Assembly (NCBI GenBank): GCA_951406725.2
Contig: OX597831.1
Location: 2,046,001 to 2,110,000 of the forward strand
DNA length: 64,000 bases
Source of the DNA: Octopus vulgaris
Lineage: Eukaryota
Reading direction: 5' to 3'
The notes beneath the pieces are model-generated. The model was not told the DNA's origin and made no database searches. It was given only the letters and a program-made list of their open reading frames with translations. The translations under genes were made by a program, and so were the position numbers. Below, piece after piece: positions 1 through 64,000 of this stretch; the stretch's first letter is position 1, and the number at the start of each line of letters is the position of its first letter.

Positions 1-1645
1 GACACACAGTGTTTCAATGCAGTCAGTACTGCTTTCCATCTGCAATGAGTTAAGAGGCCTTTTTACCTGACACTACCTTAATTTGATTGCTGACCAACCA
101 CTTTTATGGGCGAAATGCTTAGCGGTATTTTGTCTGCCAAGGCGGCGAGCTGGCAGAAACGTTAGCACGCTGGGCGAAATGCGTAGCCATATTTCATCTG
201 CCGTTATGTTCTGAGTTCAAATTCCGCCAAGGTCGACTTTGCCTTTCATCCTTTCGGGGTCGATAAATTAAGTACCAGTTACGCACTGGGGTCAAAATAT
301 AATCAACTTAATTCGTTTGTCTGTCCTTGTTTGTCCTCTCTGTGTTTAGCCCCTTGTGGGTAGTAAAGAAATAGGTATTTTGTCTGCCATTGCATTCTGA
401 GTTCAAATTCCGCCAAGGTCAACTTTGCCTTTCATTCTTTCAGAGTCAATAACTTAAGTACCAGTGAAACACTGGGGTTGATGTAATCAATTTAACCGCT
501 CCCTCCAAATTTCAACCCTTGTACCTATAGTAGAAAGGGTTTATATATATCATCATCATCATCATTTAAGATCTTTTCCATACTGGCATGGGTTGGACAG
601 TTTAACCAGAGCTGCACCAGGTTTCAGTTTGATTTGACTTCGTTTCTATGGTTGGATGCTCTTCCTGATGCGAACCATTTTACAGAGTGTGCTGGGTGCA
701 TTTTACATGGACCAGCCCTGGTGCTTTAGAAACACAGAAAATATAATTGGTATTTCTAAGCTTTATATTCTCCATTTCCCAGCATACAATTCAAATTTTT
801 CAGATCAAAATATACAGCCAAAGATGGTAGGTTGACTTATACACCAAGATGACTTTGGAGGACCAAACATTTCATGAGAAATACAGCAGGATTTGGAAAG
901 ATAGTGAGGATGTTTGAATGTTTACACTATACAACCTGTCAGCTTGTATGCTGGAAAATATGGTACACACGTTTCCATAGGCCAGTTGATACATTCCCAC
1001 AAGCTGGGCTTCTGGAAACACACTAATTGGCTTGCTGAGATGTGTATATATTATATAAGGCTTAAAAATACTCTTTACTCTTTTACTTGTTTCAGTCATT
1101 TGACTGCGGCCATGCTGGAGCACTGCCTTTGGTCGAGCAAATCGACCCCAGGGCTTATTCTTTGGAAGCCTAGTACTTATTCTATCGGTCTCTTTTGCCA
1201 AACTGCTAAGTTACGGGAACGTAAACACACCAGCATCAGTTGTCAAGTGATGTTGGGGGGGGGGACAAACACAGACACTCAAACACATACATATATATGA
1301 TGGGCTTCTTTCAGTTTCCGTCTACCAAATCCACTCACAAGGCTTTGGTCGGCCCAAGGCTTTGGTCGGCCCAAGGCTATTGTAGAAGACACTTGCCCAA
1401 GGTGCCACACAGTGGGACTGAACCCAGAACCATGTGGTTGGTAAGCAAGCTACTTACCACACAGCTACTCCTGCGTTGCATTTCTTATTAGTATATAACG
1501 TGGCTCAAACTCTACCTGCTAGCATGCCCAGCAATATGATAGTTGTTTTCAAACTGCACAGGATATAGGAGTGGAATGTGGAAGCAGCTCAAACTATTTG
1601 GTAATGTGTCATGCCTTCCAGCACAATTTTAATTTATATCTATAT

Positions 1646-2038
1646 AGGTGGGCACGTAACAAACACCATCCGATCGTAGCCGTTCGCCAGCCTCGTCTGG
1701 CACCTGTGTCGGTGGCACATAAGAAAAACACCAAAAACACCATATCCGAGCGTGGCCGTCTGCCAGCCTCGTCTGGCACCTGTGTCGGTGGCACATAAAA
1801 AACACCATCCGAGCGTGGCCGTCTGCCAGCCTCGTCTGGCACCTGTGTTGCTGGCACATAAAATCACCCAATACACTCTCGGAGTGGTTGGCGTTAGGAA
1901 GGGCATCCAGCTGTAGAAACACTGCCAGATCTGACTGGCCTGGTGTAGCCTTCGGGCTTGCCAGACCCCAGTTGAACCGTCCAACCCATGCTAGCATGGA
2001 AAGCGGACGTTAAACGATGATGATGATGATGATGATGA
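1646..2038 (+). mobile_element. RTE 3'-UTR-only copy with tandem GGTGGCAC units and (GAT)n tail
   Basis: Matches 20678-21045; similar copies at 5085-5461(+), 8320-8617(+), 24741-24992(+), 25931-26235(-), 36433-36910(-), 43547-43787(-), 47103-47458(-). Confidence 0.85.
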
Positions 2039-2184
2039 TAGGTGCAGTATGGCCAAATGCTTATTTAGTTCATTTTGCAACCATGAGGTATTAGTTTTGC
2101 ATGGTATTTTGGACAAACATCATTTTCTGTAGCCTTGGGTCCACCTATACGGTGCTTCACTGTTTTTTTTTGTGTAATGTGGGT

Positions 2185-3044
2185 CATTTCACTTTCTAAT
2201 AAACGAGAATTTGTCAGAAGGCCTCCAGGAAAGCGAAATGACCCACGTTACACGACGAAAACAGCGAAGTTTCGGGGTAACAGTCGGGTGCTTTGGGGAT
2301 ACATAAAAAGTGATGGTTCCAAAAAATTGGTTAAAATTAACAGTAATTTTAACAGTGACAAATACATCCCAGTTGCTGAAGGACAATTTGATACCAAACT
2401 TGGATGAAGGAGAGATTTTTCAGTACGGCAGAGCTCCATTCCACAGATTGTGTGCAACACAACAGAATCTGGCTGATGAAGGTGTTACTATATTAAAAGA
2501 TTGGCCAACACAGAGCCCTTACTTAAATATCATCAAGCAAACGTGGACAGAACTAAAGAGAAGAGTTCGTCAGAAGAATCCACACAATCTTGAAGAGTTG
2601 TGGAAGCTCAGTCACAATGGCACCTCATACCTGTGGTGAAGATGTGAGGGATTTCTTTACATCGCTTCCCAGGCACATTGAAGCAATTACTCCAGCTAAT
2701 GGAAGCCACACGAAATATTAACAATGTACAGTAACTTGTTGAAATAGACATTATGTAATATATTTTCATTATATACATTTTTTCTGTTTTAAAACACTGT
2801 ATCTTGATTGGTTTATGTGAAGTGGCTGAAAACTTTTGCCCGGCCATTTTTGGTGGTCGTCTCTCATTTTCACCCCACATTCAAAATCCCTACTACAAAA
2901 TATAATCATTAGGTATGGAAATGGCTACAACAGGGCCAATGTTTCATCTGTAAAAATCACAAAGCGAAGCATCCGCTTATAAGTTGGCAGTTAGTAGAAA
3001 TTTACAATAGTTTTTAAGTGGCCAAAGACTTTTGCATGGTGCTG
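2185..3044 (+). mobile_element. Tc1-like transposon 3' remnant with right terminal repeat
   Basis: VRRPPGKR..WG.. and DWPTQSPYLNIIKQTW (cf. WPxQSPDLNPIENLW); end gtggccaaagacttttgcatggtgctg|TA with an inner repeat copy at ~2821-2845 (IR/DR-like). Confidence 0.85.
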
Positions 3045-4959
3045 TACCTTGTGAGTAAAACTGGATAGAGAAACTGATATAGAAAACTATCAGATTAATT
3101 GTATCTGTGATACAAAAGTACAGCCTTGTCGCACACTGCTGATTCTGCCTGTGAAGTACAATAACCCTTTAGCAAATGTTATGCTTATTTATTCACAATG
3201 ATGATGATTGTTTTGAACTAATCATGTATTATCCTGTAGCTTTAACATTTCAAATGTTGACATTGTAAACTAGGTGTGAGGGACCAGATATGGCCAGTTT
3301 AAATACTAAAATGTTAAGGGTTCACTTCTATAGAATGCTTAGCTACTTACACATTAATTCGGAGACAATTCTGTTGGTTGAACTGGATCCTCATTATCAA
3401 ACAACGGAGGTCAACTACTATGTATGTGTGTGCATGTGAGGCTTTTGCATAAGGTCAGCCTGAGGTTTTGTAGAAGGTACTGCAAAATGGGATTGGTCCC
3501 AGACCCTCAAGGTAGCAAAGTAAGCTTTTTAACCATGTTTTTGTGTTTGAAAAATTCCCTCAGAGAGTGGAGGTGGTTCTGGTCTATATACATTATATAT
3601 ATTATGAATGTGTTATCTGTGTGTCTATTTATATGCTTTACGCGGGTATAAATGTTTTAAATTATGTATGTGTGTATCTCACACACACACACACATGTGT
3701 ATTTATGTTGTGTATATATATATGTTAGTGTGTCTGTGATTCTTTAAAAATATACTAGTGTGTGTGTGTTCCTATAGTAAAAGTAAAGCAAGTTATGTTG
3801 ACAAAGCATTTCACACAGTTATAGACCATAAATCCCTCTTTCCATTTATACTTACACGCATAAATAGATACCTACATAAACGAACAACATATATACATAT
3901 AAATGGTGTATAATATTTTTATTGTGTTTAACCAACGCTGTTAACCCCCCATAAAATTATTTGGGTTAGCATATGTGATGCTTGACTAATTGCTCGACAA
4001 ACCAGCTACAATGTAGGTTATTTTATCCAGCTGGGTGTAGAGGTCTGGTGGGTTCTGCAAGAGAATAATAAGATAATAATGTCCTGTTTCATAGAATTAT
4101 TATACACACCTTAAATACTTCGCTGGTCTGACACGCTTATATTATGTACACTGTTGTGTCGTTCTCTTTGTAGTTTTAGCCCAGAAGATCGGCGCTGGTT
4201 AAGTAGACCTTATAATCAAAAATGTACCAGTTTTGACCAACTTGTCGTGTTTTGTTTATCTTTCTATCTTTCAGTCATTGGACTGAAGCCATGACCGGAC
4301 ACTGCTTCGAAAGTTTTTAGTCGAACGAAACATGAATCGACAGCAGTAATTATTTTAAAGCCTGGTGTTTATTTTATTTGTTTCTAAGTTGTGGGGGCCT
4401 AAACAAACCAGCACCGTTTGTCAAGCTGGGTGGAAAACAAACATAGACACATACAATAGAGACATACACACACACACACGTGTGTGTGCGCGCGTGAGAG
4501 AGACAAGCTTCTTTCAGTTTCTGTCTACGAAATTCACTCACTAGGCTTTGGTTGGCCCAGAGTAAAAGACATTTGTCCAAGGTGCCATGCAGTGGAACTG
4601 AACCTGGAACCATGTGGTTGAGAAGCATACTTCTTACCATATAACAAGGAAGATTGGATGATGTGGACATAGATACAGTACCTAGAATAAAGATAGGTGG
4701 TCATTGCTGGAATGTCTCTGATCATTAATCTACTCCTTCAAGGTTGACCTGGAACTATAAGAGATCTCTGTGCAGTTGCATGATCTGTTAGAAATAGCTG
4801 GCAAATCTCTTGGTGTGTGATTGAGAAATTCACTTCTCAACCATGTGGTTTCAGTTTCAGTCCCACTGTGTGACACCTTAAGCAAGTGTCTTCTATCATA
4901 TCCCTGGGTTGACCAAAACCTTGTATGTGAATCTGGTGGACGATAATTGAAAGAAGCCC

Positions 4960-4992
<33 letters not shown>

Positions 4993-5084
4993 ATTCGGTT
5001 GGTGCATAATTATTGTGGCTTTTTTTCAATTAATTTTATTTAACAAAAATTTTAACAAAACGCCAAGCAGAAATTGAAGCAGAT

Positions 5085-5461
5085 TATCGAAATCGAAATT
5101 GAACCAATCCTATGACTGGCACCCTGCAGATGCCAGGACCCCTGGACTGGTGGTACGTAAAAAGCACTATCCGAATCGTGGCCGATGCCAGCGCCACCTC
5201 GACTGGCTTCCGTGCCGGTGGCACGTAAAATGCACCAATCCAACCGTTGCCGATGCCAGCCTCGCCTGGCACCTGTGCAGGTGGCACGTAAAAAGCACCC
5301 ACTACACTCACGGAGTGGTTGGCGTTAGGAAGGGCATCCAGCTGTAGAAACATTGCCAGATAAGACTGGAGCCTGGTGCAGCCTTCTGGCTTCCCAGATC
5401 CCTGGTTGAACCGTCCAACCCATGCTAGCATGAAGAACGGACGTTAAACGATGATGATGAT
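5085..5461 (+). mobile_element. RTE 3'-UTR copy beginning at the (GAAATC)n junction
   Basis: Near-identical to the reverse complement of 20678-21070. Confidence 0.88.
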
Positions 5462-6488
5462 CATATATTGTCAGACAAGAAAGGTTAGAGAATAGATGTT
5501 TTGTATATATGTATATGTGCAAATATCTGTATATTGATGTCTCCTTGTTTTGACATTGTATACTAATTATAAACAAGCATCACTGTCATACAAGCAGTGT
5601 CATTCATTTCCAATAATCTGCAAAAACATGTCTGGCCACTAGGTAGAAAATCTGCTTCAATAAACTCTGTCTGACCCATACAAATATGGAATGTAGTTAT
5701 TAAAATAATAATGATGACAGCAAAAACGATAATGGTGTAGGTAGGGCTTAGAAAAGAAGGGATATTGCATAATGTGGCAAAACATAAGTGTAAATAGACG
5801 AGATGGTTATAGATCTGCTTTATCAGAACTGACCTAGGTTTAAACAATAAGAAACTATTTGCTGAATTCAACAAAAAAGAAAACCTTCATTTATCAACTA
5901 AAGCAGTTCCACCACTAACCACCCCAAAAAGCTCCAATTCTGTCACACGATGGCTTCAAGCTGGGAATTTTACATACACATGTGAAACTATTCTAATCCT
6001 AAAAATGAAGAGAAAACAAGAAAACTTGTTCACTATGTCAATCAGACCGACTTTTACACCATGCTAGAGCAGGTGTGGGAAGAAGTGAAAACGAAAAAAT
6101 CAAAAAATTAATAAATAAACTGTTGTAGGTGGAAGGAAAAATGCAGTTTCTGAATTACATGATTACTTCAAGGGTAAAGCTTTACTTTCCATATATTTTA
6201 TCTATGTTCTTTCATTTTAGAATTTGTCTTTGTAAAAATTTTGATCTGAACCAGTGTGCTTAATGAAACCAACATTGTTATATTTTGGAAGTGTTATGCT
6301 AAAGCCTATAAACACAGGTTGTTATTTGTCTATATTCTTTCTGTATTCCATCAGTATTTCTCAACCAATTTTTACTTATTGGACCCCTTTGATTCCTATT
6401 TTACTCTGATTAACCCTTTACTTTGATATCACGGGATAATTATGAATGAGTGTCCCTATCATAATAAGCAGTGTCTCATGTTATCAAT

Positions 6489-6594
6489 GTACTAGCTACG
6501 GCGGTACATATTCTAAAATTGGAATGATACAGAGAAGATTAGCATGGCCCCTGCGTAAGGACGACACGCACATTCATGAAGCATTCCATATTTT
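6489..6594 (+). pseudogene. U6: Full-length U6 snRNA copy (retroposed, decayed)
   Basis: GTACTAGCTACGGCGGTACATATTCTAAAATTGGAATGATACAGAGAAGATTAGCATGGCCCCTGCGTAAGGACGACACGCACATTCATGAAGCATTCCATATTTT. ACAGAGA box and AGC triad present; several CpG-decay changes; upstream sequence is a repeat, not an obvious PSE/TATA promoter. Confidence 0.92.
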
Positions 6595-7032
6595 CTAGGT
6601 AGTGGGTAGCAATTTTCTTCACTACTTCATGGAGTGTCGACCCTACCTGACACGAGTCCCGGGCTCAGCTGGCTCTGGCTGACAGTACCTAGTATGGGCC
6701 CCTATCCAGGGTTACGGAAAGGAGACAACCTTCAAAAAAATCCGGAGTGGAGCCCCGTAGGCGGTTTAGTGTTCGACTCGACACTTTTCCGGCAGCTCCT
6801 GCAACCAAGCTGGTGCCAAACGTAATGCTCTGCACTCCTTTGGATTACGTCAGCAAGGTCGAGAGAGGAATCCTGACGATTGGGCTACCCAGGATTTTCT
6901 TACATCTGGCCGAGGCCCGCGCAAAACTGGGGAGGGAAATGGAGAGGACATGAAGTGTAAAAACTAGACTGGATTAGTTTATGCGCAACTCCATTGTCTT
7001 CCGAGACAAAAGGATGCCAACAACAACAACAA
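6489..7032 (+). mobile_element. U6-headed composite retroposon: U6 + GC-rich body + (CAA)n tail
   Basis: Flanked by catgttatcaat (6477-6488) and catgtttccaat (7033-7044), 10/12 identical; interrupts an older repeat. Confidence 0.75.
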
Positions 7033-7525
7033 CATGTTTCCAATCTTCTATGGAAACATATCTGACAATGAGTAAATATTTCTTTGCTTTGGAAGCAGGT
7101 GAAGATTGTTAACAGGAAGGACATCTAACCATACAAAATCTGATTTTAATGAATTCCATCTGACCCATGCAGGCATGGAAAGTGGATGTTAAAATGATGA
7201 AAATGATAACAAATACATTGAGGAACATGCAATACCCTATATATACTGATGAGTTGAGTCTAACCTATATATAGCTTGGAAGCTCCTCGTTAAAATATTA
7301 CACTAGAAGCTCTCACAAAAATTATATAACATATACACCATTTAATTATTATAAGGCCCCTGTGGATTATGAAGCACTAAGCTATATTTAGCTTGTTTAG
7401 CTTATGTTTAAATCTGGCACTGTGAGCATGTTGAGCAGTTCTTTTTGGTTTGGAGCAATTAAATTCTTCAACCAAAGTTTCTTTCTATGTTATTTTGAGA
7501 TTGGAAAGAATGTGTGTGTGTGTGT

Positions 7526-7526
7526 G

Positions 7527-7563
<37 letters not shown>

Positions 7564-7840
7564 TTCTCTTCTCTCTCTCTCTCTCATTCTAGCTTTTCTC
7601 TCTCTTTCTCGTCTTTTGCTTCTCTTTCTCATTTCTTTCTTTTTCTTCTCTCTCTTTCTCTCTCTCTCTCTCTCTTTCACTTCTCTCTCTCTCTCTCATT
7701 CTAGCTTTTCTCTCTCTTTCTCTCTCCCATTCTCTATGTCTTTCTCATTTCTCTTATTTCTCTCTCTCTCTTTTGTTTTTCTATTTTACCTCTCTTTCTC
7801 TCTCCTTCAGTCTGCTTCTCTCTCTCTCTCTCTCTCTTTT
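7526..7840 (+). repeat. (CT)n-rich polypyrimidine tract
   Basis: Directly visible; includes an internal duplication of ctcattctagcttttctctc. Confidence 0.95.
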
Positions 7841-8954
7841 GTTGTCTTTGAAGAAGAAACCCTATAGATATGGTAATCTCTGACATCGGTGATATTGTTG
7901 TAGTTATTGTAAATTTATATGGAAAATTGGATTTTGACTGAGTATGTTATGTATAAGACAGTGATGGAGAGAGAAAGAGTACGGGTGTGTGTGCACATGT
8001 GTAATTAAATCTGTCATTGGTTACCTTAATGATTGAACAGTGAATACATTTCCTCCACTTATATCAATCATGATCATTTAACGTCCACTTTTTTATGCTC
8101 ACATAGGTCAGATTTTCCACAACTGGATACCCTTCCAGTCACACACCATCACCTGTTTCCAAGCCAGGTAATATATCCTCATGACCAGACATGCTTTTCA
8201 TGGTAGATTGGAAATGAACAATTCCACTACATTTCCATGTGTCCATAGTTTACGCTGAGTACACCATATGGAAATTCTACCAACACCTCTTATATGTATT
8301 AAACAGGGCTAATGTGCTAAGAGCACCATCCGAGTGTGATCATTGCCAGAGCGGCTAACTGGCTTCCGTGCCGGTGGCATGTGTAAAAAGATTCAAGCGA
8401 GGTCGTTGCCAGTACCTCCTGACTGGCCCCCGTGCCGGTGGCACGTAAAAGCACCCACTACACTCTCGGAGTGGTTGGCATTAGGAAGGGCATCCAGCTG
8501 TAGAAACTCTACCAGATCAAGATTGGAGCCTGGTGCAGCCATCTGGTTCACCAGCCCTCAGTCAAAATCGTTCAACCCATGCTAGCATGGAAAGCGGGCG
8601 TTAAATGATGATGATGAGGGCTATTTACCCGAAGAGATTAGCATCTTGTTTGTTTTCCTGCTAACTAAAACTTTGGTCTTTACAAAATTAACTTGAAGAC
8701 ACTTTGATTCCAGATTTTGTTTCCGCACCTGGAATTTCATTTCTAATTTTACTACAGTTTCAGCTATAAAAACAAGATCATAAGCATAGAGGAGGAGTTC
8801 TCATGGGCAACTGGTCTTAAATTCCTTTTTTATGGCCTGGCACACTATGATAACTAGGAGGGGATTGACAACCAACACCTTTGTAATTACTTCTCTCTAA
8901 GGTATCTTCTTTACCTTTGTAACACTTTACCTATGATGCTGCTACAGCATTCAT

Positions 8955-9400
8955 TGGGTATGATCACTTCATGAACAACCTGATTAACTGTACAGGTGAC
9001 TAGGCCATACTCACTTCTGCCAAATATTTTAAGCATCTTGACAGTAATTCCTGATGCACCAAGGGCATTCTCTGTCTTAATTGCTTTCTCTATAATACTA
9101 CTGTCAACAAGAATGACTGGACCTCTGTCAGGTTCACATGAGGAATGCTCTCATTTTTCACATTAAGTAGCACTTTCATGCCACTTTTTTTTTCAGAATC
9201 ACTAAGTGCAAGTATACCATTATCCTTCTGTACACACTTCTCTCCCACAACATCATGGTCTTTGATATACACTGTCTTGTAGTTTGGAACGCCTCATACT
9301 TTTGGTCCTCAGATGGAAAAACATTAGCAAACCTCTTTTTTTTTTTTCTGTTTCTCCTCTTGCTAAATAGGTCAGTCTCTTAGTTTCTCTTCTAGCTATC
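8955..9400 (-). mobile_element. Degenerate RTE-like LINE remnant (endonuclease-RT linker)
   Basis: Minus-strand DVVGEKCVQKDNGILALSDSEKK and GASGITVKMLK-like segments, frameshifted. Confidence 0.5.
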
Positions 9401-10510
9401 TCATATAGTTTGCTTTATTTACATTCCCAGTTCAGATCTGTCAAAGCCAACATTTGTCTTTTATTATTCTGATGGTCGATAAAATAAAAAGTAAGTAATA
9501 GTCCTGCTATACTTCCATAAGAGACGTAATGCACACTGCAGACTTACATATGCACAGATAATTTAACAGTAAGCAAGTTTGATGCTTCTACCAAAGGAAT
9601 GCCTCACATTTTTCCACAATATTTCTAGCCCCAAATGGCTTAGTTTTTATATTTTATATCTAGCACTATGTCTTTCTCTATTTCTAAGTTAAGGGTAAAA
9701 ATAAGGCAACCATACAAAACACAGCTGATCTTTACACATAGAGTAACAGCAATCAAATAATGAAAGCAGAGTGCACAACAAACATCACCGATCTGACTGC
9801 CACCTGTACTCTTGACAAGAGATGTTAGTCCTTTTCACCTACCAGGCTCATTTATATCAGCCCAAGTTGCTAGATAATTTTTCGTTCCTTTAAGAATATT
9901 GTAGAACAGAAACTTTTCATAGATTGGAATTTAAATAAACTAATCTCTATAGAAATCTATTGTTTCAAGAAAGTATTGAATTACTTCTAATTTTTTACGA
10001 TTATAGATAACAACTTGGGCTGTAACTTCTGAGCCTGAGTCGAGCATGTGTGAATGATGTCGAGAGAACATCTGCTACGAATGATATTTTTTGACACAAG
10101 GCACCTCTAAGACAACCACCAGATGTTGAAGGAAATTAAATGAACTGCGACCAGGCTCAATAAAAGAAGCCCGAGTTATTGGCTGCAATTACATACTTGA
10201 AGTCAGTGTTGGCAGAAATTAAATCAGCTTGCAAATACACATTCACTTTACTAAATTAATGCTTGGGCTAAGCCCTAACAGCCCTAGTACCAGAGTCACC
10301 ACTGAGATGTCCGGCATTCGCCATGATAGATCGCTAGCCACTACACATTCTTTATTTTCTCTCCTTGTTTCTTTCTGTGTTCCTTTCTGTGGAAGAGCGT
10401 AGGCTCGAAATGTTAAAAACTTTTTCACTTCCCGAGCGTTATACTAATACATCTGTTTGTTGCCTATACCACCTGTCTTCATTTTTTGCTTTTTTTGTGA
10501 ATTCTCCCCC

Positions 10511-10541
<31 letters not shown>

Positions 10542-10620
10542 CAATAAAGGGTGGAATATAATTAATTTAATAAAATTAATCAATTTCACCTAGTAGATTT
10601 ATCGGTATGGAAAAGACCAT

Positions 10621-10651
<31 letters not shown>

Positions 10652-10845
10652 CAAGGGGCTGTTGAAAAGTTCCTGGCTTAAAGGGTATTGCAAAAGGTCT
10701 GGTTGGAGACCCAACCTTCCAAGTTTTTTTATAGAGCTTAGAAAAACTGAAGGACCACTGCAATAAGTGTGTGAATAGAATCACAATTAACCGATCCTCC
10801 TGTATTTCTTTTACCCAAAGCCAGAAACTTTTCAAGACCCCCTTG
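10652..10845. mobile_element. Mariner-type MITE
   Basis: TA|CAAGGGGCTGTTGAAAAGTTCCTGGC ... GCCAGAAACTTTTCAAGACCCCCTTG|TA; related copy at ~15776-16040. Confidence 0.8.
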
Positions 10846-11150
10846 TACATGCATGGGTGTCTTTCTGTCTGGATTTATCCCCCACCACCACTTGACAACG
10901 GGTGTTGGTGTGTTTACGTCCCCATAACTTATCAGTTCAGCAAAAGAGACTGACAGAATAAGTATCTGGCTTCAAAAAAATAATAATAATAATTCCTGGG
11001 GTCAAGTCATTTGGCTATAAATTCTTGAAAGTGGTGCCTTAGCATGGCCACAGTCTTAATGGCTGAAACAAGTAAAAAAAAAAATTTTTTTAAAAAGGAA
11101 GAAAAAGAAAAATACTTATGTTAGAAACATATATTTGTTTAATCCACATA

Positions 11151-11405
11151 CTCTTTTACTCTTTTACTCTTTTACTCTTTTACTCTTTTACTCTTTTTGC
11201 TCTTTTACTTGTTTCAGTCATTTGACTGCGGCCATGCTGGAGCACCACCTTTAGTCGAGCAAATCGACCCCGGGACTTATTCTTTGGAAGCCCAGTACTT
11301 ATTCTATCGGTCTCTTTTTGCCGAACCGCTAAGTGACGGGGACGTAAACACACCAGCATCGGTTGTCAAGCAATGCTAGGGGGACAAACACAGACACACA
11401 AACAT

Positions 11406-11448
<43 letters not shown>

Positions 11449-11614
11449 TACGACGGGCTTCTTTCAGTTTCCGTCTACCAAATCCACTCACAAGGCTTTG
11501 GTCGGCCCGAGGCTATAGTAGAAGACACTTGCCCAACATGCCACGCAGTGGGACTGAACCCGGAACCATGTGGCTTGTAAGTAAGCTACTTACCACACAG
11601 CCACTCCTGCGCCT
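11151..11614 (-). mobile_element. tRNA-derived SINE family A (~430 bp, internal TA/TG microsatellite, (AAAAGAGT)n tail)
   Basis: Head with A-box TGGCTGTGTGG and B-box GGTTCAGTCC; other copies at 1070-1475(-), 12445-12869(-), 18031-18430(+), 42447-42705(-), 45825-46125(-), 47690-48019(-), 50385-51328(-, split), 61924-62286(+). Confidence 0.9.
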
Positions 11615-12080
11615 AAACTTTTCTTATTTTTATCCTCTTTCCGCATCTCTGCTCTTCCATTTATTTTTGTTTTTACTCCAAATTAGCTCTTAGTAATGAA
11701 GACACACCCTACTTGCCAACAAATTACTTAATTTGACAGATAGTTAATATATTTTATGAATTAATTAATCGAATATTTTCTTTCCAGTAATTTTACTTTT
11801 ACTTATCATATACTGATGATGATGATGATGATGATGATGGTGATGTTTTTTTTTTCTGGTTCGTGGCAGGGAATATCTCCTTGACAACCACAACTTGGCT
11901 AAATACGTGGGTGTGTGTGTGTAAGTGTGTGTTGTGGTTAAACAGACAGTTGTATGTATCTGACTGAGTGAGTAAATACATAATGACGGTGATGGTAATG
12001 GTAATGGTGTTGGTGCTGGTGGTATCAGTTGTCTGGTGTTGGCATACCAACACTTAACCATAATTTATTCATATTCTATT

Positions 12081-12113
<33 letters not shown>

Positions 12114-12341
12114 AACACACATGCACACACACACACACACACACACACACAAGCATCTTTTTAACATTCTCTTTCTAGTTGGGATAGTCATCATGGACTA
12201 AGTTCTTATTCAGAGTTACTATATATAGGCTCGGGGCTATAATAGAAAACACTTGTCCAAGGTGCCACACAGTGGGACTGAACCTGAAACCACACAGTTA
12301 GGAACGTGTGTGCATACTATTGTGTTTCTGTATGTAAATGA

Positions 12342-12416
<75 letters not shown>

Positions 12417-12444
12417 GTGTGCATGTGTGTGTTTGCCTCAGCTA

Positions 12445-12869
12445 TACTCTTTACTCTCTCTTTTACTCTTTTACTTGTTTCAGTCATTTGACTGTGGCCA
12501 TGCTGGAGCACCGCCTTTAGTCGAGCAAATCGACCCCAGGACTTATTCTTTGGAGGCCTAGTACTTATTCTATCGGTCACTTTTGCGAAACTGCTAAGTT
12601 ACGGGGATGTAAACACACCACTATCAGTTGTCAAGCGATGTTGGGGGACAAACAAAGACACACAAACATATACACACACACTTATATATATATATACATA
12701 TATACGACAGGCTTCTTTCAGTTTCCGTCTCCCAAATCCACCCACAAGGCATTGGTCGGCCCGGGGCTATAGCAGAAGACACTTGCCCAAGGTGCCACGC
12801 AGTGGAAATGAACCCGGAACCATGTGGTTGGTAAGCAAGCTACTTACCACACAGCCACTCCTGCGCCTA
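12445..12869 (-). mobile_element. SINE family A copy
   Basis: Full head-to-tail match to family A. Confidence 0.88.
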
Positions 12870-14429
12870 TCTGAAATATTTGAGGATCTTTTGTAATGTC
12901 AAATTTTTTTAATAATTATTGTTGTTGTTTAGACCCCCCCTACCCCGGGTCAGCACATAATTAGGGACCTCTGATTGAAGACATTCCAGTTGTGATCATC
13001 CTTGTTTTTTTTTTCAGACAATTTGCCTTGTATGACTTTATCAAAAATGTACCTCCTTAGTCTCTAAGATAACAGGGTGTAATTTAGACTAGTGCTACTC
13101 AAAGTCCGCGAGCCTTCAGCTGTTGGTACGCAGTGAGTTCCTAGAAAAGAAAGAAACGTTATAAAATGCTTATGTAATATTGTATTATTTGTTTACAAAA
13201 TAAATATGAGATAAAACAAATTGTCAACTTTTATTATATTCATTATATATATTGTTTCCGGTATAATTTAATATTACTAAGAAATATTACCGGTCCCTGG
13301 CACATTGGAGAAAAAAAACTGTTTGGTACAATTTCATACCTTGATATTTATTTACAGTTAGGTGGACTATGCAGGGGTATTGTACCTGTTTACAATTTGG
13401 TAGAATTATTGTTTCATGTCATGGGACATATTGATAATGTGGTATAGAATGCAAGTGGACTTCTCTATGACACTTATTTACCTAATAGTACTTGTCTGCA
13501 CTTAAGGGAACAACTGTAGGACCCAGTGGGACCTGTCTATAGTTAGTTACTTGTGAATATTAAATGTCTTGGTCAAGAATATGGTACAGTGCAGGTGACG
13601 GGATTTTAACCAGTTGCTTTACAAAACATGACCGTAATCCTGAACATTTAATTAGTGATTCATTTATCAGTACTTCAGTAAGTATAGTTGATGCTGTTTT
13701 ACTAATGAGATTAGAACAAGACTGAAACATGTCTAGAGTTGTGTCCCTCACTTTCTAGGAAACGAAATTGTTTTTGTAACATTGACAAACGGCTATATAT
13801 TTTTTTTGGTGTTGGGATGTGGGAATTGGAGAAAGCATAGCCTATTAAATTGACTATTATAGTTCGTGTTAAAGGTAAAGATTTTTGTTTGTTTTTTACT
13901 TTGGTGAGATTTGAACTTGTGAGCTTACCCATGAGACACAGGACTTATTTAAACCTTAGGCAAGGGGACTGGCTCACATAACATCAGAATATGCCCGTAC
14001 ACATGTCTAAAGGCCAGCTCTTCTCCTACTCTTCTGTGCCTTAGCTACAACCCTTCACAGGTACCACCACTCCAAACCAGAGTATCCCTGAAGTAGTGGT
14101 AACTAAGGTGTAAGTCCATACCCCTTAAAACTCCTGAACTCCTGGGTTGGAGTTTAATGTCTTATCTAGGATACATGTATATTTAACCTTTTAGCACTCA
14201 GATTACAGTCAAATGTAAAGCTTATTTATCCAAATTATTTTGAATTAATCATGCATTATCTTGTAGCCTCAATATTACAATGATGTAATTGTCTTTTTAG
14301 AATGACATTGTAAGGCAGGTGCAAGAGGCTGGATATGGCTGGCTTAATCCTTTACCATTCAGATTACTCAATTAAATGTATTGCTTATTCATTCACATTA
14401 AATAAAAATAAATGCGCCCTTTTAAAGCC

Positions 14430-14638
14430 TATAACAGCATCCTCGCTCTCCCTACAAAGCACATATCTTCCTGCAGATTTCCACCATTTTCTCTCCTTTT
14501 ACAAAAGGCAAGATAAGAAAGCATGAGGTTTCGGTAATGTTCATTTTGGTTCTCCATTTCCAGAGTGATCCCAAGCACACAAAATACAACTTTTCTTATT
14601 GCAATTTCATCTTTAACTGGAATTTTTAGCCAACTCAA
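14430..14638 (-). mobile_element. Mariner 5' fragment (left TIR and transposase N-terminus); second copy at 24475-24740
   Basis: TA|TTGAGTTGGCTAAAAA terminus; [13 protein letters not shown]... and, in the second copy, RICAVYG...VCQKW HTH remnants. Confidence 0.75.
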
Positions 14639-15181
14639 TATATATAAATAAATAAATAAATAAATGTGCCCTTTTAAAGCCTAGCCTAGGCTCATGGGCC
14701 CGGCTTCTATGGCGTATGTGTTCCCCAGTTGGACAGGACACCAGTCCATCGCAGCGTTACTCATTTTTGCCAGCTGAGTGGACTGGAGCAACATGAAATG
14801 AAGTGTTTTTCTCAAGAACACAACGCATCGCCCGGTCCAGGAATCGAAACCACAATCTTACGATAATGATGCTGACACCCTAGCCACACGCCTCCACAAT
14901 TTCATTCACTTTACTTTTAATTAATTATGCATTATCTTACAGTTTCAAGATTTTGATGATGTGACAGCTTATATCTTAGAATGACATTGTAGGATCAGTG
15001 TAAGAGACCAGACCTGGCCCATTTGAATGTAACACGGGTAGAATATTTTGGGCTGGATATGGCCAGTTTAAATACTAGAGGGTCAATTTAATTTAACCTT
15101 ATTTCTTGCCACAATGCTGGTGACTGAGTGTAAACTTTTGACTCTTTGATTAGTAAACTGAGGAGATTTAGAACACCCCAC

Positions 15182-15225
<44 letters not shown>

Positions 15226-15290
15226 ATCAATGTAAAACAGTGAATTAAATTGACCTTCTTTGTTTTCTCTTTTACTCTTTCAGTGGAGCC

Positions 15291-15397
15291 ATGTCTATGT
15301 TAGCAAATGGTGTATGTGCAAGATGTGGAGAAGGATTCCAGTTAAAAGACCAGATTGTCAACTCAAATGATCAATCTTGGCATCCAGAATGCTTTGT
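15291..15397 (+). CDS. LIMS1: PINCH coding exon 1 ([12 protein letters not shown]...WHPECFV)
   Basis: Polypyrimidine tract and AG at 15282-15283, GCCATG start context, donor gtatgt at 15398. Confidence 0.93.
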
Positions 15398-16495
15398 GTA
15401 TGTATTGACTTTATTATTTCTACTTTTCTTTCTTTATTTTTGTCTTCTTTTCCATTATTTCTTTATCATCTTTTTGTCGTTTTTTTTTTGTCTACTTCCT
15501 ATATCTTTTGTTCTCTTTCATATATTTCTATGCCTTCTTCCTTTTGTTTTCTCCTGTCTTATTGCTTCTTTGTCTTCTACTTGTCTTGTTTTCATTATTT
15601 TCTATTCCTCTGTTTTATTTTAATTTTTTTTTTTTTGGTTTCCTATCTCGTCTCAATCCTAACCATACTTTAGAAATAAAATGGCTGAGTGAATAAGATA
15701 ATGAGTTATTGACTCAACACCAGCACCACATCTACCACAGGTACTGTTAATGGAGTCTACTCTGTTGCAAGCATACAAGGTGATGCTGAAAAGTGCCTGG
15801 TTTTGGGTAAAAAAAAAATACCTGAGGATCAGTTAGTTATGATTTTATTGACCATGGCGGTGCCCCAGCATGGCCACAGCTCATGAACTGAAACTAGATG
15901 AAATAAAATAAATATTCCCCTCTCAGATTCACACAGTCGTTCAGTTTTTCTAAGCCCTGTAAAAGGACTTCAAAAGTTGACCCTCCAACCAGGCCTTTCA
16001 CAATACCCTAAAACCAGTAAAATTTTCAGTACCCCTTGAACAGACCAGGCCTCTGGTCTGAAAATCAAATTCATAACTTGAGTCAGGGAGCAACACAAAA
16101 GTCATGTTTTATGCTTTTGTCTCCCATCAGACTTTGAGATTCCACAAAAGGGTCATTAGTCTTATTCAAGGGTCTTATTCAACTGACTAAGCCACCTACT
16201 ACAGATGTTCCCTTACAGTCTTGAGTAGGACAAACTTAACAACTTTCATTATTTGTGACCTTAATAGATAGAATATATATATATTTGCAAATAGGTGTGA
16301 GAGTTTGTGTGCATGCACACAAAAACATAATCATCCTCTCTTTTGATGGGATTCTGAGAGACTATTTTATGACCTGATGACCTTCATGATGGTAACTACT
16401 TTAGTCTCTACTTACAATATACAGGTCTGTGTGTGTTTGTGTATATATGTGCAGATGTATGCATATCTAGTTGTCTGTATGTGTGTGTATGTGCA

Positions 16496-16529
<34 letters not shown>

Positions 16530-16727
16530 CTGCGTGTGTACCGTTGGCGATTTTTTTTTCCTCTGTCTTCCCTTCTCTGGATCTTTCCTTCTCCTATGTT
16601 TCCGATGAAGAGCTCCACTCGAAACGTTAAACCCTCCTTCTTTCCTTCTTTCCTGAGCGTCCAATAATACTATATTTGTTCTACGTCTTCACGTTGTGTT
16701 TTTTTGTGCTTTCTTGTTTGGATTAAC

Positions 16728-16758
<31 letters not shown>

Positions 16759-19700
16759 ATATAAAAGTACTTATATATGGAGTTATATTTATCCTGTTTG
16801 TACCAAACACACACATACAAATATGCACAGAATCATATCTATCTATCTAGATAGATAGATATAGATACATAGATAGATATGATTGTGTGCATATTTGTAT
16901 GTGTTGTGTTTGGTACAAACCGGATAAATATAACTCCATATATGAGTTCTTTTATTTTATTATTCCTTAATCAGCAGAAGTTACATGCTGCATGTTTCAA
17001 CTCTGTTTGGAGTTTCGTCAGCACTTGTGCACCTTCCATAACTATCAGTGAACATGCTGCTTGTAAACCAAATGGTGATCTCCTGTAATTCTGCTTCACT
17101 GCTTCCTAACAAGTCAATATCATCAACAAAGTGCAGGTTGGAAATGGGTCATCGTCCAATGAAAACAGAAGGGTAGAAATCTTGAAGTGTCTCCAGCATG
17201 TTCTCCAGGATGATGCTGAAAAGCACTGGAGAGAGGAGACAACCTTGTCGAACATCTACTGTTGTCGTGAAGAGTTCTCTTATGTTGCTGTTCAGGGGAA
17301 TTGTATTGCTTCACTTTTCATGTTTTGCTTGAATTACTTCGATGAAGTTTTCGTTGCAGTTGTAATTCTTTATTACCTGTCATAACCCACCATGCTGCCA
17401 AGCACAATCAAAGAAATACACCATCGCTATCATTGAGGACAAAACAGGCCTGCTCCACATGGATGTGAATGATGTTGCCAAAAGAAAGTCTGAGTATTGC
17501 AAAGACCTTTACAAACACAAACTCAAACATGACAGCAGCATCCTGGACAACTCCAACAACAACAACAGCAGAGAACTGGGGGACACTCCAATTTTCCAGA
17601 AGGAAGTTGAAGAGCCAATGTGTATACTCAAAGATGGAAATTCCCAAGTGTGGATAACATGGAGGACCAAAGCTTATCAAAGCACTAACAGTTACCTGTC
17701 AGAGGACATGGGAGACAAAGCAGTGTCCAAAGAAGTGGACCTTATCACTGATGATACCCATTCCTAGGAAAGACAACTTAAGACTCCTCCAGGATTATAG
17801 AACAATGAGCCTAATTAGCCACCTACAAATTATTGCTAAGAGTTCTGCTAAACAGATTTAACCCTTTAGCATTTAAACCAGCTATATCTAACCAAAATAT
17901 TCAACCTGTTTTTGTTCAAAGTGGCCAGATCTGGTCTCTCACACTAACCCTACTATATCATTTTCAAAATTAACAGTTGCCTCATCAAAATCTCAAAGCT
18001 ACAAAATAATGCATGATTAAATTCAAAACAATAGGAGTGGCTGTGTGGTAAGTAGCTTGCTTACCAACCACATGGCTCTGGGTTCAGTCCCACTGCGTGG
18101 CACCTTGGGCAAGTGTCTTCTACTATAGCCTCGGGCCGACCAAAGCCTTGTGAGTGGATTTGGTACAAGGAAACTGAAAGAAGCCCGTTGTATATATGTA
18201 TATATATATATATGTATGTGTGTGTGTCTGTGTTTGTCCCCCCAACATCGCTTGACAACCAATGCTGGTGTGTTTACGTCCCCGTAACTTAGCGGTTCGG
18301 CAAAAGAGATCAATAGAAATAAGTACTAGGCTTACAAAGAATAAGTCCTGGGTTCGATTTGCTCGACTAAAGGCGGTGCTCCAGCATGGCCGCAGTCAAA
18401 TGACTGAAACAAGTAAAAGAGTAAAGAGTAACAAGCATTACTTTTGATAGAATAATGTGAAAGCTAAAGGGTTAATGGGAAGACAGAAGAACAGGCAGGA
18501 TTTAGGCTCAAACGGAGTACTGTGGAGCAGATGTTTAGCATTAGGCTGCTCACTGAAAAACATCTGCAACACCAATCTGACCTCTGTTGAAGTTTCATCA
18601 AAATAATCTGAGGTATTTCCTTCGTTATTAATAGAAGTTTTATGCGGTTGTCAGTCTTATAACAAAGAATAATTTTTCCACTGAATTAAAACCAAATCTT
18701 CATTTATGAGTCAACAACTTTACTTATGAGTCTAAAGCTGCATTATTAAAACCCTCTTCAAAGGAAGAAATCTCAGCTTATAATAAATCTACTTTATTTA
18801 AATCTTGCTAAAAAAATTTTTTTGTAATTTGTCATTTTCTCCTCCTGGTTACACACTCAAATGTGTGTGTGTATGTGTATATATATATATATGAATCTCT
18901 CTCTCTCACACACTCACACTCACACACACACACACACATCTCCCACTCTGTGAGATTTGTGAGCTACCTAAACAGGACTTAATATCAACTGAATAGAAAG
19001 TAACTTTGTTGCTAAAAGACACAAACAACTGGTTGTTTATCTCTTCAAACTAGTTTAAGTTCACCGATTTCAAACCAGATACACCACATTACACACTCTT
19101 CTCTCTTTACTATAGGACTATTATCTTAAAAATGCCAATGAAAACTACTATTTTATATATATATGCCAGTGTAGACCATGGTCTTCAATTTGACTGATGA
19201 TGATATATAATGTGTGTGTGTGTGTGTGTAATGAGATCAACCCTGATACCTGAGATGCAAAAGGCAAAACTGCACCCAGTTGAGGGTGCCACCTTCTATG
19301 AACAGAACATGCAAATTGTGGGGCTGTGTGGTGAGAAGCTTGCTTCTCTGCTATATGGTTCTGTGTTCAGTCCCATTGCATGGCGCCTTAGGCAAGAGTC
19401 TTTTACTATAGCTCAGGCTAACCAAAGCCTTGTGACTGGATTTGTAGACAGAAACTGAAAGAAGCCTGCCATCTATTTATATATATATATATATATATGT
19501 AGTCTTTGTGTTTGTCCCTCTCCACCACTTGACAACTTGATAACAATGATAGTGATGATGAAGATGATGACAAAGATAGTAACAATATTGATGATAATAC
19601 CGATAGTGATGATGATGATGATGATTAATCATCGTTATAATTTTTGGTTTCACCTTCCCATTTACCATCCGCATGATTTTCCACTTACACATACAATATC

Positions 19701-22700
19701 ACCATAGCAATTGATGAAGAGGAAAGGGTGACTCATCTTACATTCTCCATATTGATGACATAATCCACCAACTCTGAGTATCACACCACATCCTTTACGG
19801 AGGCTGTTTGTGGTGACCAACCTGCTAAAATAGCAGCTAAATGTTCCTCAAATCATATCCAACCAACTTAAAAAGAAAAAAAGATGCTCTGCATAATGTG
19901 GGTCCTGAATGGATGTGCATCATCATCATGGTCCTTTTCCTGTTCGCAAGGACCTGTCAGAATTTGTTGAAGCAGATTTTTTATGGCTGGATGCCCTTCC
20001 TGTTGCCAATCCTCACCTGTGTCTCCAAGCAAGATAATATTTCCCCTTTGGCTGGATGCGTTTTCACAGAAGACTAAAAACAAATGAGACCACTTGGATA
20101 ATGATCACACTCACTCCATCGTGTAATGTTGAGACAAGGACATACACACACACTCATACATATATACACATACACACATATGCAAGCGCACGTGTGTGTG
20201 TGTGTATGTACACTTGGCTTTTTTTAGTTTAATTCTACCAAATCGTCTCAGAAGGCTTTTGTTAGCCTGGTGCTATAGCAGAAGACACTTACCCTAGGTG
20301 GGTGCTACATCTGAAAACTGAGTCAAGTTGGTCATGGTTGGATTAGCTTTGATCATAATGCTGATTAATCAGGGCTGACCTGGTTTCAAACAGCAACAAC
20401 TGACTACTATGTAAACACACACATATACATACACTGACACACATCAATATACATTGTTTGTGGTTGTGATGGAAATGAGTCGAAAAATTCTGGTTTTTAA
20501 TCCAGGATGGCCTAAGGTTGAGGACTTCATGGTGATTGAAGAATTTGGTGGTGGTGTTGCCACTTAATCATTAAATAATTATATTTTAATCCTCAGAGCT
20601 GTCAATCTTACTTGCTCTGGTTAATTCTTTGAGAGCGAACAGCAACCTGTCGTCAGAGGTCTCACAGGGTGTCTTTCCATCATCATCATCATCATCGTTT
20701 AACGTCCGTTCTTCATGCTAGCATGGGTTGGACGGTTCGACCGGGGATCTGGGAAGCCAGAAGGCTGCACCAGGCTCCGGTCTTATCTGGCAATGTTTCT
20801 ACAGCTTGATGCCTTTCCTAACGCCAACCACTCCGTGAGTGTAGTGGGTGCTTTTTACGTGCCACCTGCACTGGTGCCAGGCGAGGCTGGCATCGGCCAC
20901 GGTCGGATTGGTGCTTTTTACGTGCCACCGACACGGAAGCCAGTCGAGGTGGCGCTGGCAACGGCCACGATTCGGATAGTGCTTTTACGTATCTCCAGTC
21001 CAGGGGTCCTGGCATCTGCCGGGTGCCAGTCATAGGATTGGTTCAATTTCGATTCCGATTTCGATTTCGATTTCACTTGCCCCAACAGGTCTTCGCAAGC
21101 ATAGGTGCCTGTCGTCGGATGAGGTTCGATATCGACTTCGCTTGCCTCAACAGGTCTTTGTGTGTCCAAGGGAGGAAAGGCATGCATAAGTGGGCTGGAC
21201 TCACTTGTCCTGCCTGGTCTTTTCACGCACAGCATATTTGCAAAGGTCTCGGTCGCTGGTCATTTCCTCAGTGAGACCTAAAGTTCGAAGGTCGTGCTTC
21301 ACCACTTCGTCCCAAGTTTTCCTGGGTCTACCTCTTCCACGGGATCCCTCCACTGCTAGGGATTGGCACTTTTTCACACAACTATCTTCATCCATTCTCG
21401 CCACATGACCATACCAGCGCAATCGTCTCTCTTGCACACCACAACTGATGCTCCTTAGGTGCAACATTTCTCTCAGGGTACTAACGCTCTGTCGAGCATG
21501 CACACTGACATTACACAACCATCGGAGCATACTGGCTTCATTTCTCGCGAGCTTACACATGTCCTCAGCAGTCACAGCCCATGTTTCGCTGCCATGTAGC
21601 ATGGCTGTTCGTACACATGCATCATACAGTCTGCCTTTTACTCTGAGCGAGAGGCCTTTAGTTACCAGCAGAGGTAAGAGCTCCCTAAACTTTACCCAGG
21701 CTATTCTTACTCTAGCCGTTACACTTTCAGCACACCCACCCCCACTACTGACTTGGTCACCAAGATAACGGAAGCTATCAACTACTTCTAGTTTTTCCCC
21801 CTGGAAAGTGACGGAAGTTGTTTTCTGCAGATTTTCAGAGGTTAATGCTCCCGAGCATCTGCCACATACAAAAACCATCTTCCTAGTTAGCCTTCCTTTG
21901 ACATTGCTGCACCTCTTATGTGTCCATAGCTTACACTTGGTGCATCTTATAGAGTTTCTACCTACACCTTTTCTACAGATCGAGCAGGGCCATCTACCTG
22001 AAGGCGTTTGTGATTTGTCTACCTTCCTACTTATTACGACTTTGGTTTTAGCTAGATTGACTCTAAGGCCCTTCGATTCTAAACCTTGCTTCCACACCTG
22101 AAACTTCTCCTCCAGTTCTGATAGTGACTCAGCAATTAGAGCAAGGTCATCAGCATAGAGGAGCTCCCAGGGGCATCCTGTCTTGAATTCCTCCGTTATT
22201 GCCTGGAGGACTATGATAAATAGGAGGGGGCTGAGGACTGAGCCTTGGTGGACCCCTACCTCTACCCGGAATTCTTCACTGTACTCGTTGCCATAAATAT
22301 TAAAACTTGGTACCAAGATGTTAAGTATCGTGGAAGGCGCCTAACACCCAAGTACCAATCTCGAAATCCTTGCTGTCCCCAATAAAGCAGTTTTTTGAGT
22401 ATGCTCTAGGGTCTACTCTTATATCAGTTCCGAAATGTAGGATAAGTCTATCTAATAACCCTAGTATTTGTCAACACAATCAGTACTATAATAATGAAAC
22501 ACACACACACATGTATACATACAAGTACATACATTCATACATATACATAGTCACATCTTATATGCATACATACAAACTTCCACATTCTCATTCACACATA
22601 TGTATGTGTGTATATATATGTATATATATCAATAATCGAGGGTAAAATTAATTAGTTATGAATCAATTTCACCAAGTAGTGTTCAGTATGTAAAAGGACC

Positions 22701-25700
22701 ATTTAAGGCGTATTCAAAATATTACATTATATAATTAGGGCTTAGTAAAATAAATTACTTTGCCACATACTGAACTTTCTAGAAATAGCAGCCAAAAAGT
22801 TTTTTAGCCATTTCCACTACTTTAAGAAAAATGTTTACTCAAAAATAACTCACGAAGATATGGAGGTAAAACAGTAAAATATCACAAGTACAAAGATCAT
22901 TTGAGAACGTCACGTTTCTAGATTAGCCGAAATAAAATTCAGCATTTCCTTCGTCAGCTCAACATTTCTTAATTTTGGAAGTGCGTGCATGTGTGTGGGA
23001 GGCTAATTAATATTAGTTGGGGTGAATGGGTGCTGGTTATCTGATTGCTGTTTGAGAACCACTCTACTAGATTATTTTTTTCTTTCTTTTCCTTAGGTGT
23101 GCCCAGTGTTTCCAGAGCTTTCCAGGAGGGATTTTTTATGAGGTTGGTATACAACATTTTCATTTTTATCTTCTTCATCATCATCATATATATATATATA
23201 TATATACTTTTCCATGCTTGCACTGAGGTTGACATAATCAACTTCACCACCCCTCCTCAAAATTACTAGCCTTGTATCAAAATTAGAATTATGAAAAAGT
23301 CAAATGTGTCTCAGAATCTGCATTTAGGATCAGAACTGTTTTTGAAGAATATTAGACTGGTAGTTTTTTGTAAGCAAGCTTTGATCTTGTGCTACCAATA
23401 TGAACCTTCAGTCTCTGCTTTCAATTCTGAAATTCTCAGCCACTGATGGGTTGTTGCTTGGTCTACATCAGCATTTCGACTTCAAAGTATATACTGTATA
23501 CTGTTGTTGTTGTTGCTGCTGTTGCTGTTGTTGTTAAGGAGGTGAGATGGTAAAATCATTTGCATGCTGGACAAAATGTTTAGTAACATTTCATCCATCT
23601 TCACATTCTGAGTTCAGATTGTGCAGAGGTCAGTTTGCCTTTCCTCCTTTTGGGGTTAATAAATACAAGTACCAGTTGAGTACTCGGATCATATAATCAA
23701 CTAATTCTTTCCCAAAAAATTTCAGGCTTTGTGCCTATAGTAGAAAAGATGATTATTATTATTAATGTTGTTGTTGTTGTTGTAGTAGAAGAAAGGATTA
23801 TTATTAAAAATGTTGTACATTTTTAATATTTTATTTCTCTCTGACAAAGTGTCCTGATCAACATGTTAGACTTCTCCTCTTCTTTGTAACAAGATGCTTA
23901 ATTCAAATTTGTGGGTTTAAGACATCAACACTGCTCTCTCAATGTTGTGGGCTCAATCTCCAAACTGGGTCTGGGTGATGAAGGCACTTCATTCCACATT
24001 GCTCCAGTTTACTCAACTCTCACTCTCTCTCTCTCTCTCTTTCACCTGTAGTCACCTTTTCAAGGGTGGGAGGGTCAAGAAGTTGTGAATGTCTACTTGC
24101 AACCACATAGGCACCCTAAACAATTAACAAAAATTTGATATTTAAAACCAGGTCACACTCACTTGCAAGTGATAGCCATAGTATATATATATTTGCTCAG
24201 ATAACACACCATCTCTAGTTTTTCTTGGAGTCTACTGTTTCATTTTAGTATCGACATTGTTTATTTTCAGTTTGAAGGCCGGAAATACTGTGAACATGAT
24301 TTCCACGTTCTGTTTGCACCATGTTGTCAAAAATGTGGTAAGTACTGACATTTTATATCGGAACCAATCAATGCAGTTATTCATAAGAAGGGTTAAAATT
24401 AATGCATGCAAAATTTCACGGCTCTAGCATCACTGCCTTATACTTGGCCTATGAACTTTTCAACCCACCCTCAAACATCTTGAACTGATAAATTTTCCAA
24501 TCGAAATCATAAAATCCACTTCTGACACACGTTCTATAACAGCATCCTCTCACTCCATACACAGCACATATCCTCCTGTAGATTTCCACCATTTTCTCTC
24601 CTTTTAAAAAAAGGCAAGATAAGAAAGCATGAGGTTTCGGTAATGTTCATTTTGGTTCTTCATTTCCAGAGTAATCCCAAGCACACAAAATACAATCTTT
24701 CTTATTGTAAGTTCATCTTGAACTGGAATTTTTGGCCAATGCCAGTACCGGTGACACGTAAAAAGCACCAACTGATCGTGGCCATTGCCAGCCTCCTCTA
24801 GCCACTGTTCCGGTGGCACGTAAAAAGCACCCACTACACTCACCAAGTGGTTGGCATTAAGAAGGACATCCAGCTGTAGAAACACTGCCAGATCAGATTG
24901 GGGCCTGATGCAGCCTCCTGGCTTCCCAGACCCCGGTCAAACCATCCAACCCATGCTAGCATGGAAAGCAGATGTTAAACGATGATGGTGATATATGTAT
25001 GTATGTGTATATATATCATGCTAGCATGGAAAGCGGACGCTGAATGATGATGAATGCGTTTGTGTGTACGTGTGTAAGTGTGCATAAATATTGTTTTATT
25101 TGTTACCATTTGAGTGAAATGACTGCTGTTTTCATTGCTTGTGAACATTATGGCTGTTCACTCTGCAGACTTGATGACCTGTGGAAGGGAAAAAAATACC
25201 TTACTTGAAGAAACAGGTGAAGTTTGGTAACAGGAAGAGCATCCAGTTGTAAAATCCTACTGCAAAATCAATTCCAATTCAAGCCATCTAGTTTGAATGG
25301 GAATTGATTTTGAGACAATTTTCTGAGACATCTGAAAAATAAGTCCTTGGGTTGGTACATTTGGCTAAAAATCCTTCAGGGCAGTGCCCCAGCATGGCCA
25401 CAGTCTAATGACTGAAACAAGTGAAAGATAAAAGAAGATAAGTTCTGGAGTTGATTGCTCGTCTAAAACCCTTCAAAACTGTATCTCAGCATAGCTGCAG
25501 TCCATTGATTGAAACAAGTAGAAGATATGTGATAAAATGTACTGTACACATGAAATTTAAATGCTGATATCGGATAAATAGAATATAAATAGAATTGAAG
25601 GCACACATCAAGTGAGACTTGAAATCACAGCTGATAATTAGTTGCCAGCAAATAATTTGGGTCTCATCTGGCAAACCTTTTTGCTTTCTTTTTTTGTTTG

Positions 25701-28700
25701 AATCTTTTGCTATCTATAAAATCTTATCTCTCCTACTATCCAGTTTTGCACTTGATTGAACAACCAACGATGAAGTATCTACATGATTGCTCTGCTTGCT
25801 AGAAACTGCAGTTAAATCTTCCTCGAATCACACTGTAATGGTTTAAATTTTAAAAAAAAGAGAGAAAAGAAAACAGTACATGTTGAATAATGTGATCCTA
25901 ATTAACATGGTTATTGGGAAACAAAAACGATGCTAGCATGGGTTGGACGATTTGACTGAGAACTGGTGAACCAGATGGCTGCACGAGGCTCCAATCTGAT
26001 CTGGCAGAGTTTCTACAGCTAGATGCCCTTCCTAATGCCAACCACTCTGAGGGTGTAGTGGGTGCTTTTATGTGCCACCAGCACGAGGGCCAGTCAGGTG
26101 GTACTAGCAATGGCCACACTCAAATGGTGTGTTTTTATGTGCTACCTGCACAGGAGCCAGTCCAGCGGCACTGGCAACGATCTTGCTTGAATGTTTTTTC
26201 ATGTGCCACCAGCATGGAAGCCAGTCAGCTGCTCTAGTTATAATGATAATGATGCTATACAAGCACACACAAGCACTCTCTCTATCACCCATATACACTC
26301 ACATGCACATACACACACACACAAAATCATAGTTTCTTCACTGTCATGGTGGGTTTTCTCCAATACGATAATAGATCTTTCTGTAACTTTATGCAATATC
26401 TCTTTGTAATCCTATTTTCCAATTTCCTCATTTTCCCAGGTGAATTCATTATCGGCCGCGTGATAAAGGCTATGAACAACAGTTGGCACCCTGAATGTTT
26501 CCGTTGTGAACTGTGTACTGGACCTCTTGCTGATACAGGTTTCATGAAACTTGCAGGAAGGTAAGGTGGTGCATTTACACACTGGCATGTAGCTTTAATC
26601 ATTTAGTTACATTACTAATTTTCAGTTCATTACACTATGTAACACAGTTTTTATCCTTGGATAGCAACTATTATTTTCTATTTGCTTACCCCTAGAAAGT
26701 ATGAAAAATGGTTAATATTTCCTTTAAACTTTGCTTTGGTTACAATATTTATTCAAATCCCAAAGAATCCCTCTCAACACATGGCTATAATGCTCCCCTA
26801 ATGTTCCTGCTCAGCTCTGAAATGTAATGGAAAATAGGTCAGTTTCAAAAGATTGATGTCCAGGTCACAAAAGCAAAGTTTGAAGGGAATTGTAGTCATT
26901 TCCTTTGATTTTTAAATAAAAGCAAATAGGAAATAACACATACTAACCAAAGACAACAAAAAACAATGAAAATTTTTTTACAGTGTTATTGTAACACTTG
27001 TTTACAACTACATGGCTAAGGTCATGACAGAAGCTTGCATACTGTGGCTTTGTTCCAACAATTCTTATTTCTTTACTGTCCACAAGGGGCTACACACAGA
27101 GGGGTCAAACAAGGACAGACAAACAGATTAAGTCGATTACATCAACCCCAGTGTGTAACTGGTATTTATTTAATCGACCCCGAAAGGATGAAAGGCAAAG
27201 TCAACCTCGGCAGAATTTGAACTCAGAACATAGCGGCAGATGAAATACCTATTTCTTTACTACCCACAAGGGGCTAAACACAGAGAGGACGAACAAGGAC
27301 AGAGAAATGGATTAAGTCGATTACATCGACCCCCAGTGCGTAACTGGTACTTATTTAATCGATTCCGAAAGGATGAAAGGCAAAGTTGATCTCAGCAGAA
27401 TTTGAACTCAGAACGTAGCGGCAGACGAAATACCACTAAGCATTTCGCCCAGCGTGCTAACGATTTTGCCAACTCGCCACCTTAATTGTTCCAACAATTC
27501 TATTATCAAGTTAACTCTTTTGATACCAACCTGCCTGAGACTACCCTTGCTTCTGTGATGCAAATTTCTTGTTTTAAAGTTACCAGAATTTCATGTTAGT
27601 TTATGTTCCAAACATTAACTTAATATTGAAAAAGTTATTTTACTAAATTCTTCTTTATTTTTCTGAATTAATTGAAACAAAGACAATGTCTTTCAATGTA
27701 AATATGTTAATAAAAGGGTTTAAGTATACTTAATATACAGCAATTATTTCATTCTTTTATGTCTCTCACTCACATTTGCGAAAATTGTTCTCGTGTCTTA
27801 ACAAATGATATATTATTAATACTGTTTTATCTCGATTCTGCTTCAGAGCTCTGTGTCGTGAATGCCATGCTAGAGAAAAAGCCAAAGGTCTTGGAAAATA
27901 CATTTGCCATAAATGCCAGTAAGTACAGCTACTGTTTATATTAACATTTCTAAGACAAGTCATTGTTGTTCATTCTTCTCATTAAACTGGAACTGTCAGT
28001 GGTAGTGTATTGGTGGTGGTGGTGACGGTGACAGTGTTGGTAGCAGTGGTAATCAACTTCTAATCTTCTGAAAATTATTTTGTTGTGTCTAGGGAGAGTC
28101 ATTATGCCAATATTAACCCTTTTGATACCAACCCGCCTGAAACCGCCTCTGGCTCTGTAATACAAATGTCTTGTTTTCAAAAGATCTGAATTAAAATCTT
28201 CCACCAAACCTTAGTCACAGTTTATGTTCCTAACACTGGCTTAACGATGACTACATTATTTTAACAATTCTTTGTTATATTTAAAATTAATTGAAAGAAA
28301 CACAGAGTATCTCAACAGAAATATGGTAATGAAAGGGTTAACACATGCACTAGTTCAATTCCACTTCTTTATTAGTCAGTTGGTTAAATGTCAAACTAAT
28401 TCATCAATTGTTTGTTTAACTCGGTCTGTTTGTTTGTTTGTCTTTTTGTCAAGGCTCTTTTTGCTGTTTGCAAGCTTTTTAATGCCTTTTCTCAGAAACG
28501 AAGTTGAAAATTATTTCTTTCTTTAAAATTTCAGTTCTATTATTGAAGAAGGCCACATCAAGTTCAAGGAAGAAGCCTACCATCCATACCATTTCAACTG
28601 CAAGAGTTGTGGGTAAGTGGCTTTAATTATCTTTGTTTCATTCTAGAGCAGGAGTGGAGAAACTTTTTTCCAGAAGTGGGCTGCACGAGACATGGCTCAT

Positions 28701-31700
28701 CGTCAGCAGGCAGACCTCACTACTAAAGAAGATTCAAAGTAACTTTTCATTAGGCACGTCATACAGAAGTCATGCAGGTTGCAGTTTGCCCACGACTGTT
28801 CTAGAGTTTAAATCAACATGTAGAGAAATATGTTTGGAAGTCTGGGCCTTGAGTGAGTTTTAAAGTTTGAACAGGAGCAGAAAATTCAAAATTAAATCAA
28901 TTTTGTTCGTATGTAAACTCTACTGGGGTATTTTAGGTATGTCCCTTTATATCCTACATTCATATTCCATTGAGGCTGACTTTCGTCTCTCAGCTTTCTG
29001 CGTTTGGTGAATCATGTACCAGTAATGGAGTGTGATCATTTCAGTTGCTTATTCTTCTCCCACTAACAATTTGTGCTTGTGCTCCTCCATACGGAGTACA
29101 AGACAATTTGCACCTGACTCTACATTAATTGATAATGTCTTGGAATGTAAGGGGACGTAACTCAATTCTGCTATTTTATTTTTCACATAAAAATAAGACA
29201 ACTTGCACCTGACTCTATCTTACTTTCAGTCAAAGGTTTTTTTTTTTTGCTTTGTCTTGCAAGTTGCTTGACAACCCCACCAGTGCAAGTGCCAAATGGG
29301 AAAGCATCCAGTACACGTTGTGAAGTGCTTGGCATAAAGGAGGACATTCCAGCCATAGAAATCATGCCAAAGCAGACATTAGAGCACAATGCAGTCCTTG
29401 GGCCCATTGGAGCCTGTTAAACCATCCAATCCATGCCATGGAAGATGGGCGTTAAATGATGATGATATAATGATGGGATTTTTTCAGTTTCCAGTTACCT
29501 AACACACACACAAAGCTTTGATCAGCCCAAGGCTATAATAGAAGACACTTTCTCCTTGTGCCATAGAGTGAGAATACACCTGAAACTATATGGTTGAGAA
29601 GCGAACTTCTTAACACCAGAGCCATGCTCACACTGGGAACTGAAATTTGTATGTTGGGCTAAAAAGAAGAGTATATTGTGAATTTAAATCAACTAATTAA
29701 TTACTTATTGTCAAACCAACAAGGAAGCGTCTAAATGTTACATCTCATGTTCCACGAATTGATAACGAATCGGAATGTAAGGGGACGTAACTCTATTCTG
29801 TTATTCTATCTATATATATAAAACTGTAGTTGTGTGAGTGTCTGTCCCCTTCGATTTAGATTCCTAACTACTCCCACATTTTGCGGTGCAGTTTAACCAA
29901 ATTCGGGTATCTTATAGTCGTGATTCATATCGAGCCCGTCTGAGTATTAGCATGAGTCTACGATTTTAAAAATAATTTAACATAATTTTTTATTCCATTT
30001 TAATGCATAATTTTTCGTGTGTCGATGGCGGCGGAGTTGGCGTCCATGGTCACACCTGCACCTGTTTGCTTCTCCCCCTTCTTCCCTCCCTCGTGAAGGT
30101 GTAGGGAAGGGAGTGTAAGGAAATCAACGTCGTAAAGCGTTGTCAAAGAGTCCAGCGTTCTTTTAGAACAACAACTTCATGGCTTGAAGACACCAAAACA
30201 GAAATGGCTAAGAAAGCCCGAATTGGCATCTATAAGGGAAGTAACTCTCTAAAAATGCTTATATAGTTATTTCCCTTACAAACCCGAGCAACGCCGGGCG
30301 AATTCTGTTATTCTATTTCTCATAAAAATTTATTTAATCGACAAAACCTGACATTGAACCAGAGGCCTTTTAGATTAGGATCTTTGTTATAATTAATTTA
30401 TGTTTGCTATTTTTCAGTGTTGAACTAACTGCTGATGCACGAGAGAAGAATGGTGAGCTCTACTGTCTGCGGTGTTATGACAAGATGGGAATACCAATCT
30501 GTGGAGCCTGCAGGTAGATCATTTCAACAGCATCATTATCTTCATCACAATTTCATTCATGACCATTAAATATCATTGTAACCTTCATATTTATCATCAT
30601 CATAATATTCATTATCATTGCCTTCACCATCATAATTATCTATGTAACATCATTATCATCGCTTAAACAAAATCACTATTGTCACAGACATAACATTGTT
30701 TTCATCAACATCGTTTTCATTGGTGTCATTGTAAGTATGGTCATTGTCATCAGTATTGTTGTCATTGTAATTGCTATCATTGTCATAATCATCGTAATCA
30801 TCGTCATCATCATCATAATCATCATTGTAATCATCATCATTGTCATCACCATCATCATCGTAATTATCATTGTCATTATAATCATCATTGTCATCATCAC
30901 CATAATCATCATTGTCGTCATCATCCTCATTATAAACCTTTTTCTCTTTATTTCAGACGACCAATAGAAGAGAGAGTTATAAATGCTTTAGGTAAATACT
31001 GGCATGTTGAGGTTAGTAGAATTGGTTTTTGGTTTTATTTTGTTCTTTGTTAGAGTCACTTCACCCCTACTGTTGCAACACGCCTGCCATCATTCCACAT
31101 CACCCTCTCCAGCTCACACCCTCATCCAACCTACCATCTCCTCTAAGCTACCAGTTCATCCATCATACTGCAGTAATAATATTAATGATACTCTAAAGGC
31201 AGTGAACTGGCAGAATCGTTAGCACACTGGGCAAAATGCTTAGTGGTATTTTGTCTGTCTTTATGTTCTGAGTTCAAATTCTGCTGTGGTCGACTTTGCC
31301 TTTCATCCTTTCAGGGTCGATAAAATAAGTATCAATTGAACACTGGAGTCAATGAAATTTACTTATCCCCTCCCCACCAAAAATTGCTAGCCTTGTGCCG
31401 AAATTTTAAACCAATATTCTATAATACTTATCGTGTGTGTGTGTGTGTGTGTCTTTCGGCAACAGTTGTAAATGAGTGTCACCATTAAACATGCTGTGCC
31501 ATTTGTTTCCAATATTACATGAAAACATGTCTGGCCGTGAAGGAAATATGGCTGCAGAAAATCTTCAACAAATTCCATCTGACCCATGCAACCATGCAAA
31601 CATCATGAAAAAGTGGACATTAAAAAAGTGGGGTGGGGGTTGATGATTGATGGTGACTGATGATGATTGATGATGACTGATGGTGACTAAAACTGTAGTA

Positions 31701-31993
31701 ATGTACTGTATTGAAACCATAGTTCTGCATTACAGTAATGTACTGTGGTAATAATACTGGACTTAGCCTACTACTACTACTACTGCTATTACAATTACTG
31801 ACTTAATTCCTTTTCTGTTTTACTTTACAGCACTTTGTCTGTGCGAAGTGTGAGAAACCATTTTTGGGCACCAGATATTATGAGAAGAAGAATATGGCTT
31901 ACTGTGAAATACATTATCATCAGGTAGGTGTACTTGTTGTTGTTTAGTCCCAGGTTAGCCCTCATCCAACAAACCTATGCTCAAATAATTAGA

Positions 31994-32027
<34 letters not shown>

Positions 32028-35000
32028 GGGAGAATTCATGAAAAAAACAAAAGACAAAGACAGGTGGTGTAGAAAACAAACTGATGTATTAGTATAACTT
32101 TCGGGAAATGAAAAAGTCTTTTACGTTTTGAGTCTACGCTCTTCCACAGAAAGAAACAAGGAGAGAAAAAGTGTGTGTAGTGGCTACCGATCTATCATGG
32201 CAACTATATATATATAAGCATATATAATATTTCAGAGATTGCATTATCTAATCTTGCCGATATGTTGTTCTCTTTTAAAGATTGTTGGATGTGATTTGAG
32301 AAATATTTGGCTGTGATTTCTTGTATGTCAGGCAACCACATAGAGTAGGGAAGGGTTAATTTTCCAGTACTAGTGGTGAATTGCAGATACATAGAAACCT
32401 GTAGAGGTCACATCTATGCTGAGTAAAATAAAGAATTATCAATTTACAAATTCATAGGTGATTAACTTACGTTAAATTACTGTTTTGGTGTTAAGGCAAG
32501 TGAAAGCACATAGCCTGGTAGCTAGAGTTTTGGGTCTATTATCATAAGGTCATAGGTTTAATTCCTGGACCAGGCAGCACAATGGGCAGGGTGTTTGTGT
32601 TAGGTCAGGAGATGAGGTGTGAAGAGTATTTCTGTATCTGCCCATGACTACATAGACGCCTAAAACAATTGGTGAAAGTATTATACATTAACAAGTCATC
32701 TCCTCTGTAAGGACACTGAGTCTTACAGAGATGCCAAAGGTCAAGATATCTGGCCCCTTGCTGTACTCAAGAAGACCCATCCTCCACAGCAGAATTGTTA
32801 ATGCCACTTTCTCTGCTGAAGAGGATTGACCTGCGAAAGCCCTGTACTGGAGCCATGTAAAAGCCCCTATGCTGATAAAGTGGTTGGTGTTAGAGAGGGC
32901 ATCCAACCATAGAAACCAAGCCAAATCAGGTGCAGCTCTCCTGCTTGCCAGCTCTTGTCATGGAAAACCAATGTTAAATGATGATGGTGATGATGATGAT
33001 GATGAAGTTATTTTTGTTGGCACAACTCTCTCTCTCTCTTTCTCTCCAGATGTCACATCCTGCTTATTTTGCTGGATCAAGAGTGAAACAGTTTTGGCGG
33101 GAGGGAGTGTTTATGTCTACATGTGACTCCATAGGCACCTCAAACAATTAGCAAATGTGTATTACATGCTACTGTGTCATAGCTCTCTTATGAGTAACAG
33201 CTGTGGATATTCGTCTTATGGATAAATGAAAGAGCACACCATCGGTTGCGACAACGAGGGTCCCAGCTGATATGATCAAAGGAACAGCTTGCTCGTGAAA
33301 TTAACATGCAAGTGGCTGAACACTCCACAAACACATGTACCCTTAACGTAGTTCTCAGGGAGATTCAGTGTGATACAGAATGTGATAAGGCTGGCCCTTT
33401 GAAATACGGGTACTACTCGTTTTTGCCAGCTGAGTGGACTGGAGCAACGTGAAAATTAAGTGTCTTGCTCAAGGACACAATGCTCTGCCGGAAATCGAAC
33501 TCACAACCTTACAATCATAGCCGAATGCCCGTAACCACTAAGCCATGCACGTGGCTTAGTGGTTATAATCCCACTTGAAATAGCTAAGCTGATGCTGGAA
33601 ATCATCTTGGGTTTTTCCCTTGTATATCATTCACAAAAAAAACTCCCAGAGCTCACTGCAACCATACATCAATATCAATGCCTCAGGAAGTAAATTACCA
33701 CCACCAACACCAATTGGCTTTTCTATCAAACCACAATACCTACAGGAAAGTCATTTGTGCATAGTATGGCCAGGCAGTAGCCTAGCAAAGTTGTTATAGT
33801 ATACATATTTGTCTTAGGTCTCTCTGCTCTAAGTTCAAATAATGCCAAGGTTAATTTTACGTTTCCTCTTTTCGGAGTGATTAAAATTAAGTACCAGTCA
33901 AATACTGAGGTCCAACATGCCTCTCTCTTCAAAATCACTGGTCTCATTCCAAAATCAGTGCACACAGGACAAAATGCTTAGTGATATTTCTTCCAGCTCT
34001 TTTTGTTCTAGGTTCAAATGACATCAAAGTCAACTTTGCCTTTTATTCTTTCAGGGTCAATAAAACACATACCAGTTGAGCACTAGGGTTGATATAATTA
34101 ACTTGCCCCACTCCCCCAAAATTTTGGGCCTTGTGCCTGAAGTAGAAAGGATCATCCTCATGATTATTATTACTAATAACATTATTATTTGTCTTTTGCA
34201 GCTATTTGGAAATATTTGCTTTGTTTGTAACAATATTGTAGCTGGAGATGGTAAGTATATTATGCTTCAATATAGAACACAATAAATGAATTCATTAATC
34301 CACCTACATTTTTGGTGCATCATGCCCTGTTATGCAAATTAGATAGGCCAGTTTAGCTGGGTTTGTATTCACTGTAGCCATAAGTTTATAACCTCTCCTT
34401 GGACAGATGATCGGTCCCACTTTTGTAGGAATGAAATATGTAGTATAAACAGGTGCAAGTGTTTCCGTGTGGTAAGAAGTTTGCTTCTCAACCCCTTGGT
34501 TTATTCCCACTGCATGGCACTTTGGGCAAGTATCTTCTGCTATATCCCTTCTACTGCAGAAATTAGATATATCCATGCAAAATTTCATGATCCTTAACTG
34601 TGGAAAGCAGTTTTATATACTAGTTTATTTTTTCTTGAGGAATGTCATGTTTGAAACTGCTTTTTGTTGAGACATGTTAAGTTTATTGAGACAAAATGAC
34701 TTGCAGAAAATACCAATTCTGCTTTAACATTATTACAAGAATAACCATGAAATTTAATTCCACAGTTAAAGGATTTATTAAAAATTATGAACCAACAGTA
34801 ACTATACAAATGAAACAAGGGACAGAGTTTAAGATGTTATTCTTGTCTCTTCAACACCTATAGTATCAGTTGGCTGATCTTTTCTATAGCATTTGATCCG
34901 GCCTTATTAAGCCCAAATATTCTGTTTTGTGTCCAAACTAACCAGATCAGGGCTCTCACAACTACCCTGCAATGTCATTCAAAAAGGATACAAATGCATC

Positions 35001-37494
35001 ATCAAAATCTCAAAGCTACAAGATAGTGTATGATTAATTCAAAACAGTGTGAATAACTAAATATTACATTTGACAGTGTAATGTGAATGTTAAATGGTTA
35101 AACTACATAATACAAAATTTTTTGTATTGGGTTGTCTGGAAAGTTCATGCCAATTTTTAAAGGAAAGTAAAAGGTCAATAAACTCTTGCCATTACATTTT
35201 TAATCAACCAAATATGAACCATTTTGTTGCACAATGCGTCTCCATCTTTCCTTTAACTTGAAAATATCCTCTTCCCAGAATTGAGGTGGTTTCATGGCAA
35301 AGAATTCATCAAGGTATCTTTTTACGTCATCCAAGGAATTGAAATGTTTACCATTAAGACTATTCTGCAGAGATCTGAATAAGTAGAAATCTGAAGGAGC
35401 AATATCTGGTGAATATGGGGAGTGGGATAACACATTCCCAGCCAAGCTGCAACAATTTTTGTCTGGTTCCCAAAGCATCAAGTGCCGAAAATGAACTTTC
35501 ATATCTTCCATTTTAAAGGGTTACAGAATTAACACAGGTTATAGGAACATAAACCTTCTTCCACGAAAAGATAGATTAAACTGTGCTCTAAATGGAGGTG
35601 TAGCCAAATCCTATTTTATGGAATCAACCATATTCTAAAATAAGTCGAAAGGTAAGCTACTATAAATCGGCACGAACTTTCCGGACAACCCAATATTTTG
35701 CTCCTTTAACCCTTTAGCATTTAAACTGGCCATATCCGGCCAAAAGTATTCTGCCTGTTTTACGTTCAAACTGGTCAGATCTGGTCTCTCACACCAACCC
35801 TACAATATCGTTTTAAAAATTAACAGCTACCTTGTCAAAATCTCAAAGCTACAAAATAATGCATGATTAATTCAAAACAATGAGGATGAAAAAGCATTGA
35901 TTTTGGCAGAATAATGCGAACACTAAAGGGTTAAAATAGCTGTGATTTGAGGTGAGATCCAGCTGTTATTTCCTGCAGGTTGAATGATTTTCTTTTTGGA
36001 TGGTTATCTCTGATGGTAATATTGATGTCATTGTTGTTTAGTCTCAAACCAGTGTATAAATCAGTTGTGTTTGGTTTCTATTGCAGCCTTTACTGCCTTT
36101 AACAAAGCCTGGTGCGTTAACCATTTTGCTTGTTCTGTCTGTGACAGGAAGATGAGCCAGAAGTAAGTAAAACTATTTTATAGTGTGTGTATTTACTTAC
36201 ATATGTGCTTGGGTGTGTATGTACATGTGTTTGCTTGAATGTGTATACTTGATGGTGTTGCAGTTGCTGCAGTTATTTTCATTTTCATGAAGTGTCATTG
36301 ATGTACCAGGAGCAAAGCTCCAGTAATCAATGTGATAGTGTCATAAAAACTTGCCATTACTATTAAGGATGTGAAGCACTTTTCCCTCCTCTTAGTGATA
36401 TGTGTCACTTTTCTTTTGCCTCCTTCCACTGTCATCATCATCATCATCGTTTAACGTCCGCTTTCCATGCTATCATGGACGATTTGACTGAGGACTGGCA
36501 AACCAGATGGCTGCACCAGGCTCTAATCTTAATCTGACAGAGTTTCTACTGCTGGATGCCCTTCCTAACGCCAACCACTCCGAGAGTGTAGTGGGTGCTT
36601 TTATGTGCCGCCAGCACGAGGGCCAGTCAGGCGGTACTGGCAATAGCCACGCTCAAATAGTGTTTTTTACGTGCCACCTGCACAGGAGCAAGACCAGCAG
36701 CACTGGCAACGACCTTGCTCGAATGTTTTTTCATGTGCCACCAGCACAAGTACCAGTAAGGCGATGCTGGTAACAATCACACTCGAATGGTGCTTTTTAC
36801 ATGCCACTGGCACAGAAGCCAGTTGGCTGCTCTGGCAACGATAACACTCGGATGGTGCTGTTAGCGCTCCACTAGCATGGATGCCAGTCATCGAATTTGA
36901 TTTCGATTTCTGTGAACATTACAATGAGATTCTTGACATCCGTGTTTTGTTTTGTCATGAAAAAAAATATAGATTATTGTAAAAACAGTTTCATATATGA
37001 CGTAACTTTGTCGGGTGATCTTCATAGAAGGAATTTAATAAAGAGTGAAACCATTGTTGAAACTGCAATCAAACTTCAGTATTACTCGCCAGTAAGGCAG
37101 CGAGCATGCAGAATCATTACTGCGCCAGATAAAATGCTTAGCAATATTTCAGCCATCTTTTATGTTCTGAGTTCAAATTCTGACAAGGCTGTCTTTGCCT
37201 GTCATCCTTTCAGGGTCAATGAAATAAGTACCAGTTGAACACTGGGGTCAATATAATCAACTTACCCCTCCATGAAATTGCTGGCCCTGTGCCAAAATTT
37301 GAAACTATTATTATTATTATTATTACTTCTTTTGCTTTTAAAAATGATAACCTGTTTTCTTTTTCTTCTATTTTGACAGAACCAAATTCTTTGAATTTGA
37401 CATGAAACCTGTCTGCAAGACATGCTTTGAGAAATTTCCTGGTGAAATGAAACGCCGATTGAAGAAGGCCTATGATGAACACACCAAAAAATAA
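15291..37494 (+). CDS. LIMS1: PINCH/LIMS five-LIM-domain focal adhesion adaptor, complete spliced CDS (12 coding exons, 324 aa)
   Basis: Exons 15291-15397, 23097-23142, 24271-24337, 26440-26560, 27847-27918, 28535-28612, 30418-30513, 30957-31011, 31831-31923, 34202-34250, 36087-36162, 37380-37494. All introns GT-AG with compatible phases; total 975 nt. Peptides such as [61 protein letters not shown] and [13 protein letters not shown] match PINCH. Confidence 0.96.
16765..16950. repeat. ~85-bp-arm inverted repeat centred on (TCTA)n/(TAGA)n
   Basis: atatatggagttatatttatcc... versus ...ggataaatataactccatatat. Confidence 0.85.
16978..17026 (-). ncRNA. Type I hammerhead ribozyme motif
   Basis: AAGTG-CTGACGA-AACTC-CAAACA-GAGTT-GAA-ACATG-CAG-CATGT-A-ACTT: canonical core, perfect stems II and III, GUA site. 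Confidence 0.75.
17070..18600. mobile_element. Old RTE/BovB-like LINE RT remnant in two inverted pieces, interrupted by a MITE and a SINE
   Basis: + piece 17390-17857 and 18476-18600 ([10 protein letters not shown]; [25 protein letters not shown]); - piece ~17385-17070 ([17 protein letters not shown]; [13 protein letters not shown]). Confidence 0.8.
18031..18430 (+). mobile_element. SINE family A copy nested in a TTAA MITE
   Basis: Full head-to-tail match to family A. Confidence 0.88.
20678..22292 (-). mobile_element. RTE-clade LINE, 5'-truncated, young; RT C-half with an inserted PHD-type finger; long 3' UTR and (GAT)n tail
   Basis: Uninterrupted ORF to the stop at 21201 with [35 protein letters not shown] and [10 protein letters not shown]; followed by (GAAATC)n, tandem units and CATGCTAGCATG...(GAT)n. 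Confidence 0.93.
22901..22962 (-). ncRNA. Type I hammerhead ribozyme motif
   Basis: TTGAG-CTGACGA-[imperfect stem II, GCTGAA/TTCGGC]-GAA-ACG-TGA-CGT-T-CTCAA; perfect 5-bp stem I. Confidence 0.62.
23097..23142 (+). CDS. LIMS1: PINCH coding exon 2 ([15 protein letters not shown])
   Basis: ttttccttag acceptor, gttggt donor; completes LIM1. Confidence 0.92.
24271..24337 (+). CDS. LIMS1: PINCH coding exon 3 ([22 protein letters not shown])
   Basis: ttttcag acceptor, gtaagt donor. Confidence 0.94.
26440..26560 (+). CDS. LIMS1: PINCH coding exon 4 ([25 protein letters not shown]...)
   Basis: ttttcccag acceptor, gtaagg donor; within ORF 26346..26564. Confidence 0.95.
27847..27918 (+). CDS. LIMS1: PINCH coding exon 5 ([23 protein letters not shown])
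   Basis: cttcag acceptor, gtaagt donor. Confidence 0.94.
28117..28337. mobile_element. piggyBac-type MITE family 2 (TTAA|CCCTTTTGATACC...AAAGGG|TTAA)
   Basis: Other copies at ~27515-27720 and 38842-39007. Confidence 0.78.
28535..28612 (+). CDS. LIMS1: PINCH coding exon 6 ([25 protein letters not shown])
   Basis: tttcag acceptor, gtaagt donor. Confidence 0.94.
28649..28798. mobile_element. hAT MITE with a perfect 8-bp TSD
   Basis: CAG...CTG termini flanked by ttctagag on both sides. Confidence 0.8.
29809..30308 (+). mobile_element. Non-autonomous Helitron, same family
   Basis: A|TCTATATATATAAAA 5' end; CCCGAGCAACGCCGGG 3' hairpin; terminal CTAG replaced. Confidence 0.8.
30418..30513 (+). 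CDS. LIMS1: PINCH coding exon 7 ([31 protein letters not shown])
   Basis: ttttcag acceptor, gtagat donor. Confidence 0.94.
30530..30930 (+). repeat. Degenerate (ATC)n tract filling most of PINCH intron 7
   Basis: Directly visible. Confidence 0.92.
30957..31011 (+). CDS. LIMS1: PINCH coding exon 8 ([18 protein letters not shown])
   Basis: tttcag acceptor, gttagt donor. Confidence 0.94.
31831..31923 (+). CDS. LIMS1: PINCH coding exon 9 ([31 protein letters not shown])
   Basis: tttacag acceptor, gtaggt donor. Confidence 0.95.
33230..33550 (-). mobile_element. tRNA-derived SINE family D
   Basis: Head/core shared with 14660-14897(-); tail shared with the 59704-60083 copy. Confidence 0.7.
34202..34250 (+). 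CDS. LIMS1: PINCH coding exon 10 ([16 protein letters not shown])
   Basis: ttttgcag acceptor, gtaagt donor. Confidence 0.94.
35127..35693 (-). mobile_element. Internally deleted mariner (DD34D type) with both TIRs and TA TSD
   Basis: TIRs ttgggttgtc(c/t)ggaaagttc(g/a)tgcc; ORF 35200..35511 containing [19 protein letters not shown]. Confidence 0.92.
35710..35930. mobile_element. piggyBac-type MITE family 1 (TTAA|CCCTTTAG...CTAAAGGG|TTAA)
   Basis: Other copies at 17862-18471, 48213-48428, ~3164-3320 and ~42330-42807. Confidence 0.8.
36087..36162 (+). CDS. LIMS1: PINCH coding exon 11 ([24 protein letters not shown])
   Basis: ttgcag acceptor, gtaagt donor. Confidence 0.94.
37380..37494 (+). 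CDS. LIMS1: PINCH last coding exon ([37 protein letters not shown])
   Basis: ttttgacag acceptor, TAA at 37492-37494. Confidence 0.94.
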
Positions 37495-40400
37495 CCTGGT
37501 CACCATAGGAACTAATAGTCTTGCTTCAGTGCCTCTTTCTCTTTCTCTCTTTCCAATCTATTCTCTAGAACAGTCTGGAAGCAATCTGTAGCCTTATTCT
37601 CCATTTGTTGTAAGAATTTCATTAACTCACCTGTCACCAAGGAGGGGAAAAAAAACAAAAACTGAACAGTGCCCCAATATGGTTATAACCTCTGGTTGAA
37701 ACTGTTTATAGAATGATAGAATATAAGTTAATGAGCATGTGTCTATTGCTCTTTACTATTGTGACAGTTTATTTTCTTTGTTGTTTACTGAGTGAAGCAT
37801 TTGTGTATACAGAGAGGTCAGTATCATCCAGTGGATGGTTAAAGAACTGAACTACTTACTGACTTAAAGGTGATGAGTTCAAACCATGACTGGGATATAT
37901 GAGTGTTGTATTCTGGAGCTCATATCTCCCAGATTTTATAGCATTTGGCCTGTATGGAAAATCACTTTCCCTGACCTAACCAGCTCTTATTTCCCTGGAT
38001 AGAATAAGGTCAATAGTCCATCACAGATTTTAATGTATTTATCCACTGGAATGTGAGCGGAAAAGATTTGGTAGTGATTAGGTTGGGCTAATGTTATAAG
38101 CCTGGCAGCAGTGCACTTGATGTGAATGTCTCAATTTGCTGATTTTCAGGCCAGTGCAACCCACAAAAGAAATAATTTGGTCAACAAGAAAAAAATAGTT
38201 TATAATTCCAGCTGACCAACTGGCAAAGTCATTAGAACATAAGACAAAAAGTCTTGTGGTACTTATTCCAGTTCTCTGCATTCTGAGTTCAAATGCTGTT
38301 GAGGTCAACTTCACATTTCCTCCTTTAAGGATCAACAAAATAAAAAAAAAACACTTGAGGGCTGTAGATTAGTGGAATCTACAGAGCATCAGACAAAATT
38401 TTTTGTGGTGTCTTTTCCAGTTCTTTGCATTCTGAGTTTTTCAGAGGTTGACTTAATCTGCTGCCTGGTTTAACACCACCACCTCGTCCTTGGGTACCTT
38501 TAGCAGAGTTCTCCTCTTTTGCAAGCACATGTCAGGTCACTGGTTTGAGGATACATACCATCCTTCCTCCTACCAGTCTCAGAGGCCCTGATAAATAAAT
38601 GGGTGATGGATATTGCCTTTTTTTCCTCCACTTCACTAAGCCTTAAAAATAAACCCCTACCTAAATGCAACAATGGAGAGTAGAAAAGAAAAACAAAGCA
38701 CAAAAAAAACAGGTTTTCAGAGACTGTTTCTAGTAAATATCTAAGACAGAGATAAGGGTTTCAATATTCAAATTCTTTTTCCTATAGACTTTTTAGTTTG
38801 ACGTTATAAATTCATAAAACTGAAATATTTTCATAAATTAACCCTTTTGATACCAACCCATCTGAGGCCATCCTGGGTCCTATGATACAAACTTCCTGTT
38901 AATTTATGTTCCAAGCACCCTTGATGCTGACAAAATCATTTTATTAAAATTTTCATTATTTTCAAAACTGGAACAAAGGCAGTGCATTTCAATTAGTGAC
39001 AAAAGGGTTAAAATTGCAATGGATTAAATCCTTTTTCTTTTTTCTGAAATAGAAATATACTGGAAAAAGAAACTGCCCCCAAAAAAGAAAACTGGAATTT
39101 TGAAAATAACAAAAATTTTCAGTTTGAATTTCAATTAAAAATTGGAATTTTCTTTGGTTTTAAAAAATGACATTTCAGTTTTACCAATTTTGAATTTCAA
39201 ATTGAAATATTATAAGAAAAAAATTTGAAATTCTTATCTCTGATCTCAACTTATCCTGCTTCACTTTATTTATAAACGTTTATTTTTTTTTTAATTAGAC
39301 ATCTAGAGTTAGTCTAAATGCCTTAAATATATCTATTTTCTATACAAATCTATATTTTATTCTTGCAAATGGTTTATTTTTTAATAAGTCTTTGTCATTC
39401 AGACCCTTCACTTTCTCTATATTTCTCACACAAAAATATTGCATGTTTTTGCTATTATCTTCTTTCCAATATTATCTGCCTACACACTTCAGAATAGATT
39501 TTTAAAGAAATTATCTTTTTGCTCCAGATTTTTATTTTTTATTTATAATTTTTTTTAATTAAATATATTTTAACCCTCTTTGATACCAGAAAGTGCTTCA
39601 GAGGAGTGAAGATGACATCACTTTCAATGGCATTGAGTAAATTTGAAGGGCACCTCTCCTTTGGATACGACACTATCAGATATTGTGGACACACAGTCCT
39701 TTTCTTGTGACTAAACAATACATTAAAAACAAAAATGAGAAATTATACAGTGATCCTACTGCTTACAGTGTACCTCCTCATGATACCAATTTACTGTTAG
39801 GTGGACTGAGCTGTTGAGTAGTGAGTGTCTTACTTGCTGAACAAATGGTGGGACATGAATTGGCAATCTTTTGGTTAGTGGAGGCAGTATCTCTGCTGAT
39901 GTTGCTTCAGAAATACAAGTCCCCTTATTTATAATGTCCATATAATAGCTTTACAGTTTAGGGCTTTCTCAAGAAGAAATCCTGTGATGGTAGCATGCTT
40001 CGACCTGAGATTGTGTATTGAAACTGAAACAGTAACATTGTAGAAGAGTCATGTTAGCCATTTAAGAACACACATGCTTTTTACATTCACCTTTGATTTA
40101 TCTTATGTTGCTGGTGCAGTACTTAGGCCTTTGGTAATAGTTTACTTTATAAACACTGTCTTCTTGCACAGTTAAAGAAGCTTCACCCAATCAGTTGATT
40201 AAATCACATCATCATCATTTTAACAATCACTTTTCCATGCTTGCATGGGTCAGATGGAATTCAGTAAAGGCAGGTTTTCTATGGCTTGGTGCCCCGCCTG
40301 TTACCATAAATATATTCTGTATAAAAACAAGGTATTAATATTTATTACATATAGCATTGGCTAAAATGCATATGTTCTGAAATACTTAATTGCTTTGAAG

Positions 40401-40637
40401 CAAAATGTTGTAATTGCACACCAATAACTTATTAATTAAACTAGCTGCCAAATGCATAATAATATGCAAATCAGTGTATATGATTTACTTAAGCATGTCT
40501 TTGAAGATAATTATAGAGGATATTCAGTTGCTGAGGAAATATCAACACTTGACTGAAACTGGTCTAGTTTATCTCTTTTTCTTTCTGTTTCTGAAGATAT
40601 ATAAAGATCAGGTGTTTACATCTGCCTGTCACATATA

Positions 40638-41482
40638 CAAGGTGTCCGAAAAGTCCCTATATACTTTCTTTTTTCTATTTTGTTTCAGATATCATTCAGA
40701 GAAGCATGAGGCCGTCAGCATTTGACACCTTAGACTTTGAAGTTTTTGTAAGTGTATCATGCCTTTGCCCATGGCTCACCAACTGACGTTAGAGCAGTGC
40801 TGCAAAATTGCTGCCTGGCAAGAGGTTTTTCAGTCCCCTACTGCAATTCATCGCAAGTTTGAGAAGGTTTATGGCCATCACACTGCTCCAACGCATAGCA
40901 CAATTTATGCTATCCAAAGCAAGTTTCTCAAAAGAGGATCTGTTCTTGACAAACCACGCAGCAGATGGCCTGCTACTACCACCATTGATGAAAACACCAA
41001 ACTCCTAAGGCAGGCGTTTGTGAAAAGCCAGAGGACTGCACTTGAACTTAGCATCAACAAAAGCTTGATTCAGCGGATACTTTGGGGAGTGATAAAGCTC
41101 TACCCGTACCAATATCAGATTGTTCAAAGGCTTCAAGTGGAAGATTATGATACCCATGGGGAAATGTGTGAATCACTCCTCTATCATTACCAAAATGAAT
41201 CTCAGTTCTTGGAAAACTTATGGTTCAATGATGAGTTTATATTTCATCTCTCTGGTCGGGTAAACTGACACAGTTGTCAAATTTGAGGAAAATCAAAACC
41301 AGCAGAAATTCTCGAACATGAACAAGACTCTCCAAAGCTGGTGGTATGGTTTGCCATGGGCAAGGGAATAATACACTTACAGAAACTGCAAAGGTGTCAT
41401 GCTGATGGTTTCATGTTTCTCTGAAGGATACCTGAAATGAAATAGAAAAAAGAAAGTGTATAGTGTCTTTTGGGACACCCTG
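40638..41482 (+). mobile_element. Internally deleted rosa/DD41D-like Tc1/mariner with ~95-bp TIRs and TA TSD
   Basis: TA|CAAGGTGTCC... and ...GGACACCCTG|TA; ORF 40759..41268 with an N-terminal HTH, KLYPY and WFNDEFIFHLSGRVN (cf. WFSDEAHFHL.G.VN). Confidence 0.88.
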
Positions 41483-41912
41483 TAGTTTTGATTAAAATCT
41501 ATACATATACTTTGTAGTAAATAAGTATTTTGTGATAATATTGTATATGATAAAGTGTCGAAATATTGCATCATGGATCTACAAACTAGTCACTGGTACA
41601 GCATCATTGTATCTCTGAAAGTATGTCAGTAGTCAGGCTGTAGAGGAATGATGAAATTTTCTGATATTTTACCATTATACAAGATAAAAAAAATAATGTA
41701 ACGATAAATGTGTGTTGTAAATGGCTAGTATGAATCTTGCATGATGTATTTGTTATATATAAACATACATACACACACATGTAAATAAGTTTATATTTAA
41801 AAAAAAAAAAGGCATTCATTAGCCATGCTGAGAACATTAAACAAATACTATTTAAGATTTTTTTTTAAGAACACAAAATCCGCATTTGTATCTTGTATTG
41901 AACAATGCAGTC

Positions 41913-41918
41913 AATAAA
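41913..41918 (+). terminator. Candidate poly(A) signal of PINCH (would imply a ~4.4-kb 3' UTR)
   Basis: AATAAA followed by a U/GU-rich tract (tttggtctttttatttattgtgtg); other AATAAA hexamers occur earlier. Confidence 0.35.
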
Positions 41919-41980
41919 CAAAACTTTTGTTATTAATCAATTTGGTCTTTTTATTTATTGTGTGATATATTATACTCGTA

Positions 41981-42266
41981 AGGCGCAATGGCCTAGTGGT
42001 TAGGGCAGCGGACTCGCGGTCGTAGGATCGCGGTTTCGATTCCCAGACCGGGCGTTGTGAGTGTTTATTGAGCGAAAACACCTAAAAGCTCCACGAGGCT
42101 CCGGCAGGGGGTGGTGATCCCTTCTGTACTCTTTCACCACTCTTTCTCCCACTCTTTCTTCTGTTGGCCTGCTCGCTTAGCCAGCAGGGGTGGCGTCATT
42201 CGAAGGCTAAAACAATGCGAACGCATTGTGACCAGCGATGTGTAACTACATCTGATGGACTGGTCG
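41981..42266 (+). mobile_element. SINE family C head with a different tail
   Basis: First ~165 bp match the 59709 copy, then the sequence is unrelated. Confidence 0.8.
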
Positions 42267-42674
42267 TAAGAAAAAAAAAATATTATACTCATAACTATAA
42301 GGGTATATGAGAGATATATTAATTGATATAATCCTTTAGCATCCAAATAATTTTGTCAAGTATAACGCTTATTTATTCAATTTGTTTTTTAATTAATCCT
42401 ACTTTGCCATAGCTTCCCATAAGCACAAGGTTTTGATGATATGATTCTCTTTACTCTTTTTACTCTTTTTCTTGTTTCAGTCAGTTGACTGCGGCCATGC
42501 TGGAGCACCGCCTTTAGTCGAGCAACTCGACCCCGGGACTTATTCTTTTTGTAAGCCCAGTACTTATTCTATCGGTCTCTTTTGCCGAACCGCTAAGTGA
42601 CGGGGACATAAACACACCAGCATTGGTTGTCAAGCAATGCTAGGGAGACAAACACAAACACACAAACATACAAG

Positions 42675-42706
<32 letters not shown>

Positions 42707-43223
42707 CGCCATTTTAGAGTAAGTGTGAAAGGCGGGATTTGGATAGTTTGAATTTAAAACAGGTAGAATTTTGGGGCCTGATATGGTCAATTTAAATACA
42801 AATGGGTTAAGGGTATATAAGAGATGTATGGAGATATAAGAGAGATGAGTATAAGTATATGTGAGGGATATATTGAGAAAAGTTGTTTTATACATATGGG
42901 TGCAGGGCCATGTGAGTGATAAACTAAGATATCATAGTGATAGATATAGGGGTATGTGAGAGATCATTATCATTATCAACAACATTTAACATCAGTTTTC
43001 CATGGGATGGACAGCTTGACTGGAACTGTCACGGTCAGGAGCAGCACCGGGTTCCATAGTCTGTTTTGATTTGATTTCTATGGCTGGATACGCTAACATC
43101 AATCACTTTACAGAGTGTACTGGTTACTTTTTACACAGCACCATCACCAACGGTCTACTGAGAAAAGTATTTTATTGATGAGTACTGGCATATGTGAGTG
43201 ACGTACCGATAGGTACAGGAGTA

Positions 43224-43925
43224 CTGTAAATCCTCGAGTATAATCCGCGCTTTTTTCCCAAAATTTAAAGGTCAAAATCCCTAGTGCGTACTATAAACAA
43301 GGTTAAAAATGAAAAATATTTTCTAAACAATGTCTGAGTCTCTATTTGCTGTCCGGCAATGTTTATTCAGATGCATTTTGTGATGTCGGGCGCGAAAATA
43401 CCTTAAGCTAAGCCTGAAAGCAATGAAGTCATAAAAGAATCATCCATAACTTGCAATAAGCAACATTTATTAAACATTATTACTGTTATTTCTTTATTTT
43501 CTGCAAACAAAATGCACAAAAAGCTACACATTTGCGTTATGTTATCGCCATCGTTTAGCGTCCGCTTTCCATGCTAGCATGGGTTGGACAGTTCAACTGG
43601 GGTCTGGGAAGCCAGAAGGCTGCACCAGGCCCAGTCTGATCTGGCAATGTTTCTACAGCTGGATGCCCTTCCTAACGCCAACCACTCCGTGAGTATAGTG
43701 GGTGCTTTTTACGTGCCACCGGCACAGGTGCCAGACGAGGCTGGCAAACGGCCACGAACAGATGGTGCTTTTTACGTGCCACCAGCATACAATAATAATA
43801 AAGGACGTTACATAGACCTCCTTGACTCAAGTTAGAGAAGGGGTTCATATTATACACAAGGTTTAGGTTTTTCAGAGGTACAGCCCCCTAAAAATCCCCT
43901 GTGTATTATACTCGAGGATTTACGG
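43224..43925. mobile_element. Tc1/pogo-type MITE with a nested RTE 3' end
   Basis: TIRs C(T/C)GTAAATCCTCGAGTATAAT; TA flanks. Confidence 0.82.
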
Positions 43926-45159
43926 TATGTAAAAGATATACTAATGGGTAAAGGAATATATGAGAGGTACATTGAGAGAATACTATAAGTATATAGACAT
44001 AAGGGTGTGAGAAATATACTGAGACAAATATTACACTGACAGAGATACTGATGGTTATAGGGGTATGTGAAAGACATACTGATGGGTATAAGGGTATGTA
44101 AGAAAGATATATTGAGTATCTGAGCAATATACCAAAGGGTATAAAAATGTATGTACTTATTTATAAGATATGAGGGTCTTCAGATCTTTTTTTTATTTTT
44201 AAATATTTTTCTTTGTTCTCTTCACATTTAATTTTCTTTTTATCTACAGAATTTCTTCTTCCTTTGACTTCTTTTTTTCTTCTTCTTCTTCTTGTTTCTG
44301 TTGTCTTCCCATAACTAACTTTGCTTTTGTAAATCAATGACATGGAGAGAACCATGTAAAAAGCACCCACTACACTCTGTAAAGTGGTTGGTGTTCAGAA
44401 GGGCAACGAGCCATAGAAACCATGCCAAAGCAGACAGTTGGAGCCTGGTGCAACTCTCCTGCTTGCCAGCTCCTGTTAAACCATCCAAACCATGCCAGCA
44501 TGGACTTTGAATGATGATTATACATATCGTGTGTGTGTGCATATGCATATGTGTGTCTATGTGAATGCTTATATCCTGATTCACAAACAGGAACATTTGT
44601 TGATAGTGTTTCCCAACAAACCATCTGCTAATTCTGTACTTTTGAAGATGAGTGGGGAATAAAAAAAAAACAGGTTCGTGTTAGTGACAGTAAGGGCATG
44701 CAGCTGTAAAAGAATGTTTCAATATGTAATCATCTAACCCATGCTAGCATGGAAAAACGGATGTAAAGTGAATAAACAAATATACAGAAAAAAGAGTGTG
44801 AAGGATCTTATCAAATATTGAGTTACACAAGGATTCATACAAATTAGATTTTGATACTCAGAGCAAGAGGTGGTCTTACAAGAAATTTCTGATCTGATAG
44901 ATAAGTGACATCATCATCATCATCAATTTCATGTCCACTTTTTTATGCTTGCATGAGTCAGAGTTTATTGAGACAGAATTTCTACAGTTGGATGCCCTCC
45001 TTGTCACCAACTATCACCTGTTTTCAGGCAAGGTAATATTTCCCCATGGCCAGTCATGCTTTTGCAGACTATCATAAATGAATGATGGTTTGTTTGATAG
45101 GGACAATCATTTACAACTATCATGCAATGTCAAGATAAGGGGGACACACGGACACACAT

Positions 45160-45562
45160 GTACCTTGAGAGAAAAATTGGACCTAAGAAGCATCAGTTGT
45201 GGTGTGCAAGAGAGACGATTGTGCTGGTATAGTCATGTGGTGAGAATGGATGAGGATAGCTGTGTGGAAAAGTGCCACACCCTAGTGGTTGAGGGAACCT
45301 GTGGAAGAGGTAAACCCAGGAAGACCTGGGATGAGTTGGTGAAGCACAACCTTTGAACATTAGGCCTCACCAAGGCAATGACTAGTGACCGAGACCTTTG
45401 GAAATATGCTGTGCATGAGAATACCCAGCAAGACAAGTGAGACCATAACTCATGGCCTTTACCAGGGGTGTAGCCAGCCCACTTATGCATGCCTTTCCTT
45501 CTTTGGACACAAAACTCTGCTTGTGAAGACCTGTTGAGGCAAGTGAAATCGAAATCGAACCA
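45160..45562 (+). mobile_element. RTE LINE fragment (ORF C-terminus and start of 3' UTR), same family as 20678-22292
   Basis: [31 protein letters not shown]...GKPRKTWDE; ends in gaaatcgaaatcgaacc. Confidence 0.88.
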
Positions 45563-48454
45563 AATGGGGTATGGGTGAGGGTTCTACTGTATGTATAATA
45601 AACATACATAAAAATTATAAATTATTACCTATTTCTATAGTACATTCCAAAAATATTAGGTTTACTACAGTTAAATTAAATTGCAATAAATTAGCTGCAA
45701 CAGTTAAGGGTTAGTTAACAAATTACTTAAGAAATAAGTACTTGATATGTTACATAAGAGAACATTAAAGCAGTGAGTAGGAGAATCCATAAGAGAACAC
45801 AGGTATTAGACTTAGTTATGTTATATTCTTTTATTTGTTTCAGTCATTTGACTGTGGCCATGCTGGAGCACTGCCTTTAGACAAACAAATCAGCCTCAGG
45901 ACTTATTCTTTGTAAGCTTAGTACTTATTCTATCAGTCTCTTTTGCCAACCCGTTAAGTTACAGGGACATAAACACACCAACATCAGTTGTCAAGTGATG
46001 GTGGGGGGGACAAACATATATAAATATATTCGACGGGCTTCTTTCACTTTCCATCTACCAAATCCACTCACAAGGCTTTAGTTGACCCGAGGCTATAGTA
46101 GAAGACACTTGCCCAAGGTGCCATGCCATGAGACTGTAACTTGTGCTGAGTCATTTGATCCCATGGTTATATCAAAATTGTTGAGTCTATCTTTTCTAGT
46201 CCTGTATTTAACCTTGAATTCAATAATCACTTTTCTAACCACTAATATTGTATGCATAGATGGTTGTAAAATTTTCAAAGCAAAAAAATAAGAGCCTTGT
46301 TGAGGAGGGTGGTGGTAATAAAAGAGTAATAGATAGGTTTCTATTTGTATAAATTTAGTAAGCTTTCCATTTTTCTATGGCCTTAAACCAATCAATTGCT
46401 TTGAAGTTTGACAAGTTTAGTTCAATTTTACTTATAAGCACACACATAATACAGTCAATATTTTTTTGTACTTATCCTGTGACTTAGACAAATGAGCCTA
46501 ATCATAGAACTACTCACAAAATCAGGTTTATGTGATGTATTCTAACTTAAATTTACTAACAAGACTTTGACCCTCCAAATTAATATTCAGATTAGATATA
46601 AATATCCATTTATAGTATATGTAACATTCCATTTTTAAAAGAGCTCTGTAAGAGTCTAAGTCAAGATTATATAAGTTACCAGTTTTTTTAATGTGTTAAT
46701 GTATTCAAGAATCCCAGATTACTGTTTAATTTTTTTAATTAGGCTGTGCAACTTCATGTGTTCATTATTTCTCATTGAGTGATGTTGAACTTCATATTTT
46801 TAATAATGTTTAAGAGATCCTCTTCAAAATTCACTAGGTAATGGTGATGCAATGGGTTTGAGCACCTATTTCAGGACATAATCTTTATTGATTGATTCTT
46901 GATTTGGTTCTACATGATTGAAATAAGAGGCCTTCCTTGCGATGTACAAAAGAATTCTGCTTTGCTAATCGGAAGTTTCAGACATTTTTTTCTTGATGAA
47001 ATAGAAATATCCTTTAGCATTATATGAAAACAAAATTTCTGCATTTCAGAAGTATTTGGCTGTCAGCACTTGAGTATAAATGAGGAACAGAGATTTAAGA
47101 AATCATCGTCATCATCATCGTTTAGCGTCCGCTTTCCATGCTAGCAAGGGTTGGATGGTTCAACTGGGGTCAGGGAAGCCAGAAGGCTGCACCAGGCCCA
47201 GTCTGATTTGGCAATGTTTTTACGGCTGGATGCCCTTCCTAATGCCAACCACTCCGAGAGTGTAGTGAGTGATTTTTACGTGCCAGACGAGGCTGGTAAA
47301 CGGCCATGATCGGATGGTGCTTTTTACGTGCCACTGGCATGCAGGCCAGGCAAGGCTGGCAACGACCACGGATGGTGCTTTTTATGTGCCACCGGCACGG
47401 AGGCCAGTCGGGGCGGCGCTGGCAATGGCCACGTTCGGATGGTTCTCTTACGTGCCACTCTAGGCAAATATCTCAATCAGTACTCCATGCAGAAAACTGG
47501 GCTAACAGTATGTCAGAAGATAAGAATCTGTATAGGCTAAATCCATAGAACATTCCATACAAACTGTAAATCCAAGGAGAATCACTAATATATACCCAAG
47601 GTGATTGAAAAGTAACTCCCTCTTTTTAAATACTGATAAATTATTTACTAATTGTAATTTTAAGAAAAAAAATTGATATAAAAGGAAGGCCCCAGGACTT
47701 ATTCTTTGTAAGCCTAGTACTTATTCTATCGGTCTCTTTTGCCAAACTGCTAAGTTACGGGGACATAAACACACCAGCATCAGTTGTCAAGCGATGTTGG
47801 GGGGGGGGACAAACACAGACACACAAATATATACACATACACATACATATATACGACGGGCTTCTTTCAGTTTCCATCTACCAAATCCACTCACAAGGCT
47901 TTGGTCGGCCCGAGGCTATAGTAGAAGACACTTGCCCAAGGTGCCATGCAGTGGGACTGAACCCGGAACCATGTGGTTCGTAAGCAAGCTACTTACCACA
48001 CAGCCACTCCTACGCCTATAATTAAATATAATTAGAAATTGTGCAAAAAAAAAAATTGTTAGAATATTTTGTGTATTGAAATATAACCAATTTATTGCAG
48101 ATAAAGTTTAATAACAAACTCTTATTTATATGGACTTTCGTTGGGAACCACTTTTCTAAGAACAATTTCATATATATTCTCTTCTTTGGATTTCTTAGTT
48201 AACAAATTTTAACCATTTAGCATTCAGATTACTATCAAGCGTAACACTTATTTGTTCACATTGTTTTGAATTAACCATGCACTATCTTGTAGCTAAGAGA
48301 CATTTTCATTGTGATTGCTTAGTTTTAGAAAGACATTGTAAGATAGGTGACAGGCCTCATCTGGCCAGTTTTAACATAAAACTGGTTGAATATGTAGGTC
48401 GGATATGGCCGATTTGAATGCCAAAGAGTTAACTTGCAACAAAAGAAGGATTTT

Positions 48455-49873
48455 TCATGGTTCACCTTCAAAAGATTTCCCCCCCATGTGAGTTCGTTCA
48501 TGTTTCTTCAAATCACAGTTATTGATAAAAGACCTGCCGCACATTTCACATCGATATGGTCTTTCCCCCGTGTGTCTACGTGTGTGATCTACAAGACGAG
48601 AATTAACAGAAAATGATTTTCCACAAATTCCACATTGATAGGGTTTCTCTCCAGTATGGATTCGTTTGTGGAGTAGAAGATTAAAATTCCGAATGAAGAA
48701 TTTTCCACATATCTCACAGTGGTAGGGTCTCTCCCCGGTATGTCCTCGATTGTGGATAATAAGATTCGAATTAAGGGTGAAAGATTTTCCACAAATTTCA
48801 CAGTGAAACAATTTTTCCCCAGTATGTGTCCGTTTGTGCCTCAATAAATTACTGTTGACCACAAATGACTTTCCACAGGTTTCACAGTAATAAGGTTTCT
48901 CTCCCGTGTGCGACCGTTTGTGGATTGTAAGGTTAGAATTCTCCCTGAAAGATTTACCGCAGATGCCACAGTGGAACGGTTTTTCTCCCGTGTGAATCCT
49001 GCTGTGTACTTTTAGGTGTCCATTCGAAACAAAATACTTTCCACACACATCGCAGCAATAGGGTTTCTCGCCTGTGTGGTTACGTCTGTGGCTCGTAAGA
49101 TGAGAATTCTGAATAAAAGACTTTCCGCATATCTCGCAATGATAAAGGTTTTCCCCCGTGTGGATTTTCTTGTGTGTTGCTAAATTGCTACTATCAGCAA
49201 AAGATTTTCCACAGATTTCGCAATGGTACGGTTTCTCCCCACTGTGCCGTCTTCTGTGCGATTTTAAATAATCGTTCGACACAAAAGATTTTCCACATAC
49301 CTCACAGTGATAGGGCTTCTCCCCAGTATGACATCTTTTGTGCGTCTTCAAATGATCGTTAGATACAAAATTTTTTCCACACACTTCGCAGTGAAAGGGT
49401 TTCTCTCCCGTGTGACTACGTATATGCAGTGTAAGCTTAGACCTTTCTATGAAAGATTTCCCGCATATTTCACAGTGGAAAAGTTTCTCCCCGGTATGTA
49501 TCCCGGTGTGCCTTCTTAAATTACTGTTGGAAACAAAACATTTCCCGCATATTTCACAATGAAAGGGTTTCTCGGCGTTGTGTACTTTTTTGTGCCTTGT
49601 TAAATTTCTGCGAGAGACAAAAGATTTATCACATATTTCACAGTGGTAAGGTTTTCCTCTATTGTGTAATTTTTCTTGGTGCGCGAAGAGTTCATATTCC
49701 GAAGAGAACGTTTTCTTGCAAATCTCACAGCTATATTCTGAAGTCTTTTTTCCCTCCACCGAACTTTGGTTCGTAACTTTCTCTCGACTGTATGTCCGTT
49801 TAACTGAATCTACATCTACATTGTTATAAACGACTGTGTTGTTACAGAACTCCAAGTGACTTATATCCTCCAT
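48455..49873 (-). CDS. Tandem C2H2 zinc-finger protein, 15 fingers, 472 aa, single coding exon
   Basis: Intact ORF with 15 CxxC-x12-Hxxx(x)H fingers and TGEKPY/F linkers; short N-terminus with no recognisable effector domain. Confidence 0.95.
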   Translation of the reverse strand: MEDISHLEFCNNTVVYNNVDVDSVKRTYSREKVTNQSSVEGKKTSEYSCEICKKTFSSEYELFAHQEKLHNRGKPYHCEICDKSFVSRRNLTRHKKVHNAEKPFHCEICGKCFVSNSNLRRHTGIHTGEKLFHCEICGKSFIERSKLTLHIRSHTGEKPFHCEVCGKNFVSNDHLKTHKRCHTGEKPYHCEVCGKSFVSNDYLKSHRRRHSGEKPYHCEICGKSFADSSNLATHKKIHTGENLYHCEICGKSFIQNSHLTSHRRNHTGEKPYCCDVCGKYFVSNGHLKVHSRIHTGEKPFHCGICGKSFRENSNLTIHKRSHTGEKPYYCETCGKSFVVNSNLLRHKRTHTGEKLFHCEICGKSFTLNSNLIIHNRGHTGERPYHCEICGKFFIRNFNLLLHKRIHTGEKPYQCGICGKSFSVNSRLVDHTRRHTGERPYRCEMCGRSFINNCDLKKHERTHMGGKSFEGEP

Positions 49874-49909
49874 AATTAGACCCGACGAATGTTGAAAGCC
49901 GAGAAATGT

Positions 49910-50001
49910 CTGTAAATATATTATGGTTCAGTTTCCCGTCTTTGTTACCACGGAATTCCATTTACAAATGCAGAATATATATATTTATTTTTTCTACTCA
50001 C
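49910..50001 (-). other. Probable 92-nt intron upstream of the ZNF start codon
   Basis: Minus-strand donor GTG|GTGAGT at 50001 and acceptor TTTACAG at 49910, 36 nt upstream of the ATG. Confidence 0.6.
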
Positions 50002-50300
50002 CACAAGAATGCGCGCGTATGTATGTGAGGGAAATTGTCCACCACAACAAACAGTATAAAAGTACACAATGCGGGTCGCTTTTTCGAATTTTTTTTTTTG
50101 CTTTGTTTTTAATTTCATTTAGAAAAATACGGAGGTTAGGAATCGGCAAAAAAATATCTTTTTTTTTCAAAATTTCAAGTTTTCTTACAAAACATCCGAT
50201 GTCGTCCCGTCCGGCTTTCCAAGGGCACACAACTCTGGCTGTTTCACATATTGGATATGTTTGTTTGCGCATGCGTCTATTTCTCCTGAAACAGCAGACG
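50002..50300 (-). promoter_or_regulatory. Probable first exon/promoter of the ZNF gene with an NRF1-like site
   Basis: Locally CpG-rich non-repeat sequence; TGCGCATGCG at 50266-50275. Confidence 0.4.
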
Positions 50301-50596
50301 AAAAACTATCAAGCCCTCACCAGAGAACCTGTTATGCTAGAAATAACAGTTAAATGTCTGGAAAATATTCTTATTCCTCAGGTTAACTCTTTTACTCTTT
50401 TACTTGTTTCAGTCATTTGACTGCAGCCATGCTGGAGCACCGCCTTTAGTCGAGCAAATCGACCCCAGGACTTATTCTTTGTAAGCCCAGTACTTATTCT
50501 ATCGGATCCTTTTGCCGAACCGCTAAGTAACGGGGACATAAACACACCAGCATCGGCTGTCAAACGATGCTTGGGGGACAAACAATGACACACAAG

Positions 50597-50659
<63 letters not shown>

Positions 50660-50665
<6 letters not shown>

Positions 50666-50903
50666 CTGGTGAATTGAAGAAATGGAGCTGAACGAAGATT
50701 GAACAGAAATCGTTTTATTTCATTCTACACGTGTTTCGAAAGGCACAATTTACCAAAATCCGATTGAAGAGAAAGACACAATATGGTCTCATTATTCAAT
50801 CGGATTTTGGTAAATTGTGCCTTTCGAAACACGTGTAGAATGAAATAAAACGATTCCTGTTCAATCTTCGTTCAGCTCCATTTCTTCAATTCACCAGTAA
50901 TAT
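50660..50903. repeat. ~109-bp-arm palindrome at the start of a (TA)n-embedded element (extends to ~51043)
   Basis: Arms 50660-50768 and 50795-50903, nearly perfect. Confidence 0.9.
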
Positions 50904-51096
50904 TATCCGCACCAACGCACGGTTGCAACACCATATGGTTGTACCTCCAACCGTGCTGTCTTCTGCTGTGATTTTTGCTACCAAGGTATCGGTTAAACCT
51001 TTGATTAATCTGCTACAAGATTATTCATCTTTCTATTTCACATAATATATATATATATGTGTGTGTGTGTGTGTATGTGTGTGTGAGTGTGTGTGT

Positions 51097-51141
<45 letters not shown>

Positions 51142-51899
51142 CTTGTGTGTCTGTGTTTGTCCCCCTAGCATTGCTTGACATATATACATATATACGACAG
51201 GCTTCTTTCAGTTTCCGTCTATCAAATCCATTCACAAGGCATTGGTCAGCCCGGGGCTATAGCAGAAGACACTTGCCCAAGATGCCACGCAGTGGGACTG
51301 AACCCTGGACCATGTGGTTGGTTAGCAAGTTAAAGGAACTTTTTTTTATTTTTCTAAATCTCAGCTTTCTATATCTATTTCAATTTTGATAACATATCAC
51401 AAATTATTTTCGTGTTGTTTTTATCTAGGAACAGCAAATATTTTTTGTACTGAAAACTTCGTTAATTATGTATAGTTATACAATGTTGATCCACAACGAA
51501 GGTGTGTGTGTGTGAGTGGGTGGGTGGGTGCGTGCGTACACGTCTGAGAGAAACATAATTGCTGACAGAAACGTACACAGAAATTCTGTATCCCAAAAGG
51601 GCGATATTTCGATATTGGTCTCCAAAATGTCGGTACGATGAGACGACGTCATTCACCCTCTGTTTCAGCCTAGCCTCTTTATTCATGTCATGAGGGAAGA
51701 TTGTGAGGGCGAACGATGTCTACCAATACCGAAGGATTGCCAAAATAAGTTACCTTTTACGTACCTTGTTTTATCACTTTAGTTAAATTACCAGATAAGA
51801 TCCTTAAGTTTTGATTCTTCTGCCTCTAAGATCGGGTTTTAAAATCTGCACATAACAAATGACTTTTGTTTGTTTTCTTCATTGTTTTCTTCATTCAAA

Positions 51900-52170
51900 A
51901 TTGGAATTCAAGATTTTGCACATGCACACAGCAAATGAAATTGACTGATCATCTGTTTGAGATCTCAGTTTTGCCACAACAGGTCGGAGAACGGATCGGC
52001 AACTATGCGAGTGAGCTTAGGAGATTGGTGGGTTTTAGCAGGGATTTCTGGCGAGGCAATGGAGAGTGTTGTGAAGTTGGCCCTTGTGACCAGATTTCCC
52101 GATCACATTTCAATAAGTTTGCAGCAGCCACCGGTTATCCATGTCATGACTCAGAACAACGCACGCGATG
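51900..52170 (+). mobile_element. LTR-retrotransposon gag-like remnant
   Basis: QQVGERIGNYASELRRLV resembles the gag QxxxExIxxY..LRRL motif. Confidence 0.45.
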
Positions 52171-52209
52171 TTAATTAGCTGTTAGCAGAAGCCTGCCCAC
52201 CACTGTGTG

Positions 52210-52265
<56 letters not shown>

Positions 52266-52297
52266 CATACATACATACATATGTATTACCCAGATTC

Positions 52298-52329
<32 letters not shown>

Positions 52330-52490
52330 CTTTATTTAAAAGCAGCAGAAATTCGACAAAACCTATTACTCGGAGTTTCACGTTCCCGTTCGTCGGACAG
52401 TTTTGTTAAAATTTTAAAACTGTCCGACGAACGGGAACGTGAAACACCGAGTAATAGGTTTTGTCGAATTTCTGTTGCTTTTAAATAAAG
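52330..52490. repeat. 75-bp-arm palindrome, each arm carrying a minimal hammerhead-like motif
   Basis: Arms 52330-52404 and 52416-52490, two mismatches, 11-nt spacer; CCGACGA-ACG-GGAA-CGT-GAAAC. Confidence 0.9.
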
Positions 52491-52837
52491 CATATTATTC
52501 TACCCCTGGTATTTGAGTACTCTTTTTTTCCACCTTGTTTCACATTTATGTGTTTAATCCGATATATATATATATATATATATATTAACAGAGTTACTTC
52601 CCTTATGTTATTTTATAGTCAACGTGAAAAATCGGCGAGCCGAGGTAAATTACCCTAGTGGAGTAAAAATGAAATTCTTGGAGGTAATGAGGACTCATTA
52701 GACACAAGTAAATGTAAAATTGAAGTAGCCGAGTTGATTGCCTGAATCAAGAAACCATATACTATTGGTGAGGAATTGGTTTTTAGCGTACGCTTAGGGA
52801 AATTTCTCTCTCTCTGTTATATATACACAAATACGGA

Positions 52838-53660
52838 TGTAGTAGATAACAGCTAGCCTTCAGCCGCCCTTTTGGATCCTGTTGTGTCCACTGCTCTAAT
52901 TGGTTGGTATTGGCACAATTTGTCTCTTGCTCTATTGCGCGCCAATATGTAACCCAACCAATCGCAGCCTTCTGATAAGGTCACATGAGACAGTCTCTTC
53001 CAAACTTTCGGTGAGCCAATAGCACACTATAAAACTGTAGCTTCACACACAGCGACAACACAACAGCAGCCACATGGAGACTCAACTTCGTCCAGCAGCA
53101 TTCTGGACCTCCATCTTCTTAACGTCATCAACAACATCTCTCTATGTACACAGCAACCAGCAACACTTGCACGGGTTCTATCACAACACTGTTCGTGAAT
53201 AACTTCACCATGGTTAACAGTAAATACAACCTACGAGAACTCCTGTAACAAGTGACCGGCTCTGCATCATAACCACGGCTTCACGTACATGTGCCTCAAC
53301 TGGCTCTGCACTGCAGCCACAACTTCTTGTTACAACACTTCAACTATCGTGTACCTTGACTACGAACTGGTATTTATCATCCTTGTCTGAACATTCTTCT
53401 AACATCCTATTATAGACTCTTTCAATGCTCTGTACTTAATGCATACACATACACTTTGTATACATGATGGCCTGTCTATTATTATGTATATATGACGCAT
53501 ACACACACGTTAACATATAAATAAAATCTTCTCTTAAACATTCTACCCAGTTGTATGTCTCTTTTCCTTCTGGCAATTATACTCAATTATCCTTTTCACA
53601 TTTATTGTATCGACCGTGTGGTGTACTAAAGGAGCCATTCTCGTCACCTCTCCTCACACA
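52838..53660 (+). mobile_element. Probable solo LTR
   Basis: TG...CA ends, several CCAAT boxes, TATAAAA at ~53028, AATAAA at ~53520; no TSD found. Confidence 0.5.
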
Positions 53661-53689
53661 ATCGTTTACAGGTTAAGCCAACAACTTTG

Positions 53690-54531
53690 AAAATAGCACA
53701 GATTATGTGGTCAGAAAGAAGCCATGAAACTGAATTCAGTACCCTTGTCTGCAAAAGTTGTGAAAAAAAGAATTTCTGTTTTAGCAGAAAATGTCAGGGA
53801 ACAACTTATCTCTTCAATAAAAGAGTAAATGCTTTGCCATACAACTTGATGAGACCACAGATGTCAGTAGTAATTCGCAGCTATTTGATGTATGTTTGCT
53901 ACAAAGGTTTACATGAAGAGGAATTATTGTTTTGCTCTCTTTTTAAGTTGTGACCTCCTGGAATTAATGTCTTCAATAAAGTTAATGAATACCTTAATAA
54001 GGTTAATTTAAAATGAGAAGACTGCATTGCTGAGTCAGTTGATGGAGCTCCAGCTATGTTGAGTCACATTTTGGGATGCCAACTGTAGCAAAGGCTTTCA
54101 AAATTACACATGAGGATGTAGTCAAAAAGTTACTGCCTTTTGCCACAACCTACCTTTGTGATCAAGGATTTTCCACTTTGAACATAAAAACAAAGCAGAG
54201 AAATCGATTGGACTCTGAAGACTGCATCCAAATTGCTCTGGCATCAAAATGCCCCGATTTTGATGTGATTGTAACAAAAAGGAAACGTTATTTCTTCAAA
54301 ACCTGAAGTGAAAAAGTTTCTAAAAAAATCCTTTTGTTTCATGAGCATATTAAATTTATTTTATTGCATTTGTTTTACAATTTTTATAAGTGTATTCTTC
54401 ATATAAATAGATTCAATAAACCTTTTGAATTCAAAGAATCTATAATTTTCTTCCTTTCAAATCAAGGGGGTAGCATCGGTGTTAACAAATATACTTTGGG
54501 GTGATTGGTTCAAAGAGTTCTCCAACCCCTG
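53690..54531 (+). mobile_element. hAT (Buster/Charlie-like) transposase remnant with right terminus
   Basis: QLDETTDVS, EELLFC, SVDGAPAM, LLPFATTYLCDQGFS and KTKQRNRL motifs; ends ttctccaacccctg. Confidence 0.87.
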
Positions 54532-55074
54532 GTTTAACATAAAACTAATGGAGAATTTTCCTAGTGAAATTGGAAGTGAATAAAAATGTTTCCTTTGTAT
54601 TAGTTTTTCACTAACAAGATTCAGTGATACATGATCAGAAGTAACACTTCTGAAACGGAAGCAATTTTTGCATAACCTTTACTTAGCCTCAGTGCAGCAC
54701 CTAGAGCAAACGTCTTCTACCATAATCTCAGGTTAGCTAATACCTTGTAAATGGAATTTGATAAATGAAAATCAATAACATTATATCAAACACCTGGTGT
54801 TATTTTCATGTCCTGCCAGTAACCTGAGCAAATACATAAAGTTGCAGTTTGCATTTTACAACACTACAACATTTCAGCAAGGCTGGCACTAAAAAGCTGT
54901 TCATCAGTCATACACACTGGTACCAACAGCTATATCGTTATCAGCCTCCAGACAAGTCAGCTAGAGCACCTGTTTCAGCAGCAGTGTTACCTCATCAACT
55001 TTTTAATTAATTAATTATGTAGCACCACCCCATTCATTCATATGAAGTATTACCATTGAAAGATAAACCTTCAT

Positions 55075-55590
55075 CATGATCATCATTATCATCATTGTTC
55101 GACCGTTGTTGAGACAATGGAATTTACCATGCTACGCCAGACTTCACGGTCCATCATGGCATTACGGAGGTCCTGTTGCTGGATGCCTGTATCCCTGGAG
55201 ATTACATCAGGGTAGGAGAATGTGCGCCCTCTGGTATTGCGAGTAGATGGCTTCCAGAGGAGAAGAGTAGAAATTACCTCTTTTCAGCTCTACAACAATG
55301 TCCAGCAAACTGGACTCTCCTACCTTTCACAAGAGATGACACAGGTGGTAGTTTCCCATATATTTGCATTTTGGTTGGATGGCGCTTCCATGAGAGATTT
55401 TGAGCTCTCATAAGGAGGTGAGTGTAGGTTCCATCCAACCGCCTCTCAAGCTTCTTTGATAATGTCCAAGTTTCTGAGCTATATAGTAGAATTGGTTCGA
55501 CTGTGGCTTTGAAGATTTCAAGTTTGAAGTCTCTATTTAGATTTGATGACCAGATCTTATGCATGTCATTACAGGCTGACCAGATGACCA
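55075..55590 (-). mobile_element. RTE-like LINE 3' fragment with (ATG)n tail
   Basis: ORF 55274..55600: IFKATVEPILLYSSETWTLSK...RRVQFAGHC. Confidence 0.85.
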
Positions 55591-56323
55591 GTATCATCAT
55601 GATACTTCAGATAAATCTCAGACTGGCTGATCAGTATCATCACGATACTTCAGATAAATCTCAAACTTAGATTATTAATCAACTTCCTGAGTTACTGTGC
55701 AGGAGACAGCCAGATTAGTCATCATACCACAGGCTGCAGAGCATACAGCCCAGTCCCAGGTAACAGAGCCAGTAGACACAGTCCTTAGAGATGCAGGACT
55801 TCAACAAAAGTATCAGTAGTCACAGAGTTTCTTGCAATCATTGTAAGTGATAGTCATAGCATACTTCGCCACAATGAACAGCAGACATGCTATGAAATTA
55901 TCAAACCAGATACAGTTTTTGCTAGTAATCAGCTAAAATTCATACTGCCAGCTAGCAGCATTGTGGTCACACCCAAGCAAAGACTGCCATGAGCTCATCA
56001 GACCATCTTTATGAACTGCTCAGATACTCAACATTTTCATAATCAGTTTCTGCCAATAGCACAACAGTTCGAATATAGTGGTGAAAGTGGGACAGCACTG
56101 AGAGTAGAGTAAAAGTGAGACAGAGGTAGTAGTAGTAGTAGGAAAATGGTGAAAGTCAGATAAAGTTGGAGGTTTATAGAGGTGAAAGAGGAACAAAGAT
56201 GTGAACAGAGCACAAAGAATATAGACAAGAGATCTATCTCCCACTACTGTTAAATATGATGTGGTCAACATAGAATTTAAACTGATAATTTTACAGAGAA
56301 CAAGTATAGTTTAATCAAATTTG

Positions 56324-56329
56324 TTTATT
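56324..56329 (-). terminator. Candidate poly(A) signal of MRPL21
   Basis: AATAAA on the minus strand ~50 nt after the stop codon. Confidence 0.5.
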
Positions 56330-56378
56330 AACTATTTACATTATCAAAATAATAAATCTGTAAATGAATGAGTGACTA

Positions 56379-59300
56379 TCAAACAACTGATATAGTGTCG
56401 GATGTGTCAGAGATAAGTCCTTTTGGATTAACCTCTATACTGTTTATAACAATGACTGTTTGAAGATCTTTCAACACTGAAAATAGAAAAAAAAATTACA
56501 GTTATTAAATATTTTTTACTCTGACAATAAATACAACAGTAATAACAACTAATGGGACTTCTGAGGAAATTCCAAGTTTTATAGAAATTTTCTTTTATCT
56601 ATTTTTATGAATATACTAGCAGTATCGCCTGGCGTTGCTCGGGTTTGTAAGGGAAATAACTATATAAGCATTTTTAGAGAGTTGTAGCCAAAAAATAGCA
56701 AAAAAAATGCATTAAAAATGGAAAAAAAATTATGGTAAATTTTTTTTTAAATCGTTGACTCATCGTAGACATTTTTAGAGAGTTACTTCCCTTATATAAT
56801 AGCGAAAAAATGCATTAAAATGGAAAAAAATGATGGTAAATTTTTTTTTAAATCGTAGACTCATCGTAGACACGCGCTAATACCCAGAAGGGCTCGATAT
56901 GAATCACGACTATAAGATACCCGGTTTTGGTTAAACTGCACCGCAAAATGTGGGAGTAGTTAGGAATCTAAATCGTAGGAGACAGACACACAACCTTACT
57001 TTTATATATAAAGATTTATAGATCTTCATCACAATGCTTCATCATATTAAGATTTCAATGAAGTTTTTAATTTCATTTCAAGATTGTTAAAAGCAAAACA
57101 CTCAAGCTTGTTTCAATTTGTTTAAAGATTTCGATTACGTCTTCGCTTTGATTCCATAGTTAAGGTTGATGAAAGCCTAACACTTAATGTTGTTACATTA
57201 TGTTCAAGATTTCAATAATGTTTCCAAATTCTTAATATGATTTAGATTGTTCACTCACCACCATCGTCATCATTTAACATTCATGTTCCATGCTCACATG
57301 AACTGGACAAAAATTAGCTGAAGGTTGCTTGTGGAACATGAACCAACATCTGTACACACAATTCACATTCTAATCATTATAGCAAAGCAACTGTTTAAAG
57401 TGAAACAGACTCAGTATATTACCGGTATGTAGTCAGTCAATTCCATGAGGATGAATGACATAAAGAACACAAGAATACAGAATTAGGTACTAGAGGTACA
57501 TTGTCCAGTAAGGCAGTGTGAATTGGTAGTGTCAGATGGAATGCCTTATATTTGTTTCAACTCGCTGTATCTCGAGTTCAAATCCCGCTGAGGCCAACTT
57601 TGCTTTTCAGCCTTTCAGTGGATGTTAAATGATGATGATGATAATTGGCCAAAAAGATTATCGGATTTAATTTGAAAATGACCATTATCTAAAAGATTAG
57701 ATTACTGTGACGCTGAAACTATACTATTACAAGTCATCTGACTTATTTCTGTTTAGTAATAGGTACAAAATTTTTTTTTTTTTAATTATTCCTTTAAAGG
57801 TAGCAATACTTACATTTAAACTTGCGATTGTGTTTCCTTGCTGTATAACTTAGACGTACTTTAGTATTTGACAAAGTTTTTTCTATGACAGTTGCTTCAA
57901 CCCGAACAATACTTCGACTGGAAAAATAAAACCAAGAAGCACTTAGTTGTTTTCCTCGGATCCAGAGAAAAACTAGAGTATTATATCAATGTAAAGAATT
58001 TATTCATTTGCCTTATGATGTATCAATTAATTTTAGCCAATCAAATGCTGAGCTTCACTATCACCAAAGATCCCACCAGTGAAAACACATCCTTAGAAGA
58101 ACTAAGACTGCATCCCAAAGACTAGCTCTTCTCTTTAGTGCCAGAAGTGAACCCCATAATGGAGTACTGTTCCCACGTCTGGGACAGTTTTGCAGCAATG
58201 CACACTGACATTCTAGACCACATCTAGAAAAGGGCCACCTGGATGATTGACACTCCATCACTAATGGACACACACTAGCCTGTAGCCCACAGACATGCTG
58301 TCTCCTCTCTCTGTCTTTTTTATTTGCTTCTGCAATAATTGGTGTGTAATAAGCAAATCAGATCACTCTGCTTGTTTCAGTTTTCCTTAATATTGGTTTT
58401 AAATTTTGATACAAGGCCAGCAACTTTAGAGAGGGAATAAGTCAATTACATTGACCCCTGTGTTCAACTGGTACTTATTTTATTGACCCTGAAGGGATGA
58501 AAGACAAAGTCAACCTTGGCAGAATTTGAACTCAGAACATACAGATAAAATGCTGCTAAGCATTTTGTGCAGCATGCTAATGATTCTGCCAGTGTGCCAC
58601 CTTAGTTGACTTTTCCTCAACATTGACAAAAGATTTAACTGTGATTACACAGCTAAATGTTCAACAGTTACAGAAATAACCGATCCATGTCAGTGAGTAA
58701 AATCAGTGTGAAATAGCAAAAGGGAATCCTACCTTAACATTGGTCTACCAACAAGAGAGAAATCTTTGCCGCCGACTAACAAAACCTGAAAGAGAAAGAA
58801 CAGTTATGTTGTTGTTGTCAAAGTTCAAGTGAGAAGCTGACACTTCTCACTTGAAATATAATCTTTGTTGAGGCAAGAATTCAAATAATAATAATTCTAA
58901 AAATGAAAACATTGAGGGTAATAAATTTTAAATAGAATATACAACAGATTTACTATGCAGTACACTTAAATTTACAATAGAGAAGCACCATCCGATCGTG
59001 GCCGTTGCCAGCATCGCCTGGCTCCCGTGCCGGTGGCACGTAAAAAGCACTACCCGACCGTGTCCGTTGCCAGCGCTACCCCGACTGGCCTCCGTGTCGG
59101 TGGCACGTAAAAAGCACCATCCGATCGTGGCCGTTGCCAGCCTTGCCTGGCCCCCGTGTCGGTGGCACATAAAAAGTACCATCAGTCCGTGGCCGTTTGC
59201 CAGCCCCGTCTGGCAGCTGTGCGGGTGGCACGTAAAAAGCACCCACTACACTCACGGAGTGGTTGGCGTTAGGAAGGGCATCCAGCCATAGAAACACTGC

Positions 59301-60794
59301 CAGATCAGACTAGGCCTGGTGCAGCCTTCAGGCTTCCCAGACCCCAGTTGCACCGTCCAACCCATGCTAGCATGGAAAGCGGACGCTAAATGATGATAAT
59401 GATGATGATGATGAAAGACTTCATAACAAAGAACATAGTACATTCTTATAGTTCTGTAATACTTGCTAACATTTGATTTAAACATGTCTTCTTTATTCCA
59501 TCCTAGATTAATCCTCAAACAATTTAATTTGAATAAATCCTTAAAAGTCTACAACCAGAGTACATATTTACATATCGGTTTACAGTGAAACTATAACATA
59601 GTTATAGACATATTCATTGAGTAATCTCTTGTTAATCTACAAGTACATATTATTCAATCGTAAAACGATAATGATGTACTCCTTGATAAGGTACTCTAAG
59701 TGTGTGGAGGCGCAATGGCCCAGTGGTTAGGGCAGCGGACTCGCGGTCGTAGGATCGCGGTTTCAATTCCCAGACCGGGCGTTGTGAGTGTTTATTGAGC
59801 GAAAACACCTAAAGCTCCACGAGGCTCTGGCAGGGGATGGTGGTGATCCCTGCTGTACTCTTTCACCACAACTTACTCTTACTTCCTGTTTCTGTTGTAC
59901 CTGTATTTCAAAGGGCCGGCCTTGTCACTCTCTGTGTCACGCTGAATATCCCCGAGAACTATGTTAAGGGTACATGTGTCTGTGGAGTGCTCAGCCACTT
60001 ACACGTTAATTTCACGAGCAGGCTGTTCCGTTGATTCGGATCAACCGGAACCCTCATCATTGTAACCGACGGAGTGCTTCCCCACTCTAAGTGTCATAAG
60101 ATAGAGTACATTATTATTGATTTCAAATTTTGGTGCAAGGCCAGCAATCTAGGGGGAGGGGGACGTACGATTACATCGACCTGTACTCAACTGGTACTTA
60201 TTTTATCAACATTGTAAGGATGAAAGGCAAAGTTGACCTCGGTGGAATTATTCCATTATTGACACAAGTTAGAGTACTTTATCAATGGCACAGCAAGAAG
60301 TACATCATTATCGTATTACAATTGAATATGTACTTATAGATTAAGAAGGGATTACTCAATGTCTTAGATTCTCAATAGAGGGCTTGTAGGGAATATAGAT
60401 GGCCCAACACCCAATTGCTAGTTGATATCTTGTCAGTGGCAATTGCATAGCATTTGCAAACTAAAACATTCAACTGTTTATTCCAGCCTCAACTTGACAC
60501 CAATGTGATAAAGAAGGGAGTTAGAGAGGAGATCTTGGCAGGAATGTAGGCTTTTCTAACCACTGCAGCTGCTGATATAATGAGAAAACAGGAGAAAGAG
60601 AGGATTAAAAGAACTCAACAGAAACCTTACCTTTTCTAACCTCAGCCTGTCTCCAATGTTAGGTGGAAAGGAGCCGGTGACAATTAACATGTCTTCTGCG
60701 GTCACTTTCCTCTGTAAACCTCGAATATAAACAACAGCAAAGAGCCGACCAATATCAGGATTTGCCATCTGTTCAGACACCCTAGCTACCAGTT
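56379..60794 (-). CDS. MRPL21: Mitochondrial ribosomal protein L21 (bL21m), four 3' exons; 5' exons not resolved
   Basis: Exons 60631-60794 (LVARVSEQMANPDIGRLFAVVYIRGLQRKVTAEDML...RLRLEK), 58733-58785 (VLLVGGKDFSLVGRPML), 57814-57917 (RSIVRVEATVIEKTLS...RKHNRKFK), 56379-56476 (LKDLQTVIVINSIEVNPK...*). GT-AG junctions with compatible phases; GRLFAVV, KVTxED, LEKVLLVG, VEATVIEKT and QTVxxINSIE are bL21m hallmarks. Confidence 0.93.
56616..57014 (-). mobile_element. Non-autonomous Helitron
   Basis: Minus strand A|TCTTTATATATAAAA ... CCCGAGCAACGCCAGG hairpin ... CTAG|T; A/T insertion site. Confidence 0.85.
58010..58330 (+). mobile_element. CR1/Jockey-like LINE C-terminal remnant
   Basis: Degenerate PIMEYCSHVW...LDHI*KRA motif at ~58153-58240. 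Confidence 0.55.
58983..59412 (+). mobile_element. RTE 3'-UTR copy with four tandem hairpin units, in an MRPL21 intron
   Basis: Repeated gtg(c/t)cggtggcacgtaaaaagcac units, conserved 3' end, (GAT)n tail. Confidence 0.85.
59616..60361. mobile_element. Foldback/MITE-like element with ~65-bp inverted ends, hosting SINE insertions
   Basis: cattgagtaatct...gataatgatgtact at the left and its reverse complement at 60299-60361. Confidence 0.65.
59704..60083 (+). mobile_element. tRNA-derived SINE family C with 11-bp TSD
   Basis: GGCGCAATGGCCCAGTGGTTAGGGCAGCGGACT head; TSD actctaagtgt at 59693-59703 and 60084-60094; second head at 41981. Confidence 0.85.
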
Positions 60795-61068
60795 CTGCAA
60801 ACAAAGAGGTACATACATTAATAGGATTTTACAGTTGAAAACATCTCTCACACAGGACTGTCGCCACCACCATCGTCGTCCTAGGCCCTGTTGTAACAGT
60901 TCACTAGGATTTGAACTTATGTTCTAGTGGTCAACAGTCAAGTATGTTAACTCCAGAGCTACAATGCACCTTGGTAAACATAGTCTTGTTTAGTGGGTAC
61001 AGTATAAATTTTAAAGGTCATTAATTGAATACCTTAGCATTAATTGACTATCTTACTATATACTAAGT

Positions 61069-61247
61069 CAGTGCTTTTCAACATTTTTGCTGGAGCGGAA
61101 CCCCAAGGAAACATTCCACTGGCTCAAGGAACCCCTGTGCAATAATTTAATAGTCTTATGCACACATATCTGCACAGGAGAATTAAAAATTACTGCCGAT
61201 TTTAGCAGTTTTGTAACTTCTTGCGGAACCCTGGTTGAAAACCACTG
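61069..61247. mobile_element. hAT MITE
   Basis: CAGTGCTTTTCAAC/GTTGAAAACCACTG TIRs; TSD tactaagt/tactatgt. Confidence 0.8.
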
Positions 61248-63186
61248 TACTATGTAATAGTATATACTCACTGCCGACTTTATTCTGTATATTGTCTCTT
61301 AATACTGTCTACATTGTGATCAGATTGTTTTCTTGTTACATGTACTAGAAATCCAACCCTTTGATCAACCAAATTACCTGCTCCTGAATTCAGGTACAGG
61401 TGGTTGAGTATTCCACAAACACGCGTATCCTTGATGTAATTCTCAGGCAGAATCAGCATGATATAGTTTGAGATGGCTGTATCCTTTCGAAGTACAGGTA
61501 CAATCACTGGAGGGGCTTCTATACCCAATTTCACTCAGAAGGTATAATTCCACCTGAGGCTATAAAAGATGACATTTGCCCAAGATACCACAGTGTGATA
61601 TCAAACCCAGGACCATGGCTGCAAAACGAGCTTCTAATTTATTTATATTCATGATTATTTTCTCTGAAAGGACGAAAGTTTCGCAGAACCGTAAAGGGAC
61701 ACAACTCGTGCGGAAAAATATTGTTCTCAGATTTTGCCACAAGGCCAACAATTTTAGGGGAGGGGTAGTAAGTCAATTACATCGATCTCGCGCGGACTAA
61801 ATATTAAAATCAAAATTAAATACAATGACCCAACCCATGTTGACCAAACAGCGCAGTATGTGAAGGCCTATTTAATGTTCATAGCTTATTAATATAGTTA
61901 TATTTAAAATTTCTGAAAATAGTAAGGAGTGTGGTAAGTTGCTTGCTTACCAACCACGTGGTTCTCGGTTCAGTCCCACTGCGTGGCATCTTGGGCAAGT
62001 GTCTTCTACTATAGCCTCGGGTTGACCAAAGCCTTGCGAGTGGATTTGGTAGACGGAAACTCAAAGAAGCCCGTCGTATATATGTATACATATATATATG
62101 TGTGTGTATGTTTGTCCCCCCAACATCGCTTGACAACCGATGCTGATGTTTTTATGTCCTCGTCACATAGCGGTTCGGCAAAAGAGACCGATAGAATAAG
62201 TACTGGGCTTACAAAGAATAAGTCCCAGGGTCGATTTGCTCGACTAAAGGCAGTGCTCCAGCATGGCTGCAGTCAAATGACTGAAAAACACTGAATATTA
62301 CACAACAAATTTTGCAAGCTTCGTCGTTGCTTAGCCCTAGGTCAGTCAAACCTATGATCAAAGTTGTTCCAGTCATGAGCACCTCATCTCTTACTCAGGT
62401 TGGTGCACCACATAATCTTGTAGCAGGGTATGAATTGAAAGTTGGATGCTTTTTGTATTGGGTTAAGGGGCAGTGTGGTGGATCCCTTGTTAGCACTTAA
62501 GATTCTTGGTTTATTCTTCAAATGGAATTGCAGCTATCATATGACCTACCAGGGGTGGCAAAAACTTCTATTAATAAAACAAACCATATTGTATAGTCAC
62601 AGTAGCAGATCTAACAAGGTTTAATACCACCACCACCACCACCACCACCATCATCATAATCATTGAATGTCCGTTTTCCATGCTGGCATGGATTGGAAGG
62701 GTTGACTGGAGCTGGTAAGGCCAGAGGCCACACCAGGCTCCATAGAGTGTACTGGGCATTTTTAACACGGGACCAGCACAAGTGTTTTTTATGTGGCAGC
62801 AGCACCAGTATCAAGTCTACTGTAGTGAACGGGTTTTCTTGAGGACAGCGATGCACCAGATATCTCCATCCTTAGTCATCTCCGTAAGGCTCAGTGTCTT
62901 GAGATTGGACTTCAAAAACTCTACAGCGTATTTACAGAACAATCAACGAGATAGTGATGTGTTAGCAGGAGTTAACTTATATTAGGTATTTCGGATTTAG
63001 TTGGCATTCAGAGAAGGCATTGGGAAACAGAGTACTTGGTCTGCATGCAGTTCTTTATGATGTTTTTTATATAGCAACCGTCATGACATAAAACATAACG
63101 CTTTATCAAAAAATTTTGTAACATAGTCTTTAGGTTGAACTTCATTAATCTGATAAATTTTTTGTTTCTCTAGAAACGTTATTCTT

Positions 63187-63587
63187 GGTGGCGACCTGGC
63201 AGAATCGTTAGCACGCCGGGCGAAATGCTTAGCAGTATTTTGTCTGCCGCTACGTTCTGCGTTCAAATTCCGCCGAGGTCGACTTTGCCTTTCATCCATT
63301 CAGGGTCGATTAAATAAGTACCAGTTACACACTGAGGTCGATGTAATCGACTTAATCCGTTTGTCCTTTCTGTGTTTAGCCCCTTGTGGGTAGTAAAGAA
63401 ATAGGTATTTCGTCTGCCATTATATTCTGAGTTCAAATTCCGCCGAGGTCGACTTTGCCTTTCATCTTTTCTGGGTCGATTAAATAAGTACCAGTTACGC
63501 ACTGTGGTTGATATAATCGACTTAACCCATTTGTCTGTCCTTGTTTGTCCCCTCTGAGTGTAGCCCCTTGTGGGCAGTAAAGAAATA
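63187..63587 (+). mobile_element. SINE family B (GGCGGCGAGCTGGCAGAA head; GTCGACTTTGCCTTTCATCCTTTCGGGGTCGATAAA core, internally duplicated)
   Basis: Copies at 103-540(+), 27065-27484(-), 23535-23750, 31195-31410, 37095-37310, 58395-58605(-); core resembles the Meta-SINE domain (from memory, unverified). Confidence 0.8.
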
Positions 63588-64000
63588 ATTAGAAATGTTA
63601 TTCATTCATGCTCTTTTTCAAACAAATATTTATGATTTGCCTAGTCTAGCATGATGTGTTTTACATATTACATATGAGAGTTGTTAAAACAAATTCTTTT
63701 TCTATGATGTGCCACGATCAATATCTCAAAAAGCCTATTGCTAGTCAAAGGCTGACTTCGTTTGGTTTAAAGACATTAAATTAGAAAATAATTTCATATC
63801 TGTAGCATTTAAAATTTTAGATTATTTTAGATTATTAAGATGAAATACTGAATACTAGTGCCTTGAATCTATCTGGTTCCTTATTTCAAAGACTAGAATA
63901 CGTTTCAATTCTGGGCATTCACTAGATAAGGCATGAAAACAAATGTAGACAATGTAGGCACAGGTGCAGCTGTGTGGTAAGAAGCTTGCTTCCCATCCAT

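Follow-up and report, generated by a model that had tools for sequence, protein, structure and literature searches.

Retrocopies in which the U6 snRNA is joined to a retroposon have been described with several partners. Doucet et al. 2015 (PMC4476161) report chimeras with L2 and Mon-1 in platypus, where they make up 40 of 47 U6 copies, together with Anolis chimeras that involve L1, L2, RTEX and a SINE (AnolisSINE2) and, with doubt, two opossum cases involving RTE, and call U6/Alu rare; a fungal case also exists (PMC2104539). How U6 chimeras form is disputed between a template switch and ligation by RtcB, both of which are restated as mechanisms in PMC11838501, and the evidence is nearly all from mammalian L1. 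Kojima 2015 (PMC4494074) distinguishes the SINEU elements from chimeras on two grounds, that SINEU partners do not occur without a head and that the elements have a common structure. Bipartite non-autonomous RTE elements are known in the form of Bov-A, RTESINE1/2, MAR4_MD and RTE-N (Kojima 2018, PMC5786205), and Kojima 2020 (PMC7245038) describes small-RNA heads on bipartite RTEs, naming none from U6 in its account of these heads. Our literature search covered few subscription papers and is a weak negative, but it returned no report of U6 chimeras from cephalopods or other molluscs, and such chimeras go unmentioned in the available text of PMC4758252 and PMC9115989. Here, we describe a U6-headed insertion in a 64,000-nucleotide stretch of the Octopus vulgaris genome (the window), which belongs to the known class of U6/retroposon chimeras and not to a new SINE class.

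Results

The U6 copy is the single Rfam family detected in the window, with a match to RF00026 at 6489-6595 that covers model positions 1-105 and scores 103.5 bits (gathering score 44), in agreement with the full-length U6 at 6489-6594 proposed in the initial annotation. Comparison with the gene-like paralogs assigns this retrocopy (6489-6594, + strand) to paralog 'a', from which it differs by six substitutions. It ends in CATATTTT at 6594 with four T and is followed by a single extra C at 6595 (+ strand), recognized as extra since free copies of the adjoining element, referred to as the body, begin with TAGG; they terminate with GGATGC(CAA)n. The two parts thus adjoin after the T-run, as first noted, but they are not directly joined. 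The C is likely a non-templated base, although it may instead be a later T>C change. The body spans 6596-7017 (422 bp) and runs into a (CAA)5 tail at 7018-7032 (+ strand), which is the (CAA)n end described before and is seen in the alignments to be common to the body and its parent LINE. No octamer was found by scanning the 300 nt upstream of the U6 copy.

The unit is bracketed by two 12-mers that match at 10 of 12 positions, as previously reported, the left copy being CATGTTATCAAT at 6477-6488 and the right copy CATGTTTCCAAT at 7033-7044 (both + strand), with the first CA of the latter extending the tail. Flank alignments place the insertion within an older host repeat (6440-7200, + strand), which is about 30% diverged. 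When the insert is removed in silico, the flanks align over the join to further copies of this repeat at 31465-31625, 44913-45142 (minus strand), and ~19970-20116 (minus strand). Taken by itself, the left flank outscored all 200 shuffles against the copies at 31465 and 44913, and 193 of 200 against the copy at ~19970, while a fourth copy (40180-40450) matches the right flank only, with 169 of 200 shuffles scoring as well. The copy at 31465 has TGTTTCCAAT at the insertion site, which resembles the right duplicate. As the host repeat rejoins across the unit and one duplication surrounds it, U6, body, and tail entered as one piece, confirming the suggested single insertion into a repeat that is intact at about 31465.

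Other features of the window include exons of a LIM-domain gene (Pfam LIM; 15294-15401 and 31831-31923, + strand) downstream of the insertion, which we take to be PINCH-like. A 490-aa ORF with a C2H2 zinc-finger array is located at 48455-49927 (minus strand), and a 379-aa ORF at 21201-22340 (minus strand) encodes the RT C-terminus of a further RTE-like LINE, the RT region of which holds a cysteine-rich insert.

Copies of the body are abundant in the genome. Searching with the body as query yielded 1150 first-look candidates, and the best 39 non-self copies match almost the entire body at 91-94% identity. Target-site duplications were found in 24 of 29 body copies, of which 7 are flagged as low-complexity and several are weak. 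An exact 23-mer of the body 3' end has 202 genome matches (0 in the control), and the 5'-end 16-mer, which both U6 chimeras described below carry, has 319 (5 in the control). Among the first 30 matches to the 3' end by position, 17 extend to the first five bases of the body and none is U6-headed; two others (L192 and L210) are LINE remnants in which only the last ~85 nt are common to the body. Following L210 to longer copies in a second query led to the 5' end of this LINE, and both parts of the body align to its ends. The 5' module (body 2-340, window 6596-6944, + strand) corresponds to the extreme 5' end; LINE copies L288-L298 match it at 89-92% identity along 339 nt. Body 340-431 aligns to the 3' end of this LINE with 83-89% identity. 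The 3' module (window 6945-7017, + strand) comprises the last ORF codons with the stop and the 3'UTR, and is 83-91% identical to LINE 3' ends. The modules meet at AGGACA, a motif found at both LINE break sites. A 6-bp hairpin is predicted near the 3' end of the 3' module (MFE fold; whole-fold z -1.33, not significant).

Where LINE copies retain both ends, their length is 2.3-3.9 kb, with 3.82-3.86 kb in the longest. They contain one ORF, which begins ~580 nt downstream of the 5' end and encodes an AP endonuclease (PF03372) and an RT (PF00078) in a single frame; there is no ORF1, and every copy examined is interrupted. These alignments identify the body as bipartite and non-autonomous, an RTE-like element made of the first ~340 and last ~85 nt of a ~3.8-kb LINE at 87-92% identity, which upholds the earlier idea of a module combining an RTE 5'UTR and 3' end. 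With its single ORF, (CAA)n tail, and 11-12-bp duplications, the predicted LINE fits the RTE clade, for which 3' microsatellite tails and duplications of 7-15 bp are characteristic (PMC6007223). Its Atlas neighbours are endonuclease-RT clusters, which we treat as a lead only. The element was also compared with RTE-2_OV, and this identity was rejected as none of the five published primers (PMC9115989) matches within three mismatches.

Several RTE copies show structural peculiarities. Six of them (L288-L296) have a common AT-rich extension in front of the LINE 5' end, varying from ~70 to >150 nt, as if derived from a master whose transcription began at an upstream promoter. At G000:C25 20.80 Mb (L009/L010), a full copy is preceded by four to five tandem repeats of the initial ~165 nt of the body. 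In addition, an amplified composite (L214-L257) has the same flanks at many loci and consists of a SINE-A-like stretch in which an RTE copy, broken off within its endonuclease domain, is nested.

The U6 copies of the genome were surveyed with an exact 14-mer of the U6 3' end, which has 496 matches (9 in the control). Our sample of 95 of these, comprising the complete set of 91 from C1 and C2 together with the first 4 from C3, covers 94 loci and contains 6 chance matches and 88 true U6 loci. In 75 of the 88, the U6 3' end is joined to a same-strand retroposon. Nine are gene-like, seven of them forming a cluster alongside a single gene and a U6-U6 tandem, and the remaining four comprise a tRNA-U6-U6 array, inverted fragments, and two unassigned loci. 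Scaling 75 of 95 to 496 gives an estimated ~390 fusions genome-wide, counting exact-motif copies only.

Two gene-like U6 paralogs can be told apart by positions 6, 10, 15, and 24. Paralog 'a' is the type found in a gene-like cluster in which at least seven ~1.1-kb units lie in tandem (G000:C1 139.42-139.43 Mb, L115-L121), and the other is a single gene of canonical type (L161). The U6 copies of the cluster and L161 have an octamer at -76 to -78 and a TATA at -30. In the U6-U6 tandem (L150:1415-1626), two copies are arranged head to tail with no spacer and an octamer is present at -75 of the first. The tRNA-containing locus (L129:1356-1560) is a tripartite chimera of a tRNA-Lys(CTT), a 5'-truncated U6, and the start of a second U6. 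Finally, one U6+tail chimera occurs six times at ~20-kb spacing within a tandem duplication (L109-L114, G000:C1 132.42-132.53 Mb).

Because 6 of the 75 fusions are tandem duplicates of one event, 70 are counted as independent. The partner is joined at its intact 5' end in 39 of these, namely at the 5' end of SINE-A (30), SINE-B (7), another SINE (1), or the RTE body (1). A further 25 are located at the first bases of ~55-nt LINE/SINE tails that begin near GGCGG, five lie at internal positions, and one is ambiguous. SINE-A and SINE-B are labels of the present analysis, and the term SINE rests on their anatomy, since ARAGORN detected no tRNA head in 7 of 8 loci. Both retain in the chimeras the first conserved bases of their free copies. 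The linkers between U6 and partner are highly diverse, with 27 distinct ones in 30 U6+SINE-A, 7 in 7 U6+SINE-B, and 22 in 25 U6+tail fusions, and a run of 4-6 T is present at 43 of the 70 junctions.

Paralog a was assigned to 29 and paralog b to 20 of the 70 chimeras, leaving 21 unassignable. The upstream octamer is present in all nine gene-like U6 copies (at -75 to -78) and in none of the 70 chimeras. In a test for a hidden master, only 17 of 2415 pairs have at least two common non-CpG U6 substitutions, 10 of them through 16A. This variant is carried by 14 chimeras and spans several partner families, which hints that a third source variant of U6 exists. Near-full-length U6 is present in 39 of the 70 fusions, and the U6 start bases are bimodal, with 49 at 1-18, none at 19-52, and 21 at 53-84. 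Fifteen of the truncations fall on bases 62-69, presumably close to the internal stem-loop of U6 and to its modified bases, and this cluster suggests that the RT stops on native U6.

For one of the ~55-nt tails, copies were counted genome-wide, giving 2120 matches of which 14 (~0.6%) are U6-headed. These 14 have 13 distinct linkers, and 8 derive from paralog a, 5 from paralog b, and 1 is unassigned. A minimal U6-SINE consisting of U6 and this tail was therefore rejected for the one tail tested. The tail forms the 3' end of a LINE that we assume to be CR1-like from a motif in its C-terminus, for which there was no Pfam match. In 30 tail copies taken in order, 22 run on into the LINE, 4 break off at the tail boundary, and another 4 are fused there to other sequence. 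Sequences joined at this boundary include a full 5S rRNA copy and SINE fragments. The 5S rRNA case (L310:1368-1545, G000:C1 13.32 Mb) consists of a full-length 5S rRNA (Rfam 102 bits), a short linker, and the ~55-nt CR1-like tail, a SINE3-like structure. At 10 of the 14 U6+CR1-like-tail junctions, there are bases absent from both parents.

Discussion

The initial annotation had left two options, a U6-headed SINE family or a one-off U6/RTE chimera. Scoring 40 of 705 candidates from a junction query revealed one other full match, and the exact junction pattern likewise has two genome-wide matches, the window and G000:C1:179.099 Mb (0 in the control). A looser pattern gave 31 matches against 46 in the control, of which only the two known chimeras carry the U6 end. 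The U6-headed share of exact body/LINE 5' ends is thus 2 of 319, or ~0.6%. The second chimera, whose duplication lies in low-complexity sequence, has the linker CTT in place of C, and each copy has six U6 substitutions relative to its source paralog with none in common. When 31 bodies were placed in a tree, the one from the window grouped (support 0.88) with a headless copy and not with the second chimera. This tree is star-like and weakly supported, so that the conclusion that the two are not sisters leans mainly on the U6 substitutions and linkers. From these sequence comparisons, the two copies are judged to have arisen independently. The existence of a second copy and the architecture of a SINE at birth, a small-RNA head on a bipartite RTE (PMC5786205; PMC7245038), would be compatible with a SINEU-like family in which U6 and body amplify as a unit, and exact patterns overlook decayed copies, with 95 of 496 U6 motif matches inspected. 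Yet the scarcity of U6 heads, the unlike linkers, and the lack of a common U6 substitution all speak against it, as does the large majority of headless partners, which is the reverse of the SINEU test as given in PMC4494074. The other partners show the same pattern, with 27 linkers in 30 U6+SINE-A and 13 in 14 U6+tail fusions and both paralogs with each, and we give a family next to no credence. With hundreds of headless bodies and two U6-headed ones, the genome comes close to the case that the initial annotation itself named as refuting its proposal, a body that occurs genome-wide but never with U6 at this junction. The chimera option holds, but it is no one-off, as most U6 copies in the sample are fused to a retroposon. 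A juxtaposition of U6 and body by two separate insertions or by recombination at the DNA level could account for the imperfect duplication (10/12), but is very improbable, given that the single duplication brackets both parts with none at the internal junction, that the host repeat rejoins, and that the same-strand head-to-5'-end geometry recurs across dozens of loci.

The locus is probably an independent chimera made when the RTE RT jumped from the 5' end of the element onto the 3' end of U6, a reading that draws on the arrangement of its parts. As the sequence comparisons show, an internal deletion of the ~3.8-kb RTE-like LINE first produced the ~430-nt 5'+3' element, which multiplied into hundreds of headless copies. 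The LINE protein would bind the 3' end of the element RNA and prime at the nicked site through the CA overlap between tail and target. The RT would then copy the RNA to its 5' end, add one untemplated base, jump onto the UUUU-3' of U6, and copy to U6 base 1, and one duplication would come to enclose both parts, as it does in the window. U6 sits one base from the exact 5' end of the element. The product would be dead on arrival because the upstream U6 promoter is absent and the U6 T-run is retained. Such chimeras recur at about 0.6% of insertions, in the RTE family and at the CR1-like LINE tail alike.

The main competitor of this jump is a ligation of U6, with its 2',3'-cyclic phosphate, by RtcB to element RNA with a 5'-OH, followed by retrotransposition of the fused RNA. 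RtcB ligation has been shown for human U6/L1, with T-runs of 4-6 among the ligation products, as at 43 of the 70 junctions here (PMC6789731), and the 25 of 70 junctions that recur at the tail boundary may mark cleavage sites. These 25 fusions fit endonucleolytic cleavage and ligation equally well, and ligation would yield the same structure in the window if the RTE element RNA had a 5'-OH. However, the 39 fusions at intact 5' ends, in which the first bases of the partner are retained, favour jumping, since ligation needs a 5'-OH, the partners are mostly SINE-like, and such RNAs are expected to have triphosphate 5' ends. In vitro, RtcB failed to join U6 to 5'-triphosphate RNA (PMC6789731). A self-cleaving ribozyme in the body had no Rfam match at E<=10, and an HDV-like descriptor, used without a positive control, found none in 12 sequences; the upstream extensions common to some LINE copies also argue against obligatory 5' self-cleavage. 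Jumping is further favoured by the 10 of 14 tail junctions that hold bases from neither parent, as untemplated addition is required for jumping by the R2 RT (PMC8857657), and untemplated junction bases, common in the present chimeras, are atypical in the ligation study as it presents its products (PMC6789731). In contrast, untemplated R2 bases pair with the acceptor and would not appear as extra bases (PMC8857657), and linker bases in ~5% diverged copies may partly be later substitutions, both of which count against the jump. The joining of several unrelated RNAs (5S rRNA and SINE fragments) at the same tail boundary again favours jumping, and on balance we regard ligation as unlikely, though a serious contender.

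The locus itself is a dead retrocopy, and its value is that of a pointer to a large natural data set. The several hundred junctions with other LINE clades lie at defined ends, where the models of jumping and ligation predict different things with respect to 5' chemistry, untemplated bases, and non-genomic fusion RNAs. With its small-RNA head on a bipartite RTE, the locus follows the architecture that has been proposed for SINEs at birth, and this architecture forms repeatedly without giving rise to a family, as would be expected if U6 supplies no internal promoter. On a broader reading, which we consider evenly poised between right and wrong, the genome is a "SINE nursery", in which the RTs of two LINE clades routinely jump onto U6. 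In this reading, the ~85% of U6 copies that are fusions (~390) would have formed at the intact 5' ends of their partners and at one sharp boundary upstream of a LINE tail, where 5S rRNA and SINE heads also swap in. If true, this would provide an RtcB-independent path to U6 chimeras and a direct record of head-tail joining in new SINEs.

The jump-derived chimera proposed here can be placed among several described systems. With the U1/U2-headed SINEU of crocodilians (PMC4494074) and with snoRTE and SINE1-1_EBu (PMC7245038), it has in common a small-RNA head on a retroposon body, but these amplify as units of uniform structure, whereas U6+body does not (PMC4494074; PMC7245038). Like the bipartite RTEs of Kojima 2018 (PMC5786205), the body in the window combines RTE-like 5' and 3' ends with a microsatellite tail. 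The human U6/L1 chimeras of Moldovan et al. 2019 (PMC6789731) are similar in having full-length U6, a short T-run, and a joined retroelement. However, their L1 is described as variably 5'-truncated with no preferred site and as RtcB-joined (PMC6789731), whereas 64 of the 70 present fusions are found at a partner 5' end or at one tail boundary. SINEs are the main U6 partners in our sample, while U6/Alu is called rare in human (PMC4476161). The closest resemblance is to the platypus and Anolis chimeras (PMC4476161), in which the U6 3' end is likewise joined to a non-L1 LINE or SINE within one duplication. The predominance of chimeric U6 copies is also similar (40 of 47 in platypus, PMC4476161, vs. 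75 of 88 in our sample), although the platypus U6 sequences are reported as almost all 5'-truncated (PMC4476161) and those in the present fusions are near full length in 39 of 70. Compared to the platypus and Anolis cases (PMC4476161), the chimera in the window stands out by its partner, a headless bipartite RTE complete to the first base, and by its invertebrate host.
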